From: an uncultured Desulfobacteraceae bacterium
GTDB taxonomy: Bacteria > Desulfobacterota > DSM-4660 > Desulfatiglandales > HGW-15
NCBI GenBank assembly: GCA_964644375.1
Contig: CAZXWJ010000001.1
Coordinates: forward strand, 2,124-66,123
Direction: 5' to 3'
DNA length: 64,000 nt
In this document: in pieces, positions 1-64,000 of the stretch
How the letters are laid out: each line of letters opens with the position of its first letter
How positions within the stretch are numbered: position 1 is the stretch's first letter
Position numbers and translations under genes: made by a program
The notes under the pieces: generated by a model
Seen by the model: the letters and a program-made list of their open reading frames with translations, nothing else
Database searches by the model: none
Told to the model about the DNA's origin: nothing

Positions 1-249
1 GTGGCGCTGCCTTTTGTCAGCCTTATACTCGTTTTTGCCGGGATACCGATCGCCATTGGAATGAAAAGGGGAGGAACGCCCATGGCGGTATCCGTCGGTA
101 TGGGAATCTGTTTCGCCTACCTTCTTGTCCTTGGGTTTTCAAGGTCGCTCGGACTCTCGGGTACGCTGCCCCCTTTTTTGTCGGCCTGGATCGCCACCTT
201 TATTTTTTTGCTGCTCGGCATCTATCTCATGATGCAAGTCGAGAAATAG
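1..249 (+). CDS. LptF/LptG (YjgP/YjgQ) family permease, C-terminal fragment (5' end outside window)
   Basis: Frame is open from base 1 to TAG at 247-249. The 82 aa form two hydrophobic helices in a pattern typical of the C-terminus of LPS-export permeases. Only a fragment, so tentative. Confidence 0.55.
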   Translation: MALPFVSLILVFAGIPIAIGMKRGGTPMAVSVGMGICFAYLLVLGFSRSLGLSGTLPPFLSAWIATFIFLLLGIYLMMQVEK

Positions 250-250
250 T

Positions 251-1516
251 ATGATGCACCATTCTGTTGAGACCATGAATCCCATTAAAATACTTCAAAT
301 TATCGCCCGGCTCAATATCGGCGGGCCGGCAAAATATGCCATATCCCTGAGCGATCATTTTTCCCATGATCCCTACCAAACGCTTCTCGTTAGCGGCAAC
401 GTGAGTGCCCGTGAGGGGGATATGGGTTATCTTGCTGAAGAAAAAGGCATAACCCCTTATATCCTGCCGGGTTTGGGACGAGAGATCTCTCCCTTCAAAG
501 ATATTGGGTCATTGCGAACCCTGAGGCGAATCATCAAGGCATATAACCCTCAGATTATCCACACGCACACGGCTAAAGCCGGGACACTCGGGCGGTTGGC
601 GGGAATGAGTTTGAATATCTTTCGAGCGCGGGAAAAGAGAATAAGGCTTGTCCATACCTTTCATGGACATGTGTTTCACAGTTATTTCGGTTTCCTGAAA
701 ACCCATATTTTTATTTGGATAGAAAAATTTCTGGCGAGATTTACAGATAAAATTATCGTTATCAGCCCGCTTCAGAGACAGGATATCTGCTCGCGTTTTA
801 AAATATGCGACCCGGACAGGGTTGCGACTATTCCTCTGGGATTTAATCTTTCCCATCTCGGAGATCTTGAAAATGAAAGACCCGAGTTCAGAAACATGCT
901 CTTCCCCGGGGATCCACCCGATGCCTTCTGGGTGGGGATTGTGGGCAGGCTCACTGCCGTGAAGAACCACCGTATGTTTTTAGATACAGCCAGGATCCTG
1001 AAAGACAGGATAAAGGATCGGCCGGTCAGATTTTTTGTCGTTGGTGACGGGGAACTCATGGACGAACTCGTAACCTATTCCAAAGGAGCAGGGCTCGAGG
1101 ATTCCGTAGTTTTTACCGGTTGGCAAAGGGACACGCGTCGTATCTACGGGGCGATGGACGCCTTTGTTCTGACCTCTCTCAATGAGGGGACGCCCGTGAC
1201 GTTGATAGAGGCCATGGCGGCCGGGAAACCTGTCGCGGCCACAGAGGTGGGGGGGATCCCGGACCTTTTTGGAAGAGTTCGCATGTTTACTGGGGATGGC
1301 TATAAGTTGGCCAGGCACGGTATTCTGGTCCCTTCCGAAAAGAGCGATGCCCTGGCAAAGGGTTTGTTGTTCCTGATGGAAAACCGGGAGACCCGCAAAC
1401 AGTTGAGTGCAGAGGCCAGGCGATTTGTCTTGAGCCGTTATGGGAAGGAAAGGGTCGAAAAAGATATGGAATCGCTATATCATAACCTTCTCAACTCCAA
1501 CTTTTCGAGATCGTGA
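251..1516 (+). CDS. Glycosyltransferase family 4 (GT-B fold)
   Basis: 421-aa ORF. The C-terminal half carries the GT4 signature block EGTPVTLIEAMAAGKPVAATEVGGIPD (E-x7-E type) and GRLTAVKNHRMFLD. Confidence 0.8.
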   Translation: MMHHSVETMNPIKILQIIARLNIGGPAKYAISLSDHFSHDPYQTLLVSGNVSAREGDMGYLAEEKGITPYILPGLGREISPFKDIGSLRTLRRIIKAYNPQIIHTHTAKAGTLGRLAGMSLNIFRAREKRIRLVHTFHGHVFHSYFGFLKTHIFIWIEKFLARFTDKIIVISPLQRQDICSRFKICDPDRVATIPLGFNLSHLGDLENERPEFRNMLFPGDPPDAFWVGIVGRLTAVKNHRMFLDTARILKDRIKDRPVRFFVVGDGELMDELVTYSKGAGLEDSVVFTGWQRDTRRIYGAMDAFVLTSLNEGTPVTLIEAMAAGKPVAATEVGGIPDLFGRVRMFTGDGYKLARHGILVPSEKSDALAKGLLFLMENRETRKQLSAEARRFVLSRYGKERVEKDMESLYHNLLNSNFSRS

Positions 1517-3360
1517 ATATCCTTAATCTATACTATTATCTGGGTTTATTTACCGGAGGTTTCCTGCTCTCCCTGTGCTTGACTCCAATGGTCCGCAGGC
1601 TGGCGATAGCAACTGGCCGGGTGTCTGTTCCAAAGAAAACCCGCTGGCACAAAAAAGAAACGGCCCTCATGGGAGGCGTAGCCATTTTTGCCTCCACCAT
1701 GATGCCTTGGGTGCTTGCTGTGATGATTTTGGGGTGGACTTCTCTTGGGAAACCCATGCTCCCTCTCGTCCTGTGCGCATCAGGCATGTTCATCCTGGGG
1801 TTGGTCGACGATATGGTCAATATGGCGCCACAGCACAAACTGGCCGCCCAGATCGTGCTTACCTCCGTGCTGATGTTTTTCGGATTCAAGCTGGATTGGA
1901 CCGTTTACAGGACCCTCAATCTTTTTATCTCCTTTTTCTGGATTGTGGGAATCACCAACGCCTTTAACCTGCTGGATAATATGGACGGACTTTCAGCTGG
2001 TGTGGCCCTCATTGCCGGCACCTTCCTTTTTTTAACCCATTACCTTCATCCCGTTAGTCCCCTTGCCGGACCCGTGCTCCTGCTCACCGCCGTCTATTTG
2101 GGCTCAATGATGGGGTTTTTGGTCTATAATTTCAATCCTGCCTCCATTTTCATGGGTGATGCCGGGAGCCTTTTCATCGGGTTTGGGATGGCCAGCCTGA
2201 CGTTGATCGGCAACGGAGAGATTTTTGTCGGTGGAAGCACGGGGCATCTCTTATCGGTTATTGCCATTCCCATCCTGATCCTGTTCATCCCCATCTTGGA
2301 TACAGGCTTTGTGAGCGTCATGAGAAGGCTCTTCAGACGCCCCATATCCCAGGGAGGACGAGACCATTCCTCACATCGCATGGTGGCGATCGGGTTCTCG
2401 GAAAAAAGAGCGGTCCTTGTGCTTTATGCCTTTTCTGTCGCTTCGGGATTGATCGCACTTGCCATCGATTATTTCAGCATAGGGGCCACACTGGTCTTTA
2501 TTTCACTCTACCTTCTTTTCGTTATTTTTTTTTGGATCTATTTGGCAAAGGTCAAGGTTTACGAAGAAAAACCCATTTTCTCGGAAGGCGGCCAAGGTGG
2601 CATTACGCCTGTTCTTGTTCAGATTACCTACAGGCGAAGGCTCTTGGAGGTCCTCCTGGACATGGTCCTGGTATGCATGGCCTACTATATCGCCTATCTG
2701 TTGCGGTTCGAAGGTCCGGTCTATTACCTTATCGGGGTTGACTTCGAGATATTCATGAAATCGGTATCTATTGTCGTGGGTTGCCAGATTTTGTGTTTTT
2801 ATGTCCTGGGGGTCTACCGGGGGATCTGGGAAAGTACGAGCCTGAGCGATTTGATTGACTATATCAAGGCCATAACCGCCGGCACGGTTCTTTCTGTTCT
2901 GGTTTTGCTCGGTGTTTTTCGATTCCAGGGATTTTCCAGGATCGTATTCGTCCTTTACTGGATGCTGATGCTCCTGCTGGTGTCCCTGTCCCGTCTCTCC
3001 TTTAGATTGGTTGATGAAGGAGTCAAAAAGGGAAAACAAAAGGGGAAATCCGCCCTGATCTACGGTGCCGGCGTCGGTGGGCAAATGGTCGTCAAGGAGA
3101 TCGAAAATAACCGGAACCTCGAGTTGGTTCTTGTGGGGTTTATCGACGATAATCCCAGGAAGTACAAGCGTAAAATCATGGGTTATCCCGTTCTGGGCGT
3201 GAGAGAAGATTTCGAGTCCATTATAAGGAGGCATAACATACAAGAAATCATTGTCTCTTTCAGCCAGGATGGTGCCAAGCGAAAGAAAGAGATCAAAGAT
3301 TTGTGCCAAAAGATGGATGTCGAGGTGCAAGTCAAACAAATGAGGATGGTTCTGGGATAG
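1513..3360 (+). CDS. MraY/WecA-family polyprenyl-phosphate HexNAc-1-phosphate transferase with C-terminal TM + Rossmann-like extension
   Basis: Motifs NAFNLLDNMDGLSAG and FMGDAGSLFIGF in residues 1-330. Residues about 340-615 add TM helices and a module ALIYGAGVGGQMVVKEI...LVGFIDDNP...GYPVLG. GTGA start/stop overlap with the upstream GT4 gene. Confidence 0.8.
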   Translation: MNILNLYYYLGLFTGGFLLSLCLTPMVRRLAIATGRVSVPKKTRWHKKETALMGGVAIFASTMMPWVLAVMILGWTSLGKPMLPLVLCASGMFILGLVDDMVNMAPQHKLAAQIVLTSVLMFFGFKLDWTVYRTLNLFISFFWIVGITNAFNLLDNMDGLSAGVALIAGTFLFLTHYLHPVSPLAGPVLLLTAVYLGSMMGFLVYNFNPASIFMGDAGSLFIGFGMASLTLIGNGEIFVGGSTGHLLSVIAIPILILFIPILDTGFVSVMRRLFRRPISQGGRDHSSHRMVAIGFSEKRAVLVLYAFSVASGLIALAIDYFSIGATLVFISLYLLFVIFFWIYLAKVKVYEEKPIFSEGGQGGITPVLVQITYRRRLLEVLLDMVLVCMAYYIAYLLRFEGPVYYLIGVDFEIFMKSVSIVVGCQILCFYVLGVYRGIWESTSLSDLIDYIKAITAGTVLSVLVLLGVFRFQGFSRIVFVLYWMLMLLLVSLSRLSFRLVDEGVKKGKQKGKSALIYGAGVGGQMVVKEIENNRNLELVLVGFIDDNPRKYKRKIMGYPVLGVREDFESIIRRHNIQEIIVSFSQDGAKRKKEIKDLCQKMDVEVQVKQMRMVLG

Positions 3361-3469
3361 AATAGAAACGCAAAGATGCGGATTCGGTATTTCAGGGGGT
3401 GGCCCCTGCATGGAAATTTTGGAAAAAAGGGGTGAAGAATCACCCTTTTTTTTATTTTCTGAAGAGAGA

Positions 3470-4063
3470 TTATTGGAAGGTGAACCCTTCCGGTAAATCG
3501 TTTTCAGGCGTCCCCTCGGGAACCCACGAGAGATCGGTTATGGTGTAAGTCGGGCTGAGGGTTCTGAAAATGGGAATGACCCGCATTCCGATTCGAGGAT
3601 CACCGGCAGACAGGTAACTCATCAGGATCGTATCGACACCGTCGAACTCGACATTGATAAACTTGATGGGTTTGTCCAGGGTGTTGAAGGCCCCGGATCT
3701 CTCACAGACCATGAAGGTGTGAACTCTGGCTGTCGTCTTGCATGTATCCGTGAGATCGATGACACTATTTTTAAAAAGGCAGTCCGGGCAGTGAATGCGG
3801 AAGGGCAGGTAAACGGTTCCCTTGAAATCGCAATCGGGATTGTCGCATTTTGTGCCGAATATTTTCCCCCGGCCGATATTCTCAAAAAAGACCGATTCCC
3901 CTCCATAGGCATGGATATAGATCATTTCCCTGGGGTTGGTCACACCCATCAGTTTCCACTTCCCGGTTTCGTTTCTGATGGGCATGTTGGGCGTAATATG
4001 ATGAAAATCTCCCCTGATTTTGTACTGGCCGTCTTTTACGCGTACCGTTCCGAATAGGCTCAT
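3470..4063 (-). CDS. DUF35-type Zn-ribbon / OB-fold protein (BbsA / ChsH2-DUF35-like)
   Basis: Four-Cys ribbon CDNPDC...CPDC followed by an OB-fold-like segment (ARVHTFMV...INVEFDGVDTILMSYL...IGMRVIPIF). Strong SD GGAGGAGG upstream of ATG 4063. Sits 17 nt downstream of the thiolase-like gene. Confidence 0.75.
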   Translation of the reverse strand: MSLFGTVRVKDGQYKIRGDFHHITPNMPIRNETGKWKLMGVTNPREMIYIHAYGGESVFFENIGRGKIFGTKCDNPDCDFKGTVYLPFRIHCPDCLFKNSVIDLTDTCKTTARVHTFMVCERSGAFNTLDKPIKFINVEFDGVDTILMSYLSAGDPRIGMRVIPIFRTLSPTYTITDLSWVPEGTPENDLPEGFTFQ

Positions 4064-4080
4064 GATAGTTCCTCCTCCCC

Positions 4081-5517
4081 TTAGCTATCCTGGTTCAATA
4101 GGTGGTCCGGATCCATGAGGATCGTGGCGGTGACATGGGACCCCACACCTGCATGGCTGATCGCCAGGCCCCGTTTGGCACCCTTCACCTGGAGATCCTT
4201 CCAGTCCTCGGGTTTTTCCCTGTTGAAGGCCTTCCAGCGGTCGGGATCACCGTGGATTTCACCCCAACGGTTCCAGATATGGGTGGCGATCTCAAAGGCC
4301 TGCATGATGCCGGTTGCTCCCACCGCGTGCATACACCCGATGAGACCCCCTGAAAGGTTTGAAGGCAGTCTTCCCGGTTGCCCATCGTGCGGGTTGGTAT
4401 GGTAGCAGTCGCCGGATTCGACATAGTCCCGGCCTTCCCCGTAGGGCCTGAATCCGACATCTTCGTAAGACTGAACATCACTGATGGTGAATGCATCATG
4501 AAGTTCCGCCACATCGAAATCTTCCATGGGATCCGTAATGCCAGCCATTCTGTAACCGTAATAGGTACACATCCTCGCGGCCAAGAAACCGGTGAATCCC
4601 GGATAACGATCCCCGCCCGGGAAACGGTCGCCCAAGTCCGCGTATTGTTCCATCGTTTCGTTTGGGAGCAAAGGGATCTCCATATTCCGGCGGCAGGCGA
4701 CGCGCAGGGTGTGGGATCCTGCGGATACCCAGATTCTCAGGGGTTTGTTTTTCGTGTTCTTCGAAAGTTCCATGGCCGTGTCTTCGTCACAAATAATGGC
4801 ACAAGCGGCGCCGACACTCATGAGGCAACAGTCAAGGGCGCGAAGGGGATAGGCCACGATTGGAGAATTCAGTACGTCTTCAACGGTAATCTTCATCGGG
4901 GCTTGTGCAAAGGGGTTGTGTCGTGCGTAGCCGTGGTGCTTTACCGAGATCTCGGCCAGGGTGCGGCGAAAAGAATCCTCCTCTTTTCCGAATACCTGCC
5001 AATATTTCTGAGCCATGACGGCGTAATACCCTGTATAGATGTGACCGAGGGGAGTCTCCCAATCCTTGTCGGCGGCACATGAGATCAGATGATTCCCCTC
5101 GTCGGTGGGAACCTCGTCCATCCTTTCCCAGCCCATGGCCAGAGTGCAATCCGAATAACCCGATGCGACGGTCTTGACCGCTTCCCAGAGGGTGGAACCC
5201 CCGGTCGCCCCTCCTGTTTTTATTCCGATGTTCCCGAGGGGGTCCAAACCGAGGCGGTCATGAATGACGGCCTCGCCTAAAAGTTGGTCGCCGAAGTGAT
5301 CAGCGAAATGGCCGTAGTATGCCGTATGGATGAAGCTTTTCAGTTCGGCCGGGGTTTTGTCGATGAGCTCTGCGGCCATGGTCAAAGCGTCGATGCACAA
5401 TTCCTCCGTACGTCTTTCAGGAATGGCCCGATCAAATTTGGATTGCCCGGCCGTTACCAGATAGACTGGTCTCATTAATTTTGGTATTTTTAATTGTCTT
5501 TCACTGAACTTGATCAT
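4081..5517 (-). CDS. Thiolase-fold protein (SCP2-thiolase-like) apparently lacking both catalytic cysteines
   Basis: Blocks GATGGSTLWEAVKTVASGYSDCTLAMGWERM, ELHDAF and NLSGGLIGCMHAVGATG match SCP2-type thiolase blocks. ATG 5517 lies 8 nt after GGAG; the ORF-track GTG at 5526 abuts the SD. Confidence 0.75.
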   Translation of the reverse strand: MIKFSERQLKIPKLMRPVYLVTAGQSKFDRAIPERRTEELCIDALTMAAELIDKTPAELKSFIHTAYYGHFADHFGDQLLGEAVIHDRLGLDPLGNIGIKTGGATGGSTLWEAVKTVASGYSDCTLAMGWERMDEVPTDEGNHLISCAADKDWETPLGHIYTGYYAVMAQKYWQVFGKEEDSFRRTLAEISVKHHGYARHNPFAQAPMKITVEDVLNSPIVAYPLRALDCCLMSVGAACAIICDEDTAMELSKNTKNKPLRIWVSAGSHTLRVACRRNMEIPLLPNETMEQYADLGDRFPGGDRYPGFTGFLAARMCTYYGYRMAGITDPMEDFDVAELHDAFTISDVQSYEDVGFRPYGEGRDYVESGDCYHTNPHDGQPGRLPSNLSGGLIGCMHAVGATGIMQAFEIATHIWNRWGEIHGDPDRWKAFNREKPEDWKDLQVKGAKRGLAISHAGVGSHVTATILMDPDHLLNQDS

Positions 5518-5572
5518 ATGGGGCACTCCTTTCTGGTTTTTTTCAGGTTACGGGCAAACGGGTATTGCACCC

Positions 5573-6115
5573 TCATAACGTACCCACCCAGAGGGCCACG
5601 GCGTTTTCCTCGCCGTGATTGGTGATCCGCTGACTTTCAGGGTTGGACCAGAAATGGATGGAATCTCCTTCAGCCATTTCTATGGTCCTGTCGCCGCTGA
5701 CGAGTTCAAGCGTTCCCTTGAGGAGGCACAGGATCTCTTGGCCGTTTCTGACATTTTTGCGTACCGGAATGGATTTGCCTTGTTCAACGATTAGAACGGC
5801 GCTGTCAATGATCGTCCGGTTTTCGGGTGAAAAGAATCGACGGGTCACGAAGCCCGAATGAGGGAAATCCACCTCTTCCCAATCGGCCTTGCGGATCATG
5901 ACAAGTTTTTCCTGCTTTTCCATCACATTTAGAAGATCACCGGTATTTATTCCGATGGCACCGCAGACATTCATAAGGGTGTCTACGGAAGGCGAACTGA
6001 CGTTGTTTTCCACCTGACTGAGAAAACCTTCTGATATGCCAGCCTTTTCCGCCACTATTCTCAGGGTCAGTTTTTTTTCTTTTCGATATTTTCGAATCAG
6101 TGAGCCTAGATTCAT
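5573..6115 (-). CDS. XRE-family HTH transcriptional regulator with C-terminal cupin domain
   Basis: N-terminal HTH_3 pattern (KLTLRIVAEKAGISEGFLSQVENN). C-terminal cupin pattern (GQEILCLLKGTLEL...GDSIHF). Same strand as, and upstream of, the thiolase-like/DUF35 pair. Confidence 0.8.
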   Translation of the reverse strand: MNLGSLIRKYRKEKKLTLRIVAEKAGISEGFLSQVENNVSSPSVDTLMNVCGAIGINTGDLLNVMEKQEKLVMIRKADWEEVDFPHSGFVTRRFFSPENRTIIDSAVLIVEQGKSIPVRKNVRNGQEILCLLKGTLELVSGDRTIEMAEGDSIHFWSNPESQRITNHGEENAVALWVGTL

Positions 6116-6505
6116 GTAGTGTTTTCCTTTTATATGGATATCGGTGTGTTAAAATAGATCAGATTGAATAGCTATGAATGTTATGTATAATTAAATATTT
6201 AGTATTTGTCAAGTTTGTTTGTTTTTTTGGATGCTGATAATTGGAAGCTCTTCAATAGACGGGAGGTTTTTTTATCTTTAAATTAAAAAATAAAATAGCC
6301 CATAAATGAAAACTTATGGTTCTTGGTACCCATTTCTTTTGGTGTATCTCTTCTCCCGATCTGGGGTGAACCCTTTCAATGGAACCGAAAAGACATTGAC
6401 AGGAAATAAGATGTTAATTTATGGTAAAAATTAACCAATGCTAAATACATCTTATGCGGCTCACCTGATCCACTGTACATTAATCCTATAGACGGAGGAG
6501 CGATC

Positions 6506-7657
6506 ATGGATTTCACCCTTTCCATGGAACAGGAGATCCTGAGAAATTCTGTCCGCCATTTTGCCGAAAATGAAATCAAGCCGGTGGCCAGAGAGCTGGA
6601 TGAGAAAGAGGAGTTTTCTTATGAGACCATGAAAAAGATGGCTGCCCTGGGCCTTTTCGGCATGTTTGTGTCGGAGGAGTATGGTGGACAGGGCATGGAC
6701 TATGTGTCCTATATTATCGCCACGGAGGAAATCGCCCGGGTGGATGGGTCCCATGCGGCCACCGTGGCTGCGGGAAATTCTCTCGGGATCGGTCCCCTCT
6801 ATTATTTTGGAAATGAGGAGCAGAAAAAGAAGTACCTGCCCGCTCTTTGTGCCGGAGATGCCCTGTGGGGATTCGGGTTGACCGAACCCAACGCCGGTTC
6901 CGATGCGGGAAATACCCAGACGACTGCCGTTCGGGATGGGGACGAGTGGATGATCAACGGGAGCAAAATCTTCATCACCAACGGGGCGACAAGGATAACC
7001 AAGGGTGTGACGGCCCTCTGCAGAACAGGGAAAAGGAAAGACGGCCGCCCGGAGCTTTCCTGTGTCCTCATAGAATCAGAAAATCCGGGGTTTGAGGCCC
7101 GGGAGATGCACGGCAAGCTAATGTGGCGTGCGTCCAATACCAGTGAACTCTATTTTGACGACTGCCGGGTCCCTGATGAGAATCTTCTGGGCCCAAGGGG
7201 GCACGGTTTCTATCAGATGCTGCAGACTCTGGACGGCGGGCGGCTTTCCATCGGTGCCATGGGGCTGGGAGGGGCACAGGGTTGCTTCGAATTGGCACTG
7301 AAGTACAGTAAAGAGAGGGTGCAATTCGGCAAACCCATCGCCAATTTTCAGGTCAATGCCTTCAAGCTCGCAGATATGGCCCTTGAAATCGAATGCGCTC
7401 GGCTCCTTCTCTATAAGGCCTGTTGGTTGCGGGATAACGACAAGCCTTTTACCAAAGAGGCCGCCATGGCCAAACTGGTCTGTTCCGAAGTTATGTACCG
7501 GTGTGCCAACCATGCCGTGCAACTTCACGGTGGCTACGGCCTGATGAAGGAATATGATGTGGAGCGATTTTACAGAGATCAGAAATTGCTGGAAATAGGG
7601 GAGGGGACCTCCGAGGTTCAGAGAATCGTGATCGCACGCCTTATCGGAGCCCTGTAG
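6506..7657 (+). CDS. Acyl-CoA dehydrogenase (short/medium-chain type)
   Basis: 383 aa with GLTEPNAGSD, a FAD/substrate block and a C-terminal EIGEGTSEVQR motif carrying the catalytic Glu. GGAGGAG SD before ATG 6506. Confidence 0.9.
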   Translation: MDFTLSMEQEILRNSVRHFAENEIKPVARELDEKEEFSYETMKKMAALGLFGMFVSEEYGGQGMDYVSYIIATEEIARVDGSHAATVAAGNSLGIGPLYYFGNEEQKKKYLPALCAGDALWGFGLTEPNAGSDAGNTQTTAVRDGDEWMINGSKIFITNGATRITKGVTALCRTGKRKDGRPELSCVLIESENPGFEAREMHGKLMWRASNTSELYFDDCRVPDENLLGPRGHGFYQMLQTLDGGRLSIGAMGLGGAQGCFELALKYSKERVQFGKPIANFQVNAFKLADMALEIECARLLLYKACWLRDNDKPFTKEAAMAKLVCSEVMYRCANHAVQLHGGYGLMKEYDVERFYRDQKLLEIGEGTSEVQRIVIARLIGAL

Positions 7658-8106
7658 GTCTAAGTCTCAGTTTTCCTCGAAAGACGGTAAGCGTATTCTG
7701 CATCTCCTCAAGCATCTATATCCAGTCTCTCCCGCTTTGACCCTTTCGGCCCCGGCCGTTTGACGCCCCTCATTACCCCAGTCATTTTCGGTAACTCCCT
7801 ATGGGTTTGCCAATTTGAAGGCCTTTTTCAAATAAAAATTTGCTGCCTGGAAATCCATACAAGATCTTCGCCAAGGCCGAGCCCTGGCCTCAAATGGCGG
7901 CGTCGCAATGAAAGGGCTCACTCCGCCGACGATCAAGACCGGACCCGGATGATTTGGCTTGACCAAGTGATTCTCAACAGGTAATTACAACGTGATCAAT
8001 TCTTGTTGGAAGTCATTACAGGGCAACCATAAGCAGGAGACCACTTGCGCAAATAATCGGGACCTGACAGGGGGGCTATTCGGGAACGGAGCTGAATGTA
8101 AACGCC

Positions 8107-9927
8107 ATGTTGGATCGCATCTTAGGAAAAGAAATCGCTCATTACGTGAAAGCCCATCGAGGCCTGGTTATCCTTGCCCTTGCCCTCACGGCCCTTTCCA
8201 CGCTTTTTGTTGTGGTACCCGCCTATCTTTTACAACCCTTTGTCGATGAGGGGATGAAGACTGGTGCCGAGCCTGCCACATGGAAGATCCCCTGGGTCGT
8301 TTTTGATTGGGGCGAGGGGTTTTCCTGGCATCGAACGGAACTGGTTCTGGTCGACGGCATCTCTCCAAACAGACTTCTGATTTTGCTTACCATCGTGGCG
8401 TTCTTGTCCGTTGTTTGCAAATCCATCACCATCTACTTGAGCCAGTTGGCAGCAGCCGCCTTTTCCAACCGGGCCATTATGTCGGTAAGGATCGATCTGT
8501 TTGATAAATTTATCTCATTGCCCCTCGGTTTCTACCACAAGCGCAAGGCTGGAGAGCTCATTTCCAGGTCTACAGCCGATTTAACGGTGATGCAGGGGAC
8601 CATCTCGAATATCCTTATCGGCCTGATTCAACATCCCCTTACTGCTTCGATTTTTTTGATATATCTCCTTATCATGAACCCCAAGCTGACTCTGTTTGTT
8701 TTCGTGACGGTTCCCGTGATCGTGGGCCTGATTCGCCTGTTCGGAAGAAAGGTGAAAAAACATTCCATCAGAGTCCAGGACGGCATTTCACTGGTGACTT
8801 CCGCCTATCAGGAAATCCTTCTTTGTCTCAAGGTCATCCAGGGGTTTTGTACGGGCAAAGTTGAATCGGATAAATTTCGCGTGCTTGCCGATGAATTGTA
8901 CAGGAAGGTCATGCATTGGAACCGTTGGTTTCTGGGGCTTGGACCCATGATGGATGCCACCGTGTTTCTGGTCTTGCCCGCAGTCTTGATCGTCGGAAAA
9001 GTGTACTTTCATCATACCCTTGGCGAATTGATGTCTATGGTCTACGCATTCTCCCGGGTCTATTCACCTGTGAAGAGCCTGGCCAGGGTGAATAATGAAC
9101 TTCGTAGTCTTCAGGGCGCCACGGAACGGGTCTTCGCCATCATGGAGACGGAGCCGGATATTCGTGAAAAAAGCGATGCAAAATCCCTCGCCAGGCCCCG
9201 GGAATTGATCCAATTTAAAAATGTCTATTTTTCCTATGATTTTTCGGTTCCTGTGCTCAAGGGTATATCCTGTAATATTAAACCCGGTCATATGGTGGCC
9301 TTTATCGGTTCGACAGGGGCGGGGAAAAGCACACTCCTGGATCTTCTGCCCCGATTCTATGACGTCACGGGGGGAACCATCGCCATTGACGGTATCGATA
9401 TTCGGGATGTCACTCTCGAATCCCTTCGCCGTCAGATAGGCATCGTCAGTCAGGAAGTCCTTCTTTTTCATGACACGATCGCCAATAATATTCGGTACTC
9501 CCATCCTGAAAAGGATTTGGAAGCGGTCATCAGGGCGGCCAAGGCCGCCCATGCCCATGATTTTATCATGGCCCAGAGCCTGGGATATGATTCGATTGTA
9601 GGGGATCGAGGGGCTCTTTTGTCAGGCGGGCAGAGACAGCGTATCGCCATTGCACGAGCAATCCTTGCGGAAGCCTCAATCCTGTTGCTTGACGAGGCCG
9701 CCTCGGCCCTGGATGCCGAAAGCGAGAATTTTATTCAAGAGACTCTCGAAAGGTTGAGGGGAGATAGAACTATCCTGGTCGTGGCACATCGGTTGAGCAC
9801 CATCAGGAAGGCCGATATCATCTACGTGCTGGAGGAAGGCAGGATCGTGGAATCCGGGGGTCATGAGGAGTTGCTGGCCCGGGAAGGACGTTTTCGACAA
9901 CTTCATGACATGCAAGTAAGCGATTAA
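8107..9927 (+). CDS. ABC exporter, fused permease/ATPase (MsbA-like)
   Basis: N-terminal 6-TM domain. Walker A GSTGAGKST, signature LSGGQRQR and Walker B ILLLDEA. Confidence 0.85.
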   Translation: MLDRILGKEIAHYVKAHRGLVILALALTALSTLFVVVPAYLLQPFVDEGMKTGAEPATWKIPWVVFDWGEGFSWHRTELVLVDGISPNRLLILLTIVAFLSVVCKSITIYLSQLAAAAFSNRAIMSVRIDLFDKFISLPLGFYHKRKAGELISRSTADLTVMQGTISNILIGLIQHPLTASIFLIYLLIMNPKLTLFVFVTVPVIVGLIRLFGRKVKKHSIRVQDGISLVTSAYQEILLCLKVIQGFCTGKVESDKFRVLADELYRKVMHWNRWFLGLGPMMDATVFLVLPAVLIVGKVYFHHTLGELMSMVYAFSRVYSPVKSLARVNNELRSLQGATERVFAIMETEPDIREKSDAKSLARPRELIQFKNVYFSYDFSVPVLKGISCNIKPGHMVAFIGSTGAGKSTLLDLLPRFYDVTGGTIAIDGIDIRDVTLESLRRQIGIVSQEVLLFHDTIANNIRYSHPEKDLEAVIRAAKAAHAHDFIMAQSLGYDSIVGDRGALLSGGQRQRIAIARAILAEASILLLDEAASALDAESENFIQETLERLRGDRTILVVAHRLSTIRKADIIYVLEEGRIVESGGHEELLAREGRFRQLHDMQVSD

Positions 9928-10032
9928 AGGGGAAGTTGCCGGGGGAGAAAGGCGCCATGACTTTTAACTCTCTTGTCAGGCTGCAGGAGCCGGGAAATCG
10001 ACTGTTACCTGAACTTTTTCGGCGCCGGTGTA

Positions 10033-10302
10033 CTAGGATTCTTTCAGAAGCGATTTGATTTCATCCTGTGAGACACCGTAAAAGCGAATGGTTTTGTGCT
10101 TCGATCGTTTGCCTGAGATGATCTCAACACTCGATTTGGAAATTCTCAGTCTTTTTGCGAAGAGATCGACAAGGGCCTTGTTTGCAAGACCATCGACAGG
10201 AGGTGCGGTGATTTTTATTTTATAGACACCCCCTTCCTTTTCGAGGATTCGGTTTCTGGATGATCTGGGAACGACTTTTACCCTGATTTCGATTCGTTCC
10301 AT
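10033..10302 (-). CDS. DUF167 (YggU) family protein
   Basis: Sequence MERIEIRVKVVPRSSRN...PPVDGLANKALVDLFAK...ISGKRSKHK fits the family pattern. ATG 10302 is preceded by GGAG at 7 nt; the longer ORF-track start at 10365 is less likely. Confidence 0.75.
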   Translation of the reverse strand: MERIEIRVKVVPRSSRNRILEKEGGVYKIKITAPPVDGLANKALVDLFAKRLRISKSSVEIISGKRSKHKTIRFYGVSQDEIKSLLKES

Positions 10303-10497
10303 CTTCGGCTCCTTTTTTACTTTTTTTTTCATGGATTTCTGTCTTCCGTGGTCATAAGAAGTCATCCGGTTGCTTCAGCACGGGTGCTCAAGTCAACTGC
10401 CGGGGCGCCAGCACTCCAATATTTGTATTGAATTCCCAAAAAGGTTGGGATAGGGTTGCCGCTGTTGTTGTATATGACTTCTGTCAGGGGCGCCTCG

Positions 10498-11316
10498 ATG
10501 TATCTTATCAAATCCATCATTGATATCGTCATAGTCCTTTTGCTGGTGAGACTACTGATTAGGCCCAATGAGGCCTATTTTGATCCCATCTACAGGCTCA
10601 TCTACCGGATTACAGATCCCGTGCTGATTCCTTCCAGATACCTTATCCGCGATGCCTCAAAAGGCATATTGCTGATTGTTTCGGTACTGATTGTTCTCAG
10701 GGGTTTGGTATTTGTCGCAATTAGCCCCATGTCTGTGTCCACCGGGATCGGCATCAGCTTTTTGAACCTTTTTCAACTTCTTTTTCAGGCCTACATGGTG
10801 ATGTGGTTCGTTTCCGTTCTCTCCCAACGGGCCTTTGGAACTTCATTCCAAAACCTGATTCAACGCGCCTTTACGCCTATCCTCAGGGTGTCTCAGCGGT
10901 TTGGGATTCGAAGACACCGCCTTCATCTTTTTTTCTTTCTGTTTCTATGGGGCACCTATGCCCTTTTGAGCGTCATTATTCGCTCTACCACAATCCCCGG
11001 AATTGTCTTTTCCCCTTTGTTGTTCGTCCACGGGTTCGCCGATGGTTTGATGCTTCTACTGGGCCTTTTTACTTTTCCTGGTTTTTTTTCATTGGTCATC
11101 ATTGTCGGGGCCCTGCTTTCCTGGGTCAGCCCGGACCCTTCCAATCCTGTAGTGCAAGCCATTTACGGCATCAGTGAACCCCTTTTGAGCCTCTTTCGCC
11201 GATTCATTCCCCTGTTGGGGGGGATTGATTTTTCACCTATCGTGGCCATTTTTTGCTTTCAGATTCTGGGTGGGTTGGGTCAGCAACTGATTGCCGGGTT
11301 CTTGAGGGCGCTGTAA
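10498..11316 (+). CDS. yggT: YggT family membrane protein (two YggT repeats)
   Basis: Two repeats of the YggT pattern (...RLIYRITDPVLIPSR... and ...ISEPLLSLFRRFIPLLGGIDFSPIV). Start is uncertain: 10456 TTG, 10474 ATG or 10498 ATG. Confidence 0.75.
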   Translation: MYLIKSIIDIVIVLLLVRLLIRPNEAYFDPIYRLIYRITDPVLIPSRYLIRDASKGILLIVSVLIVLRGLVFVAISPMSVSTGIGISFLNLFQLLFQAYMVMWFVSVLSQRAFGTSFQNLIQRAFTPILRVSQRFGIRRHRLHLFFFLFLWGTYALLSVIIRSTTIPGIVFSPLLFVHGFADGLMLLLGLFTFPGFFSLVIIVGALLSWVSPDPSNPVVQAIYGISEPLLSLFRRFIPLLGGIDFSPIVAIFCFQILGGLGQQLIAGFLRAL

Positions 11317-11334
11317 GCGACGAAAAAGACACCC

Positions 11335-12075
11335 TCAGGGGGAGAGAGGTGCGGCCTTTCGGATTTCAAAGGCCGTGATGATCCCATGGCATTTACATGC
11401 CGTTCCAAGGAGCCACCTGCCGTTTCCACTCTTTTTAACCTCACTGAAGAATCTCGCCATATCTCTGACCCGATATCCACCCATTCCCGGTGCAATTTGG
11501 CGGCTTTGGGTAACATGGACCCGATAGCCGGCGACGGCCAATCCTCCTAAGAGGTCATAAAGGGGAGGGCCTCGCCTTTTGCCCGTCACTGTGCAGTATT
11601 CTTCAGGTTCCGGGCAATCGTCCGGGCATCGGAAATCGGCATAGCTAACCAGTAAAGATCCCTCGGAACCCTGCCATGTATGAGGCAGAATAGATCTTAT
11701 CTTCTCCGGGACAGGTGCTTGATGGACCGTCCGTTTATCCTCAAGAAGGCCTTTCAGCCATTCAAAGGTAAGGTGAAGGGGGATGGCCGGAATAACCGTA
11801 TTGGAGGGATGGAGCAGTAGAAAATTTTTGCACAGGAAATGGATGCCGTCGCATAAAATTTTCTTGGCGGAACCCCCCTGGATAACTTCAAGATTACTCT
11901 TTTCTTTGTCCACGATAAATATCGGGGACTCTCCCCTTTCACTCAGTATTCTGAGAGCCCTTTGTCCGAAATGCCCAGCCCCGATGATGAACACAGCCGT
12001 TTCAGGGAGTGGCACCGAAATGTCGCAGAATGGATATTGGGGTGGGGTCGCCTTTTCCATCGTGAGCGGATTCAC
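11335..12075 (-). CDS. Rossmann-like (GxGxxG) protein with Cys-rich C-terminal half, function unknown
   Basis: FIIGAGHFGQRAL dinucleotide-binding motif, then CPDDCPEPEEYC and CKCH cysteine clusters. Start is GTG 12075 or ATG 12060. Confidence 0.6.
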   Translation of the reverse strand: MNPLTMEKATPPQYPFCDISVPLPETAVFIIGAGHFGQRALRILSERGESPIFIVDKEKSNLEVIQGGSAKKILCDGIHFLCKNFLLLHPSNTVIPAIPLHLTFEWLKGLLEDKRTVHQAPVPEKIRSILPHTWQGSEGSLLVSYADFRCPDDCPEPEEYCTVTGKRRGPPLYDLLGGLAVAGYRVHVTQSRQIAPGMGGYRVRDMARFFSEVKKSGNGRWLLGTACKCHGIITAFEIRKAAPLSP

Positions 12076-12217
12076 ATGAGTGAGGTGAACAAGCAGGGCA
12101 TAGTGTCCCTATTCATGACGAACAACTCGTCTCAGGGTGAGGTCAACCCGATATTATAAAACAGGAAGGACCCTAAGTTATTTTGAGCCATAGGGCTCGT
12201 CGTTTGCTGGATCAAAA

Positions 12218-12625
12218 GTGTGTTAGAGTAAGCCGATAAGCCGGGTTCTGTTTCTCCGGTACCGCGTATTGCGAAACCGGGGACAATGACCATTCATCTT
12301 GCCCCGACGTTACCGTCGGGGTCGAGCGACCTACCCGGGAACTCGAGCGGACCGCCCTTAATCGTTCCCCTATTTGGTTTTGCTCCGGATGGGGTTTACC
12401 TAGCTCCTGTCGTCACCGACTGGACTGGTGAGCTCTTACCTCACCCTTTCACCCTTACTCGACAAAACGGTTCGAGACCTTTCTGTCGGGCGGTTTCCTT
12501 TCTGTGGCACTTTCCTGCCCGTCACCGGGACTGGGGGTTACCCAGCATCCTGTCCTGCGGAGCCCGGACTTTCCTCCCCTTTGCCTGTCTGCAAAGCAGC
12601 GGTCATTTGTCTTACTCTAACACAC
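12218..12625 (-). ncRNA. rnpB: RNase P RNA, bacterial type A
   Basis: The minus strand contains GAGGAAAGTCCGGGCTCC (P4 5' strand), GGGTGAAAGGGTGAGGTAAGAGCTCACC and ACAGAACCCGGCTTATCGG. The P1 helix is GTGTGTTAGAGTAAG (12611-12625) paired with CTTACTCTAACACAC (12218-12232). Confidence 0.93.
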
Positions 12626-12628
12626 GGC

Positions 12629-13369
12629 TTATTGTACATCGTTTCTGACGTCCTGAAAATGTTCGTCTTCACCCCAGTAGATCATACGATTGCAATATGG
12701 GCAGGTCATCAGGACATCACCCTTCAACAATTCGTTGAATTTCTGGGGGGGGAGACCCATATGGCAGGCTTGACAAACCCCTGCGATCACAGCACTAATC
12801 GCTTTCCCCGCCCTCCTTTTTCGAAGAAACTGGTATTTTTTAAGAATATCGTCATTCACGGTCCGGCTGAGTTTTTTGTTCTTTTTTTGAAGACCGTCGA
12901 GCTCTTTATCTAATAGACCGAGTTCTTTTTCGATTTCATGCTTGCCCTGATTGAACTCTGTCTTCAGTCGGTTATGTTCATCTTTGTTGGTCATTTTTTT
13001 CTGTTCAAGGGCTTCGATCTCTTCAAACAGCCGGATCATTTTGTCCTCTGTGTGGGATTTCGTCAATTTAATGTCTTCGATTTCCTTGAGGACTGCGGCG
13101 TATTCCTTGTTTGATTTAATGTTGGAGAGTTTGATGTTGCTTTTTTCAATTTTGCTATCAAAATCCTGGATTTCCTGCTCGATCTGTCGTCTCTCCTTTC
13201 CCAACAGTTCCAGCCTTTCGGAGTCTTCTCGAAATTTTTCTTCAGCAGCGGCGAGGTCCCCCTGAAGGTTTTGAATCCTCAATGGAGCCTTATTTTTCTG
13301 ATCATTGATTGTATTGATCCTGCTGTCGCAGGCCTGAAGTTGTACCAAGATTTTCATTTGGTCCTTCAC
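12629..13369 (-). CDS. C4-type zinc-ribbon coiled-coil protein (COG1579 family)
   Basis: Long heptad-rich coiled coil, then CQACHMGLPPQ...CPYCNRMIY, a four-Cys ribbon. Confidence 0.8.
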   Translation of the reverse strand: MKDQMKILVQLQACDSRINTINDQKNKAPLRIQNLQGDLAAAEEKFREDSERLELLGKERRQIEQEIQDFDSKIEKSNIKLSNIKSNKEYAAVLKEIEDIKLTKSHTEDKMIRLFEEIEALEQKKMTNKDEHNRLKTEFNQGKHEIEKELGLLDKELDGLQKKNKKLSRTVNDDILKKYQFLRKRRAGKAISAVIAGVCQACHMGLPPQKFNELLKGDVLMTCPYCNRMIYWGEDEHFQDVRNDVQ

Positions 13370-13521
13370 CTGTTGTCCCCCTAATTCATGATAGTGTAGT
13401 CAATTAAAAATTCTTTCGCATATCGTCTATAAATAGGAAAATCGTCTTTCTGGACGAAATGATCATCTGTCACCGGAGTGCACTCGGTGAGGAGTTTTAT
13501 TTGCTGCAGTCAACTGGTCCT

Positions 13522-14331
13522 TCATCTATACCGCATAGGGTCTCTTTCGTCTTGGAGAAACTCTACGGTAGCCTCCCAGTCCTTTTTTATCAGGATTTTT
13601 CCGAGTTGATCCGCAAAGAGCGATAATGCGGCCTTTTCCGTGTGAAAATGACCCCCGTCAATGAGGGCCAGCCCGGTACTTTCGGCCTCTAAAGAATGAT
13701 GGTGCCCCACATCGCCGGTTATTAAGAGATCGGCGCCTGCTTCAGCGGCAAAAGAAACAAGACTCCCTCCGGAACCCCCCACTACGGCAACCCGGCTGAT
13801 AAGTCGATCCCCCTTGCCTACTATTTTGACGGCCTGCGATCCGAGTTTTTCTTTGACTGTCTCACCCATCTCGTCAAGACTTTTGGCTTCCGGGAGAAGA
13901 CCGATTCGCCCGAGACCCACCTTGTCGGTATTTGAGTCGCCCCTTTTTTGAAGGGGAGTTGCATCTTGAAGCTCGAAGATTTGCGCCAACATATCGTTGA
14001 TGCCGCCCTGAGATACATCTAAATTTGTATGGGCGGCAACTATGGATATGCCGTCCCTCATGGCCTTAAAAATGACATTTACAGGAAAGGTTTCCATATC
14101 AAAATGGGTAAGGGGAGTGAAAATCAAAGGGTGATGGGTCAGCAAGAGTTGAGCTCTTCTCCGGTGGGCCGTCTTTAGGTTGGCTAGTGTTGGATCAAGG
14201 GCTATCATTATTTTTTGAATAATTTGAGACCGCTGTCCAACCTGTAAACCGGGATTGTCCCAATCTTCCGCGAGGCTGGCGGGTGCCAGTTCCTCCAGTA
14301 TGTCAATTATATTGCTGAGCCTGAGGCGCAT
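13522..14331 (-). CDS. Nif3-like dinuclear metal centre protein (YqfO/YbgI family)
   Basis: Blocks NPGLQVG, LLLTHHPLIF, AAHTNLD and GGHFHTE are typical of the NIF3 family. Confidence 0.85.
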   Translation of the reverse strand: MRLRLSNIIDILEELAPASLAEDWDNPGLQVGQRSQIIQKIMIALDPTLANLKTAHRRRAQLLLTHHPLIFTPLTHFDMETFPVNVIFKAMRDGISIVAAHTNLDVSQGGINDMLAQIFELQDATPLQKRGDSNTDKVGLGRIGLLPEAKSLDEMGETVKEKLGSQAVKIVGKGDRLISRVAVVGGSGGSLVSFAAEAGADLLITGDVGHHHSLEAESTGLALIDGGHFHTEKAALSLFADQLGKILIKKDWEATVEFLQDERDPMRYR

Positions 14332-14589
14332 TTTTTGCTCGAAAATCCCGATAATGAATGCCTTGTAACGATAAAAGAGCCATGAGCCTATCGGATAATT
14401 CCGAAATCCATAGGTCGTTGGAACCTTTAAGGGGAGAAAAAACTATCGTCCGAAAGGGGAGGAATAAAGGAATCCGAAAATCGAAAAGGCGCACCAAATA
14501 AGATGCGCCCTTGATTTTTGCACGACGTGTTGTTTGGAATATCACGGCAATAAAATTTTTTGCTGTCATTATGACAAAATTATTGATGA

Positions 14590-14662
14590 TGGGCCCACCT
14601 GGGTTCGAACCAGGGACCTACCGGTTATGAGCCGGTGGCTCTTCCAGCTGAGCTATAGGCCC
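14590..14662 (-). tRNA. tRNA with CAT anticodon (Met; could be lysidine-modified Ile2)
   Basis: The minus strand reads GGGCCTATAGCTCAGCTGGAAGAGCCACCGGCTCATAACCGGTAGGTCCCTGGTTCGAACCCAGGTGGGCCCA. It folds as a cloverleaf with a 7-bp acceptor stem (one GU), anticodon loop CTCATAA and T-loop GGTTCGAA. CCA is not encoded. Confidence 0.9.
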
Positions 14663-14818
14663 AAACCATTTGCGTTAAACGTAGTCATCAGCATGCAGCT
14701 TGATTAGCCGTTTGTCAAGTGAAATTGACGAACTAAAAAGATCTCTGCACCACTTTAGAGTTTTTAAAAGCCATGATCAATGTCGCTGTGTTTCGGAGAG
14801 CTGAAATGTTATAAAAAT

Positions 14819-16582
14819 TTACTGTTCAATAAAACTCTTCAATTTCTTGCTTCTGCTGGGATGCCGCAATTTTCTCAGAGCCTTTGCCTCGATTTGTCTG
14901 ATTCTTTCCCTTGTAACACTAAAATCACGGCCGACTTCTTCGAGAGTATGGTCCGATTTTTCTCCGATACCGAATCGCATCCGCAACACTTTTTCCTCTC
15001 TCGGAGTAAGTGTGGTCAGAACCTTTCTCGTCTGTTCCCCCAGATTATGATTCACAACTGCATCGCCCGGAGAAATGATCTTCTTATCCTCGATAAAATC
15101 TCCCAAATGGCTGTCTTCCTCTTCACCTATGGGTGTTTCGAGGGAAATGGGCTCCTTGGCGATTTTCAAAACTTTTCTCACCTTTTCTAAAGGAAATTCC
15201 ATTTTTTCCGCAATTTCTTCAGGGGTAGGCTCTCGCCCATGCTCCTGGACCAGATACCTGGACGTTCGTATGAGTTTGTTGATGGTCTCGATCATATGTA
15301 CCGGGATGCGAATTGTCCTGGCCTGATCGGCAATGGCCCTGGTGATGGCCTGTCTGATCCACCAGGTCGCATAGGTGCTGAATTTATATCCTCTTTGGTA
15401 TTCAAATTTGTCTACGGCCTTCATGAGGCCGATATTGCCCTCTTGAATGAGATCCAGGAATTGGAGGCCCCTGTTAGTGTATTTTTTTGCAATACTGACA
15501 ACCAACCTCAGATTGGCCTCGATCAGTTCACTCTTTGCCTTTTTTGATTTTTCAATCCTTTCTTTGACCGTCTTCAGCGTATCCCTTAATTCCCGTTTGT
15601 CCATATTTGTTCGTTCTTTGAATTCCTTGATACACTTTTGGGCATTGTCTACCTTGTCCTTCAGGATCAGAAGATCATTTTTTGTCATTTTTAGAGAAGT
15701 TACGATCTGATCATCCTTGGCCGATTTCGGGATCTGACTGATGCATTTTTTGAGATGCGAAATGGGCTTGCCCCCGACCCTGAACATGCAATCGGAAATA
15801 TCCTTTTCCGCTTCATCAATCTGGGCCACGATCACTTTGAGTCTCTCAACCATGTGGTCGAGTTGTGTCTTCTCAAGTTTGAAGGAACTGATGAGCTCCA
15901 CAATTTTCTTGTGATTTTCTTCTGCTTTGAATTTCAGTTCCTTTTTTGTGGCTGCGGGGCACTGTCTTTTCTGCATTTCCCTCTTGGAATCGGTACGCTC
16001 TTGATATAAAGAACTTATTTCATGAATGAGAGCGATAATGGCCTCTCGTTTTTCCCCGACCTGAGTGTGACTGTCCTCATCGTCAAGGTCATTGATCACA
16101 TCCTTTAATTTGATTTCGCCCAACTGGAGGAATTCGCCCAGCTCTATGATATACTCGATGCCGACACAACATTTGAGTAAGGCGCTTAAGGCTTCGCTCT
16201 CTCCCGCTTCGATTCTCTTGGCGATTTCCACCTCGCCTTCTCTCGTGAGGAGGGATATGCAGCCCATTTCCTTCAAGTACATCTTTACGGGATCTGAGAC
16301 CCTGGCGCCGCTATCCGATAGATCCGGCCGAAAAGCCTCTTTTTCTAGGGCCTTATCCTGTTTTTTCTTAACTTTTTTGGATTTTTCGATTTCTTCTTTT
16401 GATGCCTCGTCAATGACCATGATGTCCAATTCTTGAAACATCATCATGAGATCATCGATAAATTCGGAAGACACGACATCGTCGGGCAGATCATCGTTTA
16501 ACTCCTCGTAGGTGATATAGCCCTTATCTTTTCCGAGATTGATCAATCTCTTTAAATTAACCATACCAGAATCGTCGGTCAT
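14819..16582 (-). CDS. rpoD: RNA polymerase primary sigma factor RpoD
   Basis: 587 aa with an acidic region 1, region 2 ([34 protein letters not shown]) and region 4 ([26 protein letters not shown]). Confidence 0.95.
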
Positions 16583-16618
16583 TATTTGTCCTCCTGCATG
16601 GTTCCCCTTGGAATGGGG

Positions 16619-18373
16619 TTAACCCCACCTTTCTTTGATATATTTAGGAATCCTGTTAAGTTCCTCGATATCCCCTGTTTTCAATCCTCTTTTCAGAGCG
16701 CGTTTTTTGGATTCCGTGATTTTTATTTTTTGAATTCTATCCTCAAATTCCCGCACGGCCAGTTCTGCCTCATCCGCCTGAAACATCGGAGGGTTCAGCA
16801 TACTCTCTCGAAATGTTTCTGTGGCGGTCCTCTCTTTTAACCGGTCGAGAATGTCACTGGGTGCGATTATTCCTTCTCTTTCGAACAGTTCATGAGCGTC
16901 CTCAAGGATTTGCAGCACGATCCGGTTTGAAACAAGGACCTTATAGTTACGTTTCATTAACCGGTGCATTGCCTGAGGATGATGGACCAAAATATTCAGA
17001 AGAGACGCCTCGTCGCTACTTATGGGATTAGGTTCGGGTGTCTCTTTTTGTACTGTAAAGGCCGTATCCTTTTGTGTCTTTGATTCCTGCCATTGCCGAA
17101 GTTCCTTGATGATTGCAACTTCGGCAATCCCCGCCTTTTCCGCCACACGTCTTACGTAAAGCGAGCGCTGTGCTTCGCTTTTGAGTTTTGCCAGGGTGGG
17201 AAGAATCTCCTTCAATGCATTGAGCTTGCCTTCAATTTGATCGCCTTTTTTGGAAAAACTGAGCTCAATAAAAAAGTCGAACATGGGTACGGCCTCATCC
17301 AGGAGTGTCTGGAATTTATCCAGGCCGTTCCCGTTCACATAGCTATCAGGATCCTCACCCTCAGGCAGAATCAACACCTTGGATGAAAACCCTTCTGCCT
17401 GGAAATGCGAGAGGCTTTTCATGGCTGCCGTTTTTCCCGCCGTATCCGCATCGAAGACGACCACCGCCTCTTCGGCGTACCCCTTGAGCATTCGAATGTG
17501 ATCCCTCGTAAGGGCCGTTCCCAGGGTAGCCACGACACCTCGGAATCCGTGCTTATTTAATGCCAACACATCGGTGTAGCCTTCCACGATCACGGCGCGA
17601 GAATCCTCTCGAATCGATTGGACGGCAAGGTGGAGACCATAGAGTGCTTTTCCTTTATGGAAAAGAGAGGTTTCGGGTGTATTGAGATACTTGGGCAATG
17701 AGTCATCCAACACTCTGCCACCGAAACCAATAACCTGTTTTCGAAGATTACAGATCGGGAAGATAACCCTTCCCCGAAAACGGTCATAATACCCTGCACT
17801 TTTTCTAGGGAGGATCAAACCGGCTTGGACCGCTACGCCCATATCCCGTCCTTTACCCTGCAAAAAGCGTGACAAACCATTCCATTCGTCGGCGGTGTAT
17901 CCCAGTCGAAATTCCTCGGTCAGTTTTGTCGGGATACCTCTTTGGGCCAGGTATTGTCTGCCGGGTTCCCCCTTTTTTGACCGCAAAAGTGTATCGTGAA
18001 AAAATGTTGCGGCCTCTTCGTTGATTCTCAAAAGAGATTCATTCAATTCCAGTTTTCCCCTTTGAACCGGTGTCAATGGTTTCTCAGGAAGGGGAATATG
18101 GTATCTTTCAGCCAGATCACGCATCGCCTGTGGAAAAGATACTTTGTGGTATTCCATCCAGAAGGCAAAGACGTCCCCGCCTTTTTTGCACCCGAAACAA
18201 TGAAACATTTGCCTGGCGGGACTGACAGTGAAGGACGGAGCCTTTTCCGAATGAAAGGGACATAGGCCGATATGACTCTGGCCCGCCCGTTTCAGCTGTA
18301 CGTATTGTCCGATGACTTCGACAATGTCTGCCGCACTCCTAATTTCATTTTTTACAAAGTCTGAAGAATTCAT
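16619..18373 (-). CDS. dnaG: DNA primase DnaG
   Basis: Zn-finger CPFHSEKAPSFTV...FHCFGC, a TOPRIM block (VIVEGYTDVLAL, VVVFDADTAG) and a C-terminal helicase-interaction region. Confidence 0.95.
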   Translation of the reverse strand: MNSSDFVKNEIRSAADIVEVIGQYVQLKRAGQSHIGLCPFHSEKAPSFTVSPARQMFHCFGCKKGGDVFAFWMEYHKVSFPQAMRDLAERYHIPLPEKPLTPVQRGKLELNESLLRINEEAATFFHDTLLRSKKGEPGRQYLAQRGIPTKLTEEFRLGYTADEWNGLSRFLQGKGRDMGVAVQAGLILPRKSAGYYDRFRGRVIFPICNLRKQVIGFGGRVLDDSLPKYLNTPETSLFHKGKALYGLHLAVQSIREDSRAVIVEGYTDVLALNKHGFRGVVATLGTALTRDHIRMLKGYAEEAVVVFDADTAGKTAAMKSLSHFQAEGFSSKVLILPEGEDPDSYVNGNGLDKFQTLLDEAVPMFDFFIELSFSKKGDQIEGKLNALKEILPTLAKLKSEAQRSLYVRRVAEKAGIAEVAIIKELRQWQESKTQKDTAFTVQKETPEPNPISSDEASLLNILVHHPQAMHRLMKRNYKVLVSNRIVLQILEDAHELFEREGIIAPSDILDRLKERTATETFRESMLNPPMFQADEAELAVREFEDRIQKIKITESKKRALKRGLKTGDIEELNRIPKYIKERWG

Positions 18374-18672
18374 GATAGCTGTATCGGTTAAGAATTCGCC
18401 TGTAGCTCAATGATTTAATGACATGTGTTCATGCCTGATTTACACAATATCTTCATTCCTCTAAACCGGCCGATGTTGTCATCGGCCGTGTCTTAGGTTA
18501 CAAAAATATTGTTGGAAAACAGCGCATTTCAATACCGGCTGACCTAAATTCTTCTCTACAATCTGGATATCTGTCTTGCATTTAAACGAGATGTAAGTGC
18601 ATAGGGGCCTTATTAGGTGCCATAGCAATGGACGGGTTTTCAAGAAATGATTTCAAATTTAGGCCTTCAAAC

Positions 18673-18701
18673 GAAAAAACCCCTTCACCTGAAAGAAGGA
18701 G
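18673..18701 (-). terminator. Candidate Rho-independent terminator downstream of the YqeY-domain gene
   Basis: The minus strand reads CTCCTTC-TTTCAGGT-GAAGGGG followed by TTTTTT. One pair is G-U on the minus strand but an A-C mismatch on the plus strand, which favours minus-strand function. Confidence 0.4.
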
Positions 18702-18866
18702 TCCTATTGCAGAAACCGGCTTTCTGTTTCTTTGGAGATCCTGGGTTATTGAAATATTTCAGCGACAAATTATTTGTTCGCCCCAATTGAACGGGAACAT
18801 TAACACAAAGTGAATGGCGCCATTCAAAGAACTTGCAAACACCTTGTATGACTATCGGAAATGAGC

Positions 18867-19322
18867 CTAACTCAATAATTTTTTGGCCAGTTCGCTTACT
18901 TCTTTACCTTGGGCCTGCCCAGCCATTCGGTCCAAGGCAGCTTTCATGACTTTGCCAAGATCCCTGGAGTTATTCGCTCCTAATTCGGAAATTATTTCAC
19001 GTATGGTCTTTTCTATTTCCGCCGAGTTCAATTGCTTTGGCAGATATTCATAGAAGATCTTCGTTTCCTCCTCTTCCTTTGCTGCCATGTCATCTCTGCC
19101 CCCCTGCCTGAACTCCTTTGCAGCCTCTTGCCCTTTTCTTATAAGGGAGGAAATAATCGTCTGAACGGCTTGGTCCGTCAGTTCACTCCCTTTTTCAGTC
19201 TGTTTATTCTTGAGGGCCGTTTTCAACATTCTCAGACAAGAGACGCGCAGAGTATTTTGGGCCTTTATCTGAGTCTTCAGATCTTCAGAGATCTTTTCTT
19301 GGAATGTGATATTTTTAGTCAT
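18867..19322 (-). CDS. GatB/YqeY domain-containing protein
   Basis: 151 aa with the typical YqeY pattern (LRMLKTALKN..., GKVMKAA...). Sits upstream of dnaG-rpoD, as in the macromolecular-synthesis operon context. Confidence 0.85.
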   Translation of the reverse strand: MTKNITFQEKISEDLKTQIKAQNTLRVSCLRMLKTALKNKQTEKGSELTDQAVQTIISSLIRKGQEAAKEFRQGGRDDMAAKEEEETKIFYEYLPKQLNSAEIEKTIREIISELGANNSRDLGKVMKAALDRMAGQAQGKEVSELAKKLLS

Positions 19323-19391
19323 CTCAATATCGGTCCGAAAATGGATACGGTTAACACTAAAGTATATATACCATTACTAAAAGGTCAATAC

Positions 19392-20132
19392 TCAATTCTT
19401 ATTTATCGGTTTTTTTGCAACTTTTATCGCCTGACTGAGATTCAGTATCCCTTCATAGAGGGCTCGACCTGTAATCATGCCGGTGACGCCATATTTGGAA
19501 AGGGTAAGGACTTCGGCCACATCCTCCATCCCGGAAATTCCCCCCGAAGCGATAACCGGGATATGCAGGGCTTTTGCCAACTCGCCCGTCGCTGTCACAT
19601 TCGGACCCGTTCGCATGCCGTCTCTTTGAATGTCTGTGTAGATTACTGAAAAAATACCGGTCGGTTCGAATCTTGCCGCCAAGTCAACGGGGGTTATGTT
19701 CGTTTCCTCCGTCCAGCCTTCAACGGCTACCTGATTGTGTTTCGCATCGATGCCGACAATGATATGTTGCGGAAAGGTATCGCAGGCAATCTGCACAAAA
19801 TCAGGGTTTTTGTAGGCTACAGTGCCGAGGATGACCTGTTGGATGCCCAAATTCAGGTAGGCTTTGATGGTCTTGAGGTCTCTGATGCCTCCACCCAGCT
19901 GAATGGGAACGGAAACGGCCTTGATTATTTTTTCAATGGCCCTTTGGTTAACCGGCCGACCCCCCACGGCTCCGTCAAGATCCACCAGATGGATTCGTTC
20001 AGCACCGGCGTCGAGCCACTCCCGCGCCACCTCTTCCGGATGCTCAGAATAAACGGTCTCCCGTGACATCCGGCCCTGCTCAAGTCTGACACATCTTCCG
20101 TTTTTTATGTCTATTGCCGGAATGACAAGCAA
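19392..20132 (-). CDS. hisA: ProFAR isomerase HisA
   Basis: LVIPAIDIKNGRCVRL...HLVDLDGA...GGGIR...ASGGIS. TTG start lies 7 nt after GGAGG and 4 nt after the stop of the upstream lipoprotein gene. Confidence 0.92.
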   Translation of the reverse strand: MLVIPAIDIKNGRCVRLEQGRMSRETVYSEHPEEVAREWLDAGAERIHLVDLDGAVGGRPVNQRAIEKIIKAVSVPIQLGGGIRDLKTIKAYLNLGIQQVILGTVAYKNPDFVQIACDTFPQHIIVGIDAKHNQVAVEGWTEETNITPVDLAARFEPTGIFSVIYTDIQRDGMRTGPNVTATGELAKALHIPVIASGGISGMEDVAEVLTLSKYGVTGMITGRALYEGILNLSQAIKVAKKPINKN

Positions 20133-20135
20133 TTT

Positions 20136-20846
20136 TTAATCCTCCCCCATGCCTTTTCCCTTTGGAAACGTAGCAAGCAGGCTTTCAAGACCATGATCAG
20201 CCAATTCTTCAGCAACCATCCATTTTCCTTTGCTTTTGAGGAAGGTCTTCATATCGTAGAGGTTTTCACTGAGAGAATGTTGTGTCTTATCAAATTTTCC
20301 CTTCCACAGCACCCTGCCGTCTTGAGACCTGATGAGATAAAGGTCAAAGGCCACAGAAGCCGGGTGATTGACGGCATAATCAGTGCCCTCTCTTTCTTTC
20401 CATCGGTATGTATAACCTATCAGCACCGTCTTGGCCGAAAACGCTTGACCGATTTTCTGGGCTATCTCAACATCGCTGAGAAGAGATCCCGAACTGATAA
20501 GGCTTGAAAACACACCCCGTGCCTGACCGGGAGAAAGGAGATCATACTCGCCTGAAACAAGGAGTTTGTTGAACAGGCTCTCTGTCAGTTTATCCGATAT
20601 GAGTCCGGTTGTCGGTGCGGCTATGAAAACCGTACCGGTGACCGGACTGCGCGCGGGACCGGATTCCCCTCCGGGGGCGATAGCCGGTTTAAAACCAACA
20701 ATAACCATCTTTCCGGTGGTTACAACCGAAGGTGTACTCTGAGAAGCTGTTTGAGAATGAAACTGACAGCCTTGCATAAAAGCCATGATTGACAGAATCG
20801 TAAGAAGCACGAATCCGATACTTGTCACAGATAACCGAGGTCTCAT
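20136..20846 (-). CDS. Lipoprotein of unknown function (LpoB/DUF799-like pattern, tentative)
   Basis: Signal peptide MRPRLSVTSIGFVLLTILSIMAFMQGC with a lipobox. The mature part resembles small TolB-N/LpoB-like lipoproteins. ORF-track start 20882 is TTG; ATGs occur at 20858 and 20846. Confidence 0.6.
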   Translation of the reverse strand: MRPRLSVTSIGFVLLTILSIMAFMQGCQFHSQTASQSTPSVVTTGKMVIVGFKPAIAPGGESGPARSPVTGTVFIAAPTTGLISDKLTESLFNKLLVSGEYDLLSPGQARGVFSSLISSGSLLSDVEIAQKIGQAFSAKTVLIGYTYRWKEREGTDYAVNHPASVAFDLYLIRSQDGRVLWKGKFDKTQHSLSENLYDMKTFLKSKGKWMVAEELADHGLESLLATFPKGKGMGED

Positions 20847-20906
20847 ATTGTCTCCCATAGACCGACGCGAAATTCTATTCAAGCCCTGTCGAACGGTTTG
20901 CAGACC

Positions 20907-21497
20907 TTAGAGAAACCCCTTGGTTGAAGGGATTTCGCCTTGGAGTCTGTCCTCGAGGGCTACCGCATGGTCCAAAGCTTTTCCGAAGGCCTTGAAGATG
21001 GCCTCGGCAATGTGATGGGGATCATCACCCGATAGAAGATCTACGTGCAAGGTCGCCCCGGAATGGTTCACGAAGGCACGAAAAAATTCCCTGGCTAAAT
21101 GGATGTCGAATCTGCCGGTTCTGGTCTCTTTTGCGACGACACGATAGGCGAGAAAAGGCCGGTTTGAGAAATCAACTACAACCCGCGCGAGGGCTTCATC
21201 CATGGGAACGAATGCGCAGCCGTAACGCCTGATTCCTCTCTTTTCCCCGGTGGCCTCGGAGAAGGCCTGTCCCAGGCATATCCCGAGATCTTCAACCGTG
21301 TGGTGATCATCAACGTCTGTATCTCCGGAGGCGGCGATTTTCATGTCTATAAATCCGTGAGCTGCCGCCAGGGTCAACATGTGATCCATAAATGCTATGC
21401 CGGTATCGATTTGGGTTGTGCCTCTTCCGTCCAGATCAATTTCCAGCCGAATGTCCGTCTCTTTAGTCTTTCGATTGATGGTGGCTTTTCTTTCCAT
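20907..21497 (-). CDS. hisB: Imidazoleglycerol-phosphate dehydratase HisB
   Basis: MERKATINRKTKETDIRLEIDLDG...DDHHTVEDLGI...SGDDPHHIAEA. The conserved N-terminus begins at ATG 21497; the ORF-track extension to 21707 has no homology pattern. Confidence 0.92.
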   Translation of the reverse strand: MERKATINRKTKETDIRLEIDLDGRGTTQIDTGIAFMDHMLTLAAAHGFIDMKIAASGDTDVDDHHTVEDLGICLGQAFSEATGEKRGIRRYGCAFVPMDEALARVVVDFSNRPFLAYRVVAKETRTGRFDIHLAREFFRAFVNHSGATLHVDLLSGDDPHHIAEAIFKAFGKALDHAVALEDRLQGEIPSTKGFL

Positions 21498-21750
21498 GGT
21501 CCAATGGCTCCGGAGGCAACCGGGCGAGGTATATTGCACAAGTAACAAGTGACGAACAACGAATCCATCATCCTTTTGGCTCGTCACTCGCCACGTGAAT
21601 GGGTTACTCGAGTGGTGGAGATGGTGGAATTCGAGTCCCATCACAATCCAAAAATATAACCATCCAAAATTATCGTTATTTTTCGATTCGACTCCATCAA
21701 GCTGCAACTCAATGTGTAAAAACGTTATGTAACCTTATAAGCACAAAAAA

Positions 21751-22038
21751 TCAAGAATAAACCCCATACCTTACCATTTTCAAAAAAACCATACTCCACC
21801 CCTCAATTCTGAAAAAGCCTTTGTTATCATTCTGTGAGAGAATCAGAAGGGCCTTTGCAGAATGCCAGTTAAGGCTTACAGTACAGCGTTCAGCTATATA
21901 CATCAGACAGGTATGCAGGGAATATCTCAATTCCTTTTTTCCCATGACTTTCTGAAGATCTACCGGAGCATTCATACGGAAACAATAGAAATATTGATTT
22001 CGGATAAGATAGCTGGGAGATTTGGTGATAGGGGGCAT
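21751..22038 (-). pseudogene. Remnant of a tyrosine integrase N-terminus (DUF6538-like) next to tRNA-Leu
   Basis: SYLIRNQYFYCFRMNAPVDLQKVMGKKELRYSLHT matches the common integrase N-terminal pattern (R.G.YYFR.RVP.DL....GK.E.R.SL.T). No catalytic domain follows. Lies just beyond the tRNA-Leu 3' end and its terminator. Confidence 0.4.
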
Positions 22039-22114
22039 CGGGCAACTCCATCCTACAATGTGTGTAATCATTGTGTGTAACAGATGGAATGGATCTATTT
22101 TTGAGGCTTAATTA

Positions 22115-22145
22115 ACAAAAAAACCTACTGTAAAAACAGTAGGTT
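22115..22145 (-). terminator. Rho-independent terminator after tRNA-Leu
   Basis: The minus strand reads AACCTACTG-TTTTTA-CAGTAGGTT followed by TTTTTTT: a 9-bp perfect stem starting 13 nt after the tRNA CCA end. Confidence 0.55.
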
Positions 22146-22157
22146 AATTTGCAAAAA

Positions 22158-22244
22158 TGGTGCCGAAGGCGAGACTCGAACTCGCACAGGCATACACCCA
22201 CTAGACCCTGAACCTAGCGCGTCTACCAGTTCCGCCACTTCGGC
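22158..22244 (-). tRNA. tRNA-Leu (CAG), CCA encoded
   Basis: The minus strand reads GCCGAAGTGGCGGAACTGGTAGACGCGCTAGGTTCAGGGTCTAGTGGGTGTATGCCTGTGCGAGTTCGAGTCTCGCCTTCGGCACCA. It has a long variable arm and anticodon loop TTCAGGG. Confidence 0.93.
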
Positions 22245-22448
22245 ACGGAAATTGAGTTGATATTTTGGTAGAGATTCTTATATTATCTCACATCCCATGT
22301 CAATAGGATAAATAAGCTTTGGCGTCATATTTTAGAAGGAGGGTCGGATTATTTTAAGTACGGACCCTTACCATCGATTTATTCAGTTTTTCGGAAAGGA
22401 AACCTTCCGAATTTCAAATTTTAGCAGGGAGAACCGCAACATTAAATC

Positions 22449-23399
22449 ATGAATGTGATCAATAGCCTAACCGAACTGCAACACCCATTTGAAAACCCTG
22501 TCCTGACTATCGGCAATTTTGACGGCGTTCACAAGGGACACCTTGCCCTTTTCGACAAGGTAAAGGAAAGGGCCAAAGCCATACACGGCCATTCGGTCGT
22601 CATGACCTTTGATCCCCACCCCTTGAAAGTCATGAAGCAGGGGAACGGTCCCCCACTCATTACGCCCACCCGGCAGAAGCTTGAGCTTATCGCGGAGGCG
22701 GGAATAGATTTCATACTCTGCATCCCTTTTACCCGGGAATTCGCCGAAATTTCGGCGGACGCCTTTGTCCGGGAACTCCTTGTAAGCAGGCTTGGACTGA
22801 AGGAAATTGTCGTCGGTTATGATTACAGTTTCGGGAACCGGCGCGAAGGAAACATTGACCTGCTCAAAAAAATGGGGAAAACTCTCGGATACAGGGTCCA
22901 TGTAGTTAAACCCTTAGTGGTCAATGAAAACCTCGTCTCAAGCACCTCCATCAGAAACCTTGTCAGTGCAGGGAATCTGGTCAGGGCAAAAGAACAGTTG
23001 GGCCGGAATTACCAAGTAACCGGAACCGTGGTCAAAGGAGCGGGCAGGGGAGGAAAACTCCTCGGCTTTCCCACGGCAAACCTGCAACTTGCGGACGAAC
23101 TTATTCCCCGAAAAGGAGTTTATGCCGTCACGGTGTTCATGAACGGCAAGACTTATTACGGGGTCACCAATATCGGCTATAACCCCACATTCGGCAACAA
23201 TGCCCTGTCCATCGAGACCCACCTACTTGATTTTACCGGGAATCTGGAGGGAGAGGTCATCAAGATCAATTTCATCTATCACCTAAGGGATGAAAAGACC
23301 TTCGACTCCATTGAAGAGCTGTCAGACCAGATTACCCTGGACATCCAACATGCAAAAGGCCTACTGGGCATAGGCAACTCGGCCCAACAAATCGGCTAG
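22449..23399 (+). CDS. ribF: Bifunctional riboflavin kinase / FMN adenylyltransferase RibF
   Basis: TIGNFDGVHKGHLAL, the kinase-domain motif GFPTANL, and the overall 316-aa layout. Confidence 0.92.
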   Translation: MNVINSLTELQHPFENPVLTIGNFDGVHKGHLALFDKVKERAKAIHGHSVVMTFDPHPLKVMKQGNGPPLITPTRQKLELIAEAGIDFILCIPFTREFAEISADAFVRELLVSRLGLKEIVVGYDYSFGNRREGNIDLLKKMGKTLGYRVHVVKPLVVNENLVSSTSIRNLVSAGNLVRAKEQLGRNYQVTGTVVKGAGRGGKLLGFPTANLQLADELIPRKGVYAVTVFMNGKTYYGVTNIGYNPTFGNNALSIETHLLDFTGNLEGEVIKINFIYHLRDEKTFDSIEELSDQITLDIQHAKGLLGIGNSAQQIG

Positions 23400-23489
23400 G
23401 ACCCCAAACCGGAAGGTCTGATCAGGGCTCGTCTTTGATGCCCTGTTCATGGTCCTTACCTTTCGCAAACTTGACGCGAACCCCATGTC

Positions 23490-23522
23490 GGCGGCGATTT
23501 ATTCCGCCTTTTTTCTTTTTTT
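23490..23522 (+). terminator. Candidate terminator after ribF
   Basis: GGCGG-CGATTTATT-CCGCC followed by TTTTTTCTTTTTTT. The stem is short (5 bp), so tentative. Confidence 0.4.
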
Positions 23523-24180
23523 ATCCTATTCAGCCGATAACGGGCGGCGGCCTTCTTTTTTTTAAAAAAGATATTTACTTTTCATACCACTTGCTTTATA
23601 AGACCATTCGTCTACGCAGGAGTAAAGCGTTGCAGGACTGTAACCTAAAAAAAGGCAAATAGCCTCCTGAAAAAGGGCAGGCAGGGTAAATAAAATTTTC
23701 CGGTTACGATGCTTCTGGGTTTTATGAAGTTTTGAGACACCATCTGGAAGCCGGAAAAAAATAATTTGATCTGGGATTTCAAGTCGAGGTTGTCGAGAAT
23801 TCAAGTCGGTTTTTTTAGGGTCGCAAAGCTAACTGTAAAACAAAATATTTCGGAGTCGCAACCCTTTTCCGGCCTAAGGAACCTCATCGTTTCTTGCTTC
23901 TTTGGAGAGACACGAGCATTCACCTTTGTTCGATTCAAGTCTAAGAAATTCCCTCGTCAAATAACCCAACAATTATTATGGCATCGAATAAACCCCGTGA
24001 ACGATTGGTTTCCGTGGTTTTATATTTTTGTTCCAAAAAGCGAAACGGCACAGGATTCAGCGGACCATCGAACCTTGATCTTCGTGTTTTGCAATAGCAT
24101 TGATGGAGAGACTCGAGTTTTTTTCAGTCTGGATACCGGTCCGTTTCATCTTCCTTTTCAGGATAGAGAGCAAGAAAAAA

Positions 24181-25506
24181 ATGAATGATTCCTTTCTCAC
24201 TTTTCCAAAGGGGGGCACACATCCCCCTGAGTCAAAAGCACTCACCGAGCACCTCCCGGTGGAGACACTGCCTCTTCCCGAAGAAGTGGATCTCCTCATG
24301 GTTCAACATTTCGGCGCCCCCTGCACCCCTCTGGTGAAAAAGAAGGGAGACGTCACGGAAGGAGACCTAATCGGCCAGGTGGAAAAAGGGCTTGGGGCCG
24401 GCATTCATGCCAGTGTAACCGGCAAGGTAAAGGATATTGGGGTTTCCGTGAATCCTGTATCCGTTCAAACCCCCTCGGTCACGATCAAAAGGGACCCTGA
24501 GGCCGAACCCAGGTCATACACACCCTCAGATTGGACGGCCCTGTCCAGAGAGGACTTGGTCAAACGGATTAAAGACGCCGGGATCGTGGGCATCGGGGGC
24601 GCGGGATTTCCAACCCATGTCAAACTGGCCCCCCCACCGGAGGCAAAGGTCGATACCCTGATCCTCAACGGTGCGGAATGCGAACCCTATCTTACCACGG
24701 ACCATCGACTGATGCTGGAACACCCGGAAGAGGTTCTGGATGGTGCCAAAATCATACTGGCCGTCTTGGGAATCCAGGAGTGCCATATCGGGGTTGAATC
24801 CAACAAGATGGATGCCGTCGAGGCCCTGAGAAAAGCGGCTCGTGATCAGTCGTCCAATGATTTCCGAATCCACGTGGATGCCCTGGAGGTAAAATACCCC
24901 CAGGGTTCCGAGAAACAACTGATTGAGAGCATTACGGGTCGCAGGGTTCCGGCATTCGGGCTGCCCTTTGATGTGGGAACCATTGTCCAGAATGTGGGAA
25001 CCACCAAGGCCGTTTATGACGCTGCGGTCCTGAACAAACCCCTGTACGAGAAGGTGATCACAATCTCGGGAAAAGGCATTGAAAGGCCGGCAAACCTCAA
25101 GGTAAGAATCGGGACCCGGTTGAGCGATATCGTGTCCTACCTTGGTGGAACGAAACCCGGGTTGTCCAAGGTGGTCATGGGCGGTCCCATGATGGGTTTT
25201 GCTGTTTCCACTCTTGATGTCCCGATCACTAAGACGACCTCCGGCATACTTTTCCTCACCGAGGAGGAGATAGATACCCGCCCCCACAGCAACTGTATTA
25301 GATGCGGATGGTGTCTCGATGCCTGCCCCATGGGCTTATCTCCCAATGAAATAGGTATTTACGTGGAAGCAGGTCGAGCCGAGGACACCGCGCCCTTTGG
25401 GGTGTTCGAGTGTTTTGAGTGCGGGTGTTGTGCCTTTGTCTGTCCGGCGAAACGGCCTCTCGTTCAGTTCATTCGTCTCGCCAAGATGAAGGCAAAGAAA
25501 CAATAA
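24181..25506 (+). CDS. rnfC: Rnf complex subunit C (RnfC)
   Basis: N-terminal barrel-sandwich region, a GGAGFPTHVK NADH/FMN-type block, and two 4Fe-4S motifs (CIRCGWCLDACP and CFECGCCAFVCP). The conserved N-terminus starts at ATG 24181. Confidence 0.92.
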   Translation: MNDSFLTFPKGGTHPPESKALTEHLPVETLPLPEEVDLLMVQHFGAPCTPLVKKKGDVTEGDLIGQVEKGLGAGIHASVTGKVKDIGVSVNPVSVQTPSVTIKRDPEAEPRSYTPSDWTALSREDLVKRIKDAGIVGIGGAGFPTHVKLAPPPEAKVDTLILNGAECEPYLTTDHRLMLEHPEEVLDGAKIILAVLGIQECHIGVESNKMDAVEALRKAARDQSSNDFRIHVDALEVKYPQGSEKQLIESITGRRVPAFGLPFDVGTIVQNVGTTKAVYDAAVLNKPLYEKVITISGKGIERPANLKVRIGTRLSDIVSYLGGTKPGLSKVVMGGPMMGFAVSTLDVPITKTTSGILFLTEEEIDTRPHSNCIRCGWCLDACPMGLSPNEIGIYVEAGRAEDTAPFGVFECFECGCCAFVCPAKRPLVQFIRLAKMKAKKQ

Positions 25507-25527
25507 GACTGAAAAAGGAGTAAAACC

Positions 25528-26583
25528 ATCGAAGAGCCAGCGAAAGAGATCACGCCTGCAGCGACTGATCATTTTCTGTGGGCCGTTTCCATCTCCCCTC
25601 ATGTCAAGAGTGGAGAATCGGTAGAGAAGATCATGTGGACGGTGGTGGCCTGCCTAATGCCGCCCCTCATTTTGTCGATTTTCATCTTCGGCTTCCAGAC
25701 CCTTATCATCACCCTGATCAGCGTGGGAAGCTGCATAGCAGCTGAAGCAGTTTCCCAGAAGCTTCTTAAGCGGCCCGTGACGATCAAGGACGGGAGTGCC
25801 GTCATTACGGGTCTTCTTTTGGCCTATATTATCCCACCGGGCGTCCCTTACTGGTTGCCCATTCTGGGATCCGTCATGGCCATTTATGTTGCCAAACATC
25901 TCTTAGGGGGAGTCGGCTTCAATATTTTCAACCCCGCCCTGATCGGACGTGCCTTTCTGGTCGCCAGCTTTCCCGTGGCCATGACATCGGCATGGCTCAC
26001 TCCTATCCGGGACGCCTCCGTTTTCAAGTATATGGGTACCGGGGTGGACGCACTTTCCACAGCCACGCCCCTCTATATTCTCAAGCATTACGGGATCGGC
26101 GCGGTCATCGAAAAATTCGGTTCTATGTCAACTATTTATACCGATTTCTTCTTGGGCTGGCGACCGGGCTGTATCGGTGAGACTTCGGGGCTTCTGCTTC
26201 TCCTTGGGGGGCTCTATTTGATTTATAAAAAATATATCACCTGGCACATTCCTGTTTCGGTCATTGTGTCGGTTGCCTTCTTTACCTGGGTCTTCGGCGG
26301 AGAAGGGCTCTTCACGGGTAATCCTTTGCTGGCCGTTCTTTCCGGCGGAGTGATCATCGGAGCCTTTTATATGGCCACAGATTACGTGACATCTCCGAAT
26401 AACAAAACCGCCAAGCTTATTTTCGGTGCCGGCATCGGCGCCCTGACGGTTCTTATTCGTTTCAAAGGCGGATACCCTGAGGGCGTATGTTATGCCATTT
26501 TACTCATGAATCCGCTTACGCCCGCTCTTGAGGGGTGGTTTAAACCCAAGCGTTTTGCCCTGCCGAAAGGTGCTGAAAAATGA
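25528..26583 (+). CDS. rnfD: Rnf complex subunit D (RnfD); start codon uncertain (first ATG at 25633)
   Basis: NqrB/RnfD polytopic pattern with the flavinylation-region motif GAFYMATDYVTSP. The conserved N-terminal SxSPHxxSG segment (VSISPHVKSGES) lies upstream of the first ATG. ATC 25528 sits 7 nt after GGAG. Confidence 0.88.
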   Translation: MEEPAKEITPAATDHFLWAVSISPHVKSGESVEKIMWTVVACLMPPLILSIFIFGFQTLIITLISVGSCIAAEAVSQKLLKRPVTIKDGSAVITGLLLAYIIPPGVPYWLPILGSVMAIYVAKHLLGGVGFNIFNPALIGRAFLVASFPVAMTSAWLTPIRDASVFKYMGTGVDALSTATPLYILKHYGIGAVIEKFGSMSTIYTDFFLGWRPGCIGETSGLLLLLGGLYLIYKKYITWHIPVSVIVSVAFFTWVFGGEGLFTGNPLLAVLSGGVIIGAFYMATDYVTSPNNKTAKLIFGAGIGALTVLIRFKGGYPEGVCYAILLMNPLTPALEGWFKPKRFALPKGAEK

Positions 26584-27494
26584 AGGAAATTATTCGCATT
26601 ACCATAGGATTGACGATCACCTGCCTGGTCGCCGCTCTGGTGATGGGCACGGTCTTTGCCGTCACGGACGCGGCCAAGAAACACAACGAGCATGTCAATG
26701 TTCAGGACACCATGCTCGGCCTGCTCGGATACAATCAATCCAACCCTAGGCCGACGGACCTGTCTCTTTTCACCATCTACCGCTACATCCTCGAAGAGGG
26801 AAATAAGCAATATCTCGGGTATCTGGTTCCCGTCGTCGCGAAAGACAAGGAAACCCACGAATTCCTCACCATGGATCTGGAAGGCAAATTCGTAGACCGG
26901 CTCCCCGTGGACCTCACACCGGAAGCCGCCGCCGAGGTGCCCAACCGCACCAGTGCCCTCAAGAAGGCCCTGAAATCCTCAACGGCCTTCTCCTATGCGA
27001 ATGCCACCATCATCGCCACCTTGGGGGACAAACGCCTTGCCTATGTGCTCCCCGGCGAGTTTCCCGGCTTCAAGACCTTTATCAAGGTCATGCTGGCCGT
27101 GGAGCCCGATTTTGACATCCTGGGCCTTGAAATAATGGAGCATGAAGAAGACCCGGGTCTTGGCGGAGAAATCGAACAGCACTATTTCAAAGACCAGTTC
27201 CAGGGGAAAACATTTTCTGTTCTAAAGGCCCTGAAGGTCGTAAAAGAACCCCTTCCTGATGAATACAGACTGGTGCTGGAATCCGCCAACAGTTCAAAGA
27301 ATCCCGACTCCAACAAGGAATCGGAGAGCATTCGAGCTAAGTACTTTGACGACGACATCTATGCCCTGACCGGTGCGACCATTTCCAGCAGGGCCGTCAC
27401 CGGCGGAGTAAAAAATATGGTCAAAAAGTTTGCCTATCGTTTCAAAACGCTCGATGCCGTAATTGCCGCGCAAGGGTTACCCGTTGCTTTCTGA
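26580..27494 (+). CDS. rnfG: Rnf complex subunit G (RnfG), FMN-binding, unusually long (304 aa)
   Basis: N-terminal TM anchor. FMN_bind motif LTGATISSRAVTGG. ATGA overlap with the rnfD stop. Confidence 0.88.
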   Translation: MKEIIRITIGLTITCLVAALVMGTVFAVTDAAKKHNEHVNVQDTMLGLLGYNQSNPRPTDLSLFTIYRYILEEGNKQYLGYLVPVVAKDKETHEFLTMDLEGKFVDRLPVDLTPEAAAEVPNRTSALKKALKSSTAFSYANATIIATLGDKRLAYVLPGEFPGFKTFIKVMLAVEPDFDILGLEIMEHEEDPGLGGEIEQHYFKDQFQGKTFSVLKALKVVKEPLPDEYRLVLESANSSKNPDSNKESESIRAKYFDDDIYALTGATISSRAVTGGVKNMVKKFAYRFKTLDAVIAAQGLPVAF

Positions 27495-27537
27495 TGGGCC
27501 CGGCGACTTATGCTGAGAGGAATAAGGAGAGAATGCC

Positions 27538-28155
27538 TTGCCAGCTACGACCAAAACAAACTCGCAACTTGTAGTAAACGGAATTTTAAACGAAAACCCC
27601 ATCTTCCGCCTGGCCCTTTCCATGTGCCCGGCCGTCGGTATCAGCACCTCGGTCATGAACGGTCTGCTCCTGGGAATCGCCGTCCTGTTCGTGCAGGTCT
27701 TTTCCAGTTGCACGATTGCGGCCATCAAGGACTATATTCATCCCCGCATTCGGATACCGACATACACGCTCACGATTGCGACCTGGGTAACGGTCATCGA
27801 TCTTATGCTGGCGGCCTACATGCCCGCGGCGTACAAGGAAATGGGTATCTTTGTCAAGCTCATAGTCGCCTTTGCCATCATTACCATGCGCTTGGAGACC
27901 TTCGCCTGCAAGAACACGGTAACCTCCTCTTTTTGGGACGGCATCGGCATGGGATTGGGATTCATGTTCGGGATGATGGCTCTCGGTTTCGTCAGAGAGC
28001 TTCTGGGTATGGGAACGCTTTTCGGAGTTGACGTCCTCGGCTTCCGTCCCTTGCTTTTCTTTGTCCTTCCGGCGGCAGGTTTTTTTGCTGTAGGCTTCAT
28101 GATGGCCCTCTATAATTATCTAGAGCTGGCCTATAACCGCAAGAAAAAGGGTTAA
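27538..28155 (+). CDS. rnfE: Rnf complex subunit E (RnfE)
   Basis: NENPIFRLALSMCPAVGISTSVMNGLLLG and the rest match the NqrD/RnfE pattern. TTG start lies 8 nt after GGAG. Confidence 0.9.
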   Translation: MPATTKTNSQLVVNGILNENPIFRLALSMCPAVGISTSVMNGLLLGIAVLFVQVFSSCTIAAIKDYIHPRIRIPTYTLTIATWVTVIDLMLAAYMPAAYKEMGIFVKLIVAFAIITMRLETFACKNTVTSSFWDGIGMGLGFMFGMMALGFVRELLGMGTLFGVDVLGFRPLLFFVLPAAGFFAVGFMMALYNYLELAYNRKKKG

Positions 28156-28161
28156 TAAACG

Positions 28162-29124
28162 ATGTCAGTCTTCAAACGGAACAGTCTGTCTGTATGTCTA
28201 CTCTTGGTCCTAGCCCTGGTCTTTCTGACCGGATGCGGCCCAGAACACTCCTTCATTAAGAAGGTCTCTTTCAAAGACGCACAGAGTATCGTGGTCACCT
28301 TCGCCGGTCCTGTCGATGAGGGGTGGGCTAAAGAACTGAGCAACTACCAAGTTGTTGAGAAACCTGACCCCGATATTCGGCTGAATATCTCTACCGTGAC
28401 CGTCTCTCAAGATAGGATGTCCGTGATTCTGGGTTTTGAAGAGGCCTTGAATCAGGATAGCCCCCATATCCTGACCTTGAGTGAAATTCGCTCTGAGGAC
28501 AAATCTTTGGGGACCGCCATTCTCAGTGTCAAGAAGCTCTATGTGGGGTACCTGTTTTCCATCCTGATCGGCGCCATGGTTATCAACAATTTTGTCTTCA
28601 CAAAGTACCTGGGACTGTGCGTCTTTTTCGGCACATCTCAGAAAAAGAGTACGGCTGTGGGGATGGGCATTACCTTTACCCTGGTGATCGTCGTCAGCGC
28701 CATGATGGCTTGGTTCCTCTATCAATTCGTTCTCAAGCCCTATCGACTCGATTTCCTGCAAATTGTCGTCTTTATTGGGCTGGTCTCCCTCTCGGTACAG
28801 GCGGTGGATACCATCCTGAGAAAGGTGAACCCGATGCTGTTCAAGGCCTTCGGGGTTTACCTAGTTCTCGTTATTGCGAATTGTATCATCATCGCTGTAC
28901 CTCTGATTCTTGCGGATAATGAATACAATGGTTGGGAAAGCCTCATGCTTGCCTTTGGCGCTGGAGTCGGCTTTCTAATTGCACTGTTTTTGATGTCTTC
29001 AGTCCGTGAAAAGCTCGAACTGGCCAATGTCCCGCCTACCTTTAAGGGGCTTCCCATAGCCTTTGTTACGGCGGGTCTTTTTGCCCTTGCTTTTCTGGGA
29101 TTTTCCGGTATGTCTATCTTCTAG
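28162..29124 (+). CDS. rnfA: Rnf complex subunit A (RnfA) fused to an N-terminal lipoprotein-signal + Ig-like domain
   Basis: Residues about 125-320 align end to end with RnfA/NqrE (LIGAMVINNFVFTKYLGLCVFFG...VIANCIIIAVPL...FVTAGLFALAFLGFSG). Residues 1-124 form a signal peptide with lipobox LTGC plus a beta-rich domain. No stop codon separates the two parts. Confidence 0.88.
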   Translation: MSVFKRNSLSVCLLLVLALVFLTGCGPEHSFIKKVSFKDAQSIVVTFAGPVDEGWAKELSNYQVVEKPDPDIRLNISTVTVSQDRMSVILGFEEALNQDSPHILTLSEIRSEDKSLGTAILSVKKLYVGYLFSILIGAMVINNFVFTKYLGLCVFFGTSQKKSTAVGMGITFTLVIVVSAMMAWFLYQFVLKPYRLDFLQIVVFIGLVSLSVQAVDTILRKVNPMLFKAFGVYLVLVIANCIIIAVPLILADNEYNGWESLMLAFGAGVGFLIALFLMSSVREKLELANVPPTFKGLPIAFVTAGLFALAFLGFSGMSIF

Positions 29125-29272
29125 GCCCAAACGGGGCTTGGTCTAACGAATAATGCCAACAGGCATTATTCGGTTGTTGTTCGGTTTGAACGGAATCCGG
29201 CACCCAACGCGGAGAATTAAATGAATCCGCGGGTGTCTTTTGAGATCGCAAAAAAACACCAGAGGAATTTTC

Positions 29273-30139
29273 ATGGATCCTGCATTATTAAAACTGGCCC
29301 TCGGCGGTCTGGCTGTTTTAGGTTGTATTGGTCTTTTTTTCGGTATTGGCCTGGCCTTGGCCGCACACAAATTTGCCGTTAAGGCCAATCCACAGGTTGA
29401 AGAAGTCCTTGAAGTACTTGCAGGCGCCCAGTGAGGCGGCTGCGGCTTCGCCGGGTGCGAAGCATATGCCGAGGCCGTTGTCAATGATCCCGATGTCCCA
29501 CCCAATCTCTGCTTTCCCGGTAAGGCGGCCGTAGCGGAGTTGGTGGCGGAGATTACAGGCAAAAAAATGGCTGCTGTAGAAGACATGGTGGCCGCCGTAC
29601 GATGTTCAAGACAGGAAGGCAAAGTCGAACAAAAATACCGCTACATAGGTTACGGCTCATGCACGGGTGCCAATCTTGCTTTTGGAGGACCTCAGGGGTG
29701 CTCCTACGCGTGTGTGGGGTTGGGAGAGTGTGCGGATGCCTGCCCCTTTGACGCCATCACTATGGTGGACGGTTTCCCCCGGATTGATACCGAGGCCTGT
29801 GTGGGATGCGGGAGTTGTGTACGCACCTGCCCGAAAAAAATTATCGAACTCATTCCACTCAAGGCAAGGGTCTGGGTTCCCTGCAGCACCAAGGATCCCG
29901 GCAAAGCAGTACGTAAGATCTGCGAGATCGGTTGTATATCCTGTAAGATGTGCGTAAAGGTGTGCCCTGCAAAGGCCGTCACCCTTGAGGACAATATCGT
30001 CAAAATCGACCAGCAGAAGTGCCTGGACTACGGTTCAGAGTGTGGTGAAATCTGTGTGGAAAAGTGTCCGAGAAATATTTTCAGGCCCTACTCTACCGAT
30101 CAGGAAAAAGGCAGAGGCACCCTGACTGCGGCAGGCTGA
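29273..30139 (+). CDS. rnfB: Rnf complex subunit B (RnfB), read through in-frame TGA 29432-29434 as probable selenocysteine
   Basis: ORF-track pieces 29240-29434 and 29540-30139 are in the same frame, with no other stop between them. The joined product has an N-terminal TM helix, the motif AQ-[TGA]-GGCGFAGC...NLCFPG (the RnfB C-x2-C-x4-C-x16-C cluster site) and C-terminal polyferredoxin motifs. ATG 29273 lies 6 nt after AGAGGA. Confidence 0.85.
29445..29463 (+). promoter_or_regulatory. SECIS-like hairpin downstream of the rnfB TGA
   Basis: GCTTCGC-CGGGT-GCGAAGC: a perfect 7-bp stem with a 5-nt loop containing GGU, beginning 10 nt after the TGA. A possible lower stem pairs CGGC (29437-29440) with GCCG (29468-29471). 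Confidence 0.6.
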
Positions 30140-30260
30140 CATGATAACCACTTCAAAGGTCTGAGATCCGAATCTCGTAACATCCGGGGAATTACAAAAA
30201 AGTTGCTATCCCCCTGCCGGGATGGTAAAATCGATATCATTTTTTTGCTGGAGGCATGAC

Positions 30261-31319
30261 ATGAAAAACATGGATCAGCTGTCCCTACAAGGGGCCTTAA
30301 ACCGCCGGTCATTTCTTAAACTCTCCGGAATTTTGGGAGTAGGCGTAGCGTCAACCGGACTGGTGCCCCTCACGGCGGAAGCGGTCAGGTTTAACAGAAA
30401 GCAGTACAAGATATCCAAGACCCGACTGGCCATGGGCACGGTCGTTTCCATGACCCTGATTCACACGTCCAGAGACAAGGCTGAAAAGGCGATGGACCTG
30501 GCCTTTGATGAAATCGACAGGTTGACAGGATTGATGAGCCGTTTCGATAATGCCACAGCAGTCGCCTTACTGAACCGTGAGGGTTACCTGAAAGACCTTC
30601 CTCCGGAGGTGGCGCAAGTGGTCGACCGTTCTTTGCAGTACCACAAAGTCAGCCGGGGAGCCTTTGATATTACGGTCAAGCCTGTTGTAGATCTTTTCAA
30701 GAAGTCCTTTGAAGGGGAGGCCGCAAAAGGCCCTTCTGAGAAGGCCCTGAACGAGGCCCTTCAACTGGTGGATGCCGGAAACGTGACTCTTACGGGTCGC
30801 TCCGTTTCTTTCAAAAAGCCTGGAATGGGCATCACTCTGGACGGTATTGCCAAAGGCTACATTGTGGATCGGGCCTCCCAAATTCTTTCGAATCACGGCA
30901 TCAAAAATCATTTGATCAATGCAGGGGGCGACATCAGGACCAGGGGAGAAAAAGCCGAAAAGAAGCCTTGGACCGTCGCGATTCAGGACCCCCAAAAGAA
31001 AAAGAACTATCCCGATATCATACATATGCGAGATGGCGCTGTGGCCACTTCGGGGGATTATGAAATCTACTACGATCGTGAAAAGATGTTTCACCATATT
31101 GTGATCCCCCAAACAGGACTCTCTCCCGAACTGAACGCCAGTGTTTCCGTGCTGGCTGACACGGCCATGGATGCGGACGCCCTTTCGACGAGCGTCTTCG
31201 TCATGGCCCCCGAGAAGGGCATCCGCTTCATCAATACGATGGCCCAGTGTGAGTGCCTCATCATCGCCAAAGAGGGAAATCTGCTGAAATCGAAGGGATG
31301 GAAAAACGCTCAAGCGTAA
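30261..31319 (+). CDS. apbE: FAD:protein FMN transferase ApbE with Tat signal
   Basis: Twin-arginine signal NRRSFLKLSGILGVGVAS. ApbE blocks MGT, DITV, GIAKGY, NAGGDI and VATSGDYE. ATG 30261 lies 6 nt after GGAGG. Confidence 0.9.
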   Translation: MKNMDQLSLQGALNRRSFLKLSGILGVGVASTGLVPLTAEAVRFNRKQYKISKTRLAMGTVVSMTLIHTSRDKAEKAMDLAFDEIDRLTGLMSRFDNATAVALLNREGYLKDLPPEVAQVVDRSLQYHKVSRGAFDITVKPVVDLFKKSFEGEAAKGPSEKALNEALQLVDAGNVTLTGRSVSFKKPGMGITLDGIAKGYIVDRASQILSNHGIKNHLINAGGDIRTRGEKAEKKPWTVAIQDPQKKKNYPDIIHMRDGAVATSGDYEIYYDREKMFHHIVIPQTGLSPELNASVSVLADTAMDADALSTSVFVMAPEKGIRFINTMAQCECLIIAKEGNLLKSKGWKNAQA

Positions 31320-31343
31320 TGATATTTTTTCGCCTTATTGAAA

Positions 31344-31384
31344 AACGGGAGGGTTGCAGAAAAAGCATACCTCCCGTTTTTTTT
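31344..31384 (+). terminator. Rho-independent terminator of the rnf-apbE operon
   Basis: AACGGGAGG ... CCTCCCGTT: a 9-bp stem with a 17-nt loop, followed by an 8-T run. Begins 25 nt after the apbE stop. Confidence 0.7.
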
Positions 31385-31587
31385 AGTCTCAGGCACCGAG
31401 GTAATATCTCACCAAGTTTCTAAGCAGGAATGATGAAGGAACCAAGTGATAAGCGATCAGCCGGAACCAAACATTTTACCGAGATGCGTGGCGGTTATTA
31501 TGATACAATGCCAGATGGCTGATATATTGAGCGATAAATAGCGCTGGGAAGGGTCCGCCCCATAAAATGTCGGGCCTTTGATGTCTG

Positions 31588-33213
31588 TCATTTCCTAGGA
31601 AATGACGGGGGAACGACGACAGGATCGAGACTTGAACCGGAGAGGCTTTGATCGGATGTCTGGTGTGGGGCTTCAGACCAGAGAAATTTTTCTATCTGCA
31701 AAAGCATAGGACGGAGGGTCTGCCGATCCAGAGCGGAAATGGCAACCCCGTTCCATGATTGGGCCAGAGAATCCGCCTCTCGGGCATCGCAGCGATCGCA
31801 TTTGTTGAGCACCAGAAGGGTGGGAATCCTTTCCAGTTCCAGCTTCTTGAGGACTCCTTCAACGGCGGCGATCTGCTCTTCCATTCTGGGGCTGCCGGTA
31901 TCCACCACATGGAGTAGAAAGTCAGCATCCCGGAGTTCTTCCAGGGTGGCTGCAAAGGCCTCCATGAGATCTTCAGGCAGGTCCCGAATAAAACCAACCG
32001 TATCGGTAATAATGACCTCCCGGTCCCGCGGAAACCGCAAGCGTCTGCTGCTCGGATCCAGGGTAGCAAATAGCCTGTCTTCCACAAAGACCTCACTGTG
32101 TGTCAGGGCGTTTAGAAGAGTGGATTTGCCGGCATTGGTATAACCCACGATGGAAATCACGGGCAATCGCTTAGCATTGCGAAGTCGGCGCCGATCCTCC
32201 CTCTGCCTTTTAATCTTCCCGAGTTCCCGGTTCAACTTCGCAATACGCTCCCGAACCCGGCGGCGGTTGATTTCCAGTTTGGTTTCTCCGGGGCCCCTGC
32301 CTCCGATACCTCCCGTCAACCTTGACATGGCGGTGTTTTTTGTAGCCAGCCTGGGCAGTAAATATTTGAGCTGGGCCAATTCCACCTGGATCTTCCCCTC
32401 CCTGGTCACCGCTCTTCTTGCAAAAATATCCAATATGAGCTGGCTTCGATCAATGATCTTCAATTCGGTCAAATCCGTCAGGGTCCTGACCTGGGCCGGA
32501 GTGAGTTCGTGGTCAAAGATCAGGAGATTACAACCGGTCTGAAGGCACCTGAGGGCCAACTCTTGCAGCTTGCCTTTTCCAATCAGAAAGCGGGGATGGG
32601 CCCGTTTCACATTCTGGATGACGGTATCCGTCACATCCAGGTTGTTGGACACGGCCAATTCCCGCAATTCTTCAAGAGATTCTTTGGACCTCCACAAGGG
32701 GCCGGTACTGATACCGACAAGCAACGCACGCTCCTTTTGCTCAGGTTCCCTTGCACTCTCGGCTCTACCGAGCTCATCCTCGAGGGACGCGATCAATGCA
32801 GGAAAATCCACGTCCAATTGTCCGATATTCGGAACCCGTGTGATCCGCCACCCCTTGCCCCGAATATTTCTCGGAAGGATGTGGGCAAAGGATAAGGCCC
32901 CTGGAATACCGTCCTCTCCCGCCTGTACACACACCATAAGGTCCAGGCCGAGAAGGACCAAATCCGTAAGGTCTTCCCCTGACAGGGGTTCTCCATCCAG
33001 GTGGGTATGGACGCAACGAATCCCTTTCAATCTGCCCTTTCCGAGCCTGTACCTGCCCAAATCCGGAATCAGGATATGCCGGTTGTCTCCCACAACCACA
33101 TAGGCGATATCGCCTCTGCGAGTAAGCAACAGGGCGACCTGTCTTTGAATGTCACGGGAAATGGAGGAAATTTGACGTGTCAATTCAGGTGTAATAATCT
33201 CTTTTCCGGCCAC
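31588..33213 (-). CDS. hflX: GTPase HflX with about 155-aa N-terminal extension
   Basis: HflX N-domain (IDRSQLILDIFARRAVTREGKIQVELAQLKYLLPRL). G-domain with GYTNAGKST, DTVGF and NKCD. GTG start. Confidence 0.9.
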   Translation of the reverse strand: MAGKEIITPELTRQISSISRDIQRQVALLLTRRGDIAYVVVGDNRHILIPDLGRYRLGKGRLKGIRCVHTHLDGEPLSGEDLTDLVLLGLDLMVCVQAGEDGIPGALSFAHILPRNIRGKGWRITRVPNIGQLDVDFPALIASLEDELGRAESAREPEQKERALLVGISTGPLWRSKESLEELRELAVSNNLDVTDTVIQNVKRAHPRFLIGKGKLQELALRCLQTGCNLLIFDHELTPAQVRTLTDLTELKIIDRSQLILDIFARRAVTREGKIQVELAQLKYLLPRLATKNTAMSRLTGGIGGRGPGETKLEINRRRVRERIAKLNRELGKIKRQREDRRRLRNAKRLPVISIVGYTNAGKSTLLNALTHSEVFVEDRLFATLDPSSRRLRFPRDREVIITDTVGFIRDLPEDLMEAFAATLEELRDADFLLHVVDTGSPRMEEQIAAVEGVLKKLELERIPTLLVLNKCDRCDAREADSLAQSWNGVAISALDRQTLRPMLLQIEKFLWSEAPHQTSDQSLSGSSLDPVVVPPSFPRK

Positions 33214-33313
33214 TCTTCTCCGGTAGAGATTCTGGAGTTCCTTGATCTGGGCGGCCTTGAGGCCGCCAATTTTCCCTCTTACTCTCTCTATATCTCAGGC
33301 CTCGAAACGCGTA

Positions 33314-34693
33314 CTACGTTGGAAAGGGTTCGCCATATTGATCGTCTTCCGTATAGGCCTCGAAACGCGTACTCTCTTTCTTGAAATAGAGCTTGAAATA
33401 CCCGGTCGGGCCGTTACGCTGCTTGGCAAGAATAATCTCTGCGATATTGGCGTTTTCTTCAGTGACCGGATGATATACTTCATCCCGATATATAAATGCA
33501 ATGACGTCCGCATCCTGCTCGATGGCACCGCTTTCCCTCAAGTCTGCGAGCTGAGGTCGCTTGTTGGGACGGTCTTCCACTTTCCTGTTCAACTGGGAAA
33601 GGGCAACGACCGGCACATTGAGATCCTTGGCAAGGGCCTTAAGGGACCGGGAAATTTCCGCCATTTCAAGCTGACGCGATTCGGCTGATTTTCGGCCATG
33701 AATCAGCTGCATATAGTCAACGATGATGAGACCAATATCTTGTTTCTTTGCAAGTCTTCTGCATTTGGCTTTCATATCAAGTACGCCAATGCCGGAAGAA
33801 TCATCGAGAAAAATGGAGAGAGAGGAGAGGTTATTGGCGGCCTCGGTCAATTTCAACCAGTCCTTATCTCTCAAAAAACCCGTTCGAAGCTTGTTGGCAT
33901 CAATCTGGGCTTCAAAACCGAGCAATCGCATGCCAAGTTGCAGTTTCGACATTTCCAAAGAAAACATGACGACCGCCTTGCCCGTTTTTTCCGCAGCATG
34001 GTAGCCGACGTTCAAGGCAAAGGCCGTTTTGCCCATACTGGGCCTGCCCGCAATGATGATCAGGTCCGAGGGCTGGAGGCCGGCCGTCAAGTTATCAAAG
34101 TCCAAAAATCCCGTAGGCACGCCGGTCAGGGACCCCTCCTGTTCGGCAATACTTTCGAGTTTCCGGAAACTTCCCTTGACGACATCTTCCATGGAGGTGA
34201 AGCTCTCACCGATCTTGTCTTCGGCGATATCAAAAATAGATTGCTCTGCGATATCGAGGAGTTCATCGGTCTCATGCCAGTTTTGAAAGCAGGATTCGGA
34301 TATCACGGAACACTGGTTGATCAGTCTCCTGCGAATGGACAAATCACGTACGATATTGGCATGATAGACGATCCCCGCCGATGTTGAAACGGCATCCACC
34401 AGGGAAACGAGATAGTCCATTCCCCCTGCCTTTTCAAGGAGGTTCTTGCGGGTGAGGTGCTGGGTAAGGGTGATGAGATCGATAGGCTCATTGCTGTTGT
34501 AAAGGGCGGTCATCCCCTCAAAGAGATGAGAGTGGGCCTCGCGGTAGAAATCTTCCAGGGACAAAATATCCATGACCTGGTTCAGGGCATCGTTGTTGAT
34601 CAGGATGCCCGCCAAGATAGCCTGCTCGGCTTCCAAATTGTGCGGAGGAACCTTGAACGATGGAGGGACTAACTTTTCCTTTGTTTGAGGCAT
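33314..34693 (-). CDS. dnaB: Replicative DNA helicase DnaB
   Basis: PPHNLEAEQAILAGIL, Walker A GRPSMGKTAF, and LSQLNR...RESGAIEQDAD. The conserved N-terminus starts at ATG 34693. Confidence 0.93.
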   Translation of the reverse strand: MPQTKEKLVPPSFKVPPHNLEAEQAILAGILINNDALNQVMDILSLEDFYREAHSHLFEGMTALYNSNEPIDLITLTQHLTRKNLLEKAGGMDYLVSLVDAVSTSAGIVYHANIVRDLSIRRRLINQCSVISESCFQNWHETDELLDIAEQSIFDIAEDKIGESFTSMEDVVKGSFRKLESIAEQEGSLTGVPTGFLDFDNLTAGLQPSDLIIIAGRPSMGKTAFALNVGYHAAEKTGKAVVMFSLEMSKLQLGMRLLGFEAQIDANKLRTGFLRDKDWLKLTEAANNLSSLSIFLDDSSGIGVLDMKAKCRRLAKKQDIGLIIVDYMQLIHGRKSAESRQLEMAEISRSLKALAKDLNVPVVALSQLNRKVEDRPNKRPQLADLRESGAIEQDADVIAFIYRDEVYHPVTEENANIAEIILAKQRNGPTGYFKLYFKKESTRFEAYTEDDQYGEPFPT

Positions 34694-34824
34694 ATTGATC
34701 CTTGTTGTTGAGCCACGAGGCCCATGACCCAACCAGAGACCCCCTCTTCGAATGGATGATGGAGTCATTGCAGACCGTGTGTTGGGGCAAACGAAATGAA
34801 ACTGACGCAAGCAAAGGTCTTGCG

Positions 34825-35271
34825 CTAGGCCTCGGGAACCACAGTGACTTTAATGATCCCCGTAACCTCGGGATGGAGTTTTACGGAGACATCGAACTCG
34901 CCGAGTGTTTTTATGGGCTTTTCCAATACAAGTTTTTTTCGATTGATGTCCACGCCCAGCTTTTCAAGATGGGCGGCAATATCCATGGTGGTCACGGAAC
35001 CGTAGAGTTTTTCCTCTTCTCCCACTTTCTGGGCGATCGTGACGGTCAATTTGCCCAGTTCATCCCGAACCGTTTCAGCTTCCTCTTTGACCTTCAGCCT
35101 TCTTGCCTCGATTTTTTTCCGCTGTGTCCCCATGAGTTTGATATTCTCATTGGTGGCCTCGAGACCAAGCCCTTTGGGTATCAGGTAATTTCGTGCATAG
35201 CCCTTGGAAACATTCAGGATATCCCCCTCAAAGCCCAAATCGTCCACATTTTCTCTTAAAATAACCCTCAT
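34825..35271 (-). CDS. rplI: 50S ribosomal protein L9
   Basis: MRVILRENVDDLGFEGDILNVSKGYARNYLIPKGL; 148 aa from ATG 35271. Confidence 0.93.
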   Translation of the reverse strand: MRVILRENVDDLGFEGDILNVSKGYARNYLIPKGLGLEATNENIKLMGTQRKKIEARRLKVKEEAETVRDELGKLTVTIAQKVGEEEKLYGSVTTMDIAAHLEKLGVDINRKKLVLEKPIKTLGEFDVSVKLHPEVTGIIKVTVVPEA

Positions 35272-35290
35272 GAATACGTCCTCCGTATAT

Positions 35291-36232
35291 TTATTCAGTC
35301 GCCTTTTTGCAGTGTATTTTTCTAAAATCAACCCATTGGTCAAAAAGCCCGGCCATGGCCAGTCCAACCATGACAATCTGTTGGAAGATAATAAGCAGAT
35401 AAGCGCCTACCCTCAGCCAGGAAGGTACGTGATACTTTTTGAAGAAAAAGAGCACAATCGAGAGGCCATGAAACACATAGATGACCAACAGGACAATGAT
35501 GATATTGACAGCAAAAAATTTTAACCCGGGAAGGGGTAAAAATAAAGAAAAACCAGCCAGGATCAGCCCCCAAACCATGCGCTCAGGCGCACGCCATTGA
35601 TCCGTCGGGCCGAAATCGGGATATTCGAGATGAGTCGCCCTAAAAAGGGGTTTGCTGATCACCATATTCAACCAAACGATGAATCCCGTGCCGACTATCA
35701 CCAGTGCGGGGTAGATCCTTGAAATGATCGCAACCATTGCATTGACATATTCCTGTAATTTGAGGGCGCCTTCCTGCTCAGTCCCCATATTTCGGTAGAC
35801 CTGGAGCGTCTCGCTCAGATTGCTTTGAAAATAATCAAGAATCAAAGACGATGGTGCCAGGTTTTTCGTCAGTCCAATTGACACGATCATGCCCACGCCA
35901 ATCAAGAGCATGGATATTGTTCCCCAAAACACGGTGCGACCGAAAGAAAACCGTCTTCGGTAGATCACGGCCATTATCATGCCCAGCAGGCTTAGCTCCA
36001 GATAGAGCATAAGCAATTGTGGATATCCTGTCAGGTTGGCGATCAAACCGACGACTATGCCCGCAATGACGGCTATCTTCAGACCTGCAGAAAGACCCAT
36101 CTTGGTGGCATAATAAAGAAAAGGTAATGGTGTGAGAAGGCTAAGAAAAGGTCCTAGTAGCGGAATCCACGCTGAGGCTAAGATTAGAATAATGGCTGAG
36201 CCGACACACCCCAATGCATCAATTGATCTCAT
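35291..36232 (-). CDS. DUF2232 (YybS-like) polytopic membrane protein
   Basis: 313-aa multi-TM ORF between rpsR and rplI, the same position as yybS in Firmicutes. Family call rests on context and hydrophobicity pattern. Confidence 0.65.
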   Translation of the reverse strand: MRSIDALGCVGSAIILILASAWIPLLGPFLSLLTPLPFLYYATKMGLSAGLKIAVIAGIVVGLIANLTGYPQLLMLYLELSLLGMIMAVIYRRRFSFGRTVFWGTISMLLIGVGMIVSIGLTKNLAPSSLILDYFQSNLSETLQVYRNMGTEQEGALKLQEYVNAMVAIISRIYPALVIVGTGFIVWLNMVISKPLFRATHLEYPDFGPTDQWRAPERMVWGLILAGFSLFLPLPGLKFFAVNIIIVLLVIYVFHGLSIVLFFFKKYHVPSWLRVGAYLLIIFQQIVMVGLAMAGLFDQWVDFRKIHCKKATE

Positions 36233-36305
36233 GACTCCAACGAAAAGGCAATATGACTAAATCCCGACGGCCATCGTTCGAGGTAATCCCGGCTCGTTGC
36301 CCATA

Positions 36306-36557
36306 TCACCTGACAGTCGACGTGGTGAAGGGTAAAAGCGCGATGTTTCGCGCCCTTTTTATAGCCACAGCCAGGACCCTCTGGTGTTTTGCACAATTTC
36401 CGGAAATTCTTCGGGGAATGATCTTCCCGCGTTCCGTGGTAAAAAATCTGAGTGTCTTCGGATCTTTGTAGTCAATCTTCAGATTGCTGTCAGCACAAAA
36501 CCGGCAGATTTTTCTCCTGTGATACGTCGTCCTTCGTCTGCCTCTATCGAACGCCAT
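36306..36557 (-). CDS. rpsR: 30S ribosomal protein S18
   Basis: [61 protein letters not shown]. Confidence 0.93.
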
Positions 36558-37017
36558 TTTTCACCTCGCTTGCAGTTTCTTCGTTTCCTTTGTCTTCGGG
36601 GGCCGAATTCTCTTCCTTGGCCGGTCCTTTCTCAGTGGCTTTCTCCGGTTCCTGTGCCTTCTTTTCAAAGGCCGCTTCACGGGACTTTTTGGCCTCTTCC
36701 TCCTTGAGGAGCAATTCCTCGGGATCAATGCTATCGGCCAATTTTACCGTCTGGTACAGAAGGATGCGGTCATCAAGCTTGAAGTACCTTTCGAGTTCGG
36801 CCGTCAATCCCGATAAACCACAATATTCGATACGGACATACGATCCCCTGTCGAATTTCCCAACATCATAGGCCATCTTCTGGGTGCCCCATTCATCGAC
36901 TTTTACAAGGATACCCTTTTCTTTCTCGATGATGTCGTTATACTTTGCCATGACCTCTTGATACGTATCGTCCCCCACATTTGGGTTGACGATATAAATG
37001 GTCTCATAATATCTCAT
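36544..37017 (-). CDS. rpsF: 30S ribosomal protein S6 with acidic C-terminal tail
   Basis: [14 protein letters not shown]...WGTQKMAY pattern. Overlaps the rpsR start by 14 nt. No ssb or priB lies between the two genes. Confidence 0.92.
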
Positions 37018-37388
37018 AAACTGTTTACTCCTTTCGGGCTATTCCCATTCCGGGAAAATATGTGGTCCCGCTTAAGGCTCACATGTTGAGCTATAAACGG
37101 AACAAGGAGATCCAAAGATCGAAACAATCCAGATACCATCTCATGATTCCCTTGTCAAGATGTTTCCTTACGGGAAGACCTCCCTCCAGCGCTTTATCCT
37201 TAAGGTACACAGGGGGCAAATCTGCGGACATGGCTGAAGATAAAAGGCAAATCATTTGATCATTTTCATGAAATTCGATATCTGAAAGTGATGATTGTCT
37301 GTTTTTCTTCCGTTGTGCCACGTATCTTGGGTTCCTCTGCCCTGGCGCAGACGAACCCAGGGGATAATCTTTACACAGGGATAAAATC

Positions 37389-38162
37389 ATGAGGAAAGAC
37401 GAAATGGCTGTTGCTCGCCTCGCGGCCTCGGAGGCCGGGCGCATTTTGACCCAAAAATTGGGCCGCGTGAATCGAATCATCAAAAAGGGGGAGATTGATC
37501 TGGTGACCGAGGTGGACATGGCCTCGGAAAAAGCCATTGTCAGTCTCATCAGCGGCCATTTCCCCCAAGACACCATTCTCACAGAGGAGTCCGGAGAATA
37601 CCGGCATCGCCCTGAACGGGTATGGATTATTGACCCCCTGGACGGGACGACCAATTTTACCCATAACTTCCCTTTTTTTGCCGTCTCCATCGCCCTAGCG
37701 GTAGAAGGAGAGTTGGTCGCCGGAGTTGTCTTCAATCCCCGAATGAATGAATTCTTCGAGGCCACCAAAGGCGGGGGGGCCTTTCTCAATCATAAGCCGA
37801 TTACGACCTCTCAGACCCTGCATATCGGCGATGCACTTCTGTCCACCGGATTCCCCTATGACATTCATGAAAGGCCCAAGGGAGTCATCAGCCGGTTCAA
37901 GCGGCTAATCGTCCTGGCCCAGGGAATACGAAGACCGGGCTCTGCTGCTCTCGATCTGTGTTATGTGGCAGCGGGCATATTCGACGGTTTCTGGGAGCAA
38001 GACCTTAAGCCATGGGATACGGCTGCCGGCACGATCATCCTTTCCGAAGCAGGGGGCAAAGTCAGTACTTACGAAGGCGATCCCTATACCCCTTATAAGA
38101 AAAACATCGTGGCCTCGAACGCCCACATTCATTCGGCCATGGTCGCAGCTCTGTCGGAATAG
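37389..38162 (+). CDS. Inositol monophosphatase family protein (SuhB-like)
   Basis: Motifs EESG, WIIDPLDGTTNF and GSAALDLCYVAAG. Confidence 0.88.
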   Translation: MRKDEMAVARLAASEAGRILTQKLGRVNRIIKKGEIDLVTEVDMASEKAIVSLISGHFPQDTILTEESGEYRHRPERVWIIDPLDGTTNFTHNFPFFAVSIALAVEGELVAGVVFNPRMNEFFEATKGGGAFLNHKPITTSQTLHIGDALLSTGFPYDIHERPKGVISRFKRLIVLAQGIRRPGSAALDLCYVAAGIFDGFWEQDLKPWDTAAGTIILSEAGGKVSTYEGDPYTPYKKNIVASNAHIHSAMVAALSE

Positions 38163-38165
38163 TTC

Positions 38166-39191
38166 TCAGAGTTCATCCCGATGAACGCCTTGAAAGGCCC
38201 TCAGGGCTTCCTTTTGAATTTCTTCAGGGCGGTCGGTGTACCGCGGAGAGAAATGGAACAGGGTGAAACGCTTGACGTCAGCCGCATTTGCGAGTTCCCC
38301 CGCTTCCCTGGCCGTAAGATGGTTCTTTTCCCTGGCCAGATTCCGATCGCAATCCAAAAAGGTCGCCTCGATGAACAGGCGATCCGAACCTCGGATGAGG
38401 TCAAGGATCTTACGTTTATTTTCGGGGCTTCCTTTGACATCCGTAACATAGCTTATCTTTTGTCCCGGAGAAATTTTTGCGATCTTTTCAGTCAGGTCAC
38501 CCAACCGGAATGCCTTTTGCTTTATGACCTCCCCCCCTTGCTCCCAGGTCACGGTAAAATCGCGGTTGGGATCGTATTTTTCGTAGAGGGCATTTTTAAA
38601 GCGTGTCAGCCAAGGCCCCGTGGAAAGCCCCAACTCCTTGAGTGCCTCCTTGATTATATTGACGTAGTAATTTTCGGCCAGAGAGAGGCCGAGACAGGGA
38701 ATGCGATGGTCAAGAAGGACCGCTTCGACACGAAAATGCGGCTCATTGAGCAGGATTCCTGAAAAAGTCCTGTCCTCCGTGGCGGCCTCAGGCCTGAAAC
38801 GGTCCCGGCAGTGATAGACCCGGGTTTTCAGGGTGTCGGGGCCGACCTCTGTGACCCTCAGACGAAAATTGTGAGGATACTCATCAACAAGATTCCATGT
38901 ATAACCGGAAAGTTTTCCCCTCACATTCGAAAAGATCCCCGGGGGACCAAAGAGGTGAACTTCTTTGTCGCGCCCCAAAAACAACCGCAGGAGGGCATCG
39001 AAACCGATAAAATGGTCCATGTGGGTATGCGAGACAAAAATGTGAGTAACCTTGAGCATTTCCCTTGCCGAAAGCTGGCGCAGGTCACCGAGGTCAAAGA
39101 GGAGCGCTCGTTTCTGAAAAAGAAACGAGAGAATTAGACCCGGATCCGAGAACGGAGGATTAATTAACCTGGGATGAAATGAAGTCCGCAT
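38166..39191 (-). CDS. MBL-fold metallo-hydrolase (RNase Z-like)
   Basis: HIFVSHTHMDH (the HxHxDH motif) and later His/Asp blocks; 341 aa. Confidence 0.75.
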   Translation of the reverse strand: MRTSFHPRLINPPFSDPGLILSFLFQKRALLFDLGDLRQLSAREMLKVTHIFVSHTHMDHFIGFDALLRLFLGRDKEVHLFGPPGIFSNVRGKLSGYTWNLVDEYPHNFRLRVTEVGPDTLKTRVYHCRDRFRPEAATEDRTFSGILLNEPHFRVEAVLLDHRIPCLGLSLAENYYVNIIKEALKELGLSTGPWLTRFKNALYEKYDPNRDFTVTWEQGGEVIKQKAFRLGDLTEKIAKISPGQKISYVTDVKGSPENKRKILDLIRGSDRLFIEATFLDCDRNLAREKNHLTAREAGELANAADVKRFTLFHFSPRYTDRPEEIQKEALRAFQGVHRDEL

Positions 39192-39481
39192 CTTGAAGAA
39201 ATTCCTTTTTCGGTTGTCATTGCCCGTCTTGACGGTTGTTGGGTCAAGGACCCAGGCGGTAGGTCCCTTGGATACTCACCGCTCAACCTGTTGATAAATT
39301 TTATCAGATATGCCATGTCTTTCCAATAACTAATCAAGATTAATAACTATTTCCCTTGAAAGGGGAGGGACACAGAATTGAACAAGGGTGATATTTCAAA
39401 GGGTGTGAGGGAGAACGTTCGATTCAAGAAACAAAAAAAGACAGATAGCGGTTTCTTTTTCCCGAATTTGATTATGACATC

Positions 39482-39715
39482 ATGCCAAAAAAACGCGCTG
39501 ATGCTTTTGTAACTACCCTTTTCGCTATCATCTCAAAGGCCTTGGAAAGGGGAGAGGACGTCAAGATATCACGTTTCGGTCGATTTCTGATAAAATTCAA
39601 ATGGGCGAGAAAGGGACGAAACCCCAAAACAGGTGAGCCGATTATCCTGAAATCTCGCAGGGTCGTCAAGTTTCGGTGTTCACCAAAATTAAAGCAAAAG
39701 ATCAACGGAGGATGA
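39482..39715 (+). CDS. HU/IHF-family DNA-binding protein, N-terminally short and possibly disrupted
   Basis: ISRFGRFLIKFKWARKGRNPKTGEPIILKSRRVVKFRCSPKLK is the HU/IHF beta-arm. Helix 1 is missing from this ORF, and ATG 39482 has no SD. Confidence 0.65.
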   Translation: MPKKRADAFVTTLFAIISKALERGEDVKISRFGRFLIKFKWARKGRNPKTGEPIILKSRRVVKFRCSPKLKQKINGG

Positions 39716-40394
39716 TTCACCGATCCGATATGCCTCAAGGATTTAAATTGTCGGGGATTTCCGTCTCAACTGACACTCCAAGATTAAAGGCCCCCACCCC
39801 ACAGGAATGAAGGCTCAATACCGTTTATCCCGTTGTCATGCCCCCGTGACATGCCGGGGAGGCATATTTTCAGGTAATCGGCACCCGGAATGGTTCCTGG
39901 ACTATCGCTCAGGCCCATTCCATTCATATTTTCGGGAGTATGATACGAATGATTCAAGTTAGGTTCCAAAACGGAGAAGGCCTCCTATACACCCAGGTCC
40001 TGTCTCTCAGTCACCCCATGTCCGAAGACTGTTTTACGATACGATTGTCTTTTATCGGTTTTGGAAAACCGAATCATAGGTCTGTCTGCGGGACGGATAC
40101 GCCTGCCGGACAAGAATTGATCCACAGATAGATGGCGTTTTTCTTTCATTTTCCGGCCTTTTGCAAAAAGGAAAGGAGCCACGTTGAAATATTTTTTCAA
40201 AAAATTAGAACCAAACTTTGGCATTTGCAAAAAAGTGCAACACCGAAACAAGAATTTGGCAAACCAGGGCAAAGACCCCAAGGCTTAAGCACTCTCTATG
40301 CATGCACAAATCGAGGGGTTGAAAGTTCCGCTCATCACTGTGGGCGATACCGCCAACCCCTCATTATAACCCGGGCAATCATGCGAGACGGCTC

Positions 40395-42977
40395 TTACCG
40401 AAAGACGACCTCACCACCTTCGACATTTACGAACACGTGGTTCCCTTCCGAAACGCTCCCTTCGAGGATCTTCACTGCGAGCTTGTCCTGGATGAGATGC
40501 TGGATGGTCCTCTTGAGGGGTCTGGCCCCGTAAACCGGATCGAAGCCCGCGTTGGCCAGGAATTCCTTTGCCTCCTCCGTCAGTTCCAGCGTGATCTTGG
40601 TGTCCGCCAGGCGTTTTGCCAGGTAGTCGACCTGGATGCCCACGATCTTTTTGATTTCCTCCGGCCCCAGGGCGTTGAAGATAATGATCTCATCGATACG
40701 ATTGAGGAATTCCGGCCGAAAGGCGCTCTTCAGGGCCTCCATGACCCTTTTATCCTTTTCGGCTTCATCCTTTTCCTGCATTTCCTGTATCCACTGACTT
40801 CCCACGTTGGACGTCATAATCAGAACCGTATTCGTGAAATCCACCGTGCGGCCCTTTCCGTCCGTCATTCTGCCGTCGTCGAGGATCTGAAGAAGGGCGT
40901 TAAAGACATCCGGGTGGGCCTTTTCGATTTCATCGAATAGGACCACGGAATAGGGATGTCGTCGAACCGCCTCGGTGAGGTATCCGCCCTCATCATACCC
41001 CACATATCCCGGAGGGGCTCCGATCAACCTGGCCACGGAATGCCGTTCCATGTATTCGGACATATCGATACGAACCATGTATTGCTCATCATCAAAAAGA
41101 AATTCCGCCAAAGCCCGTGCAAGCTCGGTCTTGCCCACGCCGGTTGGGCCCATAAAGATGAAGGACCCAATGGGTCGGTTGGGATCCTGAAGGCCGGACC
41201 GGGCCCTTCGCACGGCGTTTGAAACCGCGACAATCCCCTTTTTCTGACCCACGACCCGCGTTTCGAGCCGTTTCTCCATTTCCAGGAGTTTCGCCCTTTC
41301 CCCTTCCACCAGCCGGGAGATCGGAATCCCCGTCCACTTAGCCACCACCTCGGCAATGTCTTCGCTATCCACCTCTTCCTTGAGCATCTGCCGGTCGACC
41401 TGGAGTCCCTCGAGTTGCCTGTTTTCTTCCTCCAGATCGCGCTCCAGTTCAATGAGCTTGCCGTATTTCAATTCCGCGGCCTTGGACAGATCCCCCTGGC
41501 GCTCCGCAAGCTGTGCCTCGGTCTTTGTGGACTCCAGGTTTCCCTTGATTTCCCTGATCTTGGAAATGGCCTCCTTTTCTCTTTTCCAGTGGCTGATCAT
41601 CTCCTCGGTCTGGGCATTCAATTCGGAAAGCTCTTTTTTGATCTTTGCCAGCCTGTCTTTGGAACCCTGATCCCGCTCCTTTTTCAGGGCCTCCCTCTCG
41701 ATCTCGAGCTGTGTGGTCTTCCGCTGGATATCGTCTATCTCGGCGGGCATGCTGTCGATCTCGATTCGAAGTTTGGACGTGGCCTCATCGATGAGATCGA
41801 TGGCCTTATCCGGCAGGAAGCGATCCGTGATATATCGGTTGGAGAGGGTCGCCGCCGCCAACAGGGCCGAATCCTTGATGCGCACGCCGTGATGCACCTC
41901 GTACTTTTCTTTGAGCCCCCGCAGGATGGAAATAGTGTCCTCCACGGTCGGTTCCTCGACCAGGACCGGCTGAAACCGCCTTTCAAAAGCGGCATCTTTT
42001 TCTATGTATTTTCTATACTCCTTGATGGTCGTTGCACCGACACATCGAAGTTCCCCTCTCGCCAGGGCCGGTTTGAGCATATTGGAGGCATCCACAGCCC
42101 CCTCGGCAGCTCCTGCCCCCACAAGGGTATGCATTTCGTCTATGAACAGGATGATCTCCCCCTGGGCATCGATAACTTCCTTGAGCACGGCCTTGAATCG
42201 GTCTTCAAATTCACCGCGGTATTTGGCCCCCGCTATCAGAGACCCCATATCCAGGGCCACAACCCGCTTATTTTTCAGCGTCTCCGGCACATCGCCATGC
42301 ACGATCCTCTGGGCCAGTCCCTCAACTATGGCGGTCTTACCCACCCCCGGCTCCCCCATGAGCACGGGGTTGTTCTTGGTTCTTCTGGAAAGGACCTGGA
42401 TGATCCGCCGAATCTCATCATCCCGGCCGATAACCGGGTCAAGGTCTCCCTTTGAGGCAGTGGCCGTCAGGTCTCTGCTGAATCGATCCAGTGCCTGATA
42501 CTTGTCCTCGGGATTGGGGTCCGTGATCCTCTGTCCCCCCCGAATATCCACCAGGACCTGTAGTATGGCGTCCCTGGAAACCCCTGAAGCGGCAAGAATT
42601 CCGGCCGCATCGCCCTCCTTTTCTTCCGTTACGGACAGCAAGATATGCTCCAGGCTCACGTATTCGTCTTTCATTTTTTCGGCCTCATTGAAGGCCTTGT
42701 CCAAGACAGTCTTCGTTCTTGGGGAAAGGTAGGCCTGTCCGTACCCTGCGCCCGAAACCTTGGGTGTCTTTTCCAGGGCCGCATCAAACTCTCGAATGAG
42801 TTGAGCCTGATTGACGCCGATTTTGCCTAATATGGGAGGGACGACCCCCTCCTTTTGATCCAAAATGGCTCTTATCAGATGTTCGGGTTCAATCTGCTGG
42901 TTGCCGAATCTCTCCGCCATCTGCTGAGCTCCCTGAACAACTTCCTGCGCCTTAAGCGTAAATCGATCGAACCTCAT
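40395..42977 (-). CDS. clpB: ATP-dependent chaperone ClpB
   Basis: Two AAA+ modules ([15 protein letters not shown] and [15 protein letters not shown]), a long coiled-coil middle domain and a Clp N-domain. ATG 42977 lies 8 nt after GGAGG. Confidence 0.96.
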
Positions 42978-43103
42978 GTTGCATGCCTCCTTTATCACGA
43001 AGGGGTATTGTCATATTCGGCGTCCACGGTGGATCACGCCATGGATCGCCACTTGATCTCACAAAAATACAGATTCACAAGCTTGAAAAATACCATGAAG
43101 AAA

Positions 43104-43134
43104 AGATAATTCCGCATATCGTTTATTTCAAGGG
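43104..43134 (-). promoter_or_regulatory. Candidate sigma-32-type promoter for clpB
   Basis: The minus strand reads TCGCCCTTGAAA-N-ATTATCT. This matches the -35 consensus TCnCCCTTGAA, and the -10 resembles CYTATNT at 18 nt from CTTG. Lies about 125 nt upstream of the clpB ATG. Confidence 0.35.
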
Positions 43135-43363
43135 CGACTCCCCCTCGCCCCGTTTCGAATGATAGCCAAACCTCACGACATGGGATAAGATAAGAGAGGT
43201 TTTTGTCGGGGAACCCTCTTTAGGCCTCTAACGATTTGATTCATTGTCAGGACCATGCGATGAATGTCCGGTTGATTTTTTGTCTTTTTTGAGGTTATCA
43301 TTCCAGAGGTTTTCCTCCCAAGACTGACATTACCCTTCATCCTACGCGTTTTTTCATCATGAT

Positions 43364-44773
43364 ATGAGGTCTCGAATGATTAAACCCGACTTGTCGTGCC
43401 GTATTTATGCCTTTATTCTCCTCCTCGGGCTATTTCTCTCGGGCCTTTTCCCCCATCCCGCCCGGGCTCAATACCCGCTCTTGAGTGAGCTTATCATCAC
43501 CTACAATATCGAGGCACAAAAAAAGAGCCTGTCAAATAAAACTTACAGGGGTGAGGAAGGTGTCATGAGGATTTTGCCGAAGGCGGCCGATTCTCTCGGG
43601 TTGACGGTGCTCATCACTGAGGATTACCTTCAAGCCGTAGCCCTTCAAGATAAGGCAGGTAAATCCCTGGAAAAGGCCAAGGCGGCTATGGTGATGAAGA
43701 AAAATAAAGCAGCTCCTGATTTTTATGCCAGACATATTGTCGAAAATTTTCTGGATTACAAAAGGCTACAGGAATCGGCAAGACAGAAATTTAAGGCCTA
43801 CAGGTCTTCATTGAATCCCTCCACGGATGAAAGGCTCAACCGAGAGAAAGCCCTAAAAGCCATGGGCACTCTGATGGAAGCATGTTTTCAGGAGGCCGGC
43901 CACAATCTCAGGGACGCCCTGGGTTGTTTTTATAACCGGTGCATGGGGGGGAGGAAACGTTCGCCCCACATCACCCCCGCTAACGTCTTGTTTGTCAATG
44001 AAATCTTTCGACTTTTTATCGCAAAGGCCCCAAAGAAGACCCTTCAAAAATTCGATCTGGACAAATATCACGAGGATACCCGTACAAAAGACAGTGGCCA
44101 TTGGAAAGGTCTCCTGAAAAGGGAAGGTTTTCCCTTCACATCTGAACTGGAAAGGACCATGGAAAAATACGAGGACAAGGGCCTCAGAATAGGCCCACTT
44201 CTCTTTGCCGCACTCATGAAAAGGGAATCCCGATTCGAGCATCACGCCGTATCCCGCATGGGGGCTGCGGGCCTGACCCAGATCATGCCACAAACGGCCC
44301 GAACGTTGGGAATGAAACGGATCTATTCGCCGGCCTATTTTGACGAGGCCCTGGCCCTTGTCAAGAAAGAGCGAAGGCAAAGGCAACGCGCTACCGCGGC
44401 CCTTTTCAAGATAGATGAAAAAACGGGAATCACCCAGGCAAAAGAGGCGCGGACATTGATGCAACGCTCACTGCATTTGGGTAAGAAAAAGGAAAAGTTA
44501 TTTTTGAGATACAAAGCTGAGCTCCTCAAAAACAAGACCGACGATCGACTTGTGCCTGCCAAGGCCATTGATAACGGCTACAAATATTTTGCACGATTGA
44601 TGAAAATGCAGGAAGGAGATATTAGCCTGGCATTGGCTTCCTACAATGCAGGGCCTCACCGCGTAAGTAAATACAAGGGGATTCCGCCCTTCAGAGAAAC
44701 GGTTTTTTTTAGAAATGAGGTCATCAGATACTACCATGAGTATCTGGAAAAAATGAAATTGGCCAGACAGTAA
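43364..44773 (+). CDS. Lytic transglycosylase (SLT domain) protein with signal peptide
   Basis: SLT catalytic block [29 protein letters not shown] ... [13 protein letters not shown]-terminal hydrophobic signal. Confidence 0.8.
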
Positions 44774-44837
44774 AAAGGTCCGGATCCAAAGCGACAAACC
44801 GGGTCCGCCACTACTATTTTCGGGTAAGGAGGAAAAA

Positions 44838-45746
44838 ATGACTGGAGAGGTGTTATTGAAATCGAGCTTCGATAATCTTCGCCTGCTCAAGCGAGGAAAG
44901 GTGCGGGATGTATATGAAATTGAAGACAAACTCCTGATCGTGGCCAGCGACCGTATGTCGGCCTTTGATGTGGTAATGGATGATCCGATTCCCGACAAGG
45001 GGAAAATTCTCACGAGTATCTCCATGTTTTGGTTCAATTTTCTCAGGGACACGGTTGAGAACCATGTCATCTCCACCGACCCGGCGCAATACCCCGAGCC
45101 CTGCCAAAAACACACAGAGGCTCTCGCAGGCCGAAGCATGCTTGTCAAAAAAGCCGACGCGCTTGCCGTCGAGTGTATTGTCAGGGGATACATTTCCGGT
45201 TCGGGATGGTTGGAATACCAATCCAAGGGCAGTATCTGCGGCATTTCCCTTCCGACCGGGCTCAAGGAATCGGAAAAATTATCCGACCCCCTCTTCACCC
45301 CGTCGACCAAGGCCGAAGAAGGTGTCCACGATGAAAACATTTCCTTTGAGAAGGTCGCCGAAATCCTCGGTACTGAAAGGGCGGAAGAAGTTCGAGAACT
45401 CAGCCTCAAAATTTATCGTGCCGGCAGAGATTACGCCGCTCGAAAAGGTATTATCATCGCCGACACCAAGTTTGAATTCGGCATCGTTGACGGCCGCCTC
45501 ATTCTCATTGACGAGGTTCTGACACCGGATTCATCCAGATTCTGGCCCGTTGATCACTACCGGCCCGGCGGTCCTCAAAAAAGTTTCGACAAACAGTTTC
45601 TGCGGGATTACTTGAACGGCCTCGACTGGCCCAAAGCACCCCCTCCGCCCAAGCTCCCGACCGCGATCATCGATAAAACAAGAGGCAAATATCTTGAGGC
45701 TCTGAAAAGTTTGACCGGGCACGGGTTGGACGACTTTCATTCGTAA
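44838..45746 (+). CDS. purC: SAICAR synthetase PurC
   Basis: GKVRDVYE...[13 protein letters not shown]...[10 protein letters not shown]...[14 protein letters not shown]. Confidence 0.93.
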
Positions 45747-45990
45747 CCGGAGTCCAAATCCAAATTAAGAGAGTTGTGAGGGAGGCACCTTTACGAACTT
45801 CGCCGCGTTTACCCCTTCTGTGCCGGGCCGCAGCCTTTTATGTGGGTTGCGGTCACGGTATGCCCTCGTTGAAGCCTTCGCCTGACAAAATCCGGCACCC
45901 GGCGGGAAGCAGGGCAGAAACCAAACAAAAACAGCCCGTCAAAAGACCCTAAATAGAGAAAAACAACCCCAAAAACCTTCTTCATCCAAC

Positions 45991-46020
45991 CTTGACAAAG
46001 ACTCTGCTGATGCTTAACGT
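45991..46020 (+). promoter_or_regulatory. Candidate promoter for grpE-dnaK (sigma-70 or sigma-32 type)
   Basis: CCTTGACA (45990-45997), a 17-nt spacer, then TAACGT (46015-46020). It can also be read as CTTG-N18-CTTAACG. Lies about 90 nt upstream of grpE. Confidence 0.35.
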
Positions 46021-46106
46021 ATTTCATGATTGCAGGTTATGTATCACTTTGAAATTACTCCGGTTCATCTTGCAAATCTGACGATTGGGAAAACTGAGGA
46101 CAAAAC

Positions 46107-46760
46107 ATGAATAAGAAAGGGAAAAAGGAAGCCATAAAGGACAAACCCTCCAAGGACGATAAGGACATCATCATCGACATCAATCGCGCCGAGGCTGAAA
46201 AGGATCATGAGGAAAAAGACAAGCCGCTTGAGGAAATGACGAATGCGGAATTGAATGAAAAGATCAAGGAACTCGAGCAGGACAAACAAACAAATTTTGA
46301 CCTCTATCTGCGGGCGCAGGCGGAGGTGGAAAACATAAAAAAGAGAGTCAGGAGAGAGAAGGAAGACTGGTATAAATACGCAAACGAAACCCTCATAAAA
46401 GAAATATTGCCGGTTTTGGATAATCTGGAGCAGGCAATATCCCATTCCAATAATGATGGTTCCATTGAGGCACTTAAAGAAGGCGTTGAATTGACCCTCA
46501 AGGGGCTGAAAGATACCCTTAAAAAGTTGGGAGTTGAAGATGTGAAGGCACAGGACGAGGCCTTTGATCCTTGTTTCCATGAGGCGGTATCTGAAATCGA
46601 AGACAAGAGCGTAAAACCCGGGATGGTGGCTCATGAACTTCAAAAGGGCTACACCCTTAATCAGCGTTTAATTCGCCCCGCTATGGTGGTTGTTAGCAGG
46701 GGAGGAGAAGACGGCACAACCGACCACGATAAAAGCACTGAAAAAGCATGTGAAGAATAA
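46107..46760 (+). CDS. grpE: Nucleotide exchange factor GrpE
   Basis: Charged N-terminal region, then LRAQAEVENIKKR..., ILPVLDNLE and FDP..HEA; typical GrpE. Confidence 0.9.
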   Translation: MNKKGKKEAIKDKPSKDDKDIIIDINRAEAEKDHEEKDKPLEEMTNAELNEKIKELEQDKQTNFDLYLRAQAEVENIKKRVRREKEDWYKYANETLIKEILPVLDNLEQAISHSNNDGSIEALKEGVELTLKGLKDTLKKLGVEDVKAQDEAFDPCFHEAVSEIEDKSVKPGMVAHELQKGYTLNQRLIRPAMVVVSRGGEDGTTDHDKSTEKACEE

Positions 46761-46790
46761 TAGCGTGTGACAATTTTCAAGGAGGTTAAG

Positions 46791-48701
46791 ATGGGGAAAA
46801 TTATAGGAATCGATCTTGGGACCACAAATTCGTGTGTCGCAGTGATGGAAGGGGGAGACCCTGTTGTTATCACCAACGCGGAGGGAAGCAGGACAACGCC
46901 GTCCATCGTTGCCTTCAGCGATAAGGGGGAAAGGCTGGTGGGTCAGATTGCCAAAAGGCAGGCCATCACCAATCCGGATAACACGATATTCGGTGTCAAA
47001 AGGCTTATAGGGCGCAAGTATGGGTCCCCTGAAGTCCAGAAGGACATCAAAGTGCTCCCCTATAAGATTCTAAAGGCGGATAACGATGATGCCCATGTGG
47101 AGGCCAGGGGGAAGGCTTACAGCCCTGCCGAAATTTCTTCCATGATCCTGCAGAAAATGAAGCAAACGGCCGAGGATTACCTGGGGGAGAAGGTGACCGA
47201 TGCAGTCATTACCGTCCCCGCCTATTTTAATGACAGCCAGCGGCAGGCGACCAAGGACGCCGGCCGTATTGCCGGCCTCAACGTACAACGGATTATCAAC
47301 GAACCGACCGCCGCTTCCCTGGCCTTTGGCGCCGACAAAAAAGGAGACAAAAAGATAGCTGTCTTCGATCTCGGTGGCGGGACCTTTGATATCTCCATAT
47401 TGGAGATCGGTGAAGGGGTTTTTGAGGTCAAGTCCACGAATGGCGATACTCATTTGGGCGGAGAGGATTTCGACCTGAAAATCGTCGATTTTCTTGCAAA
47501 CGAGTTCACAAAAGACCAGGGTATTGATCTGAGATCCGACAAAATGGCCCTCCAGAGGCTGAAAGAGGCGGCTGAAAAGGCCAAGATGGAGCTATCGAGT
47601 TCACAGGAGACGGATATCAATCTCCCGTTCATTACCGCAGACGCCAGCGGCCCAAAGCATTTGAATATTAGACTTTCCAGGGCCAAACTAGAGTCCCTGG
47701 TTGATGATCTCATTGACAGGGTGATCGGTCCCTGCAACACCGCCCTTCGGGATTCCGGTTTAAAGGCCAGCGAAATTGACGAAATTCTTCTGGTCGGAGG
47801 GATGACGCGGATGCCCAAAGTTCAGGAAAAAGTCAAAGAGGTCTTTGGCAAAGAACCCAGCAAGGGCGTCAATCCGGACGAAGTGGTTGCCGTCGGTGCG
47901 GCCATCCAGGGAGGTGTGCTCAAGGGGGAAGTGAAGGACGTGCTTCTTCTGGATGTTACTCCTCTTTCCCTGGGTATCGAAACCTTGGGAGGTGTCTTCA
48001 CCAAATTGATTGAGAAGAATACCACTATCCCGACCAAAAAAAGTCAGATCTTCTCCACGGCCGCCGACAATCAACCTGCCGTGGAAATTCACGTGCTCCA
48101 AGGTGAACGTGAAATGGCCGCGTACAACAAAACCCTCGGCCGTTTTCAACTCATGGGTATTCCGCCCGCGCCCAGGGGGATTCCTCAGGTCGAAGTCACC
48201 TTTGATATTGATGCCAACGGCATCGTAAACGTTTCCGCCAAGGATATGGGTACGGGCAAAGAGCAGTCCATCAAAATCACCGCCTCGAGCGGTCTTTCCG
48301 AGGAGGAGATTCAGCAACTCGTCAAAGATGCGGAAATGCACGGAGAAGAGGATCGTAAACGGCGAGAACTGGTGGATGCAAAAAACATGGCGGATTCCTT
48401 GGTCTATTCCACGGAAAAATCCATCAAGGAAGCAGGAGACAAGCTTGATGCCTCAGGGAAAGCCGATATTGATCAGGCTATCTCAAATCTCAAAAAAGCC
48501 ATGGAGACGGAAAACACCGAAGAAATCAAACGTCTCACTGAGGAACTGACCCAGGCCTCGCACAAATTGGCCGAGGCCATGTATGCACAGGCATCCCAGC
48601 AGCAGTCGCAACAGGGCGCCGCCGGAGGGCAAGAGACCGGAGAAGAAGCGCCGAAGGACGATGATGTTGTTGACGCAGACTTCGAGGAAGTGAATAAGTG
48701 A
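46791..48701 (+). CDS. dnaK: Molecular chaperone DnaK
   Basis: [28 protein letters not shown] and [14 protein letters not shown] 46791 follows GGAGG. Confidence 0.97.
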
Positions 48702-50683
48702 GTTTGAAATTTCTGCGAGTCATGAGGGCTGTCCCCATCTTAGCGGTGGGGATGGCCTTTTTTATATCGGCCTGCCAGTCTCCCAAGGTCGTTGAGAAAA
48801 TGCCGGGCCCTGCCGAAGAAACGCCCCAGGGCTTATTTCTCCGGGCCGAAACGGCCTTTCAGGCCGGACTGTACGAGGAAGCCCTTCAGGGCTACCAAAG
48901 CTATATTCAACGGAATCCTGAAGGGAAAGATGCAGGGACGGTCCTCTATCGGATAGCCTGGCTTCGTTTCGGGGATGCACGGTATGATGAAGCTTCGGAT
49001 CTTTTCCAAAGGATGGTCAGAGATTATCCTAACCATCCGCACCGGGCGTTAGCCCAATATTATATCGCCATGATCCATTACCGCCTTGAGCGATATGGCC
49101 CATCAAAGGCGACGGCCTTGGAATGGCTGACGAACTATTCAGATCACCCGTTAAGAGGGGAAATTTTCGGGCTTCTCGCAAAAAATGCCCGGGCATTGGG
49201 GGATGACCCTAGGGCTTTTTATTGGTGGATCAAAGCGGATGAGGAACTGAAGGACAAGGGTGCTGAAAAGGAGGAGATCGTCGAAAGGATCATCGGTCTT
49301 ATCCAGACAGCCTCACCAAACGCCCTTCGGGAGATGGCGTCCTATGTGGCTGAAAGCCGCTATGCGCCATTTATCTATTACAAATTGGCCACCGGTTATC
49401 TCGACGATCATGATTTAAAAAGCGCTGGGGAAATGGCCATGGCCCTGGTTCGTTCCACACCCGAACAACACTGGGTATCGCTGGGGCGCCAAATCTTGGA
49501 GAGCATAGAGCAGGCACTCTCCGTGAGACCTGAAGTTATAGGCTGTCTTCTACCCCTGAGCGGCCCCTTTTCCATTTACGGTCAGGAGGTCTTAAACGGT
49601 ATACAGCTGGGCATGGGGCTCTTCGGAGAATCAGACGACCAGGGCATCGAATTGATCATCAAGGATACCGGTGGGCGGGCCGAAAATGCTGTTTTGCAGG
49701 TCGATGATCTTGTCCAAAAGGGCCGAGTCATGGCCATTATCGGCCCCCTGACCAGCAAGACATCCCGGGCCGCCGCTCAAAGGGCACAGCAGTTGGGTGT
49801 GCCCATTATTACACTCACCCAGGTGGACGGCATCACGTCCATAGGCGACATGGTCTTTCGCAACTTCCTGACACCGTCGAAAGAGGTAAAAAGGTTGGTG
49901 GAAAAGGCCGTCAACGGTATGGGCATGACCAGATTCGGCATTTTGTATCCGGACACCCCTTATGGCCGCTTTATGATGGGCCTATTCTGGGACAGATCGG
50001 AAGTCATGGGCGGCACTGTAACGGCGGTGGAATCCTACAGCACGGAAGAAACCGACTTTGCCTCTCAGATCAAAAGGATGGTCGGGCTTTACTATCCAAG
50101 ACCGGAATCCGTGAAGCAGAAGCTCCGGGAAATGAAGGCCTCAAAAGGTGAGGAAGAAGTGCAGGAAACCGAAACGATAGAAAAGGACGAGGAAGAAGAA
50201 CCGGAACCCATCGTGGATTTTGACGCCGTATTCATTCCCGACAACTATCAACAGGTGGCCCTCATTGCCCCCCAATTCCCATTCCAAGGTGTGTTCAATG
50301 TCCGCTTTCTGGGAACGAGCCTCTGGCAATCTCCGGAACTCCTCACTCAGGCGGGAGAATACGTTCAGGGAGCCGTCTTCTCCTCCGGTTTCTACCCTCA
50401 GGAAGAATCCGACCAGAGCAGGGAATTTAGGGCTTTTTACAGGGACGCCTATGATACGGAACCCGGAATTCTCGCCGCTACGGGCTATGACACCATCCAC
50501 TTCTTGAAAAATGTGATAAAGCAAAAAGGGATTCAGACAAGAAGAGACTTCCGCAAAGGGCTCCTTTCCCATGAAGGGTATTATGGTATTACGGGTGAAA
50601 TCGCCTTCGATGACCATGGAGAAGTCATTAAGGATCCGACACTCCTGACCGTTTCCGGTCGCCATCTCAATATCTTACCCTAG
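48698..50683 (+). CDS. Lipoprotein with N-terminal TPR-like and C-terminal type-I periplasmic-binding (LivK-like) domains; LpoA-like PBP activator candidate
   Basis: Signal peptide with lipobox FISAC. TPR-like repeats are followed by [18 protein letters not shown]...IIGPLTS, the PBP type-I pattern. GTG 48698 overlaps the dnaK stop (GTGA); alternative ATG at 48722. Confidence 0.7.
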
Positions 50684-50775
50684 CTTCTATCGGAAAGAGG
50701 CCCGTGTTGATCTGCAGGCGCAGAATATACACTGGCATACCCCCCTTTCCGCTTTCACAAAACCGGGGGATGCAC

Positions 50776-51531
50776 TCAGGACGATTTCCCTTCGCCCACC
50801 TCTTCCGGTGCCTTTTTCTTTCCGGCGAATCCGGCGATAAAAATACTTATTTCATACAATATGATCAGGGGGCCCGCCATCATGCCCTGGGTGACGACAT
50901 CCGGTGGCGTCAGGATGGCGGCCATTACAAAGGTCAACAGAATCGCATACTTTCGCTTTTTTCTCAGGAAATCCCGGGTCACAAGCCCCATTTTGGCCAG
51001 AAAAAAGATCACCACGGGCATTTCGAAAATCGCGCCGAAGGCAAAGAGAAGTTTGACGGCAAAAGAGAAGTATTGTTTTACGGAGGGAAGGGCCTGTATG
51101 TATTCATTGGCGAACCCCATAAAAAATTTAAACCCAAAGGGAAAGACCACGAAGTACCCGAACAGGCTGCCTCCCACAAAAAGGATCGTGGAAAAAAAGA
51201 CGAAGGGAACGATGTATTTCTTTTCTCTTTGGTAGAGTCCGGGAGCGATGAACATCCATATTTGATAAAAGATGAAGGGGGCCGAGAGAAGAATGCCTGC
51301 CACAAATGCCGTTTTCAAATAGATGAAAAACATCTCGGGCAGATTCGTGAAGATCAGCCGGTCTCCCTCCGGCATGTTTTTTTTCAGGGGTAAAATCAGG
51401 ATCCGAAACATATCTTCCGAAAAAAAATAACAAATGGCAAAGCCAATCCCGACGGCAATGGCGACGGCAATCAGCCGTTTTCTCAATTCTTCCAGGTGCC
51501 CCAGAAAAGGCTGCTTGTCCTCACTTTCCAT
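50776..51531 (-). CDS. tatC: Twin-arginine translocase subunit TatC
   Basis: [13 protein letters not shown]... and a 6-TM TatC pattern. ATG 51531 gives an 11-nt overlap with the upstream tatA/B-like gene; the ORF-track start 51588 is TTG. Confidence 0.9.
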
Positions 51532-51889
51532 TCGTTTTTGTCTCCCCGGATCCGGTTTCCTTGTCGATGGGTTCCGTCCCTTCGGCAACTTCCCCGGTTT
51601 CCTGATTTACAGGGGAATTGTCCGTGCCCGGTTCCTTCTCTTCCTCCGGTTGCGGATATTCGGTATCCAAAGGCCTGTCAATGCCGCTTATGGAATCGGC
51701 CAAGTCCCGTTTAACGTCTTCGATATCCCCATCCAGGTCAAGGCTTTCCTTGATGTCTTGGGTCGCTTTTCGAAATTCCGCCATACCCTTGCCCAGTGCC
51801 CTCGCGAGGTCGGGTAGCTTGCTCGGACCAATCACGATGAGGGCTATGACCATGATAATTATCAATTCTGGCAATCCAATGCCGAACAT
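51521..51889 (-). CDS. TatA/TatB/TatE family translocase component
   Basis: [42 protein letters not shown] followed by an acidic tail. GGAGG SD. Confidence 0.85.
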
Positions 51890-51919
51890 CGTCACCTCCC
51901 GAAAAAACGCTCTATAATT

Positions 51920-52381
51920 CTATAAATCGATGATCATCGCAACTTCATCACAATCAGGGAATTTCGGACATCTCAAACAATCACTCCACACCTTATAGTG
52001 AAGGCTCGATTTATCCACCACCTTAAATCCCATTTTGGAAAAAAAACCGGGGACATATGTGAGTGCAAAAATCCTTGTAAGACCCAGTGACCTGGCCTCC
52101 TCCAGGCAGGCCTCCACAAGCTTTACCGCGTGGCCTTTCCCTTGATGTTCCTCTGCCATAGCGAGAGATCTGATCTCACCAAGTTCATCCCAACATATGT
52201 CCAGGGCACATGCCCCCAGGATGGTATCGCATGCCTCATTGTCGTAGACCACGAAGAAATCTCTCAGGTGATCATAGAGTTCACTGAGCGGTCTTGCCAG
52301 CAACAAGCCCTGATTCCCGTAATGGCCCAAGAGTTTGTGGATGGTTTTGACATCTGTGATCATTGCCTTTTTTATCAACAT
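51920..52381 (-). CDS. GNAT family N-acetyltransferase (short ArgA-like)
   Basis: 153 aa with acetyl-CoA-binding block EHQGKGHAVKLVEACLEEAR and a C-terminal Cys-rich tail CLRCPKFPDC. Confidence 0.8.
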   Translation of the reverse strand: MLIKKAMITDVKTIHKLLGHYGNQGLLLARPLSELYDHLRDFFVVYDNEACDTILGACALDICWDELGEIRSLAMAEEHQGKGHAVKLVEACLEEARSLGLTRIFALTYVPGFFSKMGFKVVDKSSLHYKVWSDCLRCPKFPDCDEVAMIIDL

Positions 52382-52382
52382 C

Positions 52383-53084
52383 TCATTTAACCTTTAAAAC
52401 ATAACCCTTCAACCCTGCTTCCTTTCGAAGCCTCGCAGAATGCAAAGCGGCCTCTTCCCTGTTTTTGAATTTGCCGCAGTTGACGCGATAATAGGTTTTG
52501 CCCTTGACCTTGGCCGTATAAAAGTAAGCGTTGTATCCCCTGTCGACCAATTGCTTGATCATTTTTTCCGCCCCGGCCCTGTCCTTGAGCGAAGCAAGCT
52601 GAACGGTATATTGATTGTCGTTCCCCGCCGCCTGAGAGGGATTGCGCACCTTTTTTGGTAGATTCTCTCGATCGCTCTTTATCCCCTTTTCTACAGGCGA
52701 CGCGATAACCGGTTTAGCCATTTTTTTTTGAGCAGGCACAGTCTCCTTCTTGGGATGCCATTGTTTTTCTTCCTCGTCTCTCTTGCTGGAGAGTTTTTCA
52801 TAAAAGCCCAACTTTGGATCCGAATCGGAACTCTTGACAGTGGCCGACTCGCCCCCGGTATCATCAATGACCATTTCCTGCAATTTCCCGATTTGCCCCT
52901 TAAGATCCGATAGTGCGGTCACGGCTCCGGGCAAAAAGCCTCTTCCCACAAAAATTCCCAAAGCAAAAATCCAGGCCAGAAGAAAAAAAAGGCCGAATGC
53001 CCAGAGAACCATTGAAAGTGGCGCGATTTCGAATTTGTAAGTTTTTCGGGTTCTCCTCTTGGATTTAGATCCCTTTGTGGCCAT
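52383..53084 (-). CDS. SPOR domain-containing membrane protein
   Basis: One TM helix, a low-complexity linker and a C-terminal SPOR pattern (YTVQLASLKDRAGAEKMIKQLVDRGYNAYFY...YRVNCGKFKNREEA). Confidence 0.8.
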   Translation of the reverse strand: MATKGSKSKRRTRKTYKFEIAPLSMVLWAFGLFFLLAWIFALGIFVGRGFLPGAVTALSDLKGQIGKLQEMVIDDTGGESATVKSSDSDPKLGFYEKLSSKRDEEEKQWHPKKETVPAQKKMAKPVIASPVEKGIKSDRENLPKKVRNPSQAAGNDNQYTVQLASLKDRAGAEKMIKQLVDRGYNAYFYTAKVKGKTYYRVNCGKFKNREEAALHSARLRKEAGLKGYVLKVK

Positions 53085-53101
53085 GTCTCACTATGCCCTG
53101 T

Positions 53102-54781
53102 TCACATCCTCTCCGGAGCACTAACGCCCAGAAGATCGAGTCCTCTATTTAAAACTGTCCGTATCCCTTCCGCCAGAAAAAGTCTTGCCTGACTCAGAAT
53201 CGGATCAGGATTGATGATTCGATTTTCAGGGACTCGGGAACCCAGGTTAAAATACCTGTGGAAGGAAGAGGCCAATTCCGTCAGATAATAAGTAAGCCGA
53301 TGAGGTTCATAATTGAGAGAAATTTCTTCGAGCAGAGGAGGAAATTCGGCCATGAGCCTGATAATAGCCAATTCCTCATCCAATATCAGCCTGTCAAGAA
53401 TCCCATCGGGTCTTTCGGGCAATGTGATGCCTTCTTCTTCTGCTTTCCTGAAGATACTCGAAATTCTTGCATGCGCGTATTGGACATAAAAGACCGGATT
53501 GTCGCTGTCCGCTTTTTTGACCAGATCCACGTCAAAATCGACTGGAGAATCGTGATTTTTGGTGAGGAAAACATAGCGGGCCGCGTCCACCCCAACTTCG
53601 TCCATCACCTCCCTGAGCGAGATATAGCGCCCGGACCTCTTGGACATCTTGACCTCTCGGCCCTCCTTCCAGAGCTTCACCAGCTGGATAAGCAGCACGG
53701 AGAGCCAGTTTTTGTCAATGCCATGGGTCTGGAGAGCGGCTTTCATCCTCTGGACATAACCGTGATGATCCGCGCCCCATAAATTCACAGCCTTGGTAAA
53801 ACCCCGTCTCCATTTGTCTATGTGGTAGGAGATATCCGTGGCAAAATAGGTGTACTGACCGTCCTGCTTTCTGATGACGCGATCCTTGTCATCCTCGAAC
53901 ACGGAGGTCCTGATCCACTGCGCACCGTCTTTTTCGTAGAGTTGTCCCTTTTGCTCGGCCAGTTCAAGAGATTCATCCAGAAGGCCTGAGGCGTACAGAT
54001 CACTCTCACTATACCACACATCAAAGGTGACCCTGAAATCGGAGAGGTCCCTTTTCAGTTCCGCGAGCATTTTTTTCTTTCCCTTTTCGGTACAAAGGGT
54101 TATGGCCTCCTCCTTTTCCATGGAAGCAAGATCGATTTCCTGCGAGACCTCGTGAGCCAAATCCATGATATAGCCCCCAAAGTATCCATTATCGGGAAAG
54201 GGGTACTCAGGATCGCTCATCTGCTTCCATCGGCTGTAAATGGATTCTCCCAGGAGCCGTATCTGTAGCCCCGCATCGTTGATGTAGAACTCACGCCCCA
54301 CATCGTAACCGGTAAAAGAAAGAATTCTGCAAAGGGTGTCTCCAAGGGCCGCTCCGCGTCCGTGCCCTAGGTGAAGGGGTCCGGTCGGATTGGCGCTTAC
54401 GAATTCTACCATGATCTTCTGTTTTTGTCCCAGATCACTTCGCCCGTATTGATCACCCTGCTCAATGATTCGGGCCAAAAGCCTTTGCCATTCCTGCCTC
54501 TTTATCGTGAAATTAATAAAACCGGGACCGGCTATCTCAGTCTTTTCCAGAAAATCTCCGTCATCCTCCACCTTGTCGACGATAGCCGCGGCAATATCCA
54601 GCGGCCGTCGCCTCTGGGAGGACGCGAGAGTTAAGGGCAAGTTCGTAGCAAAATGGCCGTGGTCCGGATTGTTAGGGACCTCTATGACATAATTCGGCAA
54701 TTCGGTTTGGTTTAAAGTTCCATCGGCAAAACAGCGTTTTAGGGTGGTGATTAGGAGATTATCCAATATTTTTTTCATCAT
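53102..54781 (-). CDS. argS: Arginine--tRNA ligase
   Basis: SANPTGPLHLGHGR (HIGH) and an MSKRSG (KMSK-type) motif; 559 aa. Confidence 0.95.
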   Translation of the reverse strand: MMKKILDNLLITTLKRCFADGTLNQTELPNYVIEVPNNPDHGHFATNLPLTLASSQRRRPLDIAAAIVDKVEDDGDFLEKTEIAGPGFINFTIKRQEWQRLLARIIEQGDQYGRSDLGQKQKIMVEFVSANPTGPLHLGHGRGAALGDTLCRILSFTGYDVGREFYINDAGLQIRLLGESIYSRWKQMSDPEYPFPDNGYFGGYIMDLAHEVSQEIDLASMEKEEAITLCTEKGKKKMLAELKRDLSDFRVTFDVWYSESDLYASGLLDESLELAEQKGQLYEKDGAQWIRTSVFEDDKDRVIRKQDGQYTYFATDISYHIDKWRRGFTKAVNLWGADHHGYVQRMKAALQTHGIDKNWLSVLLIQLVKLWKEGREVKMSKRSGRYISLREVMDEVGVDAARYVFLTKNHDSPVDFDVDLVKKADSDNPVFYVQYAHARISSIFRKAEEEGITLPERPDGILDRLILDEELAIIRLMAEFPPLLEEISLNYEPHRLTYYLTELASSFHRYFNLGSRVPENRIINPDPILSQARLFLAEGIRTVLNRGLDLLGVSAPERM

Positions 54782-55039
54782 ACGTATTCCTTAAAAAGAC
54801 TATGATCTTACGAGTGGTCACCATTTATGACCGGATGAATTGTTTTTTTGTTTCATCGGTCTAGAAGGGCGGGAAACCAGACCCGCAACAAAAACGAACC
54901 GAGTACCCTCTTTTTCATCTGTACACGATCTATGGAATCTACATTGATCGTCATAAATTGAGAAACATATCTAATATAAAAGCCCATAGCAACCTTTATG
55001 TTACGCCATGACATGAAGAGACCGATATGCTGAGCGAGG

Positions 55040-55068
55040 TTGACACTGATACAGGTTGTCACTATGAT
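55040..55068 (+). promoter_or_regulatory. Candidate sigma-70 promoter
   Basis: TTGACA (55040-55045), a 17-nt spacer, then TATGAT (55063-55068). Lies 68 nt upstream of the DUF2065 ATG. Confidence 0.4.
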
Positions 55069-55135
55069 AGTTCGATTCTGCGGAACCATGGGGGGATCAA
55101 AGATGATTTCCATATGGTCAAAGGGGATAGTCGTC

Positions 55136-55321
55136 ATGAGATTGCTTTTATGTCTGGTTGGATTGGTTCTCATCTTGGAAGGCATCCCCTATTTCGCCTT
55201 TCCCGACAAAATGAAGAAGTGGATGCGGACCATCCAGGACTTGTCTGATTCGAAGCTGCGCATCATGGGATTCATGGCCATGTGTGTCGGCCTGATCATC
55301 GCTTATTTATTCAAAGAATAA
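55136..55321 (+). CDS. DUF2065 (YjeT-like) small membrane protein
   Basis: MRLLLCLVGLVLILEGIPYFAFPDKMKKWM...MGFMAMCVGLIIAYL: two TM helices and the EG.PYF motif. ATG 55136 follows AGGGGA. Confidence 0.7.
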   Translation: MRLLLCLVGLVLILEGIPYFAFPDKMKKWMRTIQDLSDSKLRIMGFMAMCVGLIIAYLFKE

Positions 55322-55381
55322 AATCGTTTGACTTTAAACCTTATTTTATTTAAGTTACGCTTCTTAAATTAGTATTATTAA

Positions 55382-56431
55382 ATGTTTAATATTGAGGATT
55401 ATAATTACGAATTACCGGAGGACCTGATCGCCCAAGTCCCTGCCAGGACGCGTGACAGTTCACGCCTCCTTTATATAAGACGTGACGAGGGTTCGGTTTC
55501 CGATCATCATTTTTTTGATCTCCCCCGGCTGTTGGAGCCAGGGGATCTCTTGGTCATCAACAATACCAGGGTTGTTCCGGCAAGACTTTTCGGGCACAAG
55601 GCCAGTGGCGGACAGATTGAGGTCCTGGTCCTTGAGCATGGGGGTGACCCTGTATCCGACACCCGGTGGTGTTTGTTGAAATCCTCCAAGCGACCCCGAA
55701 AAGGAAGCCGTTTGTTATTTGATAGCGGAATTTCCGGACTTGTGGAAGACCTCGGCAAGGACGGGCTGGTTCGAATAGCCTTCCAGGGTCCCATATCCAT
55801 TGATTCCATCCTTGACGCCAAAGGTGTCATGCCTTTGCCGCCTTACATCAAAAGGGCCAGGGACAATGGTCTTCAGCCTTTGGACAGGGATCGCTATCAA
55901 ACGGTGTTTTCGAAAGAAAAGGGGGCCGTCGCCGCCCCTACCGCAGGTCTGCATTTTACTGAAACGCTCATTGAGGACTTGATCACGTCAGGGATTGCCG
56001 TGGCGGAATTGACTCTCCATGTGGGGCATGGAACCTTCAGGCCGGTCAGGACAAAAGATATCAGGAATCATCAACTGGGGGAAGAGCGTTTTATGGTCAG
56101 CGGAGAAACGGCCGATGCCATCAACCGCTGTAAAAAGGAAGGCAGACGCGTCATAGCAGTTGGTACGACTGTGGTCAGGACACTGGAAACACTGGCTGGC
56201 CCAGGGAAAGAAATCTCACCAGGGAACGGGAAGACGGAACTCCTCATCACTCCGGGGCACGCCTTCAAAATCATTGACGGCATGATCACCAACTTTCATC
56301 TGCCGCAATCTTCCCTTCTCTTTCTGGTTTCCGCCTTCGCAGGCCTTGATCTGATCAAAAAGGCCTATCTGGGGGCGGTGGAGAAAAAATACAGGTTTTA
56401 CAGTTACGGGGATGCCATGCTGATCCTGTAA
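55382..56431 (+). CDS. queA: S-adenosylmethionine:tRNA ribosyltransferase-isomerase QueA
   Basis: YNYELPEDLIAQVP...SRLL, PLPPYI, VAAPTAGLHFT and GTTVVRTLE. Confidence 0.93.
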   Translation: MFNIEDYNYELPEDLIAQVPARTRDSSRLLYIRRDEGSVSDHHFFDLPRLLEPGDLLVINNTRVVPARLFGHKASGGQIEVLVLEHGGDPVSDTRWCLLKSSKRPRKGSRLLFDSGISGLVEDLGKDGLVRIAFQGPISIDSILDAKGVMPLPPYIKRARDNGLQPLDRDRYQTVFSKEKGAVAAPTAGLHFTETLIEDLITSGIAVAELTLHVGHGTFRPVRTKDIRNHQLGEERFMVSGETADAINRCKKEGRRVIAVGTTVVRTLETLAGPGKEISPGNGKTELLITPGHAFKIIDGMITNFHLPQSSLLFLVSAFAGLDLIKKAYLGAVEKKYRFYSYGDAMLIL

Positions 56432-56471
56432 AGTCGATTAACGCGCGCCCGCAAAGACCGAATGATGATGA

Positions 56472-57644
<1,173 letters not shown>

Positions 57645-57783
57645 GACGAATCGTTGAATGATTGAATGTTCGGATGGTAGATAAGGAGAGAGACGATCTT
57701 CAGGGGAAGCGTCCGTCATAGGCATCCACCGTTCAACGACTCAACTATCCAAGTACTCAACAAAACCAAATGGAGGTTTCAGA

Positions 57784-58119
57784 ATGAATTTTCTAGCTTA
57801 TGCCATGGGAACGGGCGGCACAGGCGGCACAGGCGGACAGGGGGGAGGCCTGGGGGCTTTTGTTCCTCTCATCATCATGTTTGCCATCTTTTATTTTCTT
57901 CTTATACGCCCTCAACAAAAAAAAGCGAAACAGCAGAGAGCCATGCTCGCAGCCGTTAAAAAGGGAGATAAGGTGATCAGCTCCGGCGGGCTTCACGGCC
58001 TGGTTACGGGTATCACCGATGATGTGGTGACCATTGAGATTGCCCCGAAGGTGAGGGTTAAAATATCGAGGGGATCCATTGGCGGTGTGATCAAGAAGGC
58101 GGACGCCAATCCCCAATAA
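57784..58119 (+). CDS. yajC: Preprotein translocase subunit YajC
   Basis: FYFLLIRPQQKKAKQQRAMLAAVKKGDKVISSGGLHGLV. Confidence 0.88.
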   Translation: MNFLAYAMGTGGTGGTGGQGGGLGAFVPLIIMFAIFYFLLIRPQQKKAKQQRAMLAAVKKGDKVISSGGLHGLVTGITDDVVTIEIAPKVRVKISRGSIGGVIKKADANPQ

Positions 58120-58177
58120 GAAAACACAAGGTCTTGGGCCCGCAGGTTGCGGGAAAACCGGGAAAAAGGAGTAAATA

Positions 58178-59779
58178 GTGGCTAGGAATTTGAACTGGCG
58201 CGGCGCCATTGCGGCTTTTTTCATTCTGGCGGCTTTTCTGTATCTGGTGCCCTCCCTTAGTGGAGATTTGCCTCCATGGTGGTCGGGGTTCTTGCCCCAG
58301 GATAAGATCCATCTTGGTCTGGACCTTCAAGGAGGCATGCATCTCGTCTTGGAAGTGGAAGCCAAAAAGGCGGTGGAAAGCAGCCTCGAGAGGGTCGTGG
58401 AGGACTTGAAACATGACTTCCGAACCAAGAAAATTCGGTATCAGAATCTGAAACGAAGCAGTGGTGACGGAATTGACGTCACCCTCATGAGAAAGGACGA
58501 TGAAACCCCCTTCAGGGAGATGGTCAGCAGGAGCTATCCTGATTTCGGGATCAAGGATACGGCCGATGAGGGAAAGGGGCCGGCCTTCGAGCTGATCCTG
58601 GAACCCAAGGCGAAAACCCACATCATGAAAATGGCTACGGACCAGGCACTCGAAACCATCCGGAACCGCGTTGATGCCTTTGGAGTAAGTGAACCGGATA
58701 TCAGACCCCAGGAAAACTTCAGAATTTTGATTCAGCTTCCGGGCATTCAAGATCCCAAAAGGGCCATTGAACTGATTGGTAAAACCGCGCTCCTTGAGTT
58801 CAAACTGGTGGACGAGGACAACAGCCTGGAAGAAGCCCTGAAGGGAAATATGCCGCCCGGAAGCGAGATCTTGAAACAGATGCTGGTCGACTCTACGACC
58901 CAAGCCAAGAAGGAAATCCCCTTTCTGTTGAAACACCGGACGCTTCTTACCGGAGAATACCTGACCGATGCCAAGGTTCAAATCGACACCCAATACAGTG
59001 AGCCCTATGTCTCGTTGTCCTTTGATGCCCGCGGCGCCAGACTCTTTGAACGCATTACAGGAGACAATATCGGAAAAAGACTGGCCATCGTGCTGGATAA
59101 CCATGTGTATTCCGCACCTGTGATCCGTGACAAAATTGCTGGAGGCAAGGCACAAATCAGTGGCTCTTTTACCATGGATGAGGCGCGGGATCTTGCCATC
59201 GTCCTGCGGGCCGGTGCGCTTCCTGCTCCTGTGAAGATACTGGAGGAGAGGACCGTGGGTCCGTCCCTGGGAAAAGACTCCATAGACAAAGGATTCTATT
59301 CCATGATCATAGGCGGCGCCATCGTCGTCCTGTTCATGGTTCTATACTATGGCCTGTCGGGACTGGTGGCGGACATGGCGCTTTTTCTCAACATCCTCTT
59401 TATTATGTCCGGACTTGCCTTTTTTGGAGCGACTCTGACATTGCCCGGTATTGCCGGTATCATCCTCACCATAGGCATGGCGGTCGATGCCAACGTCCTC
59501 GTCTTTGAAAGAATTCGTGAAGAGCTGAGGCTGGGGAAATCGCCACGGGCGGCTATCGAAGGGGGTTTCAGCAAGGCGCTGGTGACCATTCTTGATGCCA
59601 ACGTGACGACTTTTATCGTTGCTCTGGTTTTGTTTCAATTCGGGACAGGGGCGGTCCGGGGCTTCGCCGTCACACTCAGCATCGGCATTGTGGCCAGTTT
59701 CGTGACCGCCGTGTTTATGACCCGCATCGTATTCGACTATTTCTTTATCATTCGAAAGTGGAAAAAATTGAGGATATGA
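58178..59779 (+). CDS. secD: Protein translocase subunit SecD
   Basis: LGLDLQGGMHLVLEV, a periplasmic domain, and a C-terminal 6-TM block with GIAGIILTIGMAVDANVLVFERIREE. Confidence 0.93.
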   Translation: MARNLNWRGAIAAFFILAAFLYLVPSLSGDLPPWWSGFLPQDKIHLGLDLQGGMHLVLEVEAKKAVESSLERVVEDLKHDFRTKKIRYQNLKRSSGDGIDVTLMRKDDETPFREMVSRSYPDFGIKDTADEGKGPAFELILEPKAKTHIMKMATDQALETIRNRVDAFGVSEPDIRPQENFRILIQLPGIQDPKRAIELIGKTALLEFKLVDEDNSLEEALKGNMPPGSEILKQMLVDSTTQAKKEIPFLLKHRTLLTGEYLTDAKVQIDTQYSEPYVSLSFDARGARLFERITGDNIGKRLAIVLDNHVYSAPVIRDKIAGGKAQISGSFTMDEARDLAIVLRAGALPAPVKILEERTVGPSLGKDSIDKGFYSMIIGGAIVVLFMVLYYGLSGLVADMALFLNILFIMSGLAFFGATLTLPGIAGIILTIGMAVDANVLVFERIREELRLGKSPRAAIEGGFSKALVTILDANVTTFIVALVLFQFGTGAVRGFAVTLSIGIVASFVTAVFMTRIVFDYFFIIRKWKKLRI

Positions 59780-59891
59780 CCATCTCAGCAGGCATGGTAA
59801 GGCATTATTTTTGTTTATTGTCTGTTCGGAAATCATTTAAAGACGTCAACTCAGTTTCTGGAATGGAAATCATTTAAAGGCAGGTAATTAT

Positions 59892-60956
59892 ATGGAATTT
59901 ATAAAACCGGGGATCAACCTTGACATTATCGGGAAAAGGAAGATCGCCCTGACCTTTTCATTGCTTTTCATCTTCGCCACCGTTTTCCTGCTCATTTGGA
60001 GAAACGGACCTAATTATGGCGTGGACTTTTCCGGTGGGATTCTCATTCAGGTCAAACTGGAAAAAAAGCAGGCCCCTTCGGATATCAGGACGGCACTTGA
60101 AGCCATCCAGCTCCAGGACAGCATCATTCAGGAATTCGGAGAGGAAGGCCAGTTCGAATATCTAATCAGGGTCAGGAGCGCGGATATTCAATTGGCGGGA
60201 TTGGACGAAAGCGTTAAAGAGGCGCTTATCTCTCATTTTAATGCGGGTGCGGACATCAGACGGGTTGAGATGGTCGGCCCAAAAGTCGGCAAAGATTTAC
60301 GGCAGAAGGCCCTCTTTGCGATTTTCTACTCCATTCTCTTTATCGCGATTTATATTTCAGGAAGATTTGAACACCGTTGGCTCATGAGTATTGCCATGGC
60401 CCTGTCCCTCGCCCTCGTTGTGTATATCGCCTCAAGCATCGGTACCAGCGTTACCTGGTTGATTCTGATCGCGCTCCTTATCACCCTGGGCCTCTGCTGG
60501 CTTCTCAGGTTGAAATACGCCATGGGGGCTATTATCGCCCTGATTCACGATGTCACCATTACCGTCGGGGCCTTTGCCCTTACAGATCGGGAAATTTCCC
60601 TCTCTATCATCGCGGCGTTTTTGACGATTGTCGGATATTCTCTAAACGATACGATTGTTGTCTTCGATCGAATCAGGGAGAATTTGAGCCGCTTCCGCCG
60701 GCGCAATTTCGAAGAGATTATGAACGCCAGCATCAACGAAACGTTGAGCAGAACCCTCCTGACGTCCACAACGACACTGATCGTCGTTATTGCCCTGTTT
60801 GTCCTGGGCGGCGGCGTGATCCATGATTTCGCCTTTGCCCTTTTGATAGGCATCATTGTCGGAACCTATTCTTCTGTTTTTGTGGCGAGCCCCATATTGT
60901 TGGTTTTTCAGAGCAGGTTCTCCGAAAAGCCCAAAGTCAACAAAGGTTCCCGTTAG
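59892..60956 (+). CDS. secF: Protein translocase subunit SecF
   Basis: GVDFSGG, LIHDVTITVGAFAL and GYSLNDTIVVFDRIREN. Confidence 0.93.
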   Translation: MEFIKPGINLDIIGKRKIALTFSLLFIFATVFLLIWRNGPNYGVDFSGGILIQVKLEKKQAPSDIRTALEAIQLQDSIIQEFGEEGQFEYLIRVRSADIQLAGLDESVKEALISHFNAGADIRRVEMVGPKVGKDLRQKALFAIFYSILFIAIYISGRFEHRWLMSIAMALSLALVVYIASSIGTSVTWLILIALLITLGLCWLLRLKYAMGAIIALIHDVTITVGAFALTDREISLSIIAAFLTIVGYSLNDTIVVFDRIRENLSRFRRRNFEEIMNASINETLSRTLLTSTTTLIVVIALFVLGGGVIHDFAFALLIGIIVGTYSSVFVASPILLVFQSRFSEKPKVNKGSR

Positions 60957-60969
60957 CAGGGGACGGTGA

Positions 60970-62907
60970 TTGGTTAGAAAAAAGAAAAAAAAACCTCGAC
61001 CCTATAGGGCCGTTTCCTGGCTCATCTTTTTTATCCTGGTGGGGACGTTGACACTTGTTTGGTGGCTTCGGCCCCATTTCTTTCCCTCCTCTCCTCAGTT
61101 CAATTTTCTTTTGGTCGAAAGGAATGGCCAGTCCCTGAAACTCCTCAAGGGAGAGGTCCTTCATCTCAACCCGCAGGATCAATTCCGGATCAGGAAAATC
61201 TCATCCAACCGTTTCCTCAGTCAGGGAATACGGCTCTTTTCCAAAGAATTCGATGTGAATGCCTTTCTCCATGATGCCCCGGCCATTTCCGACTTTTTAC
61301 CTAATGGGGATATTTTCAGCCGGTATGATTTCAAGGTTGAATTGAAGTACCGCAATCGCGCCCTGGGCCATGTAAACATCCTGATCGAACCCGATCTCGG
61401 GGATTGGCTGGCCAAGGCGGATAGAACCATCGACGGGGTTCGAAAGATTGCCCTCCTTGAAAAGGCCCTGACCCATGAGCCCGATAACACCCGGTTGACA
61501 GAGAAACTGATTGAGGCCTATAAATCCGGCAAAAAATGGTCGCAAGCTGCGGCGGCGCTTGAAAAAACGGCTGAGAAGCGCCCCGATCTCAAGGTTTTGA
61601 ATGACCTGCTCGAGATATATGAGAACCTATCCAATCGTGAAGGGATTATTTCAGTTGCAAAACGATTGATTCCCCTGAACCCCGATGATGCCGCCCTCAA
61701 GATTCGCCTGGCCGACTTATTGGAAGAAGCCGGAAAATTGGGGGAAGCCATTACCGCCTATGAAGCGGCGTTAAAAAACATGGACAAAGAGGAAAGGGTG
61801 CCCGTTTATAAGACCCTTGGGTACCTCTATATGCGGACCGATCAACCCGAAAAAGCCATTACCTGCTATCTCAACGCACTTGAGGGGGATCAGAAAGACG
61901 TCAATCTCTATTACAACCTCGCCGACCTCTATGAAAGATCAGGGCAGCAGGCCAAGGCCGATGGTTATCTCACTAAGGCACTGGAACTGAAGACAGAAGA
62001 TATAGAGGGTCGGTTGGGCCTTGCGGGCAGGCTTATTCAGAGGGGGAAACTGAAACAGGCCGAAGCGTATCTGAACGAAGTTCTCAAAAAAAATCCCAAT
62101 TCACTTGAGGCCTTGATTTTTTTGATGACTATCGCAGAGAAACGGGCGGACAAAGATGCGCTCCTGAAACTCTATCAAAAAATACATGCCCTTGATCCTA
62201 AAAATGAAACCGTCATCTTCAACCTTGGAGCTCTCGAATATGAGGCGGGAAGACTGGATAAAAGCGAACCCTATTTCAAGAAATACCTGGCAGGCCATCC
62301 CAAAGACAAAGAGACCCATGCCTTTCTTTTTGACATCTACAAGCGGTTGAAGAAAGACGATCTGGCCTTCAAAGAAGCCCAGGCCCTTGTTTCCCTGGAT
62401 CCAAAGGGTATGGCATCTTACTATTATATGGTTGAATATTTGAACGAACGCAGTGACTATAAAAAAATAATCGATATCACGAAAAAGGGTCTTGAAATTC
62501 AATCAGAGGACATGGATCTCAGAGAATATCTGGTCCTCGCTTACTTGAAAACGGGCAAAGAAGACTCGGCATTTCAAGAAATGCAGAAGATCCTTAAGAT
62601 GCGGCCCAAGGATGTTCTCATGCTTCTCCAGTTCGCTCAGCTTCAGGAAAAAAGAGGAAATTCAGAGGACGCCGTCGACACATACCAACGGATACTGGAT
62701 GTCTCCCCCGGGCACAAGAAGGCCAAGGAGGCAACCATCAGGTTGTTGCTCTGGAGGGCCGCCGATCTCGAAGAACAGGACGAGTTGAAAAAGGCCCTTG
62801 ATATCTACAGAAAAATATTGAAATTGTCTCCCGGTCAGGAAGAGGCCGAAGAGGCCTATTTGAGGCTGCGCTTGGAGGTGTTGCCCGGTGAAGCAGAAAG
62901 ACCATAA
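60970..62907 (+). CDS. Tetratricopeptide (TPR) repeat protein with N-terminal membrane anchor
   Basis: 645 aa. Basic N-terminus plus a TM helix, then more than 10 TPR-like 34-aa repeats (A..Y...L..). Confidence 0.8.
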   Translation: MVRKKKKKPRPYRAVSWLIFFILVGTLTLVWWLRPHFFPSSPQFNFLLVERNGQSLKLLKGEVLHLNPQDQFRIRKISSNRFLSQGIRLFSKEFDVNAFLHDAPAISDFLPNGDIFSRYDFKVELKYRNRALGHVNILIEPDLGDWLAKADRTIDGVRKIALLEKALTHEPDNTRLTEKLIEAYKSGKKWSQAAAALEKTAEKRPDLKVLNDLLEIYENLSNREGIISVAKRLIPLNPDDAALKIRLADLLEEAGKLGEAITAYEAALKNMDKEERVPVYKTLGYLYMRTDQPEKAITCYLNALEGDQKDVNLYYNLADLYERSGQQAKADGYLTKALELKTEDIEGRLGLAGRLIQRGKLKQAEAYLNEVLKKNPNSLEALIFLMTIAEKRADKDALLKLYQKIHALDPKNETVIFNLGALEYEAGRLDKSEPYFKKYLAGHPKDKETHAFLFDIYKRLKKDDLAFKEAQALVSLDPKGMASYYYMVEYLNERSDYKKIIDITKKGLEIQSEDMDLREYLVLAYLKTGKEDSAFQEMQKILKMRPKDVLMLLQFAQLQEKRGNSEDAVDTYQRILDVSPGHKKAKEATIRLLLWRAADLEEQDELKKALDIYRKILKLSPGQEEAEEAYLRLRLEVLPGEAERP

Positions 62908-63313
62908 GCCCCATTATCATGTCACGGCCGGGCTAATATGGCAAAAAAACAGGATATTGATTACCAGGCGTCCCGAAGGGACGCACATGGCAGGATTTTG
63001 GGAATTTCCAGGAGGCAAGCAGGAACCCCGGGAGACCCTGGAAGAGTGTCTGGAGAGGGAACTGAAAGAGGAATTAGGACTTACCGTTCGGACGGACAGG
63101 CACCTGATCACCGTCGAGCATGAGTACGATGACAAGTTGATTACCCTCCACGTCTTTTATTGCCGCGACTTGAAAGGCCAGCCGATGAATTTGGAGGGGC
63201 AGGAATACCGATGGATCCATCCCGACAACCTTTCCAGTTACACCTTTCCGCCACCTGACGAGGCCGTCATTGAAGCCTTGAGAGCCCATGGGCAACCCGC
63301 AGAGGAAGGTTAA
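62888..63313 (+). CDS. NUDIX hydrolase (MutT/8-oxo-dGTPase-like)
   Basis: Nudix box GFWEFPGGKQEPRETLEECLERELKEELGL. GTG start overlaps the end of the TPR gene. Confidence 0.85.
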   Translation: MKQKDHKPHYHVTAGLIWQKNRILITRRPEGTHMAGFWEFPGGKQEPRETLEECLERELKEELGLTVRTDRHLITVEHEYDDKLITLHVFYCRDLKGQPMNLEGQEYRWIHPDNLSSYTFPPPDEAVIEALRAHGQPAEEG

Positions 63314-63477
63314 GTCCAAAACCTGGCATGGCAAAGGAGGGAGAAACGTTTCGCCCGCCTTGGCGATGATCTTGTGAGAATCCCCGGACAGCCTTTTTCC
63401 GAGCAATTTCAAAGAGACTGGAACGACCCATCAAGCTCTGAATGCGTTTTAAAACACTTTCCAATTACAATTAATTA

Positions 63478-64000
63478 TTATCCGTTGATTTTTTCTTTCA
63501 AGGCGTCGGCAATTTTGAAGAGATCGCCCACGACGCCATAATCGGCTACTCTGAATATGGGGGCCTTCTTATCCTTATTAACCGCAATGACGGTTCCGGC
63601 CCCACCGATGCCGGCCACGTGTTGAAAGGCGCCGCTTATACCAAAGGCGAGGTAAACCTTGGGCTTGACGGTCTTGCCTGAGGTCCCCACCTGATGATAT
63701 TTGGGCAGCCAGTTTTTGTCTACCACGGGGCGGGAACAGGAAATCATCCCACCCATAAGTTCCGCAAGCGCCTTCATCTTTTCTAAATTATCTTCTTCAC
63801 CAATTCCCCGGCCAATAGAGACCAACAGATCGGCCTGCGTGATATCCACATCCCCGGCTCCCGTTTCCGCATATTCCACGAACTGTCTGCGTTCTTCCGG
63901 GAGGCCGGACGGCATATTCATCTCAATCACTTCTCCCTCCCCTTCACCTACCACGTCCTGTGGAAAGGCTCCGGCCCGCATAGTAATCAGATATCCTTCG
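63478..64000 (-). CDS. etfA: Electron transfer flavoprotein alpha subunit, C-terminal part (5' end outside window)
   Basis: C-terminal FAD-binding block SRPVVDKNWLPKYHQVGTSGKTVKPKVYLAFGISGAFQHVAG...VIAVNKDKKAPIF. The frame stays open to the window edge. Confidence 0.88.
   Translation of the reverse strand, partial: EGYLITMRAGAFPQDVVGEGEGEVIEMNMPSGLPEERRQFVEYAETGAGDVDITQADLLVSIGRGIGEEDNLEKMKALAELMGGMISCSRPVVDKNWLPKYHQVGTSGKTVKPKVYLAFGISGAFQHVAGIGGAGTVIAVNKDKKAPIFRVADYGVVGDLFKIADALKEKING

Follow-up and report, generated by a model that had tools for sequence, protein, structure and literature searches.

Many anaerobes have Rnf as their central ferredoxin:NAD+ ion pump, and the RnfA subunit of this complex is ordinarily a protein of 190 aa. 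The window, by which we mean the whole stretch of 64,000 nucleotides analysed here from an uncultured Desulfobacteraceae bacterium, encodes an RnfA of 320 aa. This locus raises the question whether such a protein carries an additional exported domain in front of its membrane core, as the initial annotation had claimed, or whether the long frame is misleading, and what the domain may do if it is genuine. The gene is one open frame of 320 codons and a stop, with AAAAAGGG about 10 nt 5' of its start and a gap of 6 nt to the stop of rnfE, and the strings on which the earlier reading was built (VCLLLVLALVFLTGC, SFKDAQSIVVTFAGPVDEGWAKELSNYQVVEK and LYVGYLFSILIGAMVINNF) are all present. It belongs to an operon of the order rnfC-D-G-E-A-B-apbE with all genes on the + strand, both in the window and in related loci, where the housekeeping neighbourhood of the long-form operon is conserved as well (ribF-rnf-apbE-hflX-dnaB). 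The features are collected in Table 1.

Table 1. Features of the long-form rnfA gene and of its operon, in positions of the window.
Feature	Position	Strand	Remarks
rnfC	24100..25506	+	true start probably 3' of 24100
rnfD	25633..26583	+	from first ATG; conserved N-terminus may begin further 5'
rnfG, long, 304 aa	26580..27494	+	three periplasmic insertions compared with canonical RnfG
rnfE, 205 aa	27538..28155	+	ordinary length
rnfA, long form	28162..29124	+	320 aa; PF02508 and TIGR01943 matches
Lipoprotein-type signal peptide, residues 1-25	28162..28236	+	n-region K5/R6, hydrophobic core, lipobox L22-T23-G24-C25; Cys25 codon 28234-28236
Exported Ig-like beta-sandwich, residues 26-126, seven strands	28237..28539	+	AlphaFold, Foldseek and profile matches
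Acidic loop E66-K-P-D69-P70-D71-I72, between strands C and D	28357..28377	+	conservation in 52-sequence alignment
RnfA core, residues 127-320, six transmembrane helices	28540..29121	+	PF02508, TIGR01943, Foldseek
Internal GTG (V128)	28543..28545	+	start-type codon in only 9/82 distinct homologues
Predicted [2Fe-2S] ligand cysteines C153, C241	28618-28620, 28882-28884	+	invariant in 52 relatives
rnfB	29273..30139	+	in-frame TGA at 29432-29434 (Sec/Cys position)
apbE flavin transferase	30222..31319	+	twin-arginine-like leader (RRSFLK); conserved operon ends here

The C-terminal part of the protein contains a complete RnfA. Pfam model PF02508 (Rnf-Nqr) matches residues 132-317 with 156.4 bits (cut-off 23.8), and the NCBIfam rnfA model TIGR01943 matches residues 131-317, which correspond to profile positions 3-189 of 190. 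Because these matches start at residues 131-132, about 126 residues lie ahead of a full-length RnfA core, and no stop interrupts the frame before it. The initial annotation had assigned residues 1-124 (28162-28533) to the extension; the extension stands, whereas the boundary between domain and core had to be moved to residues 126/127 (28539/28540). The TIGR01943 score of 194.6 bits is under the cut-off of that model (229.3), so that the window protein is a divergent RnfA. Nevertheless, its residues 127-320 align end to end with the RnfA profile. Its closest known counterparts are canonical RnfA and NqrE (7ZC6 A, 8AHX A, 9ERI A; NqrE 7XK3 E), and the Foldseek matches of the core (7zc6_A, 8ahx_A and 9eri_A) show 38-42% identity. 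RnfA ligates an intramembrane [2Fe-2S] cluster jointly with RnfE, through a pair of cysteines in its broken helices I and IV (PMC12174285). The window protein shares both cluster cysteines with the canonical proteins, as it does the rnfCDGEAB operon with apbE, and neither C153 (LGLCVFFG) nor C241 (ANCII) varies among 52 relatives. To judge from these profiles and residues, the core is a true RnfA, if a divergent one. Canonical RnfA differs in being without the 126 extra N-terminal residues, that is, the export signal and the Ig-like domain. In addition, the core is only 36-40% identical to that of canonical RnfA paralogues from related genomes, and the long RnfA, unlike canonical RnfA, is always paired with an RnfG of 300 aa.

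A long frame of this kind could be an artefact, in which the gene of a small lipoprotein is joined to rnfA through a frameshift from sequencing or assembly or through loss of a stop codon. Alternatively, only an internal GTG might be used, which would give an RnfA of ordinary length. The source is indeed a fragmented MAG of 453 contigs, and a GTG is present at V128. However, a sequence search restricted to residues 1-130 returned 54 protein clusters with 47-97% identity over the extension, nearly all of them 318-323 aa long and with the Rnf-Nqr domain. The alignment of 52 cluster representatives has zero gaps over the 102 residues of the mature domain and 16 invariant columns, namely G24-C25 and 14 more within residues 26-126, and the junction K124-K125-x-Y127-x-G129 is conserved in these 52 relatives. 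In a scan of one genome per species, which yielded 362 loci encoding relatives, the best 80 of the 362 are all of the long form. Carriers include the cultured Desulfonema magnum 4be13 with its complete genome (NZ_CP061800.1, around 2.685 Mb), the isolate Desulfobacterales bacterium HSG2 and a Syntrophus MAG. About 99 loci (82 distinct sequences) encode RnfA cores that are at least 60% identical. Apart from one locus that is truncated at the end of its contig, the frame is open for 115 codons or more 5' of the core in every one of them, compared with 0-18 in eight canonical paralogues from related genomes (36-40% identical). The same in-frame fusion, with no stop or frameshift between its two parts, is thus found in about 100 independent assemblies, the complete genome of a cultured strain among them, and its domain is free of indels. 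A free-standing version of the domain was not seen among the 16 domain matches retrieved (7 of them scanned with Pfam); those that reach the core run on into RnfA.

The internal GTG, which the initial annotation had put forward as a possible independent start, was rejected as well. A start-type codon (ATG, GTG or TTG) occupies position 128 in only 9 of the 82 distinct homologues, and most of them have TTC, CTC or CTG there. Since the fusion is in frame in about 100 loci and the GTG is not conserved, an artefact and a separately translated core are excluded as far as sequence data allow. The artefact is already effectively refuted, and we give hardly any credence to this explanation as a whole. 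We conclude that RnfA almost certainly carries a fused exported domain.

The leader of this domain has all elements by which we recognised lipoprotein signals, namely a basic n-region (K5 and R6), a hydrophobic core (LSVCLLLVLALVF) and a lipobox of the form [LVI][ASTVI][GAS]C at a distance of about 15-35 residues from the start (L22-T23-G24-C25). G24 and C25 are invariant in the 52 relatives while the h-region varies freely, and the genome encodes LspA (G000:C29:28520-29002; 119.7 bits, cut-off 73.95). The signal peptide and lipobox noted earlier were therefore confirmed, and lipoprotein processing is, on the strength of these motifs, probable in the lineage of the window.

The same domain is found behind three different export leaders according to clade: a lipobox, an A-x-A signal peptide or a signal anchor. 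A-x-A or anchor-like leaders without the cysteine occur in sister clades (proteins P0086, P0078 and P0103; loci L104, L106, L107, L012, L013 and L094). On the core tree, which is unrooted and for which the motif filter dropped the canonical outgroups, the lipobox label requires at least two changes and most parsimoniously five. We thus rejected the lipobox as an ancestral universal feature, as even this unrooted tree needs several switches. These clades and switches also speak for another fate of the window's leader, which could remain uncleaved and form a seventh transmembrane helix (N-in), or be removed by signal peptidase I, with the cysteine serving another purpose or none. A geometric consideration bears on lipidation too. 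The termini of a seven-strand Ig fold normally lie at opposite ends. Only 7 residues separate Cys25 from strand A, and about 4 (K124-K125-L-Y) separate strand G from helix 1, so that a lipidated N-terminus would require the domain to lie sideways on the membrane, a point against the reading preferred below. Still, a leader not processed as a lipoprotein signal is at odds with the invariance of G24-C25 in an otherwise variable leader, with an L-T-G-C that obeys the lipobox rule behind a basic n-region, and with the presence of LspA, and we consider it unlikely. Related clades swap the lipobox for an ordinary signal peptide, so that what stays constant, whichever leader is used, is export together with the Ig fold. 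That one domain is served by three export devices is strong evidence for its periplasmic location. Because the lipobox was lost in several branches, lipidation is not essential to the role of the domain.

A periplasmic domain also agrees with what is known about the orientation of RnfA. In the Rnf complex of A. woodii, the RnfA loop residues D64/T73 and E126 are on the extracellular surface (PMC11889175), which together with six helices places the N-terminus outside; the inverted arrangement of RnfA and RnfE is credited to Saaf et al. 1999 (PMC12174285). The proposal that the N-terminus is periplasmic and that an exported domain is topologically consistent was thereby upheld. For the window protein, we counted lysines and arginines with the helices taken from the full-length AlphaFold model and found 8 in the predicted cytoplasmic loops and 2 in the periplasmic loops, plus the invariant K124/K125 at the junction. 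The membrane part of this model has a pLDDT of 45-64 and is too poor for placing the domain relative to the core.

For the extension itself, AlphaFold predicted a folded seven-strand beta-sandwich based on a 31-sequence alignment (mean pLDDT 90, pTM 0.81). Its best match in the PDB by Foldseek is the Ig-like domain of the S-layer protein SbsC (4uic; TMq 0.83, rmsd 1.5 A, 22% identity), and the S-layer domains of Sap and SbsB follow with a TMq of 0.62-0.73, all above the TM of 0.5 on solved domains by which we assigned the structural class. A profile of the domain finds Sap by sequence alone in a PDB profile search (E 0.002). Against 1.8 billion representative proteins, the profile detects very large proteins with up to 37 repeats that are Big_5 by Pfam, at E values down to 2e-74 when summed over 15 repeats. 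However, the window's domain has no match to Big_5 (PF13205) at E values up to 1-10 and does not reach the gathering threshold of 23.6 bits, and 12 of 31 relatives match below threshold (best E 0.0022). No model of Pfam or NCBIfam covers the extension (residues 1-124); the direct family matches, DUF1833 (E 0.13) and the lipoprotein leaders of YgdI/LptM (E about 0.1), were dismissed as noise. The initial assignment to SbsA/Big-type Ig-like domains thus holds for the predicted fold and for the profiles and fails at the Pfam Big_5 threshold; at these two levels, a Big_5/SbsC-like Ig fold is supported, as distinct from formal Pfam membership.

The domain has the same seven-strand beta-sandwich as SbsC and SbsB of Geobacillus, Sap of Bacillus anthracis and Big_5 domains. 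Whereas those domains form tandem arrays in surface proteins, the one described here occurs once, joined to a polytopic respiratory membrane protein, and its invariant E-x-x-D-P-D-I loop is its own compared with the S-layer and Big_5 domains. D69, P70, D71 and I72 are invariant in the 52-sequence alignment and form the most conserved motif of the domain. The acidic loop motif is kept in distant clades of the signal-peptidase-I type, although the value of 100% for D69-I72 in the wider clade comparison is partly by construction, as sequences were anchored on the DPD motif; D69 deviates in L013 (NPDI) and L105 (SPDI). By conservation, E66-K-P-D-P-D-I72 is the foremost surface candidate. Another known case of an exported N-terminal beta-sandwich fused directly to a multi-helix membrane protein is found in CopC-CopD fusions such as YcnJ (9C14), and CopC-type domains match the model with a TMq of about 0.60 at 11-14% identity. 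The Cu(II) site of CopC uses an N-terminal histidine, whereas the mature N-terminus of the window protein would be Cys25. H29 is absent outside the main clade and H102 is replaced by tyrosine in the f61-type clade. A metal-binding, CopC-like reading was consequently rejected, as neither His29 nor His102 is kept in all clades and an N-terminal histidine is missing.

The long RnfA does not occur by itself. In an even sample of the phylum (401 genomes, 255 genera), it was detected in 16 genomes, every match including the extension. The 304-aa RnfG of the window, used as query, retrieved full-length matches in exactly the same 16 of 401 genomes and on the same contigs, with the end of RnfG about 0.6-0.7 kb 5' of the RnfA start. 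RnfG frames are mostly about 297-337 aa long in long-form loci with both genes on the contig, a few longer ones being due to upstream start choices, compared with 188-213 aa in 7 canonical operons from the window's order. The approximately 100 extra residues of RnfG form three insertions in its periplasmic FMN domain (about residues 58-103, 118-140 and 219-255 of the window's RnfG), the last of which lies just before the flavinylated Thr motif. Carriers of the long form belong to about 15 genera in 4 families plus the order of the window. Among 41 relatives, 17 of the 20 genomes with the long form also contain at least one canonical rnfA, so that the long form comes as a second Rnf and does not take the place of the canonical one. 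Long RnfA and enlarged RnfG, encoded in an rnfCDGEAB-apbE operon, therefore mark a distinct and apparently undescribed Rnf subtype. We found no published description of an RnfA with a lipoprotein signal, an N-terminal extension or an Ig-like domain, and the terms 'Ig-like', 'lipoprotein' and 'extension' are absent from the text of a 2025 review on RNF/NQR (PMC12174285).

The closest comparison within the Desulfobacterota is the cytochrome-c-associated Rnf of the Desulfovibrio type, likewise a variant with an extra periplasmic component. Both variants occur in the window's order and often in one genome. In the cytochrome-c-associated Rnf, the extra part is a separate haem protein and RnfG has about 200 aa, whereas the long form has a cofactor-less Ig domain fused to RnfA and insertions in RnfG and is without a cytochrome gene. 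A gene for a membrane-anchored multihaem cytochrome c lies directly 5' of rnfC in 4 of the 7 canonical operons of the order. We searched for such a partner in about 95 long-form operons and found no multihaem cytochrome gene within them; a nearby multihaem frame exists in only 2 loci, at unrelated positions.

What could the domain contribute to the complex? In solved structures of Rnf, RnfG is a near neighbour of the N-terminal RnfA helix and of the loop behind it, and its anchor and that of RnfB form a bundle with one helix of RnfA (PMC9588780). RnfG in turn is a mobile shuttle that docks into the cavity of RnfA/E (PMC11889175, PMC12174285). Since the RnfA N-terminal helix adjoins RnfG and the domain always co-occurs with an enlarged RnfG, we propose RnfG as the partner of the Ig domain. 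In the lineage of the window, RnfA would be made as one polypeptide of 320 aa whose N-terminal leader directs Sec export; signal peptidase II would probably cleave ahead of Cys25, which would then be lipid-modified. The Ig sandwich of about 100 residues, of the SbsC/Sap/Big_5 kind, would sit in the periplasm about 4 residues from helix 1, and an otherwise normal six-helix RnfA would still ligate the intramembrane [2Fe-2S] cluster with RnfE. Together with the insertions of RnfG, the Ig domain may build an extra superstructure in the periplasm that surrounds the mobile FMN domain of RnfG. This superstructure may brace, guide or shield the flavin shuttle in its transfer of electrons between the RnfA/E cluster and RnfD. 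We favour as best overall explanation, with moderate confidence, a subtype RnfA with an exported Ig domain that adds a periplasmic module beside RnfG. The specific role as partner of RnfG is more tentative and falls slightly short of being probable; the co-occurrence with long RnfG could also mirror the shared ancestry of one operon lineage instead of physical contact.

Alternatively, the Ig-like domain might be a docking platform for a separate periplasmic partner outside the six-subunit complex, for instance a soluble cytochrome, a different redox protein or a component of the cell envelope, and would then link Rnf to this partner instead of acting on RnfG. Big_5/SbsC-type Ig domains are typical modules for protein-protein and surface interactions, and the invariant acidic loop E66-x-x-D69-P-D71 has the appearance of a putative binding surface. 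The cytochrome c gene 5' of rnfC in the canonical loci mentioned above also shows that periplasmic partners of Rnf are possible in this group. On the other hand, none of the genes in or next to the roughly 95 long-form operons is a conserved partner candidate, the conserved neighbours being the housekeeping genes ribF, hflX and dnaB, and the perfect coupling to the enlargement of RnfG in the phylum sample points to a role within the complex. We therefore consider an external partner rather improbable and retain the module beside RnfG as the preferred reading. A bolder version of this reading, to which we assign quite a low probability, is that long RnfA and long RnfG constitute a structurally distinct class of Rnf, in which about 200 added periplasmic residues, made up of the lipid-tethered Ig domain of RnfA and the three insertions of RnfG, enclose the FMN shuttle and insulate it from a periplasm that is rich in cytochromes in sulfate reducers and syntrophs. 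In function, such a complex would be the reverse of the cytochrome-c-linked Rnf paralogue that the same genomes keep. If this is true, a single cell could operate a 'closed' ferredoxin:NAD+ pump and next to it an 'open' one with a connection to the periplasm.

Hosts of the long form include hydrocarbon- and aromatic-degrading sulfate reducers and syntrophs, for which reverse electron flow driven by Rnf is regarded as critical. What appears to be new is the combination, a known RnfA core and a known Ig fold fused in one protein. Public records call the long-form proteins simply RnfA or 'NADH-quinone reductase', and their N-terminal domain is without a Pfam or NCBIfam model, so that the present findings also bear on annotation. 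Regarding the mechanism of Rnf, it is debated how the periplasmic flavin domain of RnfG swings between RnfA/E and RnfD (PMC9588780, PMC11889175, PMC12174285). A natural variant that adds about 200 periplasmic residues around this shuttle offers a comparative system for the shuttle mechanism, and the occurrence of a long-form Rnf beside a canonical one provides a system for asking why cells keep Rnf paralogues.

The operon that encodes the long RnfA, an RnfA carrying an N-terminal leader and an exported Ig-like domain, differs from canonical rnf operons in further components. RnfG comprises 304 aa in the window versus 188–213 aa in canonical operons, from which it is distinguished by three periplasmic insertions at approximately residues 58–103, 118–140 and 219–255, and long RnfG and long RnfA co-occur perfectly. 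The gene order ribF-rnfCDGEAB-apbE-hflX-dnaB is kept in 30–40 related loci. Flavin-cofactor genes border the rnf operon, ribF on one side and apbE on the other. The window's ApbE has a twin-arginine-like leader (RRSFLK). In Desulfonema magnum (NZ_CP061800.1) rnfD is the first gene of the long-form cluster; the 3 kb upstream contain a methyltransferase-like ORF and further unrelated ORFs, and rnfC was not found in this interval but may lie elsewhere in the genome.

RnfB has an N-terminal CX2CX4C Fe-S motif, and an in-frame TGA in rnfB falls at its first cysteine (VLAGAQ-U-GGCGFAGC). Of five related operons, L011, L012 and L015 also have TGA at this codon, and L013 and L014 have TGT, encoding cysteine. 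Judged from these codons, the position is a putative Sec/Cys pair.

Two database proteins, P0070 (251 aa) and P0067 (258 aa), match the leader and Ig domain and then continue into unrelated sequence. Both probably stem from a frameshift or a chimeric gene call in metagenome data rather than representing a free-standing form of the domain.

Canonical operons from genomes of the same order often carry a gene for a membrane-anchored multihaem cytochrome c with 4–8 CXXCH motifs immediately upstream of rnfC, the same layout as in the Rnf of Desulfovibrio. In contrast, this gene is absent from the long-form operons among the related loci compared with canonical ones. The window's own genome contains at least one additional canonical rnfA/rnfE set on short contigs (C437, C431, C188 and C194; locus L102 is among these loci) besides the long form, and the organism therefore possesses Rnf paralogues.

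Coordinates of features in and around long-form and canonical rnf operons
Feature	Locus	Position	Strand	Basis
rnfG, 304 aa	window	26580-27494	+	length comparison with canonical RnfG
In-frame TGA within rnfB (29273-30139)	window	29432-29434	+	codon comparison with related operons
Conserved synteny around rnf operon	window	22449-23399 and 30222-34810		
Region at the start of the long-form cluster, D. magnum	L083	1-3300		
Multihaem cytochrome c gene upstream of rnfC	L097	976-1347		
Multihaem cytochrome c gene upstream of rnfC	L100	366-1079		
Multihaem cytochrome c gene upstream of rnfC	L101	1410-1775		
Multihaem cytochrome c gene upstream of rnfC	L103	1047-1418

Follow-up and report, generated by a model that had tools for sequence, protein, structure and literature searches.

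The rnf cluster and the split rnfB gene

The 64-kb stretch of DNA analysed here (the window) carries an rnf cluster in the order rnfC-D-G-E-A-B-apbE (24100-31319), assigned with NCBIfam profiles; the remaining genes of the window are housekeeping genes. Many strict anaerobes rely on Rnf as their central ferredoxin:NAD+ ion pump, and ApbE is the flavin transferase that matures RnfG and RnfD. The genes of the cluster and the main features of rnfB are as follows:

24100-25506, + strand: rnfC (NCBIfam match; start uncertain)
25633-26583, + strand: rnfD (NCBIfam match)
26580-27494, + strand: rnfG (NCBIfam match)
27538-28155, + strand: rnfE (NCBIfam match)
28162-29124, + strand: rnfA (NCBIfam match)
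29273-30139, + strand: rnfB coding sequence in full, 288 codons and a stop, with the internal TGA read through (translation, profile and PDB alignments)
29285-29365, + strand: N-terminal membrane-anchor helix region of RnfB, about residues 5-31, LLKLALGGLAVLGCIGLFFGIGLALAA (hydrophobic stretch in the translation; boundaries approximate)
29432-29434, + strand: in-frame TGA, codon 54, predicted selenocysteine and first ligand of the motif U-x2-C-x4-C-x17-C (translation, homologue alignment)
29441-29443, + strand: Cys57 codon, second motif ligand (sequence, translation)
29456-29458, + strand: Cys62 codon, third motif ligand (sequence, translation)
29510-29512, + strand: Cys80 codon, fourth motif ligand (sequence, translation; invariant in the alignment)
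30137-30139, + strand: true stop of rnfB, also TGA (translation)
30222-31319, + strand: apbE, directly 3' of rnfB (NCBIfam match; Pfam ApbE 257 bits)

The ORF list gives rnfB as two pieces in the same frame (29240-29434 and 29540-30139). An earlier reading made from the sequence alone (the sequence-only reading) had taken these as one gene split at an in-frame TGA and free of any other internal stop, and the translation of 29273-30139 agrees: ATG 29273 opens the frame, and a single internal stop precedes the final TGA at 30137-30139. With a Cys placed at codon 54, the product matches NCBIfam NF005503 (“RnfABCDGE type electron transport complex subunit B”), its best-matching model, at 455.3 bits against a cut-off of 252, and it aligns to the PDB chains 7zc6_B (E=6e-61, residues 15-275) and 9eri_B. 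The parts that mark a protein as RnfB are all present in the alignment: an N-terminal transmembrane (TM) helix, the four-ligand motif of the FdI domain and then ferredoxin-type cluster motifs. Residues ~5-31 align with the N-terminal part of the Clostridium tetanomorphum RnfB, in which the TM helix comprises residues 1-29 (PMC9588780). Among the 120 best protein homologues, the only one that is not full length is the source organism’s own truncated 199-aa call.

The position of the TGA at the first Cys of the N-terminal RnfB motif, also claimed in the sequence-only reading, is borne out both by homologues and by solved RnfB: the residue at the codon-54 position is Cys in 14 of the 14 close homologues inspected (local sequence Q/N/R-C-G-G/A-C-G), and in the PDB chain alignment the first motif Cys of C. 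tetanomorphum RnfB (‘GANCGGCGFAGCDAYA’) falls on the rnfB TGA. The other three motif cysteines are indeed kept, although the spacing to the fourth is not the x16 first given; the motif is U54-x2-C57-x4-C62-x17-C80. The same TGA is found in five assemblies of the source organism, from five different samples/runs, whose contigs encode the 53-residue fragment ending there, and one of the five has two SNPs elsewhere in rnfB and keeps the TGA.

TGA forms of rnfB in other genomes and metagenomes

One genome per bacterial species was scanned with the pattern TGA-GGN-GSN-TGY-GGN-TWY-SCN-GGN-TGY-GAR. The scan returned at least 119 loci, where ~1 match or fewer would be expected by chance (our own estimate), and all of the matches listed are rnfB with a TGA at the same codon. 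Among the matches listed, 28-325 open codons lie upstream of the TGA and 230-295 downstream where the contig allows, a conserved membrane helix precedes the TGA at every locus, and pairwise identity between the proteins goes down to 34%. The record labels of the matches listed name Desulfobacterales, Desulfatiglandales, Desulfomonilales, Syntrophales and Thermodesulfovibrionales/Nitrospirota, and the isolates among them include Syntrophus buswellii DM-2, Desulfonema magnum 4be13 and Desulfosarcina alkanivorans PL12. Metagenome contigs were scanned with the same pattern, with TGH as the first codon. The sequence-only reading had proposed counting TGA against TGC/TGT in relatives, and among 120 pattern-matched metagenome genes the count came to 28 TGA (23%) against 92 with a Cys codon (66 TGC and 26 TGT).

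Orthologues might also have turned out to be two separate genes, an outcome that the sequence-only reading had named as telling against selenocysteine. Instead, the TGA and the hairpin described below are conserved and the frames are intact on both sides. In the Sec forms, entropy by codon position, computed outside the bases fixed by the search pattern, is 0.48/0.38/1.61 bits after the TGA and 0.61/0.45/1.61 bits upstream of it; variation is thus concentrated at third codon positions on both sides of the TGA, and the frame therefore appears to be translated through it. Sec and Cys forms of rnfB are interleaved in three subfamilies, and a rough neighbour-joining tree with Fitch counting gives ~11 Sec/Cys switches, a figure that is indicative only.

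The hairpin downstream of the TGA

Two further features follow the TGA directly:

29435-29444, + strand: spacer between TGA and hairpin, 10 nt, comprising codons G55, G56 and C57 and the first base of G58 (sequence)
29445-29463, + strand: SECIS-like hairpin, 7-bp stem and 5-nt loop, within codons G58-F59-A60-G61-C62-E63-A64 (fold, pair counts)

The perfect 7-bp hairpin that the sequence-only reading had placed 10 nt past the TGA is there as described, with arms GCTTCGC (29445-29451) and GCGAAGC (29457-29463) around the loop CGGGT (29452-29456; CGGGU in RNA). The T of the Cys62 codon is the last loop base, and its G and C start the 3' arm. The 19-mer folds at -9.7 kcal/mol, and the hairpin appears in the fold of 29432-29480. 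Since the Sec-form genes align without gaps, the spacer has the same length in every one of them.

That the hairpin is SECIS-like, a further claim of the same reading, is supported by its agreement with the published constraints on bacterial SECIS elements (bSECIS) and by its stabilisation only in TGA genes. The bSECIS model has a loop of 3-9 nt, an upper stem of 4-16 bp, a distance of 16-37 nt from UGA to loop and a free energy of -7.5 kcal/mol or lower; of the first two loop bases one or both are G, as a rule with G or U next (PMC13188914). In rnfB the loop is 5 nt and the stem 7 bp, 17 nt separate UGA and loop (29435-29451), the energy is -9.7 kcal/mol (mean among Sec forms, -8.2), and the loop reads C-G-G-G-U, with G-G at positions 2 and 3. 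Both of these loop positions are G in 115/115 distinct genome-derived Sec sequences among the matches listed, an invariance that arises because the Gly codon GGN is required by the search pattern.

Single-sequence folding was set aside as evidence for the hairpin, since the energies are no better than those of shuffled sequences: the z-scores of the stretches 29432-29480 and 29420-29500 against dinucleotide shuffles are -0.86 and -0.44, which is not exceptional. Five of the seven pairs are, moreover, forced by the codons GGN-TTY-GCN-GGN-TGY-GAR-GCN that encode G-F-A-G-C-E-A, and selection on the hairpin is therefore visible only in comparative data. RNAalifold, applied to 134 Sec-form sequences, returned a consensus of near-zero energy that differs from the hairpin, and an Rfam search around the TGA with E up to 10 gave no match. 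A lower helix suggested by the 40-nt fold of the window’s own sequence was dropped from the element, as it is 62.7% paired across the Sec forms and not conserved.

The comparison was made between 137 distinct Sec genes and 88 distinct Cys genes with the same amino-acid pattern, two sets that come from different collections and in which kinship is allowed for by subfamily split only. On average, 6.4 of the seven hairpin pairs are formed in Sec genes vs 4.7 in Cys genes, and the mean stem energies are -8.2 and 0.0 kcal/mol, respectively (Mann-Whitney p=3e-33). In 136/137 Sec genes vs 51% of the Cys genes, the wobble base of Gly58 pairs with base 1 of codon 64; within the Sec genes the pair is C-G in 102 (codon 64 Ala or Gly), G-C in 20 (Gln) and A-U in 14 (Ser). 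The three compensatory states of this one covarying pair track the three subfamilies and so represent few independent events. Residue 59 is Phe (TTY, which pairs with the A of GAA) rather than Tyr in 92% of the Sec and 38% of the Cys genes, and the Phe wobble pair is C-G instead of U-G in 119/137 vs 24/88. The contrast is kept inside each of the three subfamilies (p=9e-7, 5e-7 and 3e-4) and is also seen among genes that encode the identical heptapeptide. Explicit pair counts over 134 Sec sequences find 91.6% of cells paired, vs 27-47% with the 3' partner slid. The sole TGA gene that does not have the hairpin (L030) has Cys-type codons and lies on a contig of 3.2x coverage; its TGA is probably a sequencing or assembly error. 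Taken across these genes, the pattern of codon use indicates that the hairpin is selected only where the TGA is present.

It could still be argued that the TGA is decoded as selenocysteine while the 7-bp hairpin is a mere by-product of the codons, the true signal lying elsewhere or having a different shape. The forced pairs, the unexceptional z-scores and the RNAalifold consensus all leave room for this, as does the fact that a few Cys genes encoding G-F-A-G-C-E-A retain most of the hairpin, but a by-product does not account for a Gly wobble base that is complementary in all but one of the Sec genes and in only about half of the Cys genes, for the preference in Sec genes for C over T at position 17, or for their preference for Phe and Ala over Tyr and Pro. 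The single exception being the low-coverage L030, and no alternative structure having been found apart from the poorly paired lower helix, we regard this explanation as unlikely, although less so than the rival explanations considered below.

A predicted selenocysteine in RnfB

On this comparative evidence, the rnfB TGA almost certainly does code for selenocysteine and has a dedicated RNA hairpin as its signal. We favour the selenocysteine reading because the comparative evidence points to it and because related lineages are known to be heavy users of Sec; for Desulfobacterium autotrophicum, 31 selenoproteins have been reported (PMC2702500). Very probably, then, rnfB encodes a selenoprotein in which the UGA of codon 54 is decoded as Sec with the hairpin as the signal. 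In translation, the stem-loop 10 nt downstream (7 bp, loop CGGGU) would recruit SelB and Sec-tRNA(Sec) to the ribosome, so that decoding may depend on SelB and selenium would be incorporated at codon 54, while the second UGA, codon 289, which has no such hairpin, would lead to termination. The hairpin consists of codons of the cluster-binding loop, G-F-A-G-C-E-A, and RNA pairing therefore constrains TGA genes both in their wobble bases and in taking Phe instead of Tyr. Sec54 would replace the first Cys of the motif in a mobile ferredoxin-like domain, FdI, placed between the multi-cluster, ferredoxin-accepting domain and the [2Fe-2S] cluster of RnfA/E.

Profile, ORF and Rfam tRNA-Sec searches found no selA, selB, selD or tRNA-Sec within the 64-kb window; ORFs of a plausible size for this machinery proved to be dnaK, clpB, queA, secF, argS and similar genes. 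The other long in-frame TGA junctions in the window, considered as possible Sec genes, are all ordinary gene ends or shadow frames.

That no Sec machinery was found in the window would also suit a TGA that is a genuine stop, with rnfB either a pseudogene or a 53-residue membrane peptide followed by a separately initiated C-terminal ferredoxin-like protein. Gene callers do give 53-aa and 199-aa products in the ENA assemblies, and D. magnum has a comparable call (QTA87493.1, a 227-aa “NADH dehydrogenase protein”). However, 35 codons separate the TGA from the first possible start in frame (TTG 29540); they specify three of the four ligands and evolve under purifying selection no different from that on the remaining codons of rnfB. 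Each fragment would be left with an incomplete FdI cluster site, and pseudogenes do not retain a stop at a single Cys codon through >130 divergent genes together with a hairpin that is under selection nowhere else. We consider a genuine stop very unlikely.

Less probable again is a read-through of the UGA that makes no use of selenium, by a near-cognate Cys or Trp tRNA or by Cys carried on tRNA(Sec) under selenium scarcity, which would put Cys or another residue at position 54. Sequence cannot separate insertion of Sec from insertion of Cys by tRNA(Sec), but the hairpin fits the SelB-type bSECIS model and the lineages concerned are the heavy Sec users noted above; rnfB itself also terminates at a TGA, and UGA is therefore not generally reassigned. 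Finally, a TGC or TGT misread as TGA in sequencing or assembly, a single-base difference of the kind that probably explains L030 with its Cys-type codons and missing hairpin, can be dismissed, since all five assemblies, which come from different samples and include a strain variant, agree on the TGA, and the rnfB of the window has the full Sec-type hairpin signature. The TGA in rnfB is neither an error nor the mark of a broken gene.

The sequence-only reading could not tell whether a selenocysteine-containing RnfB had already been catalogued. The family is catalogued, but under a generic name, and the name RnfB is absent from both of the reviews that list it. These give an NF005503/PRK07118 selenoprotein with the motif UxxC (PMC13188914, PMC9312934), the 2022 review as PRK07118 with ABC78902.1 as its example (PMC9312934); the examples listed between them are WP_258165141.1 and ABC78902.1, and the entry is a table row only, without the name RnfB, the cluster, a SECIS or a distribution (PMC13188914, PMC9312934). 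Since NF005503 is the best model for the rnfB product and U54-G-G-C57 is a UxxC motif, the selenoprotein family is one already catalogued, and the catalogued protein agrees with the rnfB product in profile, in UxxC and in having one Sec per protein. The rnfB gene described here is thus, as judged from its sequence, a genuine and unannotated member of that family. The main text of the GOS paper credited as the family’s source mentions neither the family nor Rnf or Fe-S (PMC2398784), and a 2006 Genome Biology paper has no Rnf entry. Sec in RnfB is likewise not mentioned in the papers on the D. multivorans genome and on that of D. autotrophicum (with its supplement), in a paper on deep-sea Chloroflexi, in those on S. 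aciditrophicus physiology or in Haft’s selenoprotein preprint, nor was any mention found in the Rnf and genome papers searched.

What is new here is, first, the identification of the NF005503/PRK07118 selenoprotein family as RnfB and, second, its breadth, with at least 119 one-per-species genome loci and 23% of the pattern-matched metagenome genes. To these we add the placement, by analogy with solved complexes, of the predicted Sec on the mobile FdI cluster, and a SECIS-like hairpin that is written in the cluster-loop codons and constrains their residues. The Sec-RnfB family is, to judge from the genes collected, widespread and usually missed by genome annotation: the D. magnum rnfB is deposited (QTA87493.1) with its start after the TGA, and the rnfB of the source organism appears in public calls only as 53-aa and 190-199-aa products.

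RnfB consists of an N-terminal membrane helix, a small, flexibly tethered FdI domain with one [4Fe-4S] cluster on a four-Cys motif, and a larger multi-cluster domain that takes electrons from ferredoxin (PMC9588780, PMC12174285). In the proposed mechanism FdI moves back and forth between the larger domain and the RnfA/E cluster within the membrane, which is a [2Fe-2S]; the FdI [4Fe-4S] cluster is modelled and poorly resolved even in the Cys enzymes (PMC9588780, PMC12174285). The sequence-only reading had put the Sec at the cluster where electrons enter from ferredoxin. This does not hold: the site belongs to the FdI cluster ([4Fe-4S] RnfB-1), which passes electrons to RnfA/E (PMC9588780, PMC12174285). 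Because the homologous FdI carries the motif and delivers to RnfA/E, the site of the predicted Sec54 is, by analogy, a ligand position of the RnfB cluster that electrons moving from ferredoxin to NAD reach last, and not of the entry cluster. Selenium may thus ligate this cluster, with possible effects on its potential, stability or robustness.

The solved RnfB proteins (C. tetanomorphum 7zc6_B, A. woodii 9eri_B and A. vinelandii 8ahx_B) have the same order of TM helix, FdI and poly-ferredoxin, but have Cys at the first motif position where Sec is predicted here. Elements of the bSECISearch type are, like the rnfB hairpin, stem-loops just past the UGA within the coding sequence, with a small loop in which G is followed by G or U. 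In E. coli fdhF the minimal SECIS starts ~11 nt past the UGA and a bulged U is important, whereas the predicted rnfB element has a perfect 7-bp stem without a bulge; in contrast to both bSECIS and fdhF, it also has no conserved lower stem. Sec is found likewise at metal or cluster Cys sites in HdrA, FrhD/VhuD, the [NiFeSe] hydrogenase, the HgcB ferredoxin and 2Fe-2S CopZ-like proteins; these are also low-potential electron-transfer proteins of strict anaerobes, but belong to other folds and complexes, whereas the rnfB site lies on the mobile shuttle domain of an ion-pumping respiratory complex. Metal or cluster binding is predicted for about one in five selenoprotein families (PMC13188914).

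We can tentatively take this one step further, though we lean somewhat against the full proposal. If the SECIS and the cluster loop are one sequence, a Cys rnfB that encodes G-F-A-G-C-E-A may be pre-adapted to Sec, having little further to go towards a functional SECIS, which would explain the interleaving of Sec and Cys forms in three subfamilies with ~11 switches, and the repeated placing of selenium on the mobile [4Fe-4S] cluster may tune the step at which ion pumping or reverse electron flow is gated. If true, RNA pairing would dictate residues beside Fe-S ligands (Phe not Tyr, Ala over Pro), and energy-limited syntrophs and sulfate reducers would be repeated adopters of selenium at the cluster that docks to RnfA/E. 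No discussion of an overlap between SECIS and cluster loop was found in the Rnf literature or the selenoproteome reviews searched.

A large proportion of the genomes of Desulfobacterota and Thermodesulfovibrionales appear to encode an RnfB, the electron-input subunit of Rnf, that requires selenium. In metabolic reconstructions built on the split or truncated calls RnfB would look defective, proteomic searches on such annotations would miss the peptide that holds the Sec, and growth or expression work that ignores the supply of selenium may compromise Rnf. The Sec and Cys forms of RnfB would make a natural pair at a [4Fe-4S] ligand, and so a clean system for studying selenium ligation of a low-potential cluster, and the family would illustrate how a SECIS within a coding region can constrain the protein that it helps to make.

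TGA as predicted Sec codon and as stop in rnfB

The Sec-form rnfB of the window, that is, the form with an in-frame TGA at codon 54 predicted to encode selenocysteine, also ends on the same triplet:

30137-30139, plus strand, rnfB stop codon TGA (codon 289)

One mRNA would therefore use TGA both as a Sec codon (codon 54) and as a stop (codon 289). The Sec-rnfB of Desulfonema magnum (locus L066, NZ_CP061800.1, 2680001-2688000; protein P0132) is deposited as a 227-aa “NADH dehydrogenase protein” (QTA87493.1/UniRef A0A975GP32) that begins at a Val codon 3' of the TGA, without the membrane helix and without three of the four ligands of FdI, the mobile ferredoxin-like domain.

Surroundings of rnfB

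26580-27494, plus strand, rnfG (304 aa; start region of note, 26580-27060)
28162-29124, plus strand, rnfA ORF (320 aa; atypical start region, 28162-28560)
29147-29172, within the 148-nt rnfA-rnfB spacer, perfect 11-bp hairpin CGAATAATGCC-AACA-GGCATTATTCG, then GTTGTTGTTC

The spacer hairpin was classed as terminator-like and lies just 5' of the selenoprotein gene rnfB; it might be an attenuator or a processing site within the rnf cluster. The rnfA ORF follows the rnfE stop with no gap and is likewise called as 320 aa in the sister assemblies, with the Pfam Rnf-Nqr domain confined to residues 132-317. The first ~130 residues of its product comprise the stretch MSVFKRNSLSVCLLLVLALVFLTGC with the lipobox LTGC, which looks like a lipoprotein signal, followed by a domain of ~100 residues with no Pfam match. 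In RnfG the Pfam FMN-binding domain occupies residues 163-281, and the long N-terminal part gave no Pfam match.

Elsewhere in the window lie RNA genes:

12221-12618, minus strand, bacterial RNase P RNA class A (330 bits)
14588-14663, minus strand, tRNA-Met
22158-22244, minus strand, tRNA-Leu(CAG)

Because the RNase P RNA overlaps the mechanically called ORF 12428-12913 (plus strand) and, in part, ORF 12629-13369 (minus strand), both are doubtful as genes.

The hairpin with and without the TGA

Across the Sec-form loci tabulated (L002-L120 and L124-L234; positions +18 and +26 relative to the TGA), the codon for Cys62 varies with the loop residue: among those listed, it is TGT in 27 of 33 genes with Pro (G-F-P-G-C-E-A) and TGC in 38 of 46 with Ala. 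Pro bars the standard pair at that position, which leaves the U preference unaccounted for by simple pairing.

The sole TGA-rnfB among the matches listed that lacks the SECIS-like hairpin, L030 (JALVMZ010000196.1, a Desulfobacteraceae MAG with 3.2x contig coverage), codes for G-Y-P-G-C-E-G with wobble bases of the Cys type. A sequencing error or recent nonsense mutation probably accounts for its TGA; the locus is useful as an internal negative control.

A few Cys-form rnfB, with TGC or TGT at codon 54 (e.g., locus L144; proteins P0121-P0125), code for G-F-A-G-C-E-A, with most of the hairpin intact (mean energy -7.0 kcal/mol, n = 3); this heptapeptide also occurs in Cys-form proteins closely related to RnfB of D. 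alkanivorans. These hairpin-bearing Cys-form genes could carry fossil SECIS elements or could be pre-adapted precursors.
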